This document shows positions 1 to 64,000 of a stretch of DNA of 64,000 bases, in pieces. Below the pieces are notes generated by a model, which was not told the DNA's origin, searched no databases, and was given only the letters and a program-made list of their open reading frames with translations. The first letter of the stretch is position 1. Each line of letters begins with the position of its first letter. This DNA comes from Escherichia coli (GTDB lineage Bacteria > Pseudomonadota > Gammaproteobacteria > Enterobacterales > Enterobacteriaceae). The DNA lies in the NCBI RefSeq assembly GCF_003018255.1, contig NZ_CP027440.1. One strand, given 5' to 3'. The position numbers were made by a program, and so were the translations under genes.

Positions 1-165
1 CTCATCAAGCGAACATAATTAATACTGACTTGTTTTGCGTGATAAATAATAGATGTTCTCACGCTCTTAATTATTTAGCAGGTTATCTGAACGCGAAACA
101 TTATTGCCACATGGATAATAAAGCGGGAAATAATTTTCCATTAATAAGACAGAGTAATGTAAACG

Positions 166-196
166 AAGCCGGATGATATTAACGATCATCCGGCTT
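166..196. terminator. Perfect 10-bp inverted repeat (gccggatgat / atcatccggc) just downstream of the glcA stop; candidate terminator
   Basis: Inverted repeat read directly from sequence, flanked by T/A-rich runs on both strands. Confidence 0.45.
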
Positions 197-203
197 TATT
201 GAC

Positions 204-1886
204 TTACGAAACTAACATCCCGGTAAACACATACGCCTGCAACAGCGTGATAATGCCGATAACGCTGGCAAAAATCAGACTGTGCTTCACGGTGTAGCGG
301 AACAGTTCAGATTCCCGGCCCACCATGCCCGTCGCGGCGCAGGCCACGGCGATAGATTGCGGGGAGATCATCTTGCCAGTTACGCCGCCGCTGGTATTTG
401 CTGCCACCAGCAGGGTGTCAGAGACGTTGATTTGCTGCGCCGTGGTCGATTGCAGTGAACCAAACAGGGCGTTAGAGGAGGTGTCCGAGCCGGTAAGGAA
501 TACGCCCAGCCAGCCGAGAAACGGTGAGAAAAACGGGAACATTACGCCTGTACCAGCCAGTACCAGCGCCAGCGTGGTGGACATGCCGGAATAGTTGGTC
601 ACGAAGGCAAATGCCAGCACCATGCCAATCGACAGTATCGGCCACTTCAGACTAATTAGCGTTTCGGCAAAGACACCAATACCTTTCTTGATCCCCACGC
701 CGAGGATGAAGATCGAGATAATCGCCGCAATAAAAATAGCGGTGCCACCAGCAGAGAGGGGGTCGAATTTAAACACCGCGTCCATTGGCGTCGGCTGGGC
801 GACAATGGGGGCCGCTTTCAACACTTGTTGATGCAAATGAGGGATCTGGAAATTAATCACCAGCGAATAAAACGCGCCGCCCGGAGCAAATAACGCTTTA
901 AACGGCTTCATGGTCCAGATGGTGACCAACACCGTTAAGATTAAAAACGGTGACCACGCACGAATGATTTGCCCCAGACGATATTCTGAAGGCACGGGAC
1001 CGCCAGAAGACGGTTTATTCACCACCATCGCACCTGCGGATTGTCCCATACTGATTGCCGTTTCGGTATTTTTTGGCCGCCAGACTTTAAGAAATAAAGA
1101 AAGTGAGACGATACTCACCAGCGCCGAAGTAATATCCGGCAGTTCCGGACCAATATAGTTAGAGGTAAAGAACTGAGTGACAGCGAAGCTTCCCCCTGCA
1201 ACCAGCGCCGCTGGCCACGTCTCTTTCACCCCTTTCCAGCCGTCCATCATTGCTACCAGCCAGAACGGCACAAGAACCGACAGGAACGGTAACTGACGTC
1301 CCGCCATTGCGCCAATGTCGAACGGATCGATTCCCGTTACCTGACCGGCGACCAGAATTGGCACACCCAACGCACCAAACGCCACCGGCGCAGTGTTGGC
1401 AATCAGACACAGCCCCGCCGCGTATAGCGGTTTGAAGCCCAGGCCCACCAGTAGAGCACCGGTAATCGCCACCGGTGCGCCAAAGCCAGCCGCCCCTTCC
1501 AGCAGCGCACCAAAGGAGAAACCAATCAGTAACACCTGCAAACGCTGATCGTCGGTGATGGAGATAACCGAGCTGCGGATAATATCGAACTGGCCGCTGG
1601 CAACGGTTAATTTATACAGGAATACCGCCGCGACAATAATCCACGCAATAGGCCATAAACCATAAATAAAGCCATAGCCTGCAGCAGCAAATGCCATATC
1701 AATCGGCATTTTAAAGGCGAATATCGCAATCAGAATAGATAATATAAGGGTTATTGCTCCAGCGACATGTCCTTTCAGACGTAATACCGCGAGTGCAACG
1801 AAGAAGAATATTATTGGGATCAGGGCGACCAGAGCGGATAGCCCCAGTCCTCCCATCGGCATATACATTTGGGTCCAGGTAACCAT
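204..1886 (-). CDS. glcA: Glycolate/lactate permease (LctP family), 560 aa
   Basis: Full-length ORF; protein recognised as GlcA; length matches K-12 (560 aa); position downstream of glcB. Confidence 0.93.
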
Positions 1887-2200
1887 ATTGTTCAGTCTCT
1901 TATTATCTTTATATGCTTGATATACTTAAGGTTGTAATAAGCAAAAGAGGACTGAACTGTAAAATATAGGCGTTATACTTTACAGCAACAGTACGCCGCT
2001 AACGCAATTGCTACCTCTGGCATAACAAGTATATCGGGTAAGGGTTTCTGTTCCGCACACGCAGGCGCAGAGTATCGTTAAGATGTCCATATTGTTGTTT
2101 TAATCCCGCTAGTGATGCGCTACGGGTATTTAATATTGTTAACCCCTGATAATCGCTCCGGTTATTTCCGGGATAAATGTACTACCGCAGTTACTATCAT

Positions 2201-2234
2201 AGCCCCGACAATAAATCTTGCCGGGGCTTTTTTT
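2201..2234 (+). terminator. Hairpin (gccccg...cggggc) followed by a 7-T run on the plus strand, 8 nt beyond the glcB stop
   Basis: GC stem plus T-tract read from sequence; canonical intrinsic-terminator geometry only on the plus strand. Confidence 0.4.
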
Positions 2235-2241
2235 GACGCTA

Positions 2242-4413
2242 TTAATGATTTTCTTTTTCGCGTAAACGCCATGCGTGTAATAACGGTTCGGTATAGCCGT
2301 TTGGCTGTTTCACTCCGAGGAAGATCAAATCGCAGGCAGCTTTAAAAGCACACGAGTTAGCGAAATTCTCCACCATTGGACGATAAGCCGGATCGCCAGC
2401 GTTTTGCTGATCAACCACTTTCGCCATATTCTCCAGCGACGCCTGCACCTGATCTTTGGTCAGAATACCGTGACGTAACCAGTTGGCGATATGCTGGCTG
2501 GAAATACGCAGCGTTGCGCGGTCTTCCATCAACGCCACGTTGTGAATATCCGGCACTTTTGAACAACCAATCCCCTGCTCCACCCAACGCACCACGTACC
2601 CCAGAATCCCCTGCACGTTGTTATCCAGCTCTTGTTGGATCTCTTGCGCCGACCAATTAGCGTTTTCAGCAACCGGAATAGTCAGCAGATCGTCCAGCAG
2701 CGGTTCAAATTCAGCATTGAACTCGGTCTGGGCAATGTTGGCTTGCACGCTCTGTACGTTGGTTTGGTGGTAGTGCAGCGCATGGAGCGTAGCGGCAGTT
2801 GGCGACGGAACCCAGGCCGTGTTTGCCCCGGCACGCAATTGGTCGCCCTTCTGGCTGTACATGTCTGCCATCAGGTCCGGCATTGCCCACATGCCTTTAC
2901 CGATTTGCGCTTTTCCACGTAGCCCACAGAACAGACCGGAAAGCACGTTATTACGTTCGTAGGCTTTGATCCACGGCGTCGATTTCATCTGGTTTTTACG
3001 CAGCATCGGGCCCGCTTCCATCACCGAATGCATTTCATCGCCGGTACGGTCGAGGAAACCGGTATTGATGAACGCCACGCGGTTGCGCGCCTGAGCGATA
3101 CAGCTACGCAAGTTCAGCGAGGTCCGGCGTTCTTCATCCATAATGCCCATTTTCAGGGTATTCGGTGCCATACCGAGCATTGTCTCAACGCGGGAAAACA
3201 GTTTGTTGGCGAACGCCACTTCCTGCGGACCGTGCATTTTCGGTTTCACAATATAGACGCTGCCAGTGCGCGAGTTTTTCTGCACTTTTAAATCATAGAG
3301 GGCAATCGCGCCAGTCATGACGCCATCAAGAATGCCTTCCGGGATTTCATTGCCTTCGCTGTCCCAAATCACAGGAATGGTCATCAAATGACCCACGTTG
3401 CGGATAAACAGCAACGAGCGTCCGTGCAGAGAAATTTCAGATCCATCGGCGGCAGTGTACTGACGATCGTCATTCAGTTTACGCACGATTTGCCGACCGT
3501 TCTTCTCCATTTTCTCTTGCAGAGTCCCCTGCATCAGGCCCAGCAGGTTGCGGTACAGCAGGATTTTATCTTCCGCATCAACCGCCGCAACCGAATCTTC
3601 GCAGTCGAGAATGGTACTGATGGCCGCTTCGACGATAACATCGTTGATGTGCGCCGAATCGTCTTTGCCAATCCGCCCGTTGGCATCGATTTGTAGCTCA
3701 ATATGCAGGCCGTTATTTTTCAGCAAAATGCAGGTCAGCGCAGCAGTATCGCCACGGTAACCGACAAACTGTGCTGGAGTACGTAACGTGGTTTCTTTAC
3801 CATTTTTCAACTGGATGCGTAATTGTTTATCGACCACCTTAAACGCCACCACATCCTGATAGCTGCCGTTTTCCAGCGGTAGTGATTCATCGAGGAAACG
3901 CCGAACCCAGGCGATAACCTGCTCACCACGCTGCGGATCGTAGCCGCTGACCATCGCCCCTTCCTGCGGGATGATGTCACTGCCGTATAACGCATCGTAC
4001 AGTGAGCCCCAGCGAGCGTTCGCCGCGTTCAGCGCGTAGCGGGCGTTCATCGCCGGAACCACCAGCTGTGGCCCCGCCTGACTGGTGATTTCGCTGTCGA
4101 TGCCCGTGGTTTCCACCGTAACGTGGTCAGGCTGTGGCACCAGGTAGCCCAGTTCACGCAGGAAAGATTTATAGGCCGCTTTATCTTTTACCGGCCCCGG
4201 ATTGCTGCGATGCCACTCATCAAGCGCCGCCTGAATGCGATCACGCTCTGCCAGCAACTGACGATTCTCTGGCGCCAGATCGTGAACGATCTCATCAACA
4301 TTGCGCCAGAACGCGGCAGCGTCCAGTTCCACGCCCGGCAAAACTTCTTCATCCACAAAACGTTTAAAATTGGCGTCAATGCGTAAACGGCCCTGGGTTA
4401 TGGTTTGACTCAT
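2242..4413 (-). CDS. glcB: Malate synthase G, 723 aa
   Basis: ORF length and N-terminus ([13 protein letters not shown]...) match malate synthase G. Confidence 0.95.
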
Positions 4414-4434
4414 TGTTTCTCTCCTCGTTTTCGC

Positions 4435-4839
4435 TTATTTCGCCAACACCGCTGCTGCCGCTTTCGCGACCTGCGCATCCTGTGCTCCGGTTAAACCAGA
4501 AACGCCCACGGCACCAATAATTTGCCCATCAACAACAACCGGTACGCCGCCTTCCAGCGACGTCAGTAACGGCGCAGTCACGAACGCGGTACGTCCGTTG
4601 TTCACCATCTCTTCATAGCCCTTAGTTTCACGACGCCCCAGCGCGGCGGTACGCGCTTTCTCCTGGGAGATGTAAGCCGCAATCGGCGCGCAATCGTCCA
4701 TGCGACTTAACGCCAGCAGATGACCGCCGTCATCGGCAACAGCAATGGAAACAGACCAGTTGTTTTTCTGCGCCTCTTCCTGACCTGCGGCAATAATTGC
4801 ACTCGCCATTTGCTGGCTAAGAATGACTTTAGTTTTCAT
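4435..4839 (-). CDS. glcG: GlcG (heme-binding GlcG/HbpS family), 134 aa
   Basis: Track ORF trimmed to internal ATG (MKTKVILSQQ...) giving the K-12 length; glc operon context. Confidence 0.88.
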   Translation of the reverse strand: MKTKVILSQQMASAIIAAGQEEAQKNNWSVSIAVADDGGHLLALSRMDDCAPIAAYISQEKARTAALGRRETKGYEEMVNNGRTAFVTAPLLTSLEGGVPVVVDGQIIGAVGVSGLTGAQDAQVAKAAAAVLAK

Positions 4840-4843
4840 TTTG

Positions 4844-6067
4844 TTATTCCTTTTCAAGGGCTTGTTCTACAATTTCAATCCAGTGACGCACAGAGGTACG
4901 ACCGGCGCTCGCCAGATGCGTCTGGCAACCAATGTTGGCGGTGACGATCATTTCCGGTTTGCCGCTTTCCAGCGCATTCATTTTGTTATCCCGCAGCTGG
5001 CGTGCCAGATCGGGATGCGTTAACGCATATGTTCCCGCTGAACCGCAGCACAGATGGCTGTCGGGAACGTCCGTTAAGGTAAATCCAAGACGAAATAACA
5101 CTTTTTCCACTTCGCCGTTCAGCTTTTGCGCATGTTGTAGGGTACACGGGCAGTGGAAGGCCAGTTTTTTATCGCCGCGAATTGCCAGTTTTTCCAGTGG
5201 TTCCTTGCGCAGAAGTTCGACTAAATCGACCGCCAGCTCACTGACCTGACGCGCTTTATCGGCATACAACGCATCGTTTTTCAGCATCTGCCCATACTCT
5301 TTAACGAACGCGCCGCAACCGCTGGCGGTTTGCAAAATTGCCTCGGCACCTGCTTCAATCGCGGGCCACCAGGCATCAATATTATTGCGCGCCCGCGCTA
5401 ACCCTTTCTCTTGCGCATTAAGATGATAGTCCACCGCGCCACAACAGCCTGCTTCGTTAGCTGGCATGACGCTGATCCCCAGACGATCCAGCACTCGCGC
5501 AGTTGCCGCGTTGGTGTTGGGCGAAAGCGTAGGCTGGGCGCAGCCTTCCAGCATTAAAACCCGACGCTTATGGCGCAGCGGTGGACGCGGTTTAGCTTTC
5601 ACGGTTTCAGCAGGCAGTTTTGCTCTGACCTGTTCCGGTAAAAACGGTCGCAGCACCAGCCCTACCTGCGTCAGCGCACGGAAGACCGCCGGACGCGGCA
5701 CTACCTGGCGCAATCCTTCGCGCAGCATTCGCTCCGGCAGTGGGCGTTTCACTTTCTGCTCGACAATATCACGCCCGATATCCAGCAAATTGTGATAACG
5801 CACACCAGAAGGACAGGTGGTTTCACAATTGCGGCAAGTGAGACAGCGATCGAGATGCTCCTGTGTTTTAAGCGTGACTTCGTTGCCTTCCAGTACCTGT
5901 TTAATCAGATAGATGCGCCCGCGCGGCCCGTCCAGTTCATCGCCCAGAAGCTGATAGGTTGGGCAGGTTGCGGTACAAAATCCGCAGTGAACACAGGCGC
6001 GCAGGATGCTGTCGGCTTCCAGCGCGCGCGCGTTCTGCCGCATCTCTTCTGTTAATCGGGTTTGCAT
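4844..6067 (-). CDS. glcF: Glycolate oxidase iron-sulfur subunit, 407 aa
   Basis: Track ORF has 63-codon N-terminal extension; internal start MQTRLTEEMRQNARAL gives 407 aa; CxxCxxCxxxCP ferredoxin motifs present. Confidence 0.9.
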   Translation of the reverse strand: MQTRLTEEMRQNARALEADSILRACVHCGFCTATCPTYQLLGDELDGPRGRIYLIKQVLEGNEVTLKTQEHLDRCLTCRNCETTCPSGVRYHNLLDIGRDIVEQKVKRPLPERMLREGLRQVVPRPAVFRALTQVGLVLRPFLPEQVRAKLPAETVKAKPRPPLRHKRRVLMLEGCAQPTLSPNTNAATARVLDRLGISVMPANEAGCCGAVDYHLNAQEKGLARARNNIDAWWPAIEAGAEAILQTASGCGAFVKEYGQMLKNDALYADKARQVSELAVDLVELLRKEPLEKLAIRGDKKLAFHCPCTLQHAQKLNGEVEKVLFRLGFTLTDVPDSHLCCGSAGTYALTHPDLARQLRDNKMNALESGKPEMIVTANIGCQTHLASAGRTSVRHWIEIVEQALEKE

Positions 6068-6077
6068 AGCCTGCTCC

Positions 6078-7130
6078 TCAAAGTTCCGCGTACATGCGAC
6101 CGGGGTTAAACACGCCGCAAGGGTCGAGCTGCTGTTTAAGCTGCTGGTGATAGCGGAATAAAGGAGCCGGTAGCGGGGCAAAGCCACCATCTCCGGCACT
6201 AAAGCGGGTCGCATGACCGCCAGCGTTGCGGGCGATGCGATGGATTTGATTGTCATCGGCTGTCGATTTCAGCCAGCGTAACGCCCCGCCCCAGTCGATC
6301 AGTTGCTCGCCGGGTAAATCCATCATCGGCGCATCGCTGGGTAATGAAATGCGCCATAAGGTACCTGGTAACGAGAAGAACGGCAGTTGTTGTTCACGCA
6401 ATTGCTGCCAGAACTGACCCGCAACCTCTTCGCCCCCCAGCAGTTCACGCGCTGCTTTTACCGATCCTTCGCCGCCCTCAAGGCGGATCCACAACGCATT
6501 GTCGAAGTAACATAAGCCACTAATGGGTAATGGCTGAAGTTGCCACTGGGCGATTTCATTCATGGCTTCTTGCAGGCTGATTTCCCGACGCAGACTCAGG
6601 GTGGCGCGTGGTCGCGGTAACACTTTCATCGAGATTTCAGTGAGCACACCCAGACAACCGTAGCTTCCGGCCATTAACCGTGAGAGATCGTATCCGGCAA
6701 CGTTTTTCATCACTTCGCCACCAAAACGCAGATGTTTTCCAGTGCCGGTAATGATGCGCGTGCCGAGGACAAAATCGCGGACCGAACCGCTCCACGGGCG
6801 ACGCGGCCCCGCCAGCCCGCAGGCGACCATCCCGCCCCAGGTGGCTTCTTCACCATAATGCGGCGGCTCGCAGGGGAGCATTTGCCCGGCGCTCTCCAGC
6901 GCCGCTTCAATGGCTACCAGCGGCGTTCCGGCACGCGCGGTTATCACCAGCTCGGTCGGGTCGTAATTAACAATGCCTCGATGACAACGCACATCCAGCG
7001 TTTGCCCGGTGACAGGGCGGCCTAAAAAGGCTTTGCTATTGCTTCCCTGAATCACCAGCGGCGTTTTATCGCTAATCGCCTGATTCACCTGCTCCAGCAG
7101 CGCCTGACTGTAATCACACTCGCGTAGCAT
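6078..7130 (-). CDS. glcE: Glycolate oxidase FAD-binding subunit, 350 aa
   Basis: ORF length and context between glcF and glcD. Confidence 0.9.
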   Translation of the reverse strand: MLRECDYSQALLEQVNQAISDKTPLVIQGSNSKAFLGRPVTGQTLDVRCHRGIVNYDPTELVITARAGTPLVAIEAALESAGQMLPCEPPHYGEEATWGGMVACGLAGPRRPWSGSVRDFVLGTRIITGTGKHLRFGGEVMKNVAGYDLSRLMAGSYGCLGVLTEISMKVLPRPRATLSLRREISLQEAMNEIAQWQLQPLPISGLCYFDNALWIRLEGGEGSVKAARELLGGEEVAGQFWQQLREQQLPFFSLPGTLWRISLPSDAPMMDLPGEQLIDWGGALRWLKSTADDNQIHRIARNAGGHATRFSAGDGGFAPLPAPLFRYHQQLKQQLDPCGVFNPGRMYAEL

Positions 7131-8629
7131 CAGAAACGCTCCAGTTCAGGGAAAGGTAAATGACCGTGATGCACATGCATGGCACCAAATTCAGCACAGC
7201 GGTGTAGCGTGGGAATGTTTTTCCCAGGGTTCAGCAAACCATCGGGATCAAACGCCGCCTTGACCGCATGGAAGGTCGTGATTTCATCGCTGTTGAACTG
7301 GGCGCACATTTGATTGATTTTTTCGCGCCCGATGCCATGTTCCCCACTGATGCTGCCGCCAACTTCAACGCAGAGTTCGAGGATCTTCCCGCCCAGCTCT
7401 TCCGCGCGGGCAAATTCACCGGGTTCGTTGGCATCGAAAAGGATTAACGGGTGCATGTTGCCGTCTCCGGCATGAAAGACGTTGGCAACGCGTAAATCAT
7501 ATTGCTGCGATAAACGGGCAATGCCTTCCAGTACGCCAGGCAGGGCGCGGCGCGGGATGGTGCCATCCATGCAGTAGTAATCCGGGGAGATACGTCCTAC
7601 CGCCGGGAACGCATTTTTGCGACCGGCCCAGAAACGTACGCGCTCTGCTTCGTCCTGTGCCAGACGGACGTCAGTCGCGCCCGCTTTCAACAAGATGTCG
7701 TTAACCCGCTCGCAGTCTTCCTGTACGTCAGACTCCACGCCGTCCAGCTCGCATAACAAAATCGCTTCGGCGTCGACGGGATAACCGGCATGAATAAAAT
7801 CTTCCGCTGCGCGGATCGACAGGTTATCCATCATCTCCAGCCCGCCGGGGATAATGCCATTGGCGATGATGTCACCAACCGCAAGTCCGGCTTTTTCTAC
7901 CGAGTCAAAGCTGGCTAACAGAACCCGCGCCACGGGCGGCTTCGGCAGCAGTTTTACCGTCACTTCGGTGGTCACGCCGAGCATACCTTCCGATCCGGTG
8001 AACAGCGCCAGCAGGTCAAAACCAGGCGAATCCAGCGCATCCGATCCCAGCGTCAGCGCCTCGCCGTCCAGCGTTTGCACTTCAATTTTCAGCAGGTTAT
8101 GTACGGTCAGACCATATTTCAGGCAGTGAACGCCACCGGCATTTTCCGCCACATTGCCGCCAATTGAACAGGCGATTTGTGAGGAAGGATCCGGCGCGTA
8201 ATAGAGATTATGCGGCGCAACGGCCTGGGAGATCGCCAGATTACGCACGCCCGGCTGCACGCGCGCGCGGCGACCAACGGGGTTAATGTCGAGGATCTCT
8301 TTAAAGCGCGCCATCACCAACAACACACCTTTTTCCAGTGGCAGCGCGCCACCAGAAAGCCCGGTGCCTGCACCACGGGTCACCACCGGTACACGCAGGC
8401 GGTGGCAGACAGCCAGAATCGCCGTCACCTGTTCCATCTGCTTTGGCAAAACAACCAGTAATGGACGCGTGCGATACGCGCTCAACCCGTCACACTCGTA
8501 AGGAATGATCTCCTCATCGGTATGCAGGATCTCAAGTCCAGGGACATGCTCACGCAGTGCCATCAGTACCGATGTGCGGTCGACATCGGGTAAAGCGCCA
8601 TCAAGACGCTCTTCGTACAAGATGCTCAT
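7130..8629 (-). CDS. glcD: Glycolate oxidase subunit GlcD (FAD-linked oxidase), 499 aa
   Basis: ORF length 499 aa; first gene of glcDEFGBA; 1-nt overlap with glcE. Confidence 0.93.
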   Translation of the reverse strand: MSILYEERLDGALPDVDRTSVLMALREHVPGLEILHTDEEIIPYECDGLSAYRTRPLLVVLPKQMEQVTAILAVCHRLRVPVVTRGAGTGLSGGALPLEKGVLLVMARFKEILDINPVGRRARVQPGVRNLAISQAVAPHNLYYAPDPSSQIACSIGGNVAENAGGVHCLKYGLTVHNLLKIEVQTLDGEALTLGSDALDSPGFDLLALFTGSEGMLGVTTEVTVKLLPKPPVARVLLASFDSVEKAGLAVGDIIANGIIPGGLEMMDNLSIRAAEDFIHAGYPVDAEAILLCELDGVESDVQEDCERVNDILLKAGATDVRLAQDEAERVRFWAGRKNAFPAVGRISPDYYCMDGTIPRRALPGVLEGIARLSQQYDLRVANVFHAGDGNMHPLILFDANEPGEFARAEELGGKILELCVEVGGSISGEHGIGREKINQMCAQFNSDEITTFHAVKAAFDPDGLLNPGKNIPTLHRCAEFGAMHVHHGHLPFPELERF

Positions 8630-8879
8630 GAATAGGCTTCGCTTTGTTGTGTTGTGTGGCAGCTGATTTTTGCGCGCTGCTTCTGTGAACAGTTATTAAG
8701 CGGGCTTTTCGTTTTCGTCTATCTCTTTAGCTACCGGTCAGACCATTTTTTTTCCAGCTCTGTGACCTTGCCTTGGTTAACTTAATGTTAAATTGATGTA
8801 ACATAATCACTTGCGTGATGTGCGTGTTTTGCGAGTTAAGAACAGAAAAATTGGTCCTACCTGTGCACGAGGTCCGGGA
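8630..8879. promoter_or_regulatory. Divergent glcC / glcDEFGBA control region
   Basis: 250-bp non-coding interval between divergently oriented glcD and glcC starts; regulatory role known from K-12 biology, no motifs verified here. Confidence 0.5.
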
Positions 8880-9644
8880 ATGAAAGATGAACGTCGCCCT
8901 ATTTGCGAAGTGGTTGCAGAGAGTATCGAACGGTTAATTATCGACGGCGTGTTGAAGGTCGGTCAGCCGCTTCCCTCGGAACGTCGACTGTGTGAAAAGC
9001 TCGGCTTCTCACGCTCCGCACTGCGTGAAGGGCTGACCGTGCTGCGCGGGCGCGGGATTATTGAAACGGCGCAGGGTCGCGATTCTCGTGTCGCACGGCT
9101 TAATCGGGTGCAGGACGCCAGCCCGCTGATCCATCTGTTCAGTACGCAGCCGCGAACGCTGTACGATCTGCTCGACGTTCGCGCATTACTGGAGGGCGAA
9201 TCGGCAAGGCTGGCGGCAACGCTGGGAACCCAGGCTGATTTTGTTGTGATAACCCGCTGTTATGAAAAAATGCTCGCCGCCAGTGAGAACAACAAAGAGA
9301 TTTCGCTGATCGAACATGCGCAGTTGGATCACGCTTTCCATCTCGCCATTTGTCAGGCTTCTCACAATCAGGTGCTGGTGTTTACGCTGCAATCATTGAC
9401 CGATCTGATGTTTAATTCAGTGTTTGCCAGCGTAAATAATCTCTACCATCGACCACAGCAAAAAAAGCAGATCGATCGCCAGCATGCGCGGATCTACAAC
9501 GCGGTGTTGCAGCGGCTGCCGCACGTCGCCCAGCGCGCAGCACGTGATCATGTGCGGACCGTGAAAAAGAATCTCCACGATATCGAGCTGGAAGGCCACC
9601 ATTTGATTCGCTCGGCGGTGCCGCTGGAGATGAAGCAGGGGTGA
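8880..9644 (+). CDS. glcC: GntR/FadR-family glc operon activator, 254 aa
   Basis: Track ORF trimmed to ATG at 8880 (MKDERRPICEV...) giving 254 aa. Confidence 0.92.
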   Translation: MKDERRPICEVVAESIERLIIDGVLKVGQPLPSERRLCEKLGFSRSALREGLTVLRGRGIIETAQGRDSRVARLNRVQDASPLIHLFSTQPRTLYDLLDVRALLEGESARLAATLGTQADFVVITRCYEKMLAASENNKEISLIEHAQLDHAFHLAICQASHNQVLVFTLQSLTDLMFNSVFASVNNLYHRPQQKKQIDRQHARIYNAVLQRLPHVAQRAARDHVRTVKKNLHDIELEGHHLIRSAVPLEMKQG

Positions 9645-9650
9645 CTGCCA

Positions 9651-10793
9651 TCAAATCTGCTTTTCATACAATCGGTAACGCTTGTACGGCTCCGCCCCAA
9701 TGCGTTCCAGCATGTTATTCATGCCTGTATTGGTTTCGAGGATCCATGACATCTCCAGCGCATCGATCTTCCGACGGGCAAACGGATCGCGTAAGGCTTC
9801 AATCAATAACAGCGCAATTACCGGGCCGATGCGGCTGAACTGATACTCGTCCCGCACGCCCATCAGCGGCACTCGCGCAGTTCGCACACCGCTGACTTTC
9901 AAACGCCACAGCAATTTTGCCCAGCCGAAGGGAAAGAGCGATCCGTTCAGATCGGCAATCGCCTCGTTGATGTTCGGCAAGCCAACAATAAACGCGCAGG
10001 GTGCAGAATCAATCTCAGCGATGTAGATCATATCGTCCGGCACCAGATATTTAAGTTGATCGCCCATGGTCGCGAATTCATGTTCGGTAAACGGCACAAA
10101 TCCCCAGTTGTGCTGCCAGCCAGAATTGAAAATCTCACGCAGGATCTGCATCTCTTCGGCAAACCGCTGGCGATTGATGCAGCGAATGGTCACTTTTTTG
10201 CGCACCTGATCCATCAGTTTTTTTAGCGCCGGAGAGAACGTGAGATCGGTTCGCTGCATCCACCACGCCAGTAAATCAATGCCTTTGTGATAACCCAGTT
10301 GTTCAATATGCGCGGCATACCACGGTTTGCCGTGTGGCATCATCGCACAGGGCGGAGTGTCAAAACCTTCAATCAGTAATCCGCTTTCCTGATTGATATT
10401 CAGGCTGAAAGGCCCGCTGATCTTATTTGCACCTTGTGACTTTAACCACGCTTCCGCTGCGCCAAACAACGCGGCAAAAACCTGCGGATCATCAATGGCA
10501 TCAATCATTCCGTAATGACCGGTATCTTCACCGTAACGCTCACGGTGCAAGGTATCGATTTGCGCGGTAATACGCCCAACTATCTGCCCCGCTTTTTTTG
10601 CCACCCACGCCTGCCAGATGATATGGTCCGTCCCCGGATTCTTCGCAGACAAATGCTCGCTGCGTTCAATGAATAAAGGGGGTATCCAGTTTGGATCATC
10701 GGGATAAAGTGATGACGGAAAAGCGATAAATGCCTTAAGGTCATTTTTATTAATTACTTTTTCAATTTTAATCATCAGCAGATCGCATTCCAT
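9651..10793 (-). CDS. yghO: Large GNAT-like acyltransferase (YghO), 380 aa; candidate N-acyltransferase of the adjacent lipid module
   Basis: Full-length ORF convergent with glcC and divergent from the acyl-AMP ligase operon; position matches yghO in K-12; GNAT-like assignment from sequence recognition only. Confidence 0.7.
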   Translation of the reverse strand: MECDLLMIKIEKVINKNDLKAFIAFPSSLYPDDPNWIPPLFIERSEHLSAKNPGTDHIIWQAWVAKKAGQIVGRITAQIDTLHRERYGEDTGHYGMIDAIDDPQVFAALFGAAEAWLKSQGANKISGPFSLNINQESGLLIEGFDTPPCAMMPHGKPWYAAHIEQLGYHKGIDLLAWWMQRTDLTFSPALKKLMDQVRKKVTIRCINRQRFAEEMQILREIFNSGWQHNWGFVPFTEHEFATMGDQLKYLVPDDMIYIAEIDSAPCAFIVGLPNINEAIADLNGSLFPFGWAKLLWRLKVSGVRTARVPLMGVRDEYQFSRIGPVIALLLIEALRDPFARRKIDALEMSWILETNTGMNNMLERIGAEPYKRYRLYEKQI

Positions 10794-11164
10794 ATCTCTG
10801 TGGATAACAAATAATTAACGGTGAAAAACAGGTTGCAACAGCAACGAACGGCATCTTAATAATCAACCCAATGAATACAAACAAAGAATAAATAGTATTT
10901 ATTAATGATTACGATAAGGTCAGAGACTACACAGAAGCGCCACAATGCCTCTTGTCGATTTAAGGCGACCGGACAAGGCTCCTTCTTAATATATTCATAA
11001 ATTAAATATCATTCACAATAAAAACAAAAAAACTCAAACATATTATTTAAATCAATGTTCATTTTCACACCGATGAAAATACTATCTCATTTATCTTTTA
11101 TGCCTATATAATCCACCGCATTATTGTCATTTTATTTTGGATATCCAATTTTTTCGTGGTGTAT

Positions 11165-12889
11165 ATGTCTAATAAAATCTTTACGCATTCCCTACCTATG
11201 CGCTATGCCGATTTTCCAACGCTGGTTGATGCTTTGGACTACGCCGCTCTGAGTAGCGCCGGAATGAATTTTTATGACAGACGTTGCCAACTTGAAGATC
11301 AACTGGAATATCAGACGTTAAAAGCGCGTTCCGAAGCTGGTGCGAAAAGGTTGTTATCGCTGAACCTGAAAAAAGGCGATCGCGTGGCGCTGATTGCCGA
11401 AACGAGTAGCGGGTTTGTAGAGGCTTTTTTTGCCTGCCAGTATGCCGGCTTAGTCGCCGTCCCGTTGGCGATTCCAATGGGCGTCGGTCAGCGGGATTCC
11501 TGGAGCGCCAAACTGCAGGGTTTACTGGCAAGTTGCCAGCCCGCAGCCATTATCACTGGTGATGAGTGGTTGCCACTGGTCAATGCCGCGACGCATAACA
11601 ACAACCCCGAATTACATGTTTTAAGCCACGCCTGGTTTAAGGCATTACCGGAAGCCGATGTTGCGCTCCAGCGTCCAGTTCCAAACGATATCGCCTACCT
11701 CCAGTACACCTCCGGCAGCACCCGTTTTCCCCGTGGCGTCATTATCACCCATCACGAAGTGATGGCTAATCTACGTGCTATAAGCCACGATGGCATTAAA
11801 TTACGCCCTGGCGACCGCTGCGTCTCCTGGCTGCCTTTCTACCATGATATGGGACTGGTCGGCTTTCTCCTGACCCCCGTCGCCACGCAGCTTTCAGTAG
11901 ATTATTTGCGCACTCAGGATTTTGCCATGCGTCCTCTGCAATGGCTTAAATTGATCAGTAAAAATCGCGGCACCGTTTCCGTTGCACCGCCGTTTGGCTA
12001 TGAATTGTGCCAGCGCCGCGTGAATGAAAAAGATCTCGCTGAACTGGATCTTTCCTGCTGGCGCGTCGCTGGTATTGGAGCAGAACCGATCTCCGCAGAA
12101 CAACTCCATCAATTCGCTGAATGTTTTCGTCAGGTTAACTTTGACGATAAAACTTTCATGCCGTGCTACGGACTGGCAGAAAATGCGCTGGCTGTCAGCT
12201 TCTCTGATGAAGCCTGCGGGGTTGTGGTTAACGAAGTGGATCGCGACATCCTCGAATACCAGGGTAAAGCCGTCGCGCCGGGTGCTGAAACACGCGCCGT
12301 ATCGACTTTCGTCAACTGCGGTAAAGCGTTGCCGGAACATGGCATTGAAATCCGCAATGAAGCAGATATACCTGTCGCGGAACGTGTGGTAGGCCATATT
12401 TGCATCTCCGGCCCCAGCCTGATGAGCGGGTACTTTGGCGACCAGGTTTCGCAAGACGAGATTGCCGCGACGGGCTGGTTAGACACCGGCGACCTTGGTT
12501 ATCTGCTGGACGGTTATCTGTATGTCACCGGACGCATTAAAGATCTGATTATTATTCGTGGCCGTAATATCTGGCCGCAGGATATTGAATACATTGCGGA
12601 ACAGGAACCGGAAATTCATTCTGGCGATGCGATTGCTTTTGTTACCGCCCAGGAAAAAATCATTTTGCAGATCCAGTGTCGGATCAGCGACGAAGAACGT
12701 CGCGGGCAGCTTATCCACGCGCTGGCAGCTCGGATCCAAAGCGAATTTGGCGTTACCGCGGATATCGATCTGTTGCCGCCCCACAGTATTCCCCGAACAT
12801 CCTCCGGCAAGCCTGCCCGTGCGGAAGCGAAAAAACGTTATCAGAAGGCTTATGCTGCCAGTCTTCATGTGCAGGAATCCCTGGCATGA
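11165..12889 (+). CDS. Adenylate-forming fatty acyl-AMP ligase / acyl-ACP synthetase-like enzyme, about 574 aa
   Basis: AMP-binding signature (YTSGSTRFPRGV), size typical of acyl-AMP ligases; start uncertain (track GTG at 11156, first ATG at 11165); stop overlaps next gene start (ATGA). Confidence 0.8.
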   Translation: MSNKIFTHSLPMRYADFPTLVDALDYAALSSAGMNFYDRRCQLEDQLEYQTLKARSEAGAKRLLSLNLKKGDRVALIAETSSGFVEAFFACQYAGLVAVPLAIPMGVGQRDSWSAKLQGLLASCQPAAIITGDEWLPLVNAATHNNNPELHVLSHAWFKALPEADVALQRPVPNDIAYLQYTSGSTRFPRGVIITHHEVMANLRAISHDGIKLRPGDRCVSWLPFYHDMGLVGFLLTPVATQLSVDYLRTQDFAMRPLQWLKLISKNRGTVSVAPPFGYELCQRRVNEKDLAELDLSCWRVAGIGAEPISAEQLHQFAECFRQVNFDDKTFMPCYGLAENALAVSFSDEACGVVVNEVDRDILEYQGKAVAPGAETRAVSTFVNCGKALPEHGIEIRNEADIPVAERVVGHICISGPSLMSGYFGDQVSQDEIAATGWLDTGDLGYLLDGYLYVTGRIKDLIIIRGRNIWPQDIEYIAEQEPEIHSGDAIAFVTAQEKIILQIQCRISDEERRGQLIHALAARIQSEFGVTADIDLLPPHSIPRTSSGKPARAEAKKRYQKAYAASLHVQESLA

Positions 12890-13800
12890 ATCAAACTGTC
12901 GCGGTGACGGGCGCTACCGGGTTTATCGGTAAATATATTATTGATAACCTGCTCGCCCGCGGCTTTCACGTTCGCGCATTAACGCGTACTGCCCGCGCTC
13001 ACGTCAATGATAATCTCATCTGGGTGCGCGGTTCGCTGGAAGATACACATTCGCTTAGCGAACTGGTTGCCGGAGCCAGCGCGGTGGTCCATTGCGCCGG
13101 ACAAGTGCGCGGACACAAAGAAGAGATTTTTACCCGCTGTAACGTTGACGGCAGCCTGCGCCTGATGCAAGCGGCAAAAGAGAGCGGCTTTTGCCAACGT
13201 TTTCTGTTTATCTCTTCGCTGGCGGCGCGCCATCCCGAACTCTCCTGGTACGCAAATTCCAAACACGTCGCCGAACAACGACTGATCGCAATGGCTGACG
13301 AAATTACGCTGGGCATTTTTCGCCCGACAGCCGTGTATGGTCCCGGCGATAAAGAGTTAAAACCGCTGTTTGACTGGATGCTGCGCGGCCTGCTGCCACG
13401 ACTTGGTGCGCCAGATACACAACTCTCTTTCCTGCACGTCACCGATTTTGCGCAAGCAGTGGGTCAGTGGTTAAACGCCGAAACTGTACAGACGCAAACC
13501 TATGAATTATGCGATGGCGTCGCTGGCGGCTATGACTGGCAACGCGTACGACAGCTTGCCGCCGAAGCCCGTTGTGGTTCTGTGCGGATGGTTGGCATTC
13601 CTCTGCCGCTACTCACCTGCCTTGCGGATATCAGTACTGCGTTGAGTCGCCTGGCAGGTAAAGAACCTATGCTGACCCGCTCGAAAATTCGTGAATTAAC
13701 CCACGCCGACTGGTCGGCAAATAATAACCGTATTTCTGAAGATATTAATTGGTTTCCCGGGATTAGCCTGGAACACGCATTACGCAACGGGCTATTTTGA
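12886..13800 (+). CDS. NAD(P)-dependent epimerase/dehydratase-family reductase, 304 aa
   Basis: N-terminal Rossmann motif VTGATGFIGKYI; start at ATG 12886 overlapping upstream stop (ATGA); track ORF from 12676 is an out-of-operon extension. Confidence 0.8.
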   Translation: MNQTVAVTGATGFIGKYIIDNLLARGFHVRALTRTARAHVNDNLIWVRGSLEDTHSLSELVAGASAVVHCAGQVRGHKEEIFTRCNVDGSLRLMQAAKESGFCQRFLFISSLAARHPELSWYANSKHVAEQRLIAMADEITLGIFRPTAVYGPGDKELKPLFDWMLRGLLPRLGAPDTQLSFLHVTDFAQAVGQWLNAETVQTQTYELCDGVAGGYDWQRVRQLAAEARCGSVRMVGIPLPLLTCLADISTALSRLAGKEPMLTRSKIRELTHADWSANNNRISEDINWFPGISLEHALRNGLF

Positions 13801-13831
13801 TTGTCTTGTTTAAAGGTGTGTTAACGTTTCT

Positions 13832-14080
13832 ATGGTAAATCGTGAAATAGTAATGGATTACATCCTTTCCTGTTTACAGGATTTGGTCGAAAACGGTGTG
13901 GAAATTAAGCCCGACAGCGATCTCGTCAACGATCTTGGCCTGGAGTCGATCAAAGTGATGGATCTCTTAATGATGCTGGAAGACAGATTCGATATTTCCA
14001 TTCCTATTAATATTCTGCTGGATGTCAAAACCCCTGCGCAATTAATGGAAACTCTACTTCCATGGCTGGAGAATAAATAA
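13832..14080 (+). CDS. Dedicated acyl carrier protein, 82 aa
   Basis: Small acidic protein with phosphopantetheine-attachment-like motif DLGLESIKVMDL; stop overlaps next start (TAATG). Confidence 0.75.
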   Translation: MVNREIVMDYILSCLQDLVENGVEIKPDSDLVNDLGLESIKVMDLLMMLEDRFDISIPINILLDVKTPAQLMETLLPWLENK

Positions 14081-15252
14081 TGGGGCTATACGATAAATAT
14101 GCGCGCCTTGCTGGCGAGCGCCTGCAATTTAGTGACAACGGGTTAACACCATTTGGCACCTGTATTGATGAAGTGTATTCCGCCACCGAAGGCCGGATCG
14201 GCAATAAAAAAGTGATTCTGGCCGGGACCAATAATTATCTCGGTTTAACCTTTAATCATGATGCTATCCGCGAAGGTCAGGCAGCGTTAGCGGCCCAAGG
14301 CACTGGCACCACCGGTTCTCGTATGGCAAACGGCAGTTATGCGCCGCATCTGGCGTTAGAGAAAGAGATTGCCGAGTTTTTCAATCGCCCTACCGCTATC
14401 GTTTTTTCAACCGGTTATACCGCTAATTTAGGTGTCATCAGCGCACTTGCCGACCATAACGCCGTGGTGTTACTGGATGCCGACAGCCACGCCAGTATTT
14501 ATGACGCCTGTTCTCTCGGCGGCGCAGAGATTATTCGTTTCCGCCATAATGACGTCAACGATCTGGAACGGCGCATGGTCCGCCTCGGTGAACGGGCGAA
14601 AGAGGCGATTATTATCGTTGAAGGCATCTACAGTATGCTCGGTGACGTTGCGCCGCTGGCAGAAATTGTTGATATCAAACGTCGTCTCGGTGGTTATTTG
14701 ATTGTCGATGAAGCACATTCGTTTGGCGTGTTAGGCGCAACAGGCCGCGGACTGGTTGAAGCCGTTGGCGTTGAAGACGACGTGGATATTATCGTCGGCA
14801 CCTTCAGTAAAAGTTTGGCTTCCATTGGTGGTTTTGCCGTGGGTTCAGAAGCGATGGAAGTGCTGCGCTACGGCAGCCGCCCGTATATTTTTACCGCCTC
14901 TCCTTCTCCGTCCTGCATTGCGACCGTGCGCTCGTCGTTAAGAACCATTTCCACACAACCAGAGCTGCGGCAAAAACTGATGGATAACGCCAACAATCTG
15001 TATGACGGTCTGCAAAAACTGGGTTATGAGTTAAGTTCACATATTAGCCCGGTAGTGCCAGTAATAATCGGTTCGAAAGAGGAAGGTTTACGCATCTGGC
15101 GCGAGCTTATTTCGCTGGGCGTTTATGTGAATCTTATCCTGCCACCTGCCGCGCCTGCAGGCATCACGCTGCTGCGCTGTAGCGTAAACGCTGCCCACAG
15201 TCGTGAGCAAATCGATGCCATCATTCAGGCATTTGCTACTCTGAAGCAGTAA
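14080..15252 (+). CDS. PLP-dependent alpha-oxoamine synthase, serine-palmitoyltransferase-like, 390 aa
   Basis: Class-II aminotransferase fold with PLP-lysine motif GTFSKSLASIGG; distinct from BioF and Kbl; translationally coupled to the ACP gene. Confidence 0.8.
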   Translation: MGLYDKYARLAGERLQFSDNGLTPFGTCIDEVYSATEGRIGNKKVILAGTNNYLGLTFNHDAIREGQAALAAQGTGTTGSRMANGSYAPHLALEKEIAEFFNRPTAIVFSTGYTANLGVISALADHNAVVLLDADSHASIYDACSLGGAEIIRFRHNDVNDLERRMVRLGERAKEAIIIVEGIYSMLGDVAPLAEIVDIKRRLGGYLIVDEAHSFGVLGATGRGLVEAVGVEDDVDIIVGTFSKSLASIGGFAVGSEAMEVLRYGSRPYIFTASPSPSCIATVRSSLRTISTQPELRQKLMDNANNLYDGLQKLGYELSSHISPVVPVIIGSKEEGLRIWRELISLGVYVNLILPPAAPAGITLLRCSVNAAHSREQIDAIIQAFATLKQ

Positions 15253-15257
15253 TGTGA

Positions 15258-15292
15258 GCCCGCTGTGGTGTTGCGCCACGGCGGGTTTAATG
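15258..15292. terminator. Convergent hairpin (cccgctgtgg...ccacggcggg) with T-rich tail between the synthase gene and the LptG-like gene
   Basis: About 10-bp stem read from sequence, followed by tttaatg. Confidence 0.4.
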
Positions 15293-16366
15293 TTGTCTGT
15301 CATACCAATACACCAGGCTCAACGCCACCAGCACAAACGCTACCGGTAAACCGAGCGCGGTAACAGGTGCGCTCAACGCAAATAACAATCCCAGATTGAC
15401 CATGATTTGATAGCTGATCCAGGTGAGTAAGCCAACGATGACGCCTACAGCGAGACGGCTACCCATCCCAGGCGAACGCGGGGCGCTAAAGGTAAACGGC
15501 ACAGCCAGCAAAATCATCGCCAGGGTCAAGATGGGTTGTCCCAGTTTTTCCCACAGTGCAAGGCGGTATTCGCTGCTGGGTTGCCCGGTTTCCTGCAAAT
15601 AATGGATGTAATGATTAAGTTGACGGACAGAAAAAGTATTTCCCGGCATCGATAACTCTTCAAGATTCATACTGGTGAAGGCCGATTGCCAGGGAAGATT
15701 ATCAGATGTTTCCTGCGTTTCTTTGCCATTCAGCCATTTTTTATGATTCACACCATGCAGGATCCACGTTTTGTCGTCTTCAATGGTAGCACTGCGCGCA
15801 TAAATGTAGGATTCGAGCGAGAGATCATCGCGGTAATGAAATATCTCCACGTCCACCGGCTGGCCCTGCTCGTTCAGCGATTTCACCGTCACAAATTCAT
15901 TACCACGCCTGGCCCACAGCATATTGCCGGTAATGTCATCGTCCTCCCCCAACGCAGTGGCAGTCGATTTGATTTGCAGCGCCTGTTGCTGCAATGGCGA
16001 CGCCACCCACTCATCTATCGCGCCTAATGAAACAGTCCACAATATCCCGGCAACCAGCGCCACCAGTGCAATACGGAAGATAGAAAACCCCGTGCTGCGA
16101 ATGGCGGTAAGCTCACTGTTTTTCGATAACTGCCCCAGGCCGACAATCCCTCCCAATAAGGCGATAAACGGCGAAAGTTCGACCAGTGTGCGCGGTAAGG
16201 TCATCAGCACCACCAGCACCGCCTGAGTCCAGCGATAACCACCCGGGCTGACATCATCCAGTTCGTTAATCAGGTTGAAGGTGGTAAAAAGCGGCAGCAA
16301 TAGCCCTGCGGCGGCGGCAAAACCGAGAAAGAGATGACGGATTAAATAGCGACTGAAAACATTCAT
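15287..16366 (-). CDS. LptG/LptF-family (YjgP/YjgQ) permease paralog, about 359 aa
   Basis: N-terminus MNVFSRYLIRHLF typical of LptF/G permeases; trimmed to ATG at 16366 overlapping upstream stop (ATGA). Confidence 0.75.
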   Translation of the reverse strand: MNVFSRYLIRHLFLGFAAAAGLLLPLFTTFNLINELDDVSPGGYRWTQAVLVVLMTLPRTLVELSPFIALLGGIVGLGQLSKNSELTAIRSTGFSIFRIALVALVAGILWTVSLGAIDEWVASPLQQQALQIKSTATALGEDDDITGNMLWARRGNEFVTVKSLNEQGQPVDVEIFHYRDDLSLESYIYARSATIEDDKTWILHGVNHKKWLNGKETQETSDNLPWQSAFTSMNLEELSMPGNTFSVRQLNHYIHYLQETGQPSSEYRLALWEKLGQPILTLAMILLAVPFTFSAPRSPGMGSRLAVGVIVGLLTWISYQIMVNLGLLFALSAPVTALGLPVAFVLVALSLVYWYDRQH

Positions 16367-17433
16367 CGGGAAAATTTCTGCAGCAAAGAGAAGTCGCGTG
16401 CGACCAACATCAGCAGGCCCATTAGCATGAGTCCGGGTACTAACCACAAACCAGGAATGAGGGGAATCGCGCCGTTAGCCACCAGCGTACGGCAGACGTC
16501 GCCGCCATAAAAAATGGCAACAAACAGCAACGTCAGTGGCAATAACGTTGAAAATCGCCCTTGCCGCGGTTTTACCCGACTTAATGAAATGGCCAGCAGC
16601 GCCATCAACAATGCTGTCAGGCCACGGCTTTGTCGCCATTGCAGTTCGGCATGATCGGCAGGAAAGGCGGAGCGCGCCAGCTCCGTGACCGATTTTGCTT
16701 TGCGTTTGACGTTAGGGCTTTGATCCAGCGGATTCAGATGTAATTGCAGATTACGGTAGATCTGTTCGTTGTCGTCACGCCCCTGATGATCGAGAAGATA
16801 GGCGGTCCCGTTATGCAACATAACGGTCGGTTTCTCAGGTGATGGGTCAACCACATCAACCGAACGGGCGCGGAAAATGCGGGTTCGATTAGCAGTAGAA
16901 GTATAAATCAGCGCATCAGTCAGGCGATTATTATCCTGATCAACCGTCTGCGAAAGGATCATTCGTCCGTTATCGTTAGTGTTAAATTTCTTTGCCCGCA
17001 ACTGGCGAACATCCAGCTCCGACTGTGACTGTTGCTCCAGTTGATAAATCTGCGCATAAGCCCACGGACGACCATACATCGACAGAAGGGTGACAAAAAT
17101 ACTTAGCGGTATCGCCAGATAAAGAACGGCTTTGTACAAGCGTCCCGGACTGCCCCCCGCCGCAGAGATAGCGGTAATTTCCGAGTCGGTATACATCTGC
17201 CCTAGCGTCACGCCAACTGACACATACAGTCCAACAGGTAACAACATCTCCAGTGCAATCAGCACTTTGTAGAAAACGATATCCAGCACAACATCAAGAG
17301 CTAATGTCCCATTTGCCGCTTCGGTCAGATAACGCTGTGCGGAGTAGCTGGCGAAAATAAAGATCAGAAAACCGACGATAATCAGCACCAGACGGCGCGT
17401 ACCACGCATGATGTAGTGTTCAACCAGCTTCAT
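16363..17433 (-). CDS. LptF/LptG-family (YjgP/YjgQ) permease paralog, 356 aa
   Basis: Polytopic membrane protein with LptF/G-like N-terminus; operon partner of 15287-16366. Confidence 0.75.
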   Translation of the reverse strand: MKLVEHYIMRGTRRLVLIIVGFLIFIFASYSAQRYLTEAANGTLALDVVLDIVFYKVLIALEMLLPVGLYVSVGVTLGQMYTDSEITAISAAGGSPGRLYKAVLYLAIPLSIFVTLLSMYGRPWAYAQIYQLEQQSQSELDVRQLRAKKFNTNDNGRMILSQTVDQDNNRLTDALIYTSTANRTRIFRARSVDVVDPSPEKPTVMLHNGTAYLLDHQGRDDNEQIYRNLQLHLNPLDQSPNVKRKAKSVTELARSAFPADHAELQWRQSRGLTALLMALLAISLSRVKPRQGRFSTLLPLTLLFVAIFYGGDVCRTLVANGAIPLIPGLWLVPGLMLMGLLMLVARDFSLLQKFSR

Positions 17434-17462
17434 CTCACTAACGCCCTCAATCCTTTGAATTT

Positions 17463-18026
17463 TTATTCATTGATCAGCTTCTGCGCCAGCGCAATGACAT
17501 GATCTACCTCTTCCGGCGTCAGGCTGCCGTCCTTTGCCCACTGAATTTGCCCGGTTTTATTCAGCACCAGAATGGTTGAACTCTGCTCCTGCAAGTGCCA
17601 GGCAACGCGTCCCTGTCCATTGCCGTCAATAACGAATTGCGCCCATGGATAGCGGCGTTTATTTTTTTCGATTTTGCCAACGACAAAATAGCCGGTACCA
17701 AAGATGGCATCATCAGTGTTCACAATGGTGGTGGGCTGAAAACGATCCTGCGGAAAGTTTGCCGCTTCAACTGCTTTAATTAACAGTGAGTTCTTTTTCT
17801 TCGCCGACTTACGCCCGGCGATATACTGAATAATGCGAACTTTTCCCGCCAATTGGGTGCTGTTCCACTTTTGGTAGTGAATTTCGTCGTCGCTATTCCG
17901 AAGCAGCTCGCCGCCTTCCTGGATATAAACGGGGGTAACCGTTTTGCCAGTGACGAAATTGTGTGCCTGCACACCCGGGGCTAAGAGCATGATAATCAGC
18001 GCAATAATCAAACGAGATGACATCAT
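17463..18026 (-). CDS. Secreted/periplasmic protein with cleavable signal peptide, possibly YtfJ-like, 187 aa
   Basis: N-terminal signal peptide (...LLAPGVQA/HN); family assignment tentative. Confidence 0.55.
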   Translation of the reverse strand: MMSSRLIIALIIMLLAPGVQAHNFVTGKTVTPVYIQEGGELLRNSDDEIHYQKWNSTQLAGKVRIIQYIAGRKSAKKKNSLLIKAVEAANFPQDRFQPTTIVNTDDAIFGTGYFVVGKIEKNKRRYPWAQFVIDGNGQGRVAWHLQEQSSTILVLNKTGQIQWAKDGSLTPEEVDHVIALAQKLINE

Positions 18027-18034
18027 TGCTCCGG

Positions 18035-18859
18035 TTATAGCGGAAAACGCGAAATCAGCAGTTCTAAGCGCTGGCGAATATCGCTATCCAGCGCCATCGG
18101 TGCATCATACGACTGGCGGTTTTCCATATCATCCGCCACCATGTCGTCGTGTTTATCCCCCATCAGGCCATTAATGGCGGCGAGGAAGCGGGAAATCTGT
18201 AACGCTTCTTTATTTTCAGGATCAAGCGATCTTAGGGTGTCGTAATAAGAAACCTGCTGGCTGATGATTTTTCGCACATCATGAAATTCCCTGCCGGTTA
18301 GTCGCGGTTTGGCAATTATCTCTTTCAGGGTATGCATTTGCTTTTGCCGATAGGCAATAAAACCGCTTACGCTTTCTAACTGGCTATGGCGTAATGAATA
18401 GTTCACCAACGACCAGACCGGAGAGCTTAAATAAACCCGTAACAGGTTGCCGTAATACGACACAATATTTTTCTTACCGTTACGAAAGCCGTCCTGAAAA
18501 CGCCCCAAAAAAACGGTCGTTTTGCCGAATAAAAATCCGGCCTGATGCTTCTTTAAATACAGCCGTTGCGCAAAACGCAGGTGCTTGTAGCGCGCTCGCA
18601 TGTATTTAAATTGTTTGCGCTCATCAGCAGTCAGCTCATCGCCTTTGGCCTGTTTGCATATTAAACGCAGTAACTCCTGGCGATTGACGCCATTGAGCCA
18701 GAATTGCAGGCATAACGCGTAATTATCATGGATGATTTCGGTGGTACAACTTAGTGCGATAGTCGGCGGCAAACTGACCTGTGCATCAACGACATCATCT
18801 TCTTCAATCGCAACAAATAGACGCTCGCTCGCCTCTAGCGGGAAATATTTTCTCATCAT
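18035..18859 (-). CDS. Hypothetical protein, 274 aa
   Basis: Full-length ORF in operon; start overlaps the stop of yghQ by 1 nt; no domain recognised. Confidence 0.6.
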   Translation of the reverse strand: MMRKYFPLEASERLFVAIEEDDVVDAQVSLPPTIALSCTTEIIHDNYALCLQFWLNGVNRQELLRLICKQAKGDELTADERKQFKYMRARYKHLRFAQRLYLKKHQAGFLFGKTTVFLGRFQDGFRNGKKNIVSYYGNLLRVYLSSPVWSLVNYSLRHSQLESVSGFIAYRQKQMHTLKEIIAKPRLTGREFHDVRKIISQQVSYYDTLRSLDPENKEALQISRFLAAINGLMGDKHDDMVADDMENRQSYDAPMALDSDIRQRLELLISRFPL

Positions 18860-20208
18860 CAGGATTTCTCTCCGGCTGCGTTATAAAGCAAGGAATGGCG
18901 CTGAAAAAATGCCTTTAAGGTCGGAATTAGCGAAAGCACCACATCCAGACATTGACCACCGAAATAAGCAAACGCTGCTCCCAGCACGCCAAACAGATGA
19001 CAGAACATGAACAGCAATACGATGTAGCCGATTGAGGCGATGGTTTGCGCCACGAGAAAAGCGCGCTGTTTTCCCGCCATCAATAGCAATGACTCCTGAG
19101 GGAAGCCCAGCATCGAGATCACAATTGCGCCCAGCATCACCTGAATCAGGTCATACGCTTCGAGATACTTAACGCCAAACACCAGCGAAATGAGCGGCTT
19201 GCCGACAATCAACACCGCGAGCGCCACCAGAATACCGATTCCGCCCGCCAGTAAACCTGACTTCACGCCTAACAACCACGGTCTGGTGGTACGCGGATCT
19301 AAACGCATCACCTCTGGGTAAAAACTTTTGCCCAGTAAACCCGCTGGCGTTCCGGCGGCGTCGAAGAATGTCATGGCGATTTTAAATAACCCGGCGGCAG
19401 CGGGTCCTAACACGATCCCCACCAACACTGTGCTGCACGAATTACGCGCCGACCAGATGGAATGGGCAATGTTGGTTGACCAGACAAAACTCCACGCGCC
19501 TTTGATGTGTCGGGCAGACTCAAACAGATTCAATTTGAACGCGTTATGGATATTTCTGCGGCGTAATTCACGTGCGGCAAACCACCAGTACATGGTGCCG
19601 CCAACAAGATTCGAGGCGTACCAGGCAATAACAAAACCCGCAAAACCAAAGTCAAAATACCAGGCAACGACGCTCCCCGCTGCGCGCAGAAAAGGTTTCG
19701 TCGCTTGCTGTACAGCAATTAGATCGAAGCGATCTACCGCACGCAGAATGCCGGTCGGCGTGGAGGAAGCCATTGAAGGAATGAGCGTGCAATACAGCGC
19801 TGCCAGCCAAAAGCTTTGGTCATCCAGACCTAATGAATGGGAAAGAAAAGGGAGTAAGGCAATGCCGCCGACAATCGCCACCGCGCCGCTGACGATATCC
19901 AGCGAGAAGGAAAATGAGACGACATTGCGGAATTGCTGCGGATTATTGTTGGTTAATGCTGGTGTTCCGTACTGAACCACCAGCTGCCATGTCTGAAACT
20001 TAATAAAATCGCTGATCGACTTGGCGTACGATTGTACAATCACCAGTACGCCAAACATGGCGGGCGTCATCCCTTTACCGGCACACGAGAGCGCCAACAG
20101 ACCCAGCAAAGCGCTCACGACATTACTGGAGCCTAACCAGGCGCTATTGCGAATAATGGTGCGAAACGCGCCATCTGCAAACCAATGTTTGATGTTAAAA
20201 CCCGCCAA
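18859..20208 (-). CDS. yghQ: MOP-superfamily flippase/exporter, full-length 449 aa
   Basis: Polytopic membrane ORF at the K-12 yghQ position; K-12 YghQ recalled as 355 aa, suggesting a 3'-truncated K-12 copy. Confidence 0.75.
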   Translation of the reverse strand: MAGFNIKHWFADGAFRTIIRNSAWLGSSNVVSALLGLLALSCAGKGMTPAMFGVLVIVQSYAKSISDFIKFQTWQLVVQYGTPALTNNNPQQFRNVVSFSFSLDIVSGAVAIVGGIALLPFLSHSLGLDDQSFWLAALYCTLIPSMASSTPTGILRAVDRFDLIAVQQATKPFLRAAGSVVAWYFDFGFAGFVIAWYASNLVGGTMYWWFAARELRRRNIHNAFKLNLFESARHIKGAWSFVWSTNIAHSIWSARNSCSTVLVGIVLGPAAAGLFKIAMTFFDAAGTPAGLLGKSFYPEVMRLDPRTTRPWLLGVKSGLLAGGIGILVALAVLIVGKPLISLVFGVKYLEAYDLIQVMLGAIVISMLGFPQESLLLMAGKQRAFLVAQTIASIGYIVLLFMFCHLFGVLGAAFAYFGGQCLDVVLSLIPTLKAFFQRHSLLYNAAGEKS

Positions 20209-20253
20209 TTCAGCCTGACCTTATCGTTGATAGTAAAAAGTATCCCGCCAGCC

Positions 20254-21012
20254 TTAAGTTAAACTTCGGCGGTCAGAAACGATGGCAACCAGAGAAACCG
20301 CCTTCTGTGCCTGTTCCAGCACTTCGCTGTAGGGCGCTCTGGAATCAATCTCAAGAATTTTTGTGCCGTTATAGCCAATCGTCGACATGACGCCGATTTT
20401 GTCCTGCAGCTCGGCATAGTCATGGTCAGGCTTGCGGGAGATGGCAGTATCAATATCAATCCCCAAACGAATGATTAATTCAGGACGGTATTGCGCCATT
20501 TGTTGGTATAAACGCCGTTCGCGCTGCGCCAGAAACATGCTGATTTTCCCGGTCGCACGTTCGACGCCGATCCCCGGTCCGTCATAATAAAAGCCCGAAA
20601 TTTCAGCCTGCGGGAAGCGATCGCTGACCACCAGAACGCCACTTTGCGCCAGTCGCTGAACCTTGCGTAGATTCGCCATTCTTCGCAGCGAGAAGCAGTA
20701 CATAATCACCGCCGCCCATAGCGCTGGAGATTTGGTTTTCATGCTTTGGGTTTTCGAGGATTTGGCCGCCAGTCGCCGTTCGAGCCAGACGCCAACCAAC
20801 GGCAATCGTTTGATTTTGTCGCCGTCTTCGCCCGAGAGCAGCCCCAGATAGCGCCGCTCGGTTTGCCAGTGTTGTTGCAGCGATTTCACCAGGTCGGTGG
20901 TCAGTGTGGATTTACCGGTGCCATCACACCCGACCACCGCAATCAGCCCCGGAATGTAGTTGGGCTGCGGCGCGGTTGTACTATTAACAGTTTGTGTTTG
21001 TAGTGCGTCCAT
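20254..21012 (-). CDS. yghR: P-loop kinase, thymidylate/deoxynucleoside-kinase-like, 252 aa
   Basis: Walker A GCDGTGKST and downstream SDRFPQ motif; length matches K-12 YghR. Confidence 0.85.
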   Translation of the reverse strand: MDALQTQTVNSTTAPQPNYIPGLIAVVGCDGTGKSTLTTDLVKSLQQHWQTERRYLGLLSGEDGDKIKRLPLVGVWLERRLAAKSSKTQSMKTKSPALWAAVIMYCFSLRRMANLRKVQRLAQSGVLVVSDRFPQAEISGFYYDGPGIGVERATGKISMFLAQRERRLYQQMAQYRPELIIRLGIDIDTAISRKPDHDYAELQDKIGVMSTIGYNGTKILEIDSRAPYSEVLEQAQKAVSLVAIVSDRRSLT

Positions 21013-21043
21013 TCGTTAAATCATCCCCTATCCATTTTGGTGA

Positions 21044-21757
21044 TCAGGAAAGCGCGGCGTGAATTGCGCGTAGTGACGCTTGCAGAATTTCATCGGCGGG
21101 TTGCCGACCATCCAGTTCAAGGATCTTTGCACCATTAAATGTCAGTTGCGGCGTAACGGCGATTTTTTCCTGTAACGCCGCCAGTTGGTGGTCAGGTTTA
21201 CGCGCAAACGCGGTTTGTTCATCAATGCCAAGACGAATCAACAATACGGGCAAATAAGACGCCATCCATTGGTACAGCTTCAGCTCGCGCTGCCTTAACA
21301 TTTTTATCCAACCGTTACCGCCCGTGGTTTTTGCCAATTGCGGGCCATCAAAGCGAAAACCCGGCACTTCAACCTGCGGGTAGCGGTCGGTGATGAGCAG
21401 ATAGCCTTGCTGGCTTTTACACAACATTTTGCGAAACTTGTACGCCCGCCAGCAGGAAAGCAGATAGATAACCAGCGCAGTAATATTGCCAGGTGGTGTG
21501 GAGGGCTTTTCGTGCACATGTGCCGCTTTACTTCGCAGATAACGCCCAAAAGGTGCGCCAATAACAGGGAGCTGTGAAATCCATTCGCCAATTCGCCCGG
21601 ACGATTGCCCGAGATAAATGTGTTCTGTTGGCATTGTTGCTGCCAGTTCATTTACCAGGCTTGCCGTGAGGGTCGATTTACCTGAACCATCACATCCTAC
21701 AATGGCAATAACACGCACTGGCGTGGAATTAATTATTGACATATTACGTTGATTCAC
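21044..21757 (-). CDS. yghS: P-loop kinase paralog, 237 aa
   Basis: Walker A GCDGSGKST and TDRYPQ motif; paralog of yghR; length matches K-12. Confidence 0.85.
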   Translation of the reverse strand: MNQRNMSIINSTPVRVIAIVGCDGSGKSTLTASLVNELAATMPTEHIYLGQSSGRIGEWISQLPVIGAPFGRYLRSKAAHVHEKPSTPPGNITALVIYLLSCWRAYKFRKMLCKSQQGYLLITDRYPQVEVPGFRFDGPQLAKTTGGNGWIKMLRQRELKLYQWMASYLPVLLIRLGIDEQTAFARKPDHQLAALQEKIAVTPQLTFNGAKILELDGRQPADEILQASLRAIHAALS

Positions 21758-21931
21758 GAAAAACCCGGCAGCAAATAATGTATTGAATATTACGTGGTCC
21801 GTGCTCAGAATATCCGTTCAACCTTATTGTGACAATGGTTAATTGTGACATTGACCTGAATTACGCTTTCATCAAAAACATATTAACCAAATAAATATTT
21901 TGGATGGATATTTAAATTTAAGGATATATTC

Positions 21932-22624
21932 ATGCAGTCAATAATACCTCCATTAATTGCCGTTATTGGTAGCGATGGTTCAGGCAAGTCAACGGTGTGT
22001 GAACATCTTATTACCGTTGTCGAAAAATATGGTGCTGCCGAAAGAGTTCATTTAGGAAAACAGGCCGGAAATGTCGGTCGTGCAGTGACAAAATTACCGT
22101 TGATGGGAAAGTCTCTGCACAAGACTATTGAAAAAAATGAAGTGAAAACGGCAAAAAAATTGCCGGGTCCGGTTCCGGCCCTGGTGATCACCGCTTTCGT
22201 CGCCCGCCGACTGTTACGCTTTCGTCATATGCTCGCCTGTCGTCGTCGCGGGCTGATTGTCTTAACCGATCGTTATCCTCAGGACCAAATTCCTGGCGCT
22301 TACGATGGTACGGTGTTCCCACCTAACGTTGAAGGCGGCCGGTTTGTCTCATGGCTGGCAAGCCAGGAACGTAAAGCATTTCACTGGATGGCGAGCCATA
22401 AGCCTGATCTGGTCATCAAACTCAATGTTGACCTTGAAGTTGCCTGCGCGCGTAAACCCGACCATAAACGGGAATCGCTGGCGAGGAAGATTGCCATAAC
22501 GCCACAGTTAACCTTTGGCGGTGCACAACTGGTTGATATCGATGCTAATCAGCCACTGGAAAAGGTGCTGGTTGATGCAGAAAAAGCGATTACGGATTTT
22601 ATGACCGCGCGTGGTTATCACTAG
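21932..22624 (+). CDS. yghT: P-loop kinase paralog, 230 aa
   Basis: Walker [10 protein letters not shown] and TDRYPQ motif; divergent from yghS; length matches K-12. Confidence 0.85.
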
Positions 22625-22636
22625 TCAAAAATGGAA

Positions 22637-22668
22637 ATGCCCGATCGCCAGGACCGGGCATTTTCAGG
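22637..22668. terminator. Bidirectional hairpin terminator between yghT and pitB
   Basis: Stem atgcccg...cgggcat with T-runs on both strands. Confidence 0.5.
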
Positions 22669-22672
22669 AAGG

Positions 22673-24172
22673 TTAAATCAACTGCAATGCTATCCAGTAC
22701 AACCCACCAGAAAGAAAAATCGCCGCCGGTAAAGTAAATACCCACGCCATCAGGATGCTGGTTACCGTTTTACGCTGTAACCCACCGCCGTCCACCACCA
22801 TCGTTCCTGCTACGGCAGATGAGAGTACGTGTGTTGTGGAGACGGGCATCCCAATATAACTGGCAAGGCCGATAGACACTGCCGCCGTCATTTGTGCCGC
22901 CATGCCTTGCGCATACGTCATGCCGCGCTTACCAATCTTCTCACCGATGGTCATCGCTACACGACGCCAGCCAATCATGGTGCCAATGCCGAGCGCCAGT
23001 GCTACCGCCATGATGATCCATACCGGTGCGTACTCAATGGTGCTTAACATATCGCTGCGCAGTTTTTTCAGCAGGTTCTGGTCTTCTTTACTGACGCCTG
23101 GCAGTTTCGCCAGCTTCGCGGAGGTATCAGAGATGCACAGCATAATGCGGCGCAGCTGGCTGCGCTGACTCACGCTTAACGGCTCGTAACTTTCCATATT
23201 GCCTGGCAGCATCGTTTTAACGCGCGCAATCGCATCAAAGGTATTTGCCGGATGACAGTGAAACTCCGTTACTTGCGTGCCATCAGTCGATGCCGCAGGC
23301 AATGGAGGTTCCATCGCAATCAACTTCTGCGGCAGTTCAGGATGCTGTTGCAGGTAGTGTTCGAAGTTGGTGACGGCATCGCGGGTACGGGTAATTTCAT
23401 AGCCGGACGCGTTCATATTGACGACGAAGCCAGCAGGGGCAATCCCCACCAGTACCAGCATCACCAGGCCGATCCCTTTCTGCCCGTCGTTAGCGCCGTG
23501 CGAAAACGCCACGCCCGCAGCGGAAACAATCAGCGCAATACGCGTCCAGAATGGTGGCTTACGTTTGCCTTTTTTCTTTTTGCGATCTTCCGGAATGCGG
23601 TGAATACGGTCACGCTTTTTCGTCCCGCTCCAGAAACGGCGCAGCAGGAAAATCAGACCACCCGCAATGACCAGGCCGACGATAGGGGAAACAATCAGCG
23701 AGGAGAAAATTTTGGTCACTTCACGCAGGTTTAACGCATCCATCACCGATGAGCCGGTTAACAGCGCGTTGGTTAAACCGATGCCGATAATCGCACCAAT
23801 CAAGGTGTGCGAACTGGAGGCCGGTAAACCAAAGAACCACGTTCCCAGGTTCCAGATAATCGCGGCCAGCAGCATGGAAAAGACCATCGCCAGGCCGTGA
23901 GTTGACCCCATATTCAGCAACAAATCGGTTGGTAACATATGGACAATGGCATAGGCAACGCTAAGTCCGCCTAGCAATACGCCAAAAAAGTTAAAAAATG
24001 CCGCCATCACCACGGCAAGCTGTGGCTGCATGGCTCGAGTATAAATAACGGTTGCCACCGCATTCGCCGTGTCATGAAAACCATTGATTGCTTCGTAGAA
24101 CAACACAAATGCCAGAGCAAGTAATAACAAAAGCCCTGTGTATATATCAAGGCCAACAAATAAATTTAGCAT
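22673..24172 (-). CDS. pitB: Low-affinity inorganic phosphate transporter, 499 aa
   Basis: PiT-family membrane protein; length and position match K-12 pitB. Confidence 0.9.
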
Positions 24173-24413
24173 ATATTAGATTACGCCATTTTGAATTTAC
24201 GAACGGAGGCATTATCAGTGACTTTCACGGCGTGGGCAAAGTGAAATATCATTTTTTAACGATAAAAAGCGTGTTATTTCTTGTGTATCAGACAATAAGC
24301 CTTCATTCAAAACCTTTAAAAATAATCAAAACACAGGTATTCCACTTGTTAATATATTCATATATGAAATGAATAAATATTGAAATATATAAATATTGAA
24401 TATTTTGATTAAT

Positions 24414-24448
24414 CCCCGTACTGATTATTCTTCATAATCAGTACGGGG
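24414..24448 (-). terminator. Perfect 15-bp palindrome hairpin downstream of gss
   Basis: ccccgtactgattat / ataatcagtacgggg read from sequence, 16 nt beyond the gss stop in an AT-rich spacer. Confidence 0.5.
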
Positions 24449-24463
24449 TTGCTACAACATGTA

Positions 24464-26323
24464 TTACTCTTTCACCACAATTAACGGTTCAATATCACTC
24501 TCTTTTTTGATGACCAGTGATTCATCACCGCGCAAACACGTCCCACCGTAGTTGCCGCCAACGGTGAAAGTACATACCTGAATGTATTTACCGTCCACTT
24601 TCGGCAAACACCACAGTTGCTGATAGATGTTTTTCTGCTCGGCAAATTTACCGCTGGTTTTGTCCAGCACCTCTTCATGATGGCTGACGAGGTCGATGTT
24701 ACTGCCACAGCGACCGGCGATCGGTTTAACGGCATAACCGGTTTTCACCAGCTCATCATTCACGGTGAAGTCAGTATCCAACAGATAACGATGGTGCGGG
24801 AACAGAGACCAGAGGATCGGCAGAATCGCTTTGTTACCGGGGATCACCGTCCATAGCGGCTCAAAAACCAACACTTCCGGGCGTAACAGAACGTCTATCA
24901 GACGAACTTCATTTTGTGGATGCCCGGTACGGATCGGCACTGCGGCAAATTCACGGTCGCTCACTTCGCGGATTTGATCAAATGCCGTTTCCCACGCCCA
25001 GGTTTTCCATACGCAGTTAACCAGTCGCCCTTCCCCATCAATCAGTTGCCCGGCAGCATCCCAGCCCAGTTCATCCAACCCACGCAAGATACGCGTTTCA
25101 AAGCCCGCCTGGTGCAGCGCCTGCTCCATAAACTGCGCGTGATAGTTTTCCTCGATATCTTTGTCCTGCATGATATGGACAAACGGACGTGCACGACTGT
25201 GTTTCCACGCGCCAGCCAGTTCGTTAATCAGTCCTTCCGCAGGATTGAAGCCGTTGCCTTTATAGCCCTGCTCCGCCCAACGTTCGAGGATCAAGCCCGC
25301 TTCGGTATGACAGGAGGCAGAATCGGCGTTGTATTCGTAGACTTTCAGGCCACGTTCATCCATGCAGAAATCCATACGACCAGTGATCATATGATGACGG
25401 CGACGCTGCCAGGAGAGACGCAAACGTGGCCAGAGGATTTTCGGAATGTCAAACAGCGCCAGCAGGTTGTCATCTTTCAGCACCTTGTCGGTGGCGTGAA
25501 GATACATCAGGTGCAGCTCGTTGGTGGCTTTAATCAGCTCCTGCTCGGCACTCTCGGTAATGGTGTAGTAATGATACGGATCCTGATTGATCACCTGGCC
25601 GTTGGCCTGTACATAGGCGTTTTGCAGCGGATCTTTTTCATCCAGCCATTTACCGTCAAACTGGCCTTTGTTTTCCAGACGCGCCCCGCTGATTTTCAGC
25701 AGTTCGCCTGCAATTTCCGGCTGTGGCAAGCTGTATTCGGTATCTTCCGTCTGGATCATCCAGCCCAGAATAGTGGTGTCATCGAAGGTGTCTTTCAGGG
25801 TATAGCCGCCGTTTTCGACCACCATCTCCAGCTCGCGTGTCCACTGTTGCCCTTGCGGCAACGGGGTATGAATCACGTTCTGTTCCGCAATACGGACTTT
25901 GTTGCCATGCAATTGGGTAATGATGGCGACATGGCCAGTGTCTTTAAATTCACCGCCTTTATCCCAGATAAGAAGCGCCCCCGCTACCGGTGCACGCGGC
26001 GAACCGTTAGGAAATGCCTGCAATGGCAGGATGTTGTCATTGACCACTTCACGCAGGAAGCGCAGTGAGAAAATCTCCCATGCCATACCCACGTCAGTGA
26101 AGACTACACCGTAGTTCAGAAAGAGAAAACGGCGAGCAAATTCAACGCATTGCCATTTGTGGCCCATATATTCATCGTCGATATAGCTACGGAATACGGC
26201 GTCATCTTCGTATTCCTGCGGATCGAGAGAACTGTAATCTGAAGAGTAGATTGCTACCCCACCTGGGGCGTAGCCCAATAATGTCCCGAACGGGGCATCC
26301 TGGCTGGTCGTTCCTTTGCTCAT
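24464..26323 (-). CDS. gss: Bifunctional glutathionylspermidine synthetase/amidase, 619 aa
   Basis: Protein recognised (MSKGTTSQDAPFGTLLGYAPGG...); start taken at second Met of track ORF. Confidence 0.93.
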   Translation of the reverse strand: MSKGTTSQDAPFGTLLGYAPGGVAIYSSDYSSLDPQEYEDDAVFRSYIDDEYMGHKWQCVEFARRFLFLNYGVVFTDVGMAWEIFSLRFLREVVNDNILPLQAFPNGSPRAPVAGALLIWDKGGEFKDTGHVAIITQLHGNKVRIAEQNVIHTPLPQGQQWTRELEMVVENGGYTLKDTFDDTTILGWMIQTEDTEYSLPQPEIAGELLKISGARLENKGQFDGKWLDEKDPLQNAYVQANGQVINQDPYHYYTITESAEQELIKATNELHLMYLHATDKVLKDDNLLALFDIPKILWPRLRLSWQRRRHHMITGRMDFCMDERGLKVYEYNADSASCHTEAGLILERWAEQGYKGNGFNPAEGLINELAGAWKHSRARPFVHIMQDKDIEENYHAQFMEQALHQAGFETRILRGLDELGWDAAGQLIDGEGRLVNCVWKTWAWETAFDQIREVSDREFAAVPIRTGHPQNEVRLIDVLLRPEVLVFEPLWTVIPGNKAILPILWSLFPHHRYLLDTDFTVNDELVKTGYAVKPIAGRCGSNIDLVSHHEEVLDKTSGKFAEQKNIYQQLWCLPKVDGKYIQVCTFTVGGNYGGTCLRGDESLVIKKESDIEPLIVVKE

Positions 26324-26527
26324 CACTTTACCTTTAACAATACAACCTAAGCAGTTGGCGTAATTGTTGTGCTCTGATTACCTGCTCAGCGACATTAACC
26401 GGACAGAGGTCAGACTAATCATACACCTCATCGCAGCGGCTGGCGCAAAGGGTTAAAAAATTCACATTCTGTACAGCAAGTGACCTGCTACACTGCTTCA
26501 ACACTACCACTCAGAAGGCAACTCACT

Positions 26528-27394
26528 ATGACAGACAATACTTATCAGCCCGCGAAAGTCTGGACGTGGGATAAATCCGCTGGCGGCGCGTTCGCCAGTA
26601 TCAATCGCCCGGTTTCTGGTCCGACGCATGAAAAAACGCTGCCGGTGGGCAAACATCCATTGCAACTTTATTCGCTGGGAACGCCGAACGGTCAGAAAGT
26701 AACGATTATGCTTGAGGAGCTGCTGGCACTGGGCGTTACTGGTGCAGAGTACGACGCCTGGCTGATTCGCATTGGCGATGGCGATCAATTCTCCAGCGGC
26801 TTTGTCGAAGTGAACCCAAATTCGAAGATCCCGGCATTGCGCGATCATACCCATAATCCGCCGATCCGCGTGTTTGAGTCTGGATCGATTCTGCTTTATC
26901 TGGCAGAGAAATTTGGCTACTTCTTGCCGCAGGATCTGGCGAAACGTACTGAAGCAATGAGCTGGCTGTTCTGGTTACAGGGCGCGGCACCGTTCCTCGG
27001 CGGTGGTTTTGGTCACTTTTACCATTACGCACCGGTGAAAATTGAGTACGCCATCAACCGCTTTACTATGGAAGCCAAGCGCCTTCTCGACGTGCTGGAT
27101 AAGCAACTGGCGCAGCATAAGTTTGTTGCGGGCGATGAGTACACCATTGCGGATATGGCGATTTGGCCATGGTTTGGCAATGTGGTGTTAGGCGGCGTAT
27201 ATGATGCCGCAGAGTTTCTTGATGCGGGCAGTTATAAGCATGTACAACGCTGGGCGAAAGAAGTGGGCGAACGTCCGGCAGTGAAGCGTGGGCGTATTGT
27301 TAACCGCATCAACGGACCGCTGAACGAGCAGTTGCATGAACGCCATGACGCCAGTGATTTCGAGACGAATACGGAAGATAAGCGTCAGGGGTAA
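26528..27394 (+). CDS. yghU: Glutathione S-transferase-like protein, 288 aa
   Basis: Track ORF trimmed to ATG at 26528 (MTDNTYQPAKVW...). Confidence 0.9.
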   Translation: MTDNTYQPAKVWTWDKSAGGAFASINRPVSGPTHEKTLPVGKHPLQLYSLGTPNGQKVTIMLEELLALGVTGAEYDAWLIRIGDGDQFSSGFVEVNPNSKIPALRDHTHNPPIRVFESGSILLYLAEKFGYFLPQDLAKRTEAMSWLFWLQGAAPFLGGGFGHFYHYAPVKIEYAINRFTMEAKRLLDVLDKQLAQHKFVAGDEYTIADMAIWPWFGNVVLGGVYDAAEFLDAGSYKHVQRWAKEVGERPAVKRGRIVNRINGPLNEQLHERHDASDFETNTEDKRQG

Positions 27395-27430
27395 TGGTTA
27401 GCGTTCGTCGCAGCAAGCCATCCAGACCAA

Positions 27431-27517
27431 TGTAGGCCGGATAAGGCGTTCACGCCGCATCCGGCAATCGAGCACAATGCCTGATGCGACGCTGCCGCGT
27501 CTTATCAGGCCTACAAA
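27431..27517. repeat. Two inverted REP units (BIME-like)
   Basis: Units ...taggccggataaggcgttcacgccgcatccggca... and ...gcctgatgcgacgctgccgcgtcttatcaggcctaca... between yghU and hybG. Confidence 0.8.
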
Positions 27518-27526
27518 AGCTAATCA

Positions 27527-27775
27527 TCACGCGCTGGTAATGTCGTAATCCATTTGGCGCAGTGCGTCTAATGTGGCTTTGGCTTCGTCTTCATCGATAA
27601 TGCTCATGGCAAATCCGACGTGTACCAGTACCCACTGGCCCAGCAGATCGGCAGGGTTACCTTCACAAATCAGGGCGATATTCACGTCGCGCTTGATACC
27701 ACATACTTCAACCTGCGCAAGCTGGTGAATATCTTCACCGACAGCCAGCACCTGGCCTGGAACGCCAATACACAT
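27527..27775 (-). CDS. hybG: Hydrogenase maturation factor (HypC family), 82 aa
   Basis: N-terminal MCIGVPGQV motif characteristic of HypC/HybG. Confidence 0.93.
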
Positions 27776-27787
27776 TGTTAACTCCGG

Positions 27788-28129
27788 TTATTCAACTTCA
27801 ATACTTTTGACGATTAGCGAATCGCCGGTATCGACACGCAACCGCTCGCCATGACAGATCGGACACTGCGCATCGTGCTGATGAATCTCCACCACCTGGC
27901 TGCAATCCCAACACCAGGCCTGGGCGGGTTTATAGACGATATGTAAATCGCACCCTTGCGCTACCGTTCCGTGGCAGACAATTTCAAAACTAAAACGGAC
28001 GGCGCTCTCCTCAACGCAGGAGAGTGCACCAATTTCCAGCCACACGGCGGTGACGCGCTTAACATCGTGCTGCTCCGCCTGCCGTTGGATAATTTCAACG
28101 GCGCTCTGGCAAAGCGACAACTCATGCAT
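27788..28129 (-). CDS. hybF: Hydrogenase nickel incorporation protein (HypA family), 113 aa
   Basis: Track ORF trimmed to MHELSLCQSAV...; CxxC zinc motifs. Confidence 0.92.
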   Translation of the reverse strand: MHELSLCQSAVEIIQRQAEQHDVKRVTAVWLEIGALSCVEESAVRFSFEIVCHGTVAQGCDLHIVYKPAQAWCWDCSQVVEIHQHDAQCPICHGERLRVDTGDSLIVKSIEVE

Positions 28130-28610
28130 TTTCGCCACTCCTGCGGCCAAATAGCAGGGCACGACGCCCTGCGTGTGGTACATCCGGATTGGTGACTGGC
28201 AGCGAAAGGATCATTCGGGCGCAGTCATCCGTCAGCCGTTGGCCCTCTTCAATCGACATGCTGTGCGAAAGCGGCGACATCAGCGAGCAGGAGAGGTATT
28301 GCGAAACACCATCCAGTTCACCAACAGTAAAGGTCATAGTGCCATACGGCAGTTGCAGACCAATTTTTTCACTCACTTTGCGCAGCGGCCAGAGTTGATC
28401 CGGGCCGGGGAAGATAACTGCACTCAGCATCCACGGGGTGATCACACACCCCGTCCACTGACCTTCGAACAGCGTAAAGTCAGAAACATACACCGGCATT
28501 GAAGGATGCAGAAAAGAGAGATCATGCATCGAACGCCGGGCAATTTCTTCAAAAGCTGCCTGTACTTGCACCTTCGGGGAGGTCTGGAAACCTGCTATCT
28601 CTTCAGTCAT
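28122..28610 (-). CDS. hybE: Hydrogenase-2 operon chaperone, 162 aa
   Basis: Trimmed to MTEEIAGFQTSPK...; 8-nt overlap with hybF. Confidence 0.9.
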   Translation of the reverse strand: MTEEIAGFQTSPKVQVQAAFEEIARRSMHDLSFLHPSMPVYVSDFTLFEGQWTGCVITPWMLSAVIFPGPDQLWPLRKVSEKIGLQLPYGTMTFTVGELDGVSQYLSCSLMSPLSHSMSIEEGQRLTDDCARMILSLPVTNPDVPHAGRRALLFGRRSGENA

Positions 28611-29097
28611 GAGTCGCCTCCCGTGGGATAGCTTCCACGCCTGATTCGCGCAGCGCAGCCAGAACCTGCTCAAGCGCAGGTTCAATCATCGCTTCGACCG
28701 TCGGCGTCAAACCGATGTGCGGCTCCAGTGATTCCGGGATCACGCCGACCAGGGTCAGCTTTTTCGGAAACTCGCCGGTGAAGCGCAGGGCCGACAATAC
28801 GTCGGCCAGGCCAAGCTGATGCGGAGAGATTTTGTTGGTAAACAACGCCGGAACTTCTTCATCCCGCAGGATCATCATCGTTCCCGGCGCGTTCTTTTTC
28901 GAGACAATGGCATCCGCAATAATCAGATGATCGCGATTTGCCATGTCGCCAAGCAGCTCCATTCCCGCCGTGCCGCCATCGAGGATCTCAACATAATCCG
29001 GCAGAATGTATCGTTGCTCTAACGCTTCAACAATCCGCACACCGATGGCTTCATCGGTCAGCAAAATATTGCCGACCCCTAAGACTAAAATACGCAT
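28603..29097 (-). CDS. hybD: Hydrogenase-2 maturation endopeptidase, 164 aa
   Basis: Trimmed to MRILVLGVGNILLTDEAIG...; overlaps hybC stop. Confidence 0.92.
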   Translation of the reverse strand: MRILVLGVGNILLTDEAIGVRIVEALEQRYILPDYVEILDGGTAGMELLGDMANRDHLIIADAIVSKKNAPGTMMILRDEEVPALFTNKISPHQLGLADVLSALRFTGEFPKKLTLVGVIPESLEPHIGLTPTVEAMIEPALEQVLAALRESGVEAIPREATHD

Positions 29098-30800
29098 TAC
29101 AGAACCTTCACTGAAACCACTTCGTTGCCGTCGGCATCCACTACGTGTACCGCACAGGCCATGCACGGGTCGAAGGAGTGAATGGTACGCACCACTTCCA
29201 GCGGTTTATTCGGATCGGCAACCGGTGTACCCACCAGCGACTGCTCGTAAGGACCGACGTCATCATTGAAGTTACGCGGGCCAGAGTTCCAGGTTGATGG
29301 AACAACCGCCTGGTAGTTACTGATAATACCGTCTTTGATCACCATCCAGTGAGAGAGCATACCGCGCGGTGCTTCGAGGAAGCCTACGCCTTTGAACTCA
29401 CCCGTTGCCGGAATGTTCGGCTTCACAAAGGTGGTGTGATCGCCTTTGCCGATATTGGTGATCAGTGCACTGTATTGATTTTGCAGGATATCCTGCAATT
29501 CACAGCAGTGAACGGTACGACCAATAATACGGCCCAGCGTGGAGTGCAACTGCGCCACTTCCAGCGTGTTGCCAGTCAGTTTCTGATAAATCGCAACGAT
29601 TTCATTCAGTTTGTTCTGGGTAGACTCGCGTCCTGCCGCCAGTTTCACCAGCATATTAGCCAGCGGACCCACTTCTACCGTTTTGCCGTAGAAAGTCGGT
29701 GATTTCACCCAGGAATATTTACCGTCGTCAGACCAACCATCATAAGCCGGAATGGTGGTACCTTCCCACGGTGCCTGCGGCGCTTCGTCTTTATACCAGG
29801 AGTGCTTCGCGCTTTCCTGAATCCCTTTGATCAGGTATTCATCGGAATGAGAAGTGATCGGACGATACGAGGACAGATCCGCATTCTCAATGTAGCCGCC
29901 CGGGAACAGGAAGCTGCCATTTTTACTGTCGGTCGGGAATTCCGGCACGCTCAGGTAGTTCACCGCACCTTTACCGCGCGTCAGCCATTCCGGGTAGAAC
30001 GCAGCGATAACTGCAGTATCAACCTTGTAAACCTGCTCAACAAAGTCGCTCAGCTTGTCGATGAAGGACTTGATGTACATCAGGCGCTCAAGGTTCAGCA
30101 CACCCAGACCGTCGAGGTTGATCGGGTTCGCGACACCACCTACCGCCAGGTTCTGAATATGCGGCGTTTTACCGCCCAGCAGCGCCACAACGCGGTTAGC
30201 GTCACGCTGGCACTCCAGCGCCTGCAGGTAGTGCGCTACCGCAATCAGGTTCACTTCCGGCGGCAGTTTCATTGCCGGGTGACCCCAGTAGCCATTGGCG
30301 AAAATACCCAACTGACCGCTGGCAACCAGATCTTTGATCTTGTTCTGAACTTTGGTGAACTCTTCCGGGCTGTTCAGATGCCAGGTCGAAACGCCTTTCA
30401 GCATTTCGGAGGCTTTGGCTGGATCAGCTTGCAGTGCAGAAGTGATGTCCACCCAGTCCAGCGCCGAAAGCTGATAGAAATGAACAATATGGTCATGCGT
30501 GGTGTGCGCAGCCAGAATGATGTTACGGATGTATTGCGCGTTAACCGGAACGTCGATATTCAGCGCACTTTCTGCCGCACGAACGGAAGACAGCGCGTGA
30601 GTGGTAGTACATACGCCACAGATACGTTGCACAATCATCCATGCATCGCGCGGATCGCGGTTTTTCACGATCTCTTCCATGCCGCGCCACATGGTACCGG
30701 AAGCCCATGCTTTCGAAACGACGCCATTTTCGATTTCGCAATCGATGCGTAAATGCCCTTCAATACGGGTTACCGGATCAATAGTAATTCTCTGGCTCAT
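29097..30800 (-). CDS. hybC: [NiFe] hydrogenase-2 large subunit, 567 aa
   Basis: Length and N-terminal RIEGH motif. Confidence 0.95.
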   Translation of the reverse strand: MSQRITIDPVTRIEGHLRIDCEIENGVVSKAWASGTMWRGMEEIVKNRDPRDAWMIVQRICGVCTTTHALSSVRAAESALNIDVPVNAQYIRNIILAAHTTHDHIVHFYQLSALDWVDITSALQADPAKASEMLKGVSTWHLNSPEEFTKVQNKIKDLVASGQLGIFANGYWGHPAMKLPPEVNLIAVAHYLQALECQRDANRVVALLGGKTPHIQNLAVGGVANPINLDGLGVLNLERLMYIKSFIDKLSDFVEQVYKVDTAVIAAFYPEWLTRGKGAVNYLSVPEFPTDSKNGSFLFPGGYIENADLSSYRPITSHSDEYLIKGIQESAKHSWYKDEAPQAPWEGTTIPAYDGWSDDGKYSWVKSPTFYGKTVEVGPLANMLVKLAAGRESTQNKLNEIVAIYQKLTGNTLEVAQLHSTLGRIIGRTVHCCELQDILQNQYSALITNIGKGDHTTFVKPNIPATGEFKGVGFLEAPRGMLSHWMVIKDGIISNYQAVVPSTWNSGPRNFNDDVGPYEQSLVGTPVADPNKPLEVVRTIHSFDPCMACAVHVVDADGNEVVSVKVL

Positions 30801-31975
30801 GCTTTGCTCGCCTCATGACGATTATGATCGTTTTGTTTTAAAGGAGGAAGTATCGGCAGTAGACGAATGAGTACGATATAAGCGCAAATCTCAATAGCCA
30901 CAAAACCAATAGAAATCAACAGTTCTTCCCAGGTCGGGAAGTAGGCGTAACCGCCACCCGGGTTGAATGCCACCAGCGAATAGGTCAGACGCCAGGTTGC
31001 ACAACCTAACAGTGCACTCAGTGCTGACAGGAACAGCATGCGGGAATCATTACGCAACTTCGCCACACGCAGAACGACCAGCGGGAAGAGCATCAGCAGG
31101 ACTTCAATCCAGAACATCACGGAGTAGAAGTCACCGGCAAACGCTAACGACAGCTTGTCGCGATAGATAAGCTCGCCAAAGCGCAGCACGATGAAAATCG
31201 CCAGCAACACACTGATGGTGTTGGTCAGCTTAACGAACAGACTCTTTTCATCCGGACCGTTGCCACGCAGACCCGCCTGCACCAACGAACCTTCAAAGAT
31301 GACAATCGAGAAGCCCATGATGAACGCCGTCAGCAGCGAGAACAGCGGCAACATTTCATAGCTTTGCCACAGCGGATGCACCTTGTAGCCCGCCGAGATC
31401 ATCAGCGACCCCATTGAAGACTGGTGCATAGTTGGCAGCAGCGCACCAAGCGCGATGATGAAGAACATCACCTTGTTCAGACGTTTGAGTGACACCTTCC
31501 AGCCCAGACGTTCAAACAATGCCGGAGCAAACTCCAGTGCCATCACACCGATGTAGATGGTCATACAGACCGCCGTCTCGAACAGTACCGAGTTCACGTT
31601 GAAGTGACCCGGAATGTAGAAGTACGGCAGGTTCCAGTAGCGACCCACGTCGATAGTGATCGACAAGCCACCCAGTGAATAACCAAACAGACTCGCCAAC
31701 AGCGCCGGACGCACCAGCGGATGGTATTGCCCACGGTTAAAGACGTATACTGCCCACGCCAGCGCCCAGCCGCCACAGGCAAAGCCGGTACCGATCAGCA
31801 GGTCAAACGCGATCCACACGCCCCACGGGAAGCCGCCGTTCAGGTCGGAGACAGAGCCCAGACCGAACACCAGACGCTTCACAATCAGGAGCATACAGAT
31901 GACGATTAACGGTCCAAAAATCATGACCGGTTTACTGATGATTTTGCCGCCCAGCGGTTGTGGATCATGACTCAT
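30797..31975 (-). CDS. hybB: Hydrogenase-2 membrane subunit (NrfD-like), 392 aa
   Basis: Polytopic membrane ORF in hyb operon; length matches. Confidence 0.93.
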
Positions 31976-32951
31976 GATCGTCTCCTCCGTCGTGATGGTC
32001 GTTTTTAGTGTTGCGACGAACCAGCACGGTTAAGCCCGCCAGCACAGCCAGTGGTAGCATCATGCCTTTATACAGGGTGTGTTGGACATGTTCGGAACGC
32101 GCACCAGTAGAAAGATCGTCCAGTTTCGGCAGGTCGAGATTTTCATAAGGCACACCCGTCAGTACCAGAACCTGAGTACCGCCGCCCTCTTTCTCGCCGT
32201 ACAGATGCGGATAATATTTCGGCACCGTATGCAGGTAAGTGTCGCCAGATTTCAGCGTCTGACGCGGATAGTGGTATTCGCTGCCCGGCTTCAGCGCCAG
32301 ACGTTTTTTCGCCTCCGCCATCAGCTCTTCACGCGTACCAAAAATCACCGCGCCCGCCGGGCACACTTCTACGCAGCCAGGCAGACCGCCTTTATCGAGA
32401 CGTTCCACACCTTTCTGGTTGCACAACTCGCACTTATGCAGCGCACCAAACGGGTTGTTGTAGTCGTACTTCGGCACGTTGTATGGGCAGGCGACCATGC
32501 AGTAACGGCAGCCGGTGCACACATCTTTGTCGTAATGGACAATGCCGGTTTTCGGATCTTTTTTCAGCGCAGAGACCGGGCACACAGAGACACAGTTCGG
32601 ATCGACGCAGTGCATACACTGTTTCTTAATGTACGCGTAGCCATTCTCCTCCTGGTCTTTGTTGACCCCTGTGCCGCTGGTCCACACCTGAATGATGTTA
32701 TTGGTATACGGCGACAGTTTGTCGTTGTTCGACCAGGTCTGTTCCCCTTGCGGGTTACGTTCAGGGAAGTTGATATCCTGACACTTGGTGACGCAAGCCT
32801 GGCAGCCTACGCACAAGGTCGAGTCGTACAACATCCCCAGCGATCCCGGAATTGGCGGGCGGTTTTCAGCAGCCGCATGACTGACAGACGGCAGCGCGCC
32901 CGTCAGCAATGCCCCGCAGGAGGCTGCTTTAATAAAATTACGTCTGTTCAC
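31965..32951 (-). CDS. hybA: Hydrogenase-2 4Fe-4S ferredoxin-type subunit, 328 aa
   Basis: Multiple CxxCxxCxxxCP motifs; Tat-type signal (RRNFIK). Confidence 0.93.
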
Positions 32952-32953
32952 GG

Positions 32954-34072
32954 TTATTCTCCCCGTGAGTCAGCGTTATCTTTCTTTTGCTGACGACCCA
33001 GTTCACGCACCGCCATCACGCTGACACCGGCAACCAGCCCAACCACACCGCCGAGCAAACCAATAGCGCCCGCAGAGACGTTGCCGCCTTCTTTAGCGTT
33101 AACGTCCGGTTTCTGTGAACGCGGAGTCTGGTTTTCGACGTTGGCAAGCTGATGGATGCCTTTATGGAAGCCGATACCTTCTTCGTTACAGCCATAGCAC
33201 GGGTGACCAATCGCTACCGGCCACACGCCGCCAACATCGCAGAATTGCAGCGTTGAGCAGTTGCCGTAAGTTTCTGGCCCTTTACAGCCGAGGTGGTACA
33301 GGCACCAGCCTTCGCGGTGACCTTCATCACCGAACTCTTTGGCAAAACGACCAGCATCGAAGTGCGGGCGACGTTCACAGTGTTCGTGAATCAGACGACC
33401 ATAGGCGAAAGTCGGACGGTTTTTGTCATCCAGTTTCGGCGGTTTGCCGTAAGTGATGATGTGCGCAACGGTCGCGAGGAAGTTGTGCGGGTTCGGCGGG
33501 CAGCCAGGAATATTGATAACGGTTTTGCCCGGTAGAACTTCTTGCAGGCTGACTGCGCCAGTTAGGTTAACTCCAGCTGCGGCAACACCGCCCCACGCAG
33601 AGCAGGAACCGATAGCGATAATGGCTGCTGCGCCTTCCGCCGCTTTGCGGATGTGATCCACAATCGGCTCACCGGCAACCATGCAATAAATACCGTTATC
33701 TTTTAATGGGATGGAACCATCCACCACTAACACATACTGCCCTTTGTACTTCTCGAGAGCGTTATGTTTGTTCTCTTCGACCTGATGACCGAAGGCGGCG
33801 GAAAGCACTTCGTGATACTCCAGAGAGATAGTCTCCAGCACGAGGTTTTCTACCGTTGGATGCGTTGCACGAAGCAGAGATTCCGTACAACCGGTGCACT
33901 CCTGCGCGCCAATCCAGATAACTGGCGGACGCTGCGGGTTAGTAACCGATTCGGCCATCTCTGCAGCGGCTTTGCTACTTAACCCCATGGTGGCGGCTAA
34001 TGCTGCACAAAGCTTCATGAAATCACGACGGTTAATGCCGTGAGAATGGATGAGGGTGTTATCTCCAGTCAT
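32954..34072 (-). CDS. hybO: [NiFe] hydrogenase-2 small subunit, 372 aa
   Basis: Tat signal (RRDFMK); length matches HybO. Confidence 0.95.
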
Positions 34073-34260
34073 TTATAGTTATTCCGTTGCGAAGACCTGG
34101 CATATATTTTGCCTCAATCGCAAAATCAATAATGCGATCGATGCGCCATTTACCACACATTTATTATGGTTATCGATATCATGATACTGCGGCGGGGCGC
34201 TAAAACGAAGGGAAGAAGCATTAGTGTAATTAATTAAAGCAAGATAATACGTATGTTTGA
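34073..34260 (-). promoter_or_regulatory. hyb operon upstream control region
   Basis: AT-rich non-coding interval upstream of hybO; regulatory role inferred from position only. Confidence 0.35.
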
Positions 34261-34548
34261 TCAATTTTCGAGGCGATAACCGGCCATAAAAAAGCGCAAC
34301 GTAGAACAGGAATTATTCTCACGAAAGAAATCCATTACCATCTCTTTATCCAGTCCATAGCGGCGCGTCAGAATACCCGCTTCCCAGGCGCTAAGCTGGC
34401 GATCTCCGGTCTTTTCGTACATCCGGTGTGAGTAGCCTAATACAAAACCGCGTTTATAATCGGCACAGTATTTTGTCACATTAACCGCACTGTCGGCATG
34501 CGTTGCTTTTAATCCCGCCATTAAGCCTTTACCAAAATGGTTATTCAT
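34261..34548 (-). CDS. yghW: Uncharacterised protein YghW, 95 aa
   Basis: Length and position upstream of hybO match K-12. Confidence 0.85.
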
Positions 34549-34666
34549 CGTTCACCTCATTCGCTATATATTGCCGTATATAGCGATATTTTAGGCAAAG
34601 AACGACATTTGCGCACGCTATTTTTTCATGCTTGTTTAAGACGTAATCCTGTAAGAGATAAACCCA

Positions 34667-35554
34667 TCAGGAGAGATATTTATCGAACCATTTCAGCGTC
34701 CTTTGCCAGGCAAGATCGGCGGCAGATTTGTCATAACGGGGCGTGGAATCATTATGGAATCCGTGATTAACCCCCGGATATATATACGCCTCATAGACCT
34801 TATTATTGGCTTTCAACGCCGCCTCGTAAGCAGGCCAGCCCTCGTTGATTCGGGTGTCCAGTTCCGCGTAGTGCAACAGTAAAGGCGCTTCAATCTTCGC
34901 CACATCGGCAGTGGGTGCCTGACGACCATAAAACGGCACCGCGCAGGCCAGTTCCGGGTAAGCGACCGCTGCCGCGTTCGATACGCCACCGCCATAGCAA
35001 AATCCAGTAATACCCACTTTGCCTGTCGCTTGCGGATAGCTTTGCATAAACTCAATCGCGGCAAAGAAATCATTCATCAGTTTGGTTGGATCAACCTGCT
35101 GTTGCAGCTCACGACCTTTATCATCATTACCCGGATAACCTCCAACGGAACTTAAGCCGTCAGGTGCCAGGGCGATATACCCCGCCTTCGCCACTCGCCG
35201 CGTCACATCTTCGATATACGGATTCAGTCCACGATTCTCATGCACCACCACCACGGCTGGCGTTTTGCCGCTCATTTTTGCGGGCTTCACCAGATAACCC
35301 CGTACCTCGCCGTGACCATTTGGCGAGGGATACGTGATGTACTCTGCAACAATTTCCGGGTCGGTAAACTCTACCTGAGTCGCCAGCGCATAATTTGGCT
35401 TGAGCAAATCAAACAGCGCTAATGCCGTCATCCCGCCCACCGCATACTTCGCCGCAAGGTTGAGGAACTCACGTTTCGAGATTTTCCCGTGAGCGTAATA
35501 GTCGTAGTAATCCAGCAACTCTTGTGGGAAATCTTTGGCGGTTAAACGCGGCAT
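34667..35554 (-). CDS. yghX: Dienelactone hydrolase-family protein, intact, about 295 aa
   Basis: Continuous ORF (track 308 aa, likely start MPRLTAKDF); alpha/beta hydrolase with GFCYGG nucleophile motif; the K-12 gene at this position is recalled as frameshifted. Confidence 0.8.
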   Translation of the reverse strand: MPRLTAKDFPQELLDYYDYYAHGKISKREFLNLAAKYAVGGMTALALFDLLKPNYALATQVEFTDPEIVAEYITYPSPNGHGEVRGYLVKPAKMSGKTPAVVVVHENRGLNPYIEDVTRRVAKAGYIALAPDGLSSVGGYPGNDDKGRELQQQVDPTKLMNDFFAAIEFMQSYPQATGKVGITGFCYGGGVSNAAAVAYPELACAVPFYGRQAPTADVAKIEAPLLLHYAELDTRINEGWPAYEAALKANNKVYEAYIYPGVNHGFHNDSTPRYDKSAADLAWQRTLKWFDKYLS

Positions 35555-35710
35555 CGTTGCACTCCTCAACTGGTGTTTTTTTAAGCAAAGCATAAGCGCG
35601 TGTTTTTGCCCAGTTTTTCGTCACTCTGTGAGCCAGACTACGGGATACGCGCTGGCGAATCGCTAAACTAGAAACATTGTTTCGAAATTGAACGATGGAA
35701 AGGAGAGGTC

Positions 35711-36751
35711 ATGGTCTGGTTAGCGAATCCCGAACGTTACGGGCAGATGCAGTACCGCTATTGCGGAAAAAGTGGTTTACGCCTGCCCGCGTTATCGCTC
35801 GGTTTATGGCACAATTTCGGTCACGTTAACGCGCTGGAATCACAGCGTGCGATCCTGCGTAAAGCGTTTGATTTAGGCATTACGCACTTTGATTTAGCCA
35901 ACAATTACGGGCCGCCTCCAGGAAGCGCAGAAGAAAACTTTGGTCGCCTGCTGCGCGAGGATTTTGCCGCTTATCGCGATGAACTGATTATCTCTACCAA
36001 AGCCGGATACGATATGTGGCCCGGTCCATACGGCTCTGGCGGCTCACGTAAATACCTGCTCGCCAGCCTCGACCAAAGCCTGAAGCGTATGGGGCTTGAG
36101 TATGTCGATATCTTTTACTCTCATCGCGTCGATGAAAATACGCCGATGGAAGAAACCGCCTCTGCGCTGGCTCATGCTGTACAAAGCGGTAAGGCGCTGT
36201 ATGTCGGGATCTCCTCTTACTCGCCAGAGCGGACGCAAAAAATGGTCGAGTTGCTGCGCGAGTGGAAAATTCCGCTGTTAATTCATCAACCTTCGTACAA
36301 TTTACTGAACCGCTGGGTGGATAAAAGCGGCCTGCTGGATACCTTGCAAAATAACGGCGTGGGCTGCATTGCCTTTACTCCACTGGCTCAGGGATTGCTG
36401 ACCGGAAAATATCTCAACGGTATTCCGCAAGATTCACGGATGCATCGTGAAGGGAATAAAGTTCGTGGTCTGACGCCGAAAATGCTCACCGAAGCCAACC
36501 TCAACAGCCTGCGCTTATTGCATGAAATGGCACAGCAGCGTGGACAATCAATGGCGCAAATGGCGTTAAGCTGGTTGCTGAAAGATGAGCGAGTGACGTC
36601 GGTATTGATTGGAGCCAGCCGCGCGGAGCAACTTGAGGAGAACGTGCAGGCGCTGAATAATCTGACATTTAGCACCGAGGAGCTGGCGCAGATTGATCAG
36701 CATATCGCCGATGGAGAGCTGAATCTGTGGCAGGCGTCTTCCGATAAATGA
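35711..36751 (+). CDS. gpr: L-glyceraldehyde 3-phosphate reductase (aldo-keto reductase), 346 aa
   Basis: Length and position; aldo-keto reductase fold. Confidence 0.92.
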   Translation: MVWLANPERYGQMQYRYCGKSGLRLPALSLGLWHNFGHVNALESQRAILRKAFDLGITHFDLANNYGPPPGSAEENFGRLLREDFAAYRDELIISTKAGYDMWPGPYGSGGSRKYLLASLDQSLKRMGLEYVDIFYSHRVDENTPMEETASALAHAVQSGKALYVGISSYSPERTQKMVELLREWKIPLLIHQPSYNLLNRWVDKSGLLDTLQNNGVGCIAFTPLAQGLLTGKYLNGIPQDSRMHREGNKVRGLTPKMLTEANLNSLRLLHEMAQQRGQSMAQMALSWLLKDERVTSVLIGASRAEQLEENVQALNNLTFSTEELAQIDQHIADGELNLWQASSDK

Positions 36752-36790
36752 CCTGTTAATAACGGGCGCGAGAACCGCGCCCGAATCAGA

Positions 36791-37354
<564 letters not shown>

Positions 37355-37475
37355 TCAACATATACGTTAAACCTTTGTCGCATAATTCTGAGGGTTAGGG
37401 ATCTTCCTGGTTCCCTTATCAACGCATCGAGAGCGTCTACCCTTAAAGGACGTTGAACCTGAAGGGAGAAAAACG

Positions 37476-38360
37476 ATGTCTCATTTAAAAGACCCGACCA
37501 CGCAGTATTACACTGGTGAATATCCCAAACAGAAACAACCGACGCCAGGCATCCAGGCGAAGATGACACCGGTACCGGATTGCGGCGAGAAAACCTATGT
37601 TGGTAGCGGTTGCCTGAAAGATCGTAAAGCACTGGTGACAGGGGGCGATTCCGGAATCGGTCGCGCTGCCGCCATTGCTTACGCGCGTGAAGGGGCTGAC
37701 GTGGCGATCAGTTATCTTCCCGTGGAAGAAGAAGACGCTCAGGATGTGAAAAAGATCATTGAAGAATGCGGACGCAAAGCCGTTCTGCTGCCAGGCGATT
37801 TAAGCGATGAGAAATTCGCCCGTTCGCTGGTTCACGAAGCACACAAGGCGTTAGGCGGGCTGGATATTATGGCGCTGGTAGCCGGGAAACAGGTTGCCAT
37901 TCCTGATATTGCAGACCTCACCAGCGAACAGTTTCAAAAGACCTTTGCCATTAACGTTTTCGCGTTATTCTGGCTAACCCAGGAAGCGATCCCCCTGCTA
38001 CCGAAAGGTGCAAGTATCATCACCACTTCCTCAATCCAGGCATACCAGCCAAGCCCGCATTTACTGGACTATGCGGCTACGAAGGCGGCAATTCTGAACT
38101 ACAGCCGTAGCCTGGCAAAACAGGTCGCGGAGAAAGGTATTCGGGTGAATATTGTCGCGCCAGGCCCGATCTGGACAGCACTGCAAATTTCTGGCGGACA
38201 AACGCAGGATAAGATCCCGCAGTTTGGTCAGAAAACGCCGATGAAGCGTGCGGGGCAACCGGCGGAGCTGGCCCCTGTATATGTTTACCTGGCAAGTCAG
38301 GAGTCGAGCTACGTCACCGCAGAAGTGCACGGTGTCTGCGGCGGCGAGCATTTAGGTTAA
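37476..38360 (+). CDS. yghA: Short-chain dehydrogenase/reductase (NADP-dependent), 294 aa
   Basis: SDR glycine motif [10 protein letters not shown]; length matches. Confidence 0.92.
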
Positions 38361-38365
38361 AAAAA

Positions 38366-38404
38366 TGCCCGGTTGTGAAAAGCAACCGGGCATCATTTTT
38401 ATTT
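38366..38404. terminator. Bidirectional intrinsic terminator between yghA and exbD
   Basis: Stem gcccggttg...caaccgggc flanked by A-run and T-run. Confidence 0.7.
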
Positions 38405-38824
38405 CGCTTTCGCAGTTTCTTCGCCGACCAGACCTATTTTCAGGTAACCCGCCTGATGCAGCGTATCCATTACCTTCATCAACGTCTCGTAATCGACAGT
38501 TTTATCCGCACGGAAGAAGATGGTGGTGTCTTTCTTGCCTTCGGTTAACGCATTCAACGCCGTAATCATTGTTTCATCGGTGACCGGATCGTTACCAATA
38601 AACATCGAGTTGTCTGCTTTCACCGACAGATAAACCGGTTTTTCCGGGCGCGGCTGCGGCGTGCTGGTAGAAGCAGGCAAATTCACCTTCACATCTACCG
38701 TCGCTAACGGTGCCGCCACCATAAAGATAATCAGCAAAACCAACATCACGTCGATAAACGGCGTCACGTTGATATCATGCATTTCGCCGTTATCGTCGAG
38801 GTTTTCGTTAAGATGCATCGCCAT
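38399..38824 (-). CDS. exbD: TonB-system energiser ExbD, 141 aa
   Basis: Length and position. Confidence 0.95.
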   Translation of the reverse strand: MAMHLNENLDDNGEMHDINVTPFIDVMLVLLIIFMVAAPLATVDVKVNLPASTSTPQPRPEKPVYLSVKADNSMFIGNDPVTDETMITALNALTEGKKDTTIFFRADKTVDYETLMKVMDTLHQAGYLKIGLVGEETAKAK

Positions 38825-38830
38825 CGGACA

Positions 38831-39565
38831 TTATCCTGCACGTAATTTTTGTGCGACACGAACCGGATGCGCAGCGGCGCTGGCTTCCAGATCCAGGTCA
38901 CGGCTTTGCAGCAACAATACCTGCGCTGCAACATCACCCAGCATCGCTTTAAAGCCGCCAATCTGGCGTGCAAATACGTTATAGATAACGACCGCAGGAA
39001 TCGCTGCCACGAGGCCGATTGCCGTTGCTAACAGAGCTTCTGCAATACCCGGCGCAACGACTGCCAGGTTAGTGGTCTGCGTTTGCGCGATACCAATAAA
39101 GCTGTTCATGATGCCCCAGACCGTACCAAACAGACCAACGAACGGCGAAATCGCGCCGATGGTTGCCAGATAGCCGTTACCACGGCCCATTTGACGACCT
39201 ACTGCGGCGACCCGACGCTCCAGACGGAAGCTGGTACGTTCTTTAATACCTTCGTTATCGTCGCTGCCTTCTGACAGTTCCAGCTCATTCTGCGCTTCAT
39301 TGAGCAAATGCAGGCTCAAGCTTTTGCTACCAAAATCAGCGGCGATATCGTTGGCCTGGTTTAAGGAACGCGCTTCAGCCAGCAGTTGCTGCTCGCGCTT
39401 AAGACGACGCTTCTGATTGAAGAACTCCACGCTCTTACTGAAGAAGATTGCCCAGGTGACTACGGAGGCCAAAATAAGCCCAATCATCACGCACTTAACG
39501 ACAATATCGGCGTGCTGATACATACCCCAGACGGAGAGGTCCGTCTGCATTAAATTATTACCCAC
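38831..39565 (-). CDS. exbB: TonB-system energiser ExbB, 244 aa
   Basis: Length and position; MotA/TolQ/ExbB family. Confidence 0.95.
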   Translation of the reverse strand: MGNNLMQTDLSVWGMYQHADIVVKCVMIGLILASVVTWAIFFSKSVEFFNQKRRLKREQQLLAEARSLNQANDIAADFGSKSLSLHLLNEAQNELELSEGSDDNEGIKERTSFRLERRVAAVGRQMGRGNGYLATIGAISPFVGLFGTVWGIMNSFIGIAQTQTTNLAVVAPGIAEALLATAIGLVAAIPAVVIYNVFARQIGGFKAMLGDVAAQVLLLQSRDLDLEASAAAHPVRVAQKLRAG

Positions 39566-39816
39566 TGTGTATCTCCAGGACGCAAGTCACAAAATCTGTG
39601 CATAATAATATCAAAACGACGTCGAATTGATAGTCGTTCTCATTACTATTTGCATACTGCCGTACCTTTGCTTTCTTTTCCTTGCGTTTACGCAGTAAAA
39701 AAGTAACCAGCACGCCATTTGCGAAAATTTTCTGCTTTATGCCAATTCTTCAGGATGCGCCCGCGAATATTCATGCTAGTTTAGACATCCAGACGTATAA
39801 AAACAGGAATCCCGAC

Positions 39817-41004
39817 ATGGCGGACAAAAAGCTTGATACTCAACTGGTGAATGCAGGACGCAGCAAAAAATACACGCTCGGTGCGGTAAATAGCGTGATT
39901 CAGCGCGCGTCTTCGCTGGTCTTTGACAGTGTAGAAGCCAAAAAACACGCGACACGTAATCGCGCCAATGGCGAGTTGTTCTATGGACGGCGTGGAACGT
40001 TAACCCATTTCTCCTTACAACAAGCGATGTGTGAACTGGAAGGTGGCGCAGGCTGTGTGCTATTTCCCTGCGGGGCGGCAGCGGTTGCTAATTCCATTCT
40101 TGCTTTTGTCGAACAGGGCGATCATGTGTTGATGACCAACACCGCCTATGAACCGAGTCAGGATTTCTGTAGCAAAATCCTCAGCAAACTGGGCGTAACG
40201 ACATCGTGGTTTGATCCGCTGATTGGTGCCGATATCGTTAAGCATCTGCAGCCAAACACTAAAATCGTGTTTCTGGAATCGCCAGGTTCCATCACCATGG
40301 AAGTCCACGATGTTCCGGCGATTGTTGCCGCCGTACGCAGTGTGGTCCCGGATGCCATCATTATGATCGACAACACCTGGGCAGCCGGTGTGCTGTTTAA
40401 GGCGCTGGATTTTGGCATCGATGTTTCTATTCAGGCCGCCACCAAATATCTGGTTGGGCATTCAGATGCGATGATTGGCACTGCGGTGTGCAATGCCCGT
40501 TGCTGGGAGCAGCTGCGAGAGAATGCCTATCTGATGGGCCAGATGGTCGATGCCGATACCGCCTATATAACCAGCCGTGGCCTGCGCACATTAGGTGTGC
40601 GTTTGCGCCAACATCATGAAAGCAGTCTGAAAGTGGCTGAATGGCTGGCAGAACATCCCCAAGTAGCGCGAGTTAACCACCCTGCTCTGCCTGGCAGTAA
40701 AGGCCACGAATTCTGGAAACGAGACTTTACAGGCAGCAGCGGGCTATTTTCCTTTGTGCTTAAGAAAAAACTCAATGATGAAGAGCTGGCGAACTATCTG
40801 GATAACTTCAGTTTATTCAGCATGGCCTACTCGTGGGGCGGGTATGAATCGTTGATCCTGGCAAATCAACCAGAACATATCGCCGCCATTCGCCCACAAG
40901 GCAAGATCGATTTTAGCGGGACCTTGATTCGCCTGCATATTGGTCTGGAAGATGTCGACGATCTGATTGCCGATCTGGACGCCGGTTTTGCGCGAATTGT
41001 ATAA
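39817..41004 (+). CDS. metC: Cystathionine beta-lyase, 395 aa
   Basis: Track ORF trimmed to ATG at 39817 ([15 protein letters not shown]...). Confidence 0.93.
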
Positions 41005-41143
41005 CATTGCCACTTTTGGACAATTTTGCAGACATTTTATTGTGAAAAGTCTTAAATTGTTGCGTCCGGGATCAAGGCGTCCCGGACGATTCAGGAGTAC
41101 AATAGGCAGATAAAGGCTTAAACGCTGTTCCACAGGAAAGTCC

Positions 41144-41803
41144 ATGGCTGTTATTCAAGATATCATCGCTGCGCTCTGGCAACACGACTTTGCCGCGCTG
41201 GCGGACCCTCATATTGTTAGCGTTGTTTACTTTGTTATGTTTGCCACGCTGTTTTTAGAAAACGGCTTGCTGCCCGCCTCATTTTTGCCAGGCGACAGCT
41301 TGTTGATACTGGCAGGCGCATTGATTGCCCAGGGGGTTATGGATTTTCTGCCTACGATTGCGATTCTGACCGCCGCAGCAAGTCTGGGCTGCTGGCTAAG
41401 TTATATTCAGGGGCGCTGGTTAGGGAATACCAAAACGGTGAAAGGCTGGCTGGCACAGCTTCCTGCTAAATATCACCAGCGCGCCACCTGCATGTTTGAC
41501 CGCCACGGTCTGCTGGCGCTGCTGGCTGGACGTTTTCTTGCATTTGTCCGTACGCTGCTGCCAACCATGGCGGGAATTTCCGGTCTGCCAAACCGCCGCT
41601 TCCAGTTTTTCAACTGGTTAAGCGGATTGCTGTGGGTCAGCGTGGTAACCAGTTTCGGCTATGCCTTAAGTATGATTCCGTTCGTTAAACGCCATGAAGA
41701 TCAGGTAATGACGTTCCTGATGATCCTGCCAATTGCCTTGTTAACCGCTGGCTTGTTGGGCACGCTGTTTGTGGTGATTAAAAAAAAATACTGTAACGCC
41801 TGA
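41144..41803 (+). CDS. yghB: DedA-family inner membrane protein, 219 aa
   Basis: Length and position. Confidence 0.92.
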
Positions 41804-41814
41804 CGATTTTCCCC

Positions 41815-41848
41815 GTTCCCGGTTGCTGTACCGGGAACGTATTTAATT
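41815..41848 (+). terminator. Hairpin downstream of yghB
   Basis: Stem gttcccgg...ccgggaac followed by gtatttaatt. Confidence 0.45.
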
Positions 41849-42799
41849 CCCCTGCATCGCCCGCATTCTTGCCGCATCTTCCCCCGGCGTCACACCGAAG
41901 TAACGTTTAAACTCACGGCTAAATTGCGATGCGCTTTCATAGCCGACGCGCATCGCCGCCGCGCTGGCCTTCATGCCGTCGTGGATGATCATCATCCGCG
42001 CCTTATGCAGACGGTAATTCTTCAAATACTGCAACGGCGAGGTGCTGGTGACAGACTTAAAATTATGGTGGAACGCCGATACGCTCATGTTGGCTTCTGC
42101 CGCCAGTTGCTCGACGCTCAGGTTTTCGGTGTATTTATTCTCAATCCGTTTCAGCACGCGACTAATCAGGCTGAAGTGAGTCTGGCGGCTGACCAGTGCC
42201 AGTAACGCGCCGCCGCAAGGTCCGGTCAGCACGTAGTACAGAATTTCGCGGATGATCTGTTTGCCGAGAATACGCGCATCCAGCGGTCGCTCCATCACAT
42301 CCAGTAACCGCTCTGCCGCGCATAAAATCTCTTCTGATAACGTGGCGGAGTTAATACCGCTGGCTGCCATTGACGGCTGAAAATGTTCATCTTCGCCAAT
42401 GTCCATCAACAGTTCCTGTAACTGCAAAATATCGACATTGAGACGCAACCCTGCCAGCGGCACCTCTGACGTGGCATAGGTTTCGCACTCAAACGGCAAC
42501 GGCACCGTCAGCAGGAGATATTCATTAGCGTCATAACGAAACACGCGTTCATTGATATAACCGATTTTATGTCCGGAAAAGAGAATTATGATGCCAGGCT
42601 CGTACATCACCGGTGTGCGTGCGAAAGGCGTCTCGCCATACAACAAACGCACATCGGGCAACAGCTCTGACAAACTATTTTCTTTATTTTTCAGTTTATT
42701 AACTTTATCCGCCAGCAAGCGGCAAATCTCTTCACGTTTCATATCGCGTAATTTCTTAGGAATAATGCGGCAATTTGATTGTGCGCAATTTTGTAGCAT
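41843..42799 (-). CDS. yqhC: AraC-family transcriptional activator, 318 aa
   Basis: Track ORF trimmed to [13 protein letters not shown]...; C-terminal AraC HTH. Confidence 0.9.
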
Positions 42800-42935
42800 T
42801 TCTCCAGCACTCTGGAGAAATAGGCAAGACATTGGCAGAAATGAGCATTGAGAGGTACGGCGCTGGCGACCACAATGAAAAACATCAGGCAGACCGATCT
42901 CTGCCCTCATATTGACCCAGCAAAGGGAGCAAGTA
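42800..42935. promoter_or_regulatory. Divergent yqhC / yqhD-dkgA control region
   Basis: Intergenic interval between divergent starts; YqhC control of yqhD is established K-12 biology. Confidence 0.4.
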
Positions 42936-44099
42936 ATGAACAACTTTAATCTGCACACCCCAACCCGCATTCTGTTTGGTAAAGGCGCAATCGCTGGTTT
43001 ACGCGAACAAATTCCTCACGATGCTCGCGTATTGATTACCTACGGCGGCGGCAGCGTGAAAAAAACCGGCGTTCTCGATCAAGTTCTGGATACCCTGAAA
43101 GGCATGGACGTGCTGGAATTTGGCGGTATTGAACCAAACCCGGCTTATGAAACGCTGATGAACGCCGTGAAACTGGTTCGCGAACAAAAAGTGACTTTTC
43201 TGCTGGCGGTTGGCGGCGGTTCTGTACTGGACGGCACCAAATTTATCGCCGCAGCGGCTAACTATCCGGAAAATATCGATCCGTGGCACATTCTGCAAAC
43301 GGGCGGCAAAGAGATTAAAAGCGCCATCCCGATGGGCTGTGTGCTGACGCTGCCAGCAACCGGTTCAGAATCCAACGCAGGCGCGGTGATCTCCCGTAAA
43401 ACCACAGGCGACAAGCAGGCGTTCCATTCTGCCCATGTTCAGCCCGTATTTGCCGTGCTCGATCCGGTTTATACCTACACCCTGCCGTCGCGTCAGGTGG
43501 CTAACGGCGTAGTGGACGCCTTTGTACACACCGTGGAACAGTATGTTACCAAACCGGTTGATGCCAAAATTCAGGACCGTTTCGCAGAAGGCATTTTGCT
43601 GACGCTGATCGAAGATGGTCCGAAAGCCCTGAAAGAGCCAGAAAACTACGATGTGCGCGCCAACGTCATGTGGGCGGCGACTCAGGCGCTGAACGGTTTG
43701 ATCGGCGCTGGCGTACCGCAGGACTGGGCAACGCATATGCTGGGCCACGAACTGACTGCGATGCACGGTCTGGATCACGCGCAAACACTGGCTATCGTCC
43801 TGCCTGCACTGTGGAATGAAAAACGCGATACCAAGCGCGCTAAGCTGCTGCAATATGCTGAACGCGTCTGGAACATCACTGAAGGTTCAGACGATGAGCG
43901 TATTGACGCCGCGATTGCCGCAACCCGCAATTTCTTTGAGCAATTAGGCGTGCCGACCCACCTCTCCGACTACGGTCTGGACGGCAGCTCCATCCCGGCT
44001 TTGCTGAAAAAACTGGAAGAGCACGGCATGACCCAACTGGGCGAAAATCATGACATTACGCTGGATGTCAGCCGCCGTATATACGAAGCCGCCCGCTAA
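42936..44099 (+). CDS. yqhD: NADPH-dependent aldehyde reductase (iron-containing alcohol dehydrogenase family), 387 aa
   Basis: Trimmed to [17 protein letters not shown]... Confidence 0.95.
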
Positions 44100-44203
44100 G
44101 CTTTTTACGCCTCAAACTTTCGTTTTCGGGCATTTCGTCCAGACTTAAGTTCACAACACCTCACCGGAGCCTGCTCCGGTGAGTTCATATAAAGGAGGAA
44201 CGT

Positions 44204-45031
44204 ATGGCTAATCCAACCGTTATTAAGCTACAGGATGGCAATGTCATGCCCCAGCTGGGACTGGGCGTCTGGCAAGCAAGTAATGAGGAAGTAATCACCG
44301 CCATTCAAAAAGCGTTAGAAGTGGGTTATCGCTCGATTGATACCGCCGCGGCCTACAAGAACGAAGAAGGTGTCGGCAAAGCCCTGAAAAATGCCTCAGT
44401 CAACAGAGAAGAGCTGTTCATCACCACTAAGCTGTGGAACGACGACCACAAGCGCCCCCGCGAAGCCCTGCTCGACAGCCTGAAAAAACTCCAGCTTGAT
44501 TATATCGACCTCTATTTAATGCACTGGCCCGTTCCCGCTATCGACCATTATGTCGAAGCATGGAAAGGCATGATCGAATTGCAAAAAGAGGGATTAATCA
44601 AAAGCATCGGCGTGTGCAACTTCCAGATCCATCACCTGCAACGCCTGATTGATGAAACTGGCGTGACGCCTGTTATTAATCAGATCGAACTTCACCCGCT
44701 GATGCAACAACGCCAGCTACATGCCTGGAACGCGACACACAAAATCCAGACCGAATCCTGGAGTCCATTAGCGCAAGGTGGGAAAGGTGTTTTCGATCAG
44801 AAAGTCATTCGCGATCTGGCAGATAAATACGGCAAAACACCTGCGCAGATTGTTATCCGCTGGCATCTGGATAGCGGCCTGGTGGTGATCCCAAAATCGG
44901 TCACACCTTCACGCATTGTCGAAAACTTTGATGTCTGGGATTTCCGTCTCGACAAAGACGAACTTGGCGAAATTGCAAAACTCGATCAGGGCAAGCGTCT
45001 CGGCCCCGATCCTGACCAGTTCGGCGGCTAA
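44204..45031 (+). CDS. dkgA: 2,5-diketo-D-gluconate / methylglyoxal reductase (aldo-keto reductase), 275 aa
   Basis: Length and position after yqhD. Confidence 0.95.
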   Translation: MANPTVIKLQDGNVMPQLGLGVWQASNEEVITAIQKALEVGYRSIDTAAAYKNEEGVGKALKNASVNREELFITTKLWNDDHKRPREALLDSLKKLQLDYIDLYLMHWPVPAIDHYVEAWKGMIELQKEGLIKSIGVCNFQIHHLQRLIDETGVTPVINQIELHPLMQQRQLHAWNATHKIQTESWSPLAQGGKGVFDQKVIRDLADKYGKTPAQIVIRWHLDSGLVVIPKSVTPSRIVENFDVWDFRLDKDELGEIAKLDQGKRLGPDPDQFGG

Positions 45032-45043
45032 CGTGCAAATTCT

Positions 45044-45080
45044 CCCGGTGGCGGTAATGTTCCGCTACCGGACTTTTCAG
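45044..45080 (+). terminator. Hairpin downstream of dkgA
   Basis: Stem ccggtggcgg...ccgctaccgg followed by acttttcag. Confidence 0.45.
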
Positions 45081-45230
45081 AAATCATTTATTCCCCTCGC
45101 GTCCTGCCCATTGTTACTCTTCCTTGTTCAGGAATGCCAAATATAAGGACATCATCATGCAGAGCCGGAAGCTCTTAAAGGAACAACTCATCTACACCCG
45201 GGATAAACGCAACGGAGAGGTGAAAAACAG

Positions 45231-46157
45231 ATGAAAATAATACTTCTGTTTTTAGCAGCCCTGGCAAGTTTTACCGTACACGCGCAGCCTCCTTCACAGA
45301 CCGTAGAACAAACAGTCCGGCAGATTTATCAGAACTATAAATCAGATGCCAGTACGCCTTATTTTGGTGAAACCGGAGAGCGAGCGATAACTTCTGCGCG
45401 TATTCAACAGGCGCTTACCCTGAACGACAATCTTACGCTGCCGGGCAATATTGGCTGGCTGGATTATGATCCGGTTTGTGATTGTCAGGATTTTGGCGAT
45501 CTGGTGTTAGAAAGCGTAGCGATAACCCAACCTGACGCCGATCATGCCGATGCCGTTGTGCGCTTTCGTATCTTTAAAGACGATAAAGAAAAGACCACGC
45601 AGACACTGAAAATGGTGGCGGAAAATGGTCGTTGGGTCATTGACGATATTGTCAGCAATCATGGCAGCGTCTTACAAGCAGTTAATAGCGAGAATGAAAA
45701 AACGCTGGCCGCTATAGCTTCGTTGCAAAAAGAACAGCCGGAAGCCTTTGTTGCCGAACTCTTTGAACATATTGCTGATTATAGCTGGCCGTGGACGTGG
45801 GTGGTTTCCGACTCTTACCGCCAGGCGGTCAATGCCTTCTATAAAACCACCTTCAAGACTACCAACAATCCCGATGAAGATATGCGAATAGAACGGCAAT
45901 TTATTTACGACAATCCGATCTGTTTTGGCGAAGAGTCGCTATTTTCACGCGTTGATGAAATTCGAGTCCTGGAGAAAACCGCCGATTCCGCCCGCATTCA
46001 TGTTCGTTTTACGCTGACCAATGGCAACAATGAAGAGCAAGAACTGGTTTTACAGCGGCGCGAAGGTAAGTGGGAAATCGCTGATTTTATCCGCCCGAAT
46101 AGCGGTAGCCTACTTAAGCAGATTGAGGCAAAAACCGCCGCCAGATTAAAGCAATGA
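45231..46157 (+). CDS. yqhG: Periplasmic protein YqhG (signal peptide), 308 aa
   Basis: Length, N-terminal signal peptide, position. Confidence 0.88.
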   Translation: MKIILLFLAALASFTVHAQPPSQTVEQTVRQIYQNYKSDASTPYFGETGERAITSARIQQALTLNDNLTLPGNIGWLDYDPVCDCQDFGDLVLESVAITQPDADHADAVVRFRIFKDDKEKTTQTLKMVAENGRWVIDDIVSNHGSVLQAVNSENEKTLAAIASLQKEQPEAFVAELFEHIADYSWPWTWVVSDSYRQAVNAFYKTTFKTTNNPDEDMRIERQFIYDNPICFGEESLFSRVDEIRVLEKTADSARIHVRFTLTNGNNEEQELVLQRREGKWEIADFIRPNSGSLLKQIEAKTAARLKQ

Positions 46158-46207
46158 GCTGAGTTAAATAACAATTAGCCGGAACAATAAATAAAAGGGA
46201 ACACTAT

Positions 46208-46465
46208 ATGAAAACGATTTTCACCGTGGGAGCTGTTGTTCTGGCAACCTGCTTGCTCAGTGGCTGCGTCAATGAGCAAAAGGTCAATCAGCTGGCGAGC
46301 AATGTGCAAACATTAAATGCCAAAATCGCCCGGCTTGAGCAGGATATGAAAGCATTACGCCCACAAATCTATGCTGCCAAATCCGACGCTAACAGAGCCA
46401 ATACGCGTCTTGATGCTCAGGACTATTTTGATTGCCTGCGCTGCTTGCGTATGTACGCAGAATGA
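46208..46465 (+). CDS. yqhH: Lipoprotein YqhH (Lpp-like), 85 aa
   Basis: Lipobox LLSGC; length and position. Confidence 0.88.
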
Positions 46466-46469
46466 TAAA

Positions 46470-46508
46470 AAAATTCCCGGCAGCATTCTGTTACCGGGGA
46501 TATTTTTT
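46470..46508. terminator. Hairpin with T-run between yqhH and ygiQ
   Basis: Stem cccggcag...taccgggg followed by atatttttt. Confidence 0.5.
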
Positions 46509-48726
46509 AACGTCCAACCGCCGCTTTAGGGCGTTTCTTCGCACCAGCATTCTGCAGGCGAGATTGCGTAGACGACGCTTTTTTTGCCGTAGCAGGCGTC
46601 TGACGCTGGGTCGCCATCGGCGTATGTTTAGTCAACGCCGGACGGGTATTGCGGTTCTGGCGACGAGCCTCACGCATCTCTTCAATGGTTGGCGCAGGCA
46701 CTAAGCAATCGCGACGGCTGCCAATCAGATGCTTTTTGCCCATCGCTTCCAGCGCCTGGCGGATTAACGGCCAGTTTGCCGGATCGTGGTAACGCAACAA
46801 CGCTTTATGCAGGCGACGCTGCTTGTCGCCCTTCGGTACAAAGACGTCTTCACTTTTATAACCAATCTTCGCCAGCGGGTTTTTGCCGGTGTAATACATA
46901 GTGGTCGAGTTAGCCAGCGGCGACGGGTAGAAGTTCTGTACCTGGTCGAGGCGGAAGCGGTGCTTTTTCAGCCACAGCGCCAGATTCACCATATCTTCAT
47001 CGCGCGTACCCGGGTGCGCGGAGATGAAATACGGGATCAGATACTGTTCTTTACCTGCCTGTTTCGAGTAAGTATCGAACAGCTCTTTAAAGCGGTCATA
47101 GCTGCCCATGCCCGGCTTCATCATCTTCGATAACGGCCCTTCTTCGGTATGTTCCGGGGCAATCTTCAGATAACCGCCAACGTGATGGGTCGCCAGCTCT
47201 TTGATATAGCGCGGATCTTCTACGGCGATGTCATAACGCACACCAGAGGCAATCAGGATCTTTTTAATGCCTTTCAGATCGCGCGCACGGCGATAGAGGT
47301 TAATCGTCGGTTCGTGGTTAGTGTCCATATGCGGACAAATATCCGGATAAACGCACGACAAACGACGGCAGGTTTGCTCAGCGCGTGGCGATTTGCAACG
47401 CAACATATACATGTTGGCAGTAGGCCCACCGAGATCGGAAATCACACCCGTAAAACCTGGAACAGTGTCGCGGATCGCTTCGATCTCATTAATAATCGAA
47501 TCTTCGGAACGGCTCTGAATAATGCGCCCTTCGTGCTCGGTAATAGAACAGAAAGAGCAGCCGCCAAAGCAGCCACGCATAATGTTGACCGAGAAACGAA
47601 TCATTTCGTAAGCCGGAATTCGGGCATTACCGTAAGCCGGATGCGGCACGCGCTTGTACGGCAGCGCAAAGACGCTATCCATCTCTTCGGTAGAAAGCGG
47701 AATAGCAGGCGGGTTGATCCATACATAGCGGTCGCCATGTTTTTGCATCAATGCGCGGGCGCAGCCTGGGTTAGTTTCGTGGTGAAGAATGCGCGAAGCA
47801 TGGGCGTACAGCACTTTATCGCCCTTCACTTTCTCGAAAGAAGGCAGCAACACGTAGGTTTTTTCCCACGGTTTCGGGCGCGGCGGCTGCACGGTTACGG
47901 CTTTCGCTTCCTGCTTTTTCGGCGCAACAGGTTTGTTATCCGCGCACGGCAGATCTTCGCCATACGGATGCGGGATCGGGTCGATTTTCCCAGGAGTATC
48001 AAGACGGGTGGAATCCACGCCGCTCCAGCCTGGCAACGCCTCTTTTACGATAATCGCGGTATTACGCACATCGCGGATTTCACTAATCGGCTCGCCCATC
48101 GCCAGACGATGCGCCACTTCCACCAGCGGACGCTCACCGTTACCGAACATCAGCATGTCGGCTTTCGAATCCACCAGCACGGAACGGCGCACGGTATCGG
48201 ACCAGTAATCATAATGCGCGGTACGGCGCAGACTTGCCTCAATACCGCCGAGGATCACCGGTACATCTTTCCACGCCTCTTTACAACGCTGGGTATAAAC
48301 CAGTGTGGCGCGATCCGGTCGCTTACCCGCGACGTTATCCGGCGTGTAGGCATCGTCATGACGTAAACGGCGATCGGCGGTATAGCGGTTGATCATCGAG
48401 TCCATGTTGCCAGCAGTAACACCGAAAAACAGATTCGGTTTACCCAGACGCATAAAGTCGTCTTTGCTGCTCCAGTCCGGTTGGGCAATGATCCCGACAC
48501 GAAAGCCCTGCGCTTCCAGCATACGACCGCAAATCGCCATCCCGAAGCTTGGGTGATCGACATACGCGTCGCCAGTAACCAAAATGATGTCGCAGCTATC
48601 CCAGCCAAGTTGATCCATCTCTTCACGAGACATCGGCAAAAACGGTGCCGGTCCAAAACAGGCGGCCCAGTACTGCGGCCAGGAGAACAGGTCGCGATCC
48701 GGTTGGATCAGGGAGATAGAGCTCAT
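46507..48726 (-). CDS. ygiQ: Radical SAM superfamily protein, 739 aa
   Basis: CxxxCxxC motif (CFGGCSFC); length matches. Confidence 0.92.
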
Positions 48727-48807
48727 TTTGCTTCCAGAAATGATAAAAAAATAATCAAAGGCCGGGGATTATAAGCCGGAACGAAAGAGAAATCGAAAGG
48801 TATTCCA

Positions 48808-48830
48808 TACTCGCCCTCCTCGGGCGAGTA
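48808..48830 (-). terminator. Hairpin immediately downstream of ftsP
   Basis: Stem tactcgccc / gggcgagta with tcct loop. Confidence 0.5.
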
Positions 48831-48836
48831 TGAAGA

Positions 48837-50249
48837 TTACGGTACCGGATTGACCAACAGTTGCCCTATCGAGCCACGGTCCGCCATTTCCAGCGTCTGA
48901 CTGTTGAAGTAGAACGGGAAGTGCGCCCAGGAAGGCTGACCGAAATAAACCAGCAGCTCCACTTGTCCGTCAACCCAAACGGTATCTTTCCAGCCTCTGT
49001 CTTCCGGGAACGGCATCGCGCCATTCACGTTACGGATCTGGAACATCACGCCTTCAATATGGAACGCTTGCGGCTCGTCCGCGCGTACCGTCCAGCGTTC
49101 CCACGTTCCTTGCTGCGCGGTGACATCAATACGGTTGACGTCCCACAGTTGTCCATTAATACCCGGGTCATCACCCAGACTGATATCGCGACTGCGAATC
49201 GGCGAACCGGCCATGATTTCAGTTGGCAGCAGGCGCATCGGAAGACTGTCTGTGACCAGCGGCAGAAGGCCGGTTGGGCGCAGCGTTAGCACCAGGGTAG
49301 AAACCAGAATGCTGGATGGCTCAAAGAAGCCGCGAATACGATCAACAATGCTCGCCGCTTCACCACAGGTGATCGACACTTCATCACCGTTGCTCATATC
49401 CACCAGAATCTCGCGGCGCTCGCCCGGTGCCAGCGAAAGTTGCTTCACCGATACAGGAGCGGGCAGGAATCCCTGATCGCCAGAAATCACATGTAACGGG
49501 CGACCATCGCTCATCTGTAGTTGATAGCGACGAGAGTTCGACGCGTTCAACAGACGCAAGCGCACCCAGCCACGCGAGACTTCAACGTACGGGCTTTGTA
49601 CACCGTTAACCAGCAGCGTATCACCAACAAAGCCGCCGCTTCCCGGTTCGTTATATTCCGGCGTACCAAAGTTATCCAGCCGTTTATCCTGAATAATGAC
49701 CGGAAAATCATCCACACCATAATGGTTGGGGATAGGCAGCGATTTGCTGACTTCATCTTCCACCAGCCACATTCCGGCAAGGCCGTTATAGACCTGCTGA
49801 GCCGTGCGGTTGGGAGTATTGGCGTGATACCACAGAGTAGCTGCGTTCTGGCGAATGGGCAGTACGGGTGCCCAGTCAGCGTTTGGCGACATCATCCGTG
49901 CCGGACCGCCCATCAGCGGGCCAGGTACCTGTAGCCCGGCCACCGTCATTGAGACATTTTCTGTCAGGCGATTGCTGTAAATAAGCTTAACATCGTCGCC
50001 CTTCCAGACGCGGATAGTCGGCCCCAGGTAACGACCATTGATTCCCCAAACCGATGCGCGTGTCCCTGGCGTAAATGACCAGTGCGCACGTTGTACAGTC
50101 ATAAACAGCGGTTGCCCACGGCGAGATTCAAGCAGCGGCGGAACGGGTAGCGGTTGCTGTTGCCCGGCTGCGCTGGCCTTCAGGGGAACAGCGCCTGCAC
50201 AAAGTGCAATCCCCGATGCCTGAATGAACTGACGCCGACTGAGTGACAT
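48837..50249 (-). CDS. ftsP: Cell-division multicopper-oxidase-like protein FtsP (SufI), 470 aa
   Basis: Tat signal (RRQFIQASG); length matches. Confidence 0.95.
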   Translation of the reverse strand: MSLSRRQFIQASGIALCAGAVPLKASAAGQQQPLPVPPLLESRRGQPLFMTVQRAHWSFTPGTRASVWGINGRYLGPTIRVWKGDDVKLIYSNRLTENVSMTVAGLQVPGPLMGGPARMMSPNADWAPVLPIRQNAATLWYHANTPNRTAQQVYNGLAGMWLVEDEVSKSLPIPNHYGVDDFPVIIQDKRLDNFGTPEYNEPGSGGFVGDTLLVNGVQSPYVEVSRGWVRLRLLNASNSRRYQLQMSDGRPLHVISGDQGFLPAPVSVKQLSLAPGERREILVDMSNGDEVSITCGEAASIVDRIRGFFEPSSILVSTLVLTLRPTGLLPLVTDSLPMRLLPTEIMAGSPIRSRDISLGDDPGINGQLWDVNRIDVTAQQGTWERWTVRADEPQAFHIEGVMFQIRNVNGAMPFPEDRGWKDTVWVDGQVELLVYFGQPSWAHFPFYFNSQTLEMADRGSIGQLLVNPVP

Positions 50250-50323
50250 ATTTGCTCCATGTAAAACTGGCTAAAGTAATACCGTGCAGGAAAGTGTTCC
50301 CCGCAAAAATACAGATTGCCGAC

Positions 50324-51061
50324 TTAAACTTTTCCGGCGGCTTCGCGCTCTGCGACTTCTTTATCGAGCTCAGCGATTTTTTGTTCCATTATCGAACGAC
50401 AATGGGCAGCCAACTCGCGAACCTGATCTTTGCCATACTGACTGACGTCAATTGGCGGCAGCATTTCGACAATCACCAGACCGTTGTGTAGCCGATTAAG
50501 ATTAATCTTATTCGAAGTTGTAGAGACGCACACGGGAATAATCGGGACGCCCGCCGCAATTGCCGCGTGAAATGCCCCGGTCTTGAACGGCAGCAGGCCG
50601 CGACCACGGCTGCGGGTTCCTTCCGGGAACATCCAGATGGAAATACGGCGTTTTTTGAAGTGATTCACGACTTCCGCAATAGTGCCGTGAGCTTTAGTGC
50701 GATTGTTTCTGTCGATCAATAAGTTGCCGGTTAACCAGTACAACTGCCCGAAGAAGGGGATCCACAGCAAGCTCTTTTTCCCTACCGTCACTGTCGGCGG
50801 CTGCACAATGTTCGATGCCGTCACCATGTCATAATTGTTCTGGTGGTTAGCAATATAGATAGCATTTCCGTAGCTTTCAGCATCCGCAGGTTTGCGGCAC
50901 TCAACTTTCAGGCCGAACAGCGGTGCAAGACGGCCAAACATATGCCCAAAGGTGGCCACATGTTTCGGGTTACGCGGGCTGAAAAGGCAGTAAATGGAGC
51001 CGAATACACAGACTAAGATGCTGTAAATCACGGTAATAATAAGACGAAAGATATATAGCAT
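50324..51061 (-). CDS. plsC: 1-acyl-sn-glycerol-3-phosphate acyltransferase, 245 aa
   Basis: HxxxxD acyltransferase motif (NHQNNYD); length matches. Confidence 0.95.
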   Translation of the reverse strand: MLYIFRLIITVIYSILVCVFGSIYCLFSPRNPKHVATFGHMFGRLAPLFGLKVECRKPADAESYGNAIYIANHQNNYDMVTASNIVQPPTVTVGKKSLLWIPFFGQLYWLTGNLLIDRNNRTKAHGTIAEVVNHFKKRRISIWMFPEGTRSRGRGLLPFKTGAFHAAIAAGVPIIPVCVSTTSNKINLNRLHNGLVIVEMLPPIDVSQYGKDQVRELAAHCRSIMEQKIAELDKEVAEREAAGKV

Positions 51062-51294
51062 AACACCCTCTGAAGGTCTGAGAGACTGGCATTGTACGTC
51101 ACCTGAAATCAGGTTAGGGCATTGTTAAAAGCCGCTCTCTGGAAAAGCGTATTGTTAATCGCAACGCATGAATAAACAACGGTTTCAAGGGAATTTTTAT
51201 CGTTTCCGGGGGTTGAATACGCTGCCGGATGACGACTTAACGTTTCATCCGGCGTTCCTTGCAAGCGGGAGGAAACAGCGCCCTCCCCGGCATA

Positions 51295-53553
51295 TTACTC
51301 TTCGCTATCACCGCTGCTGGCACGGCGAGGAGAGTCGATCTCAACACGATCGATACGCTGCAAACCGCGCATCAACGTACCGCGGCGTCCACGTTCGCCA
51401 GCGACTTTCTGTAGCTCTTCCGGACGCAGTTTAATTTTGCGTTTCCCAACATGAATGGTCAGCGTGCTTTGCGGCGGCAGAACGTACAGTTGCGCAAGAC
51501 CATCCTCGCCACGCGCGGCTTCTGCCGATGGAATGTTGATAATCTTGTTGCCTTTGCCCTTCGACAGCTGCGGCAGATCGCTTACCGGGAACATCAACAT
51601 ACGGCCTGCCTGAGTGATTGCCAGCAGCATATCGGAAGCATCTTCAATCACCACCGGCGGCATAACATGGGCATTTTCCGGTAAGGTGATCAAAGCCTTA
51701 CCTGCACGGTTACGCGCCACCAGATCGTTAAAGGTGCAGACGAAACCGTAACCCGCATCGGAAGCCATCAGCAGTTTCTGATCGTCGCTTTCCATCAGCA
51801 TATGGTCAACGGTCGCTCCAGGCGGCAACGTTAATTTGCCGGTGAGCGGCTCACCCTGACCACGCGCCGACGGCAGCGTAATCGGGTCGATGGCATAGCT
51901 ACGACCGGTGGAATCAACAAACACTACCGGTTGGTTGCTCTTACCTTTCACCGCCGCTTTGAAGCTATCGCCCGCTTTATAATTCAGGCCCGGCGCGTCA
52001 ATATCATGGCCTTTAGCGCTGCGCACCCAGCCCATCTGCGACAGCACAATGGTGACAGGTTCAGACGGCAGCATGTCGTGCTCGCTCATTGCTTTCGCTT
52101 CTTCGCGTTCCTGCAACGGCGAACGACGTTCGTCACCGTAGGCTTGCGCGTCTGCCTGCAGTTCTTTCTTCAGCAGGTTATTCATTTTACGCTCGGAAGC
52201 CAAAATGCCCTGCAACTGGTCGCGCTCTTTTTCCAGCTCACTCTGCTCACCGCGAATCTTCATCTCTTCCAGTTTGGCAAGATGACGCAGTTTCAGTTCG
52301 AGGATCGCTTCCGCCTGGGTTTCAGTAAGGCCAAACCGCGACATCAGCGCCGGTTTCGGTTCATCTTCATTACGAATGATCTCAATCACTTCGTCGATAT
52401 TGAGAAACGCCACCAGCAAACCTTCGAGGATATGCAGGCGCTTGAGGACTTTCTCCAGACGATAGTTCAGTCGGCGGCGCACGGTATCGCGGCGGAACAC
52501 CAGCCATTCGGAGAGGATTTCCAGCAGGTTTTTCACCGCCGGACGACCATCCAGACCGATCATATTGAGGTTAATGCGATAGCTCTTTTCCAGATCGGTG
52601 GTAGCAAAGAGGTGGTTCATCACCTGATCCATATCCACGCGGTTGGAACGCGGCACAATCACCAGACGGGTCGGGTTCTCGTGGTCAGATTCATCGCGCA
52701 GATCGTCAACCATCGGCAGCTTTTTGTTGCGCATTTGCGCAGCAATTTGCTCCAGTACGCGCGCACCTGAAACCTGATGCGGCAATGCGCTGATAACCAC
52801 CGCGCCATCTTCTTTCTTCCAAACCGCGCGCATACGCACTGAACCACGTCCGTTCTCGTAGATTTTACGAATCTCGGCGCGCGAAGTGATAATTTCCGCT
52901 TCAGTCGGATAATCCGGCCCCTGCACGATATCCAGCAGCTGATCGAGCGTGGTTTTCGGCTGGTCGATTAATGCGATTGCCGCCTGAGCCACTTCACGCA
53001 GGTTATGCGGTGGAATATCGGTCGCCATGCCGACGGCAATACCGGTGGTGCCGTTAAGCAAAATGTTTGGCAGACGGGCAGGCAGCATTTTCGGCTCCTG
53101 CAAAGTGCCGTCGAAGTTTGGCACCCAGTCAGCCGTCCCCTGCCCCAGCTCGCTCAATAGCAGCTCGGAATATTTCGACAACCGGGATTCGGTGTAACGC
53201 ATTGCCGCGAACGATTTCGGATCGTCCGGCGCGCCCCAGTTCCCCTGACCATCAACCAGCGGATAACGGTAAGAGAACGGCTGCGCCATCAGGACCATCG
53301 CTTCATAACAGGCACTATCGCCGTGCGGATGGTATTTACCCAGTACGTCACCGACGGTACGGGCCGATTTTTTAAATTTGGCGCTGGCATTCAGGCCCAG
53401 CTCAGACATCGCATACACAATGCGGCGCTGAACAGGTTTCAGACCATCACCAATAAACGGCAACGCACGGTCCATGATCACGTACATGGAGTAGTTTAAG
53501 TAGGCGTTTTCCGTAAATTCATGTAGCGCAAGGCGCTCTGCCATATCGCTCAT
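51295..53553 (-). CDS. parC: DNA topoisomerase IV subunit A, 752 aa
   Basis: Length and sequence recognition. Confidence 0.96.
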
Positions 53554-53690
53554 TAATTCTGATTCCTCAACTTATTCGCCAGCCTTCAAAGGGGCAATAT
53601 TGCCGGAGATACTACATTATCTGCCGCGTCGAGTCACAGGAGATCAGCGTGAATAGCGCCGCCGGACGTGCTCCGGCGGCGATAAAGGCA

Positions 53691-55298
53691 TCAATGTGCC
53701 TTGATATACAACTCTTTGCTGTAGACATAATCCTGGGGATTATGCAGCGGAAAACCGCCAACGTAGGGTTTAAGCAGTTTGATTAACGGCTGATAGTAGA
53801 TGGGAATCAGCGGTGCCTGCTGGTTGATGATCACTTCTGCCTGCTGATACAACGCATTACGCTTTGTCGCATCAGTGATCTGCGTGGCCTGGTTTAGTAA
53901 GGCGTCATACTGCGCATTTTTCCAGTGACCGACGTTTTCTTCACTATCGCTTTTGAGCGTGTTCAGGAAGCTGGAGGCATCATTGTACGTCGCATCCCAC
54001 GACTGCCGAGACAGCATAAAATCACCGGCTCGTCGGGCATCAAGATAGGTTTTCCACTCCATTGTGCGCAGCGTCACCTGTGCACCCAGCCATTTTTTCC
54101 ATTCGGAAGACAACGCTATCGCGGTCTTTTCATGCAGATCGTACTTGTTGTAGAACAGCTCAAAGCGTAGCGGATGAGAGGCGTCGTATCCCGCCTGTTT
54201 CAGCAAGGCTTTTGCCATCGCGACACGCTCACTCATTGGCTTTTGCAGTTCATCGAACGTCGTCGCGCTAAAGCCTTTTACCTCTGGCGGCGTCAGCGTG
54301 GTTGCGGGCGTTCTCAACCCCAGTACCTTTTGCGCAATAAGCTGTCGATCAACCGTAAGATATAGCGCCCGACGCACCCGCACATCGTTAAATGGCGGTT
54401 TCTCAAGGTTAAAGTTGTAATATTCGCTGTTCAGACGCGGGATAATTCGTAGCTCGCCAGGCAGTGATTTTTCAATGGCGGGAATTTGCTGCGCCGGAAC
54501 CCAGGTGAGATCGACCTCTCCCGCGCGATAGCGGTTATAGCCGGTGACCGAATTATCCAGCGCCAGATACTCAACCTGTTGCAATACCGTATGTTGCGCA
54601 TCGCGGTACTTTGGATTTTTGCGTGCGGTAATCTTTTCGTTAACTACCCATTTATCAAGCACAAAGGCACCGTTGTAAACCATGTTCTCTGGCTTACTCC
54701 AGCTATCGCCATGTTTAGCGATGACATGATGAGGAACCGGGAACAACGTCGGCCAGGCGAGCATCGTCGTAAACCAAGGAACTGGCTGCTCAAGCGTAAC
54801 TTCAAGAGTACGATCATCCGTCGCTTTGATCCCCAGCGATGTAACATCTGCTTTACCCGCAACAATAGCCGCGGCATTGTTAATGTGCGCCTGTGCCAGA
54901 TAGCCAGCAAAAGGGCTTGCCGTTTTCGGGTCAACCGCACGTTGCCAGCCGAGGACAAAATCCTCTGCCGTCAGAGGCTGACCGTCTGACCACTGCAAAC
55001 CGCTACGCAGATGGAAAATATAGCGCTTGCCGCCGTCAAGTATCTCCCAGCGTTCAGCCTGAGCGGGCTGCACCTGGCCTTCACCGTCCATCCATACCAG
55101 ACCTTCAAACAGATCCAGCACAATCTGCGCGGCAGTATTCTCCTCTACCTTTTGCGGGTCGAGCGTGCCTGGGTCGCTATGATTGTTGTAACGAAAGACT
55201 TGTTGCGGGGCGAGCGGTGTGTTGGCGGGAACGTCAGCAGCGTAGAGAGGAGCCGCACTTACCAGGCTGACCAGCCATAATAAATTTCGCGTATACAT
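53691..55298 (-). CDS. ygiS: Periplasmic solute-binding protein (family 5, oligopeptide-type), 535 aa
   Basis: Trimmed to MYTRNLLWLVSLVSAAPLYA...; AGGA ribosome-binding site upstream. Confidence 0.9.
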   Translation of the reverse strand: MYTRNLLWLVSLVSAAPLYAADVPANTPLAPQQVFRYNNHSDPGTLDPQKVEENTAAQIVLDLFEGLVWMDGEGQVQPAQAERWEILDGGKRYIFHLRSGLQWSDGQPLTAEDFVLGWQRAVDPKTASPFAGYLAQAHINNAAAIVAGKADVTSLGIKATDDRTLEVTLEQPVPWFTTMLAWPTLFPVPHHVIAKHGDSWSKPENMVYNGAFVLDKWVVNEKITARKNPKYRDAQHTVLQQVEYLALDNSVTGYNRYRAGEVDLTWVPAQQIPAIEKSLPGELRIIPRLNSEYYNFNLEKPPFNDVRVRRALYLTVDRQLIAQKVLGLRTPATTLTPPEVKGFSATTFDELQKPMSERVAMAKALLKQAGYDASHPLRFELFYNKYDLHEKTAIALSSEWKKWLGAQVTLRTMEWKTYLDARRAGDFMLSRQSWDATYNDASSFLNTLKSDSEENVGHWKNAQYDALLNQATQITDATKRNALYQQAEVIINQQAPLIPIYYQPLIKLLKPYVGGFPLHNPQDYVYSKELYIKAH

Positions 55299-55406
55299 GG
55301 TATTCCTTACCGGAGAAATTATAAGCCCGACAACAATACGCCTGTGGCATTGTTTGCTCAAACTTATCGCGAGTGATTTGGCTCACACTCCGGTAAAGAT
55401 TCCCCA

Positions 55407-55889
55407 TCACGCCAACGGCACATAAATATCCGTTTCCAGTCGCCGCTCTGTCATCCCTTCGGCAAGATTGGTGTAGTGAAACAGGATCGGGGCTTTGCGC
55501 ATTTTTTCGCCGCTTGCAGGTAGCCAGTGGCGAATGATGCCCCATATCGTGTGTGAAATATCGTCCAGCTCGCCAACATGGCGGGCAACAGCATAACGCC
55601 CACCGGTAAGTTCGCCATTACTCACGCCATAACGATTATCGGGGATCGGTTCGCTAACGCTGCCGCAGATATCAAAGCGAAACGCTTCTGGTGCGGTGGT
55701 GGCTGGGTCGTCCCAGGCGACGCCAAAAGTCTGGCTTTGGTTAACAGGAGAAAGCCCCGTCTCTTTACGCCACATGATAAATTTCGCCACGCTGTAGTTG
55801 AGCAACTCAGGGCTACAGCGGTGCGGCAACATCGCCACAGGGATTGATGGGAAATCGATAATATTTACATCCAGTGTCAGGTTTGTCAT
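55407..55889 (-). CDS. ygiV: GyrI-like domain regulator, 160 aa
   Basis: Length and position; lies 108 bp from the ygiS start with no gene between. Confidence 0.88.
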   Translation of the reverse strand: MTNLTLDVNIIDFPSIPVAMLPHRCSPELLNYSVAKFIMWRKETGLSPVNQSQTFGVAWDDPATTAPEAFRFDICGSVSEPIPDNRYGVSNGELTGGRYAVARHVGELDDISHTIWGIIRHWLPASGEKMRKAPILFHYTNLAEGMTERRLETDIYVPLA

Positions 55890-55941
55890 TTTGCCTCCCT
55901 GCGAAATTATTCCCGGGAACGCGTCCCGGGAGCGGTAACAA

Positions 55942-56334
55942 TTACGGATTTACTTTGCGGATCTGTTTGACGTCAATTTCAACAGAGTTCCAGTCTTTAT
56001 CGACTTCACCCTGAATCTCAACTGTATCTTTCGGCGTCACCGTCACGCCGTTCCAGCGTTTGTGGTCGATATCAACATTGATAGTACCGCTGGCATCTTT
56101 GAACACGTAGAGATCGTCAGAGATGCGTTCAACGATATTGCCGCGCAGGGTTACCCAGGTGTCGTCACGCAGGGATTTTGCGCTTTCTACGGTCGTTACG
56201 CTGCCGTTCGGCCCCTGGAATCCTCCGGCCTGACTTTGCGTTGCCGATGGGCCAGAAAAACCGCCCTGCTCTGCTGCCATCACCGGTGCGCTGCACAGGG
56301 CCATTACTGCGATTACTGCTGCGAATTTTTTCAT
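55942..56334 (-). CDS. ygiW: OB-fold periplasmic stress protein (BOF family), 130 aa
   Basis: Trimmed to MKKFAAVIAVMALCSAPVMA... Confidence 0.9.
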   Translation of the reverse strand: MKKFAAVIAVMALCSAPVMAAEQGGFSGPSATQSQAGGFQGPNGSVTTVESAKSLRDDTWVTLRGNIVERISDDLYVFKDASGTINVDIDHKRWNGVTVTPKDTVEIQGEVDKDWNSVEIDVKQIRKVNP

Positions 56335-56485
56335 GTTTATTACTCCCTTTAATGTCTGTTTCCGAGCATTTAACAAGATAGTCCTTAACAACTTCTTAAG
56401 GGAAAAAAATAAAATTTAATGCTGTACAGAGCGCGTTACAACACGGTTTACTGGCAGCAAATACGGTTATCGCAGGGATGAAAAA

Positions 56486-57145
56486 ATGCGAATTTTACTG
56501 ATAGAAGATGACATGCTGATTGGCGACGGCATCAAAACGGGCCTTAGTAAAATGGGTTTTAGCATCGACTGGTTTACACAAGGTCGTCAGGGAAAAGAGG
56601 CGCTATATAGCGCGCCTTATGATGCGGTGATCCTGGATTTAACCTTACCAGGCATGGATGGTCGCGATATTTTGCGCGAATGGCGAGAAAAAGGTCAGCG
56701 TGAGCCGGTACTGATCCTGACCGCGCGCGATGCGCTGGCGGAACGTGTAGAAGGGCTGCGTCTGGGAGCTGACGATTATCTGTGTAAACCTTTTGCGTTG
56801 ATAGAAGTCGCCGCCAGGCTGGAAGCTCTGATGCGCCGAACCAACGGCCAGGCCAGCAACGAGCTGCGCCACGGCAACGTCATGCTCGACCCCGGCAAAC
56901 GTATCGCCACGCTGGCTGGCGAACCCTTAACGCTGAAACCAAAAGAATTTGCCCTGCTGGAATTACTGATGCGTAACGCTGGTCGGGTACTGCCGCGCAA
57001 ACTGATTGAAGAGAAACTGTATACCTGGGACGAAGAGGTCACCAGTAATGCCGTTGAAGTGCATGTGCATCATCTGCGACGCAAACTCGGCAGTGATTTT
57101 ATTCGTACCGTTCATGGTATTGGCTACACATTAGGTGAGAAATGA
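56486..57145 (+). CDS. qseB: Two-component response regulator (OmpR family), 219 aa
   Basis: Receiver domain plus winged-helix output; stop overlaps qseC start (ATGA). Confidence 0.95.
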
Positions 57146-58491
57146 AATTTACCCAACGTCTTAGTCTGCGAGTCAGGCTGACGCTAATCTTTTTAATTCT
57201 GGCCTCAGTGACCTGGCTGCTTTCCAGCTTTGTCGCCTGGAAACAAACAACGGATAACGTCGATGAGTTGTTCGACACCCAACTGATGCTGTTTGCCAAA
57301 CGGTTAAGTACGCTCGATCTCAACGAAATCAACGCGGCAGATCGCATGGCACAGACGCCAAATAAATTAAAACACGGTCATGTTGATGACGATGCGCTGA
57401 CCTTTGCCATCTTTACCCACGACGGCAGAATGGTCCTTAACGATGGCGATAACGGAGAAGATATTCCCTATAGCTATCAACGGGAAGGTTTTGCTAACGG
57501 GCAACTGGTCGGTGAAGACGATCCCTGGCGTTTTGTCTGGATGACCTCACCTGATGGCAAATATCGCATCGTTGTTGGTCAGGAATGGGAATACCGCGAA
57601 GACATGGCGCTGGCGATTGTTGCCGGGCAATTGATCCCGTGGCTTGTCGCACTGCCGATTATGTTAATCATCATGATGGTACTACTGGGTCGTGAACTCG
57701 CGCCGCTGAACAAACTGGCGCTGGCACTACGTATGCGTGACCCTGACTCGGAAAAACCACTAAACGCGACGGGCGTACCCAGCGAAGTGCGTCCACTGGT
57801 TGAGTCGTTGAATCAACTGTTCGCCCGCACACATGCGATGATGGTTCGTGAACGACGCTTTACCTCCGACGCAGCTCACGAACTTCGTAGCCCGTTAACG
57901 GCGCTGAAAGTGCAAACCGAAGTTGCGCAGCTCTCTGACGATGATCCGCAGGCGCGGAAAAAAGCGCTGCTTCAATTACATTCCGGAATCGATCGTGCTA
58001 CTCGTCTGGTTGATCAACTGCTCACGCTATCGCGGCTGGACTCACTGGATAACCTTCAGGACGTCGCGGAGATCCCGCTTGAAGATCTCCTGCAATCGTC
58101 GGTGATGGATATTTACCACACGGCGCAGCAGGCGAAAATTGACGTGCGACTGACACTCAAAGCCAACGGCATCAAACGCACCGGACAACCGCTATTGCTA
58201 AGTTTGTTGGTGCGAAATTTGCTGGATAACGCCGTGCGCTACAGTCCACAAGGTAGCGTGGTAGACGTCACGCTGAATGCCGATAATTTCATCGTGAGGG
58301 ATAACGGCCCCGGTGTGACACCAGAGGCATTGGCGCGAATTGGCGAACGCTTCTATCGCCCACCCGGACAAACCGCTACCGGCAGTGGACTTGGGCTATC
58401 GATTGTCCAGCGAATCGCCAAGCTGCATGACATGAATGTTGAATTTGGGAATGCGGAACAAGGTGGATTTGAGGCGAAGGTAAGCTGGTAA
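57142..58491 (+). CDS. qseC: Sensor histidine kinase, 449 aa
   Basis: H-box ([12 protein letters not shown]) and ATPase motifs; length matches. Confidence 0.95.
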
Positions 58492-58499
58492 CTTCTCTG

Positions 58500-58536
58500 T
58501 CTATGAGAGCCGTTAAAACGACTCTCATAGACTTTA
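58500..58536. terminator. Convergent terminator hairpin between qseC and ygiZ
   Basis: Perfect 10-bp stem tctatgagag / ctctcataga followed by tttact. Confidence 0.6.
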
Positions 58537-58869
58537 CTAATAGCAAAATATAAACCGTCCCCAAAAAAGCCACCAACCACAACCCAGACAAATAACGAGC
58601 GAGAATACATATAGCCAAAACTCGAACATTTCCCGCATAAAGAGTTTTCTTAAGATAAGAATAATAAGTGGTGTCAGAAGAAAAAATGCTGCAATCATTG
58701 CTTGCAATATACGATCTTCGCCTGAAACAGAAGGTATACTGCAAATATTGTCTCCCGACTCAAGCATCCAGTCATACTTATTGAAAGCAAAAAAAGAATC
58801 TATTAACCAATAAGTAAGCATTATATATAATAGTGCTTCAAATATTGATAGTAGTTGTTTTTTTAACAT
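58537..58869 (-). CDS. ygiZ: Small inner-membrane protein (three predicted TM helices), 110 aa; candidate immunity protein
   Basis: Length and position match K-12 ygiZ; start lies 6 bp after the stop of the upstream SLT-like gene; AT-rich. Confidence 0.85.
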   Translation of the reverse strand: MLKKQLLSIFEALLYIMLTYWLIDSFFAFNKYDWMLESGDNICSIPSVSGEDRILQAMIAAFFLLTPLIILILRKLFMREMFEFWLYVFSLVICLGCGWWLFWGRFIFCY

Positions 58870-58875
58870 ATCTGA

Positions 58876-59586
58876 TTACTCATTAATCAATTTTTTGATA
58901 TGTTCTCTAATCTCTAACAACCTCATACCATAAGAGATGAATTTATAATCATCTGTATCACGCGCAGGCAAATTATTAATTAAACAAATAAAAAAGCCCA
59001 AATCTCGTTCAACACCACGATTATATCTAATACCAGCCATAATATACTGCTCATTCGTCATATACAGTGTTGCCGAAGAGGGATAATCAAAAAGGACAAG
59101 ATCTCTTAAATAAGTAGCAGCAATTTGAAAGGTAAAATCATCCTCCATTAGGCATGTCGCTAACTCTAACTGATTTCTGGTAGTTAATTCTGAAGGGTCT
59201 AGACCTAGAGTAATCGCTGCGGTTCGTATTTGTATACCCATTGAGCCAAATGATGTTTTATTTTCAGGCATATCTAACAATCCCATCATTCTTTTTGTTT
59301 CATATATCTGAAACTTATAATTTTCAGGCATACCTCCTGACTCAATCCAGGCCACGCCGCCCAGTAACTCTGGACGAATTCCAGCGGCGTATGCATGTTT
59401 AATTATTTTGTCTCTATTATATTGTACATATGCATCTTTATAAGCATTTAAATAATATACTCCTGAACGGCGACGCGAATCATTTTTTCCTAACTTCCAG
59501 AGTAAAACGTCCATTTCATCCCATTTACGGAACTTCGCTTGTGGAATTGTACAATATCTATTTTTTATAGTGAGATCGCTTTTCAT
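58876..59586 (-). CDS. Lysozyme-like / SLT-domain protein, about 236 aa; putative Hcp-associated type VI effector
   Basis: Motifs in order: catalytic-type WIESGG, then GSMGIQI, then YNRG; ATG at 59586 lies 2 nt after the hcp stop with an AAGGA ribosome-binding site inside the hcp 3' end; track start (TTG, 59613) rejected. Confidence 0.55.
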   Translation of the reverse strand: MKSDLTIKNRYCTIPQAKFRKWDEMDVLLWKLGKNDSRRRSGVYYLNAYKDAYVQYNRDKIIKHAYAAGIRPELLGGVAWIESGGMPENYKFQIYETKRMMGLLDMPENKTSFGSMGIQIRTAAITLGLDPSELTTRNQLELATCLMEDDFTFQIAATYLRDLVLFDYPSSATLYMTNEQYIMAGIRYNRGVERDLGFFICLINNLPARDTDDYKFISYGMRLLEIREHIKKLINE

Positions 59587-59588
59587 AT

Positions 59589-60068
59589 TTAAAAAATCCT
59601 TTCTTCCCAACAACTATATGATTCCGTACTCGCGATATGGTGCTTCCATGTTATATTTTTATAATTAAGAACAATGACCTCTTCCGGCTGATTACCCGCA
59701 TGTGTAATTGAGTGTGGATAACATGTCAGAATATTCGATAAATGTGCTCCTTGCAATTCAATTGTGTAAAACCTTTCAATACAACCGCCAGAATTAACTC
59801 TATAAAAATTAAATACAGCTGATAACTCTTCATTTTCAGAAAGAGCGGCATTTAATAAAGGGGAGGATTTATCTATTGGCTTGTAAAATTTTATGGGGTG
59901 ATGCACTACATTATACTCTCGACTTAAAGAATGGTCGAACTGTAAAACAAAAATTTCATCCACATGATTTATTTGATATTTATTACCAATAGATGCATAC
60001 GAACCACAACCCTCAGAGATCAAACCTTGTATTTTCCCTTTAATTGATAAGTATATGATATTTGACAT
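59589..60068 (-). CDS. hcp: Type VI secretion tube protein Hcp (Hcp1 family), 159 aa, orphan copy
   Basis: Conserved Hcp blocks (H-P-F-K-ID-SSP-L, NITW, C-terminal WEER); no other type VI genes in the window. Confidence 0.85.
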   Translation of the reverse strand: MSNIIYLSIKGKIQGLISEGCGSYASIGNKYQINHVDEIFVLQFDHSLSREYNVVHHPIKFYKPIDKSSPLLNAALSENEELSAVFNFYRVNSGGCIERFYTIELQGAHLSNILTCYPHSITHAGNQPEEVIVLNYKNITWKHHIASTESYSCWEERIF

Positions 60069-60216
60069 ATATATTCTCCATAATCATTTTTTCCGAAAAA
60101 CTCCTGTATCATTTGCATAATACATCTCTCCTGTGGGAGCTTATGGGAAGTTGATTTAAGTATTGTCATTTTCAGAAAATATTTATCCCGCATCGGTGAA
60201 TCAGAGAAAGATCAGA

Positions 60217-60263
60217 CTTTTGCTAAATTCGCAAAAGACTTTGCACATTTTGCTAATTTCACC
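60217..60263 (+). promoter_or_regulatory. mdaB upstream element: 7-bp inverted repeat plus marbox-like sequence
   Basis: Palindrome cttttgc-N7-gcaaaag, a direct repeat of ttttgctaa(a)ttc, and tttGCACattttgctaattt resembling the MarA/SoxS/Rob box; a -10-like tactat lies about 20 bp downstream. Confidence 0.35.
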
Positions 60264-60317
60264 GTACCGCTCTGTGACGTACTATAGTCGGCAAACGTCT
60301 CACCTTGAGGTTAAAAA

Positions 60318-60899
60318 ATGAGCAACATCCTGATTATCAACGGCGCGAAAAAATTCGCCCACTCCAATGGTCAACTGAACGACACCCTGACCGAAGTCGC
60401 GGATGGCACACTGCGCGACCTCGGGCATGATGTCCGCATTGTTCGCGCCGACAGCGACTACGATGTCAAAGCGGAAGTACAAAACTTTCTCTGGGCTGAT
60501 GTGGTGATCTGGCAGATGCCTGGCTGGTGGATGGGCGCGCCGTGGACAGTGAAAAAATATATTGATGATGTATTCACCGAAGGTCACGGGACTCTGTATG
60601 CCAGCGATGGTCGTACCCGCAAAGATCCATCAAAAAAATACGGTTCCGGCGGCCTGGTACAGGGCAAAAAATATATGCTTTCTCTGACCTGGAACGCACC
60701 AATGGAAGCCTTCACCGAAAAAGATCAGTTCTTCCACGGCGTTGGTGTTGACGGTGTGTACCTGCCGTTCCATAAAGCAAACCAGTTCCTTGGCATGGAA
60801 CCGCTGCCGACATTTATCGCTAATGACGTGATAAAAATGCCTGATGTTCCCCGCTATACTGAAGAATATCGCAAGCATCTTGTGGAAATTTTTGGTTAA
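60318..60899 (+). CDS. mdaB: NADPH:quinone oxidoreductase MdaB, 193 aa
   Basis: Length and sequence recognition. Confidence 0.95.
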   Translation: MSNILIINGAKKFAHSNGQLNDTLTEVADGTLRDLGHDVRIVRADSDYDVKAEVQNFLWADVVIWQMPGWWMGAPWTVKKYIDDVFTEGHGTLYASDGRTRKDPSKKYGSGGLVQGKKYMLSLTWNAPMEAFTEKDQFFHGVGVDGVYLPFHKANQFLGMEPLPTFIANDVIKMPDVPRYTEEYRKHLVEIFG

Positions 60900-60929
60900 C
60901 TAGAGCTCTGGCTTTAGAAGGAGTTAACC

Positions 60930-61244
60930 ATGATTACAGTAATCGCAGAAATCCGTACTCGTCCTGGTCAACATCACCGTCAGGCAGTGTTGGATCAGTT
61001 TGCTAAAATCGTTCCAACCGTACTGAAAGAAGAAGGTTGCCACGGCTATGCGCCAATGGTGGATTGCGCTGCTGGCGTGAGTTTCCAGTCTATGGCACCG
61101 GATTCTATCGTGATGATTGAGCAGTGGGAAAGCATCGCGCATCTTGAAGCGCATCTGCAAACCCCGCACATGAAAGCATATAGCGAAGCCGTAAAAGGTG
61201 ACGTGCTGGAGATGAATATTCGTATCCTGCAGCCGGGGCTTTGA
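60930..61244 (+). CDS. ygiN: Quinol monooxygenase (ActVA-Orf6/ABM family), 104 aa
   Basis: Length and position after mdaB. Confidence 0.93.
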   Translation: MITVIAEIRTRPGQHHRQAVLDQFAKIVPTVLKEEGCHGYAPMVDCAAGVSFQSMAPDSIVMIEQWESIAHLEAHLQTPHMKAYSEAVKGDVLEMNIRILQPGL

Positions 61245-61288
61245 CATTTCTAAAAAGAGGCCGGTGCTGCTACCGGTCTCAGCCCAGA

Positions 61289-62176
61289 TTAGCCATTCTT
61301 TCTTCCCGTTTTCAGTCCTCGATGGAAATCGTTAATTCGCTTAATGGTTTTAACCGCACGCTGCGGCACTGCGGAAGCTACCGACCAGACAATCATTTCC
61401 AGACACAACAATACCGTACCATGTAGCGGCGTTTTCCCTTTTTCATCCCCGCGCGGAACATGAATCACGATACTGGCGTCTTTGCTAAAACGTGAATCCA
61501 GCGCGTTTGTCAGCAAAATAACAGGGATCCCTAGCCGCCTCGCCTCACGAAGCGTTGTCAGCCCTTCCCGGTGCGCTGATTTTTGCGCCATCATGATCAG
61601 AACATCGCCACGTTGAAGCGCGATCAGTTGCTCGGCAAGGCCAATACCCGTACGGTTTAGTGCCGTGGCAGGCAAACCTATGCGGTTGAATAGTCGTGCG
61701 GTATAGTCCGCCAGAATACCCGAAGCGCCAATGCCAAAAATTGCGACTTGCCGTGCCTGCACCAACAACGCTACAGCTTGCGCAAGCGCGTGGCGGTTTT
61801 CAGGCTCTGACAGGACATTACAGGTATACAAATGCCCTTCAAGAACAAAGTCGATTGCGGTGTTAACATCGCTCGTCAAGTTACTCACCGTCGTAGACAT
61901 CTTTTCGCTGGAACTAAGGGCTGGACCAAGCCACTGTTCCAGAGTGCGTTTCAGATCACGCAGCCCGGCAAACCCCAGGGCCTGTATAGCCCTGATAACT
62001 GTGGCATCGGAAGTGTTCAACGTGGCCGCAATTTCCATCGCCGTTTGCTCGAGTACCACTTCACGATGCTCATTAATGTAGCTGGCGACAACTCTTAACC
62101 CAGGCGTTAACTGACTCGCGCGAGTGCGAAAACGCTCACCAAAAATATCAACCCGCACTTTATCTTTCTGGATCAT
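61289..62176 (-). CDS. RpiR/MurR-family regulator (HTH plus SIS domain), 295 aa
   Basis: N-terminal HTH region and C-terminal SIS-like region; start overlaps stop of the upstream binding-protein gene (ATGA). Confidence 0.75.
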   Translation of the reverse strand: MIQKDKVRVDIFGERFRTRASQLTPGLRVVASYINEHREVVLEQTAMEIAATLNTSDATVIRAIQALGFAGLRDLKRTLEQWLGPALSSSEKMSTTVSNLTSDVNTAIDFVLEGHLYTCNVLSEPENRHALAQAVALLVQARQVAIFGIGASGILADYTARLFNRIGLPATALNRTGIGLAEQLIALQRGDVLIMMAQKSAHREGLTTLREARRLGIPVILLTNALDSRFSKDASIVIHVPRGDEKGKTPLHGTVLLCLEMIVWSVASAVPQRAVKTIKRINDFHRGLKTGRKNG

Positions 62177-63120
62177 TTAGCCTCCGGTAGAGGTCGCCCT
62201 GCAATTTGTGATTGTATCTGCGCAGCCATCAGCCCCAGAGATGCAAAGGAGTTAGAAATTGCCTCTTCACGAGAAATCAGCACATAACGCCCGGAACGAC
62301 AGGCAGTCAGAAACTGACACCATCCCGGCATGACTTTTTCCATTGCTGCCAGCTCATCCTGAGGTTTACCACCGGTGTCACCGCGCCAGGTTGCAAAAAC
62401 AAAATCGGCATCCAGTTCAGGTAAACGCTCCGCGCTCACATCCATTCGCCCACCTTCAGGAATGCTCTCAATCAGCGGCGGAAAACGAAAACCCGCATCG
62501 CGTAATACCCGCCCCAGCGAATGATAGCTATGCATCACATTAATTTTTCCCTGGTTTGCCTGAATCACCGATACCGTTATTTTTTGGCTGTCCAGCGTCG
62601 CCTTCAGCGCATTGATTTGTGCCTGATAGCGGCGTTCAAGTATCGCCAGCTGCGACTGCGTTCCTGTAAGTCCTGCCAGCTTGCGATAGATTTCTGGCGC
62701 ACCCCCTTTGAGATGATCAATGCTCACCGTGGGCGCAATTTTTTCAAGTTGTTCAATGGGCGTATTACGGGTCGGTTCTGTGATGATCAGGTCAGGCTTT
62801 GCCGCCACAATCGCTTCAATATCAATATCAGCGGTACCAATAAAGGCGATCGATGAATTATCAAAGTCGACACCTGTCAATAACGCGCCAGATCGAATGA
62901 AATGGCTACCGTCAGGCCGAGTTCGCCCGTGGCTGGCGACAGGAGGTACACCGAGCTCAATCAGAGGAATAGTGATATCAAGATCGTGTAAAGAGACAAT
63001 TCTCTTTGGATGAGCAGGAACAGTGACTTTGCGCCCTAAATCATCAGTAAATACCTGAACAGGTTCTGTTGCACGGGAAAAAAATGACAACAGTATCAGC
63101 AGAGAAAAAAATAAACGCAT
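62173..63120 (-). CDS. ABC-transporter periplasmic substrate-binding protein (siderophore/cobalamin/heme class), about 315 aa
   Basis: Signal peptide (MRLFFSLLILLSFFSRA) then FecB/BtuF-like sequence; track ORF extends 21 codons further upstream. Confidence 0.7.
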   Translation of the reverse strand: MRLFFSLLILLSFFSRATEPVQVFTDDLGRKVTVPAHPKRIVSLHDLDITIPLIELGVPPVASHGRTRPDGSHFIRSGALLTGVDFDNSSIAFIGTADIDIEAIVAAKPDLIITEPTRNTPIEQLEKIAPTVSIDHLKGGAPEIYRKLAGLTGTQSQLAILERRYQAQINALKATLDSQKITVSVIQANQGKINVMHSYHSLGRVLRDAGFRFPPLIESIPEGGRMDVSAERLPELDADFVFATWRGDTGGKPQDELAAMEKVMPGWCQFLTACRSGRYVLISREEAISNSFASLGLMAAQIQSQIAGRPLPEAK

Positions 63121-63130
63121 ATAACTCCCG

Positions 63131-64000
63131 TTAAAAACTGTTCCTGCGCTGCCAGAGCAGTAGCAAAAAAAATGGTCCACCAATCAGTGAGATAATGATT
63201 CCGGCAGGCAGTTGCAAAGGCAAAAAAGCCAAACGACCAATGCTATCCGCCAGAATAACTAACAACGCCCCCGATACCGCGCTCCCCAGCAGTAATGTCG
63301 TCTGCCCGCCACGTAGAATAAAACGTGATATATGGGGTGCTATCAATCCGACAAAACCGATGTTACCAACACACGAAACGCAGACGGCTGTCAGGATTAT
63401 TGGTGCGGCGACACGTAACAACGCCAGACGAGAACTATTCACCCCTAACCCGGTTGCAACCTGATGACCAAGCAGAGCGATATCCGCCGTCCTGGCGGTG
63501 AACAGCAATAAAAGAGCGGCTGGCAACATCCAACAGGCTGAAATACCGACTAACATCCAGTTAGCTGCATGCAGGCTTCCCGATAACCACATCAATGCAG
63601 TTTGTACATCTCGAACATCTGCAGTGGTCATAAATACACCGATACCGGCGGCGAAAAACCAGGAAACACCAATACCAATCAGAACAAATCGCGGGCGGGA
63701 AATATCGCGCGCACAAAAAATCACGATTAAAGCCACCAACAAGCCACCAGCAAGACCAGCCACTGGACGCCAGAACATTCCCAGCATTGGAAACTGGAAA
63801 ATCAGCCACAGCACCGCCACGCTACATCCTTCTTTGACGCCGATTAAACCAGGATCGGCAAGGCCGTTACGCGCAATGGATTGCATCGCGGCCCCCGCCA
63901 TACCTAACATGGCTCCGCATAGCAATGCCATGATGACTCTCGGCAAGCGAATATCCTGCACAATATAACGTGCGTCTGTGCTTACGTTTTCTGGAGCAAA
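63131..64000 (-). CDS. FecCD-family ABC permease, N-terminus beyond the window edge
   Basis: Polytopic membrane ORF; coding frame continues to position 64000. Confidence 0.7.
   Translation of the reverse strand, partial: FAPENVSTDARYIVQDIRLPRVIMALLCGAMLGMAGAAMQSIARNGLADPGLIGVKEGCSVAVLWLIFQFPMLGMFWRPVAGLAGGLLVALIVIFCARDISRPRFVLIGIGVSWFFAAGIGVFMTTADVRDVQTALMWLSGSLHAANWMLVGISACWMLPAALLLLFTARTADIALLGHQVATGLGVNSSRLALLRVAAPIILTAVCVSCVGNIGFVGLIAPHISRFILRGGQTTLLLGSAVSGALLVILADSIGRLAFLPLQLPAGIIISLIGGPFFLLLLWQRRNSF

What the first reader, a model, noticed from the sequence alone, without database searches (positions are those of the whole stretch)
61289..64000. RpiR-regulated siderophore-type ABC importer inserted after ygiN
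Where K-12 has parE directly after ygiN, this window has a three-gene minus-strand unit: a FecCD-type permease (running off the window), a FecB/BtuF-like periplasmic binding protein, and an RpiR/MurR-family regulator, with overlapping stop and start codons. Pairing a phosphosugar-sensing SIS-domain regulator with an iron-chelate/cobalamin-class importer is unusual, since such importers are normally Fur- or riboswitch-controlled. It suggests uptake of a sugar-derived or phosphorylated metabolite or chelate.
Basis: partly seen in the sequence, partly recalled or inferred. Interest (0 to 1): 0.5.

Follow-up and report, generated by a model that had tools for sequence, protein, structure and literature searches.

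The report
Known E. coli fit iron-uptake locus
The three genes are the end of the E. coli "fit" siderophore-uptake locus (fitD, fitE, fitR), described in 2006-2008 with its RpiR-type repressor FitR, so the finding is real but not new.

Summary
After ygiN the window carries, on the minus strand, an RpiR/MurR regulator (61289-62176), a class-III periplasmic binding protein (62173-63120) and a FecCD permease that runs off the window (63131-64000). K-12 has parE directly after ygiN.

It is not new. [quoted passage not shown] This identifies them as fitR, fitE and fitD of the six-gene locus in which fitA is divergent from fitBCDE-fitR. FitE has a solved structure (PDB 3BE5/3BE6).

FitR was shown in 2008 to be an auto-repressor that binds the fitA-fitB promoter region. 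Fur represses the same promoters independently, so the importer is not outside normal iron control. No riboswitch is present.

The cassette, regulator included, is conserved in four other genera with different flanks. It is present in 1870 of 5426 complete E. coli genomes.

The transported substrate and the FitR effector remain unknown.

Modest additions from this work: a conserved candidate operator (TTKACTACTACA at both divergent promoters) and an atypical, invariant second SIS loop in FitR.

The parts
60930..61244 (+). ygiN (flanking core gene). The left junction of the insertion is at its stop codon.
   Evidence: ORF; annotated ygiN; homology to K-12 ends at the stop codon.
61261..61276 (-). 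Terminator-like hairpin CCGGTAGCAGCACCGG followed by a T-rich tail, 13 nt downstream of the fitR stop. Likely end of the fitBCDE-fitR transcript.
   Evidence: L001 10377-10362 on the minus strand; window coordinate = L001 + 50899. This is a consensus match only; its function is inferred.
61289..62176 (-). fitR: RpiR/MurR-family repressor of 295 aa with an N-terminal HTH_6 domain and a C-terminal SIS domain.
   Evidence: Pfam. Published fitR cloning and qPCR primers match exactly at 61292-61309, 61986-62009, 62050-62073, 62102-62119 and 62154-62176 (PMC2593036 Table 2). Repressor function and promoter binding are published (PMC2593036).
62173..63120 (-). fitE: periplasmic siderophore-binding protein of 315 aa with a signal peptide of about 18 residues. 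Its stop overlaps the fitR start (ATGA).
   Evidence: Peripla_BP_2. Residues 19-315 match PDB 3BE5/3BE6 at E 1.9e-194; those entries are named E. coli FitE in PMC2966073 and PMC10553834. fitE qPCR primers map at 62502-62525 (1 mismatch) and 62550-62573.
63131..64000 (-). fitD (partial): FecCD-family permease. The window holds the C-terminal 289 of 345 codons; the first 56 codons lie beyond the window.
   Evidence: NCBIfam FhuB/FecD-type hits. Full gene at L001 12232-13269. fitD qPCR primers match exactly at 63417-63436 and 63457-63476.

Best explanation
The window ends inside the E. coli fit locus, an accessory TonB-dependent ferric-siderophore uptake system.

How it works:
- FitA, an outer-membrane receptor encoded beyond the window, takes up an unidentified iron chelate, presumably a xenosiderophore.
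- FitE carries the chelate across the periplasm.
- FitC and FitD (permeases) with FitB (ATPase) import it.
- fitB-C-D-E-R is one operon, transcribed divergently from fitA out of a shared AT-rich spacer of about 373 bp.
- FitR is the last gene and is translationally coupled to fitE by an ATGA overlap. It feeds back as a repressor on both promoters. Fur-Fe2+ represses the same promoters independently.

What is shown by others: FitR represses both promoters and binds the promoter fragment, and Fur and iron repress independently of FitR.

What is shown here: the identity of the genes, the locus architecture, conservation of the cassette across genera, and the absence of a riboswitch.

What is inferred:
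- FitR binds the invariant TTKACTACTACA boxes that overlap the -35 and spacer of each promoter.
- Fur binds the conserved GAATGA-containing AT-rich blocks at or after each -10.
- An unknown small anionic ligand in the SIS domain relieves FitR repression, so full expression needs both low iron and that signal.
For: - Identity: 16 of 16 published fit primers map to the expected genes, in the expected order and orientation, in the window and in the 100%-identical genome locus L001. Fourteen match exactly and two have 1 mismatch (primers from PMC2593036).
- Architecture: the full locus has the regulator, binding protein, two FecCD permeases and an ATPase on one strand, with a divergent TonB-dependent receptor. 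This matches the published gene list.
- FitE equals PDB 3BE5/3BE6, named FitE in PMC2966073.
- FitA scores 375.7 bits against TIGR01783, TonB-dependent siderophore receptor, cut-off 223.5.
[quoted passage not shown] EMSA binding was competed by unlabelled probe. [quoted passage not shown]
- The cassette, fitR included, is conserved in Kosakonia, Raoultella, Sodalis and a Pseudomonas cerasi-labelled record, each with unrelated flanks.
- Five-genus footprint: two invariant TTKACTACTACA boxes lie in inverted orientation. Each is followed by a 17-nt spacer and a -10-like hexamer, then an AT-rich block: an invariant 21-nt block on the fitA side and a conserved one on the fitB side.
- No riboswitch in the locus.
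- A 2026 genome paper lists the 'fit operon' as a recognised 7.2-kb genomic region.
Against: - The substrate is unknown. A 2018 paper states that it is unknown and that enterobactin is not it.
- No Fur box stands out by consensus alone. The best match is 13 of 19, reached by 518 of 2000 shuffles of this AT-rich spacer.
- The generic sigma-70 scan found no promoter in the spacer. The promoter hexamers I propose rest on cross-genus conservation only.
- FitR repression is modest, 2- to 5-fold.
- No effector has been shown, and the operator assignment is untested.
Confidence: 0.92

Rival explanations
1. The system imports a sugar-derived or phosphorylated chelate or metabolite. FitR senses that compound, or a phosphosugar made from it, through its SIS domain and acts as a substrate-specific inducer switch.
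For: - FitR has a true SIS domain, and its first phosphate-loop motif GIGAS is kept in 7 of 8 orthologues.
- A variant locus (L006) has two PstS-like phosphate-binding-family proteins and a PepSY_TM protein inserted between fitE and fitR.
- The substrate is still unknown.
Against: - The canonical second SIS loop (S-x-S-G-x-T/S; ISQSGRSKD in 8K3B and VSSSGSTKE in 4IVN) is replaced by an invariant QKS(A/P)HREG.
- The conserved cassette in five genera contains no kinase, isomerase or hydrolase.
- The adjacent sugar-like module is an independent insert. It is in 408 genomes against 1870 for fit, and each occurs without the other.
- Receptor and binding protein classify with ordinary siderophore systems.
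- The locus is regulated by iron and Fur.
Confidence: 0.15
2. FitR is a ligand-independent feedback damper. Its SIS domain serves only for oligomerisation, and FitR simply limits overshoot of the operon once Fur repression is lifted.
For: - fitR is the last gene of the operon it represses and is translationally coupled to fitE (ATGA at 62173-62176).
- Repression is only 2- to 5-fold and does not depend on iron.
- The canonical second ligand loop is lost.
Against: - The replaced loop and neighbouring residues (Q198, K199, S200, H202, R203, E204, G205) are invariant across eight orthologues at 69-88% overall identity. This argues for a functional pocket, not a decayed one.
- Characterised RpiR-family regulators are effector-controlled (general knowledge of MurR, HexR and NanR).
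Confidence: 0.2
3. It is not an iron system. It would be a cobalamin, haem or other metallophore importer of the BtuCDF/Hmu type.
For: - FecCD permeases and the ATPase also hit BtuC, corrinoid and haem models at good E-values.
- One genome paper glosses fit as 'Fe2+, Co2+, Cd2+ uptake'.
Against: - No cobalamin or other riboswitch in the locus.
- All BtuC, BtuF and haem models fall far below their curated cut-offs.
- FitA passes the siderophore-receptor subfamily cut-off but scores only 43 bits against the B12-receptor model, whose cut-off is 599.7.
- Expression is induced by iron chelation and repressed by Fur.
Confidence: 0.04

Closest known systems
E. coli fit system, fitABCDE-fitR (Ouyang & Isaacson 2006, Infect Immun 74:6949; 2008, PMC2593036); FitE structure PDB 3BE5/3BE6
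   Same: It is this system. It has the same six genes in the same order, and the published primers match. FitE is near-identical to the crystallised protein, and FitR has the same HTH+SIS architecture.
   Different: Nothing of substance; this is an allele from another strain. It is 100% identical to strain JNE23-011 and 97.7% identical to O157:H7. In this strain a second, unrelated 8.4-kb module lies between fitA and parE.
Ferric citrate system fecABCDE with fecIR
   Same: It is a TonB-dependent receptor plus a FecCD-type ABC importer that has its own dedicated regulator in addition to Fur. FitB, FitC and FitD score best or near best against the FecE, FecC and FecD models.
   Different: Fec uses an activating ECF sigma and anti-sigma pair signalled from the receptor. 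Fit uses a cytoplasmic RpiR-type repressor. FitA is 713 aa, and its match to the FecA model covers only the C-terminal barrel. All Fec equivalog cut-offs are missed.
Hydroxamate uptake systems FhuA/FoxA/FhuE with FhuD-FhuB-FhuC
   Same: FitA's nearest solved relatives are FoxA, the enantio-pyochelin receptor and FhuA, at E about 1e-44 to 1e-48. FitE's next-nearest solved relatives after itself are YfiY and FhuD-type binders.
   Different: Scores are far below the equivalog cut-offs, for example FhuA 230 against 803 and FoxA 167 against 1300. Fhu has a fused FhuB permease and no dedicated regulator.
RpiR/MurR-family effector-controlled repressors (MurR, HexR, NanR, RpiR/AlsR)
   Same: FitR has the HTH_6 + SIS architecture and aligns over its full length to solved family members at E about 1e-15. 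The first SIS loop, G-x-G-x-S, is conserved.
   Different: FitR controls a siderophore importer, not a sugar pathway. The second SIS loop is replaced by QKS(A/P)HREG. All named equivalog models score far below cut-off, with the best at 79 bits against a cut-off of 920. No effector is known.

Membership tests
E. coli fit iron transport locus | Six genes: fitA (receptor) divergent from fitB (ATPase), fitC and fitD (permeases), fitE (binding protein) and fitR (regulator) | tested here: met
   One search shows this order in the genome that is 100% identical to the window. Searches cover the three genes inside the window.
E. coli fit iron transport locus | Sequence identity with the published locus of strain i484 | tested here: met
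   all 16 primers of PMC2593036 Table 2 map to the expected genes and orientations, 14 with no mismatch and 2 with one mismatch.
E. coli fit iron transport locus | The binding protein is the FitE of PDB 3BE5/3BE6 | tested here: met
   E 1.9e-194, residues 19-315 against chain residues 1-297. The entries are named FitE in PMC2966073 and PMC10553834.
E. coli fit iron transport locus | Repression by FitR and by Fur-Fe2+; FitR binds the fitA-fitB spacer | not testable with these tools
   Published for strain i484. Here only conserved candidate sites were found. The Fur consensus match alone is not above chance.
RpiR/MurR family transcription regulators | N-terminal HTH_6 domain and C-terminal SIS domain | tested here: met
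   HTH_6 at residues 15-81 (E 1.9e-9); SIS at residues 138-247 (E 1.3e-13).
RpiR/MurR family transcription regulators | Canonical phosphosugar-binding loops of the SIS domain (G-x-G-x-S and S-x-S-G-x-S/T) | tested here: inconclusive
   The first loop is present (GIGAS in 7 of 8 orthologues, GINAS in Sodalis). The second is replaced by QKS(A/P)HREG, invariant in 8 orthologues. Which residues contact the ligand is taken from general knowledge of SIS domains, not tested here.
Class III (cluster A) periplasmic binding proteins of iron-chelate importers | Peripla_BP_2 fold and sequence family | tested here: met
   (E 7e-18); solved relatives.
Named binding-protein orthologues FepB / FecB / FhuD / BtuF | Score above the curated equivalog cut-off | tested here: not met
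   FepB model 50 bits against a cut-off of 205; FecB model 35.4 against 320; no FhuD or BtuF model hit at E <= 0.001.
TonB-dependent siderophore receptors (TIGR01783) | Score above the subfamily cut-off over the full length | tested here: met
   FitA scores 375.7 bits against a cut-off of 223.5, over residues 73-713.
Riboswitch-controlled BtuCDF-type cobalamin importers | Cobalamin riboswitch upstream of the operon or receptor | tested here: not met
   no Rfam family reached threshold in L001 10000-17800. The only hit, at E 0.07, is a plant microRNA model far below its cut-off.

The most novel reading that the evidence does not exclude
FitR is a real ligand-gated switch whose atypical, basic SIS pocket (invariant K199, H202, R203) senses an anionic metabolite. 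That metabolite would be either a breakdown product of the imported chelate or a carbon-status signal. FitR would act through the two invariant TTKACTACTACA boxes at the divergent promoters, possibly by looping about 150-173 bp of DNA. Full induction of this xenosiderophore importer would then require both iron starvation (Fur) and presence of the cognate substrate or signal. The effector and the substrate would both be new.
Probability: 0.3. Interest if true: 0.4.

Novelty: already known. Interest (0 to 1): 0.15.

Why it matters
As a discovery it does not matter much. The fit locus is a named accessory iron-uptake island of pathogenic E. coli, used as an ExPEC/AIEC marker, with a published regulator study and a crystal structure of its binding protein.

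The remaining value lies in two open questions that the literature still states: what chelate Fit transports, and what signal FitR reads. The conserved operator candidate and the unusual SIS loop found here give concrete handles for testing the second question.

Tried and rejected
- **Fur-box consensus scan of the fitA-fitB spacer.** The best match was 13 of 19, which 26% of shuffles reach. It cannot be used alone as evidence of a Fur site. I rely on the published fur-mutant data and on cross-genus conservation.
- **Generic sigma-70 promoter scan.** It found nothing in the spacer. The promoters I propose come from the five-genus footprint.
- **Rfam scan for a cobalamin or other riboswitch.** Nothing was found.
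- **The 2006 founding paper (PMC1698097).** It is not held. My recollection that it reported ferrichrome transport could not be verified, so I dropped it. A 2018 paper says the substrate is unknown and is not enterobactin.
- **Whether the neighbouring MFS / GntR / ADP-ribosylglycohydrolase / SIS / kinase module supplies FitR's signal.** I rejected this as a necessary partner. It is in 408 genomes against 1870 for fit, each occurs without the other, and it does not travel with the cassette in other genera.
- **Direct repeats at the insertion junctions.** None are evident. The K-12 spacer is simply replaced.
- **Literature searches for a FitR effector or newer functional work.** Nothing was found beyond the 2008 paper.
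Full report
**What is in the window.**
From 61289 to 64000 the minus strand carries three consecutive ORFs.
- A 295-aa protein (61289-62176) has an rpiR-type HTH_6 domain and a SIS domain.
- A 315-aa Peripla_BP_2 periplasmic binding protein (62173-63120) follows.
- A FecCD-family permease begins beyond the window and ends at 63131.

The upstream flank is qseBC, ygiZ, mdaB and ygiN of E. coli. In K-12 MG1655, ygiN is followed after 47 bp by parE. Alignment of the junctions shows that homology to K-12 ends at the ygiN stop codon and resumes at the parE stop codon.

One detail needs correction. Only the binding-protein/regulator junction has overlapping stop and start codons (ATGA at 62173-62176). 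The permease stop (63131-63133) is separated from the binding-protein ATG (63120) by 10 nt carrying a GGGAG ribosome-binding site. That start is the one used by RefSeq. It is also consistent with the crystallised protein beginning at residue 19, after a signal peptide.

**What it is.**
The window is 100% identical to E. coli JNE23-011. In that genome the locus continues with the rest of the permease gene, a second FecCD permease, an ABC ATPase, a 373-bp AT-rich spacer and a divergent TonB-dependent siderophore receptor.

This is the gene list and order of the 'fit' system of Ouyang and Isaacson: fitA; fitB, C, D, E; fitR (PMC2593036). I tested the identity directly. All 16 fit primers in Table 2 of that paper map to the window or the extended locus, in the right genes and orientations. 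Fourteen match exactly and two have one mismatch.
- The fitR expression primer begins at the ATG at 62176.
- The reverse fitR primer ends one codon before the stop at 61289.
- The fitE and fitD qPCR primers fall in the second and third ORFs.
- The 'fit promoter' primers bracket the spacer at L001 15061-15419.

The binding protein matches PDB 3BE5/3BE6 at E 1.9e-194. Two papers name those entries as E. coli FitE. A 2026 genome comparison lists the 'fit operon' as a recognised 7.2-kb genomic region of ExPEC/AIEC strains. That size matches the 7.3-kb ygiN-parE interval of O157:H7, which holds only fit.

**What is already known about its regulation.**
- FitR overexpression repressed fitB-lacZ 3.2-fold, and a fitR knockout derepressed it.
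- Purified FitR shifted the promoter fragment, and unlabelled probe competed the shift.
- Iron chelation still induced expression in the fitR mutant.

So the importer is under ordinary Fur control, with FitR as an independent second repressor. A scan of the whole locus against Rfam found no riboswitch. The authors left the binding sites undetermined. A 2018 paper states that the substrate is unknown and is not enterobactin. My searches found no later functional work on FitR.

**Classification of the transporter.**
- FitA passes the curated cut-off of the TonB-dependent siderophore receptor subfamily, at 375.7 bits against 223.5. It misses every named equivalog: FhuA, FoxA, FhuE, Fiu, FecA and BtuB.
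- FitA's nearest solved relatives are FoxA, the enantio-pyochelin receptor and FhuA, at about 1e-44 to 1e-48.
- FitE is well below the FepB and FecB cut-offs. After itself, its nearest solved relatives are YfiY and FhuD-type siderophore binders.

This points to an ordinary ferric-siderophore system of its own specificity. It is probably xenosiderophore piracy, since the cassette carries no biosynthesis genes. That last step is inference.

**Is the regulator really part of the module?**
FitR orthologues of 69-80% identity occur in Lelliottia, Kosakonia, Enterobacter, Raoultella, Klebsiella, Erwinia, Sodalis and others. In four records I examined, the same cassette is intact while the flanking genes differ completely. 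These were Kosakonia, Raoultella, Sodalis and a record labelled Pseudomonas cerasi. In each, the receptor is divergent from ATPase, two permeases, binding protein and regulator.

Within E. coli the cassette is in 1870 of 5426 complete genomes. The ygiN-parE site exists in four states:
- empty (K-12);
- fit only (O157:H7);
- a different 8.4-kb module only (NC19);
- both, as in this strain, where 15.6 kb lies between ygiN and parE.

The second module comprises MFS, GntR, ADP-ribosylglycohydrolase, SIS, carbohydrate kinase, phytase-like, porin and DUF2608 genes. It is in only 408 genomes, so it is not a required partner of fit.

**New details from this analysis (inference, untested).**
Aligning the fitA-fitB spacers of five genera gives 58% mean identity with three sharply conserved islands.
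- Each promoter side carries an invariant TTKACTACTACA box: TTTACT... facing fitA and TTGACT... facing fitB. The two boxes lie in inverted orientation, 150-173 bp apart.
- In every genus each box is followed, after a 17-nt spacer that starts with ACTACA, by a -10-like hexamer. That hexamer is the invariant TTGAAT for fitA. For fitB it is CAAACT, CAAAAT, CATGAT or TAAGAT.
- An AT-rich block then follows. On the fitA side it is the invariant 21-mer TTGAATGATTCTCAATTACAT. On the fitB side it is GAATGAG-N3-TATTTTT-N-TTT.
- The 12-mer occurs nowhere else in the window or in the 121 kb of other loci held.

I read the hexamers as the two promoters. I read the AT-rich GAATGA blocks as the Fur sites. 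They are the best Fur-consensus matches in the spacer, at 12 and 13 of 19, although such scores alone are not above chance. I read the ACTACTACA boxes as the candidate FitR operator.

In FitR itself, the first SIS loop is kept (GIGAS in 7 of the 8 sequences, GINAS in Sodalis). The position where solved relatives have S-x-S-G-x-S/T (ISQSGRSKD in 8K3B, VSSSGSTKE in 4IVN) reads QKS(A/P)HREG. This is invariant in eight orthologues. That suggests a conserved but non-canonical, basic ligand pocket.

**Verdict.**
It misses that the system is already described, that Fur also controls it, and that nothing yet indicates a sugar-derived or phosphorylated substrate. The novelty class is 'already known'. 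The residual interest is limited to the still-unknown substrate and FitR effector.

Noticed in passing
L001 15139-15150 (-) and 15301-15312 (+); would be window 66038-66049 and 66200-66211, beyond the window end: Two copies of TTKACTACTACA, invariant across five genera, lie in inverted orientation at the divergent fitB and fitA promoters. Each is followed by a 17-nt spacer, a -10-like hexamer and an AT-rich Fur-like block. They are a candidate FitR operator; the 2008 paper left the binding site undetermined.
   Followed up: partly
window 61562-61588 (-), FitR residues 197-205: The second SIS-domain loop, canonically S-x-S-G-x-S/T in solved RpiR-family relatives, reads AQKSAHREG. The QKS(A/P)HREG stretch is invariant in eight orthologues from different genera, which suggests an atypical basic ligand pocket.
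   Followed up: partly
L003 902-9144 (between fitA and parE in the strain identical to the window; beyond the window end): A second, independent 8.4-kb insert holds MFS transporter, GntR regulator, ADP-ribosylglycohydrolase, SIS protein, PfkB-type kinase, phytase-like esterase, porin and DUF2608 genes. From memory it resembles the K-12 yegTUVW cluster. It is in 408 of 5426 E. coli genomes and occurs with or without fit. Function unknown.
   Followed up: partly
L006 6007-9004: In a record labelled Pseudomonas cerasi, whose neighbouring genes look enterobacterial, three genes are inserted between fitE and fitR. One is a PepSY_TM membrane protein, the family of FoxB-type siderophore reductases (from memory). 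The other two are PstS-like phosphate-binding-family proteins.
   Followed up: partly
window 58876-60068 (-): An orphan Hcp/TssD type VI secretion tube protein (E 2e-58) and a 236-245-aa hypothetical protein with no family match sit between ygiZ and mdaB. K-12 has nothing there, and O157:H7 lacks ygiZ as well.
   Followed up: partly
window about 55298-55407 (ygiS-ygiV spacer): The mqsR-mqsA toxin-antitoxin pair that lies between ygiS and ygiV in K-12 is absent from this strain and from O157:H7.
   Followed up: no
window 57657-57675 (+), inside qseC: The best Fur-box consensus match in the whole window (15 of 19, GATTATGTTAATCATCATG) lies inside the qseC coding sequence. It is probably a chance match.
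   Followed up: no
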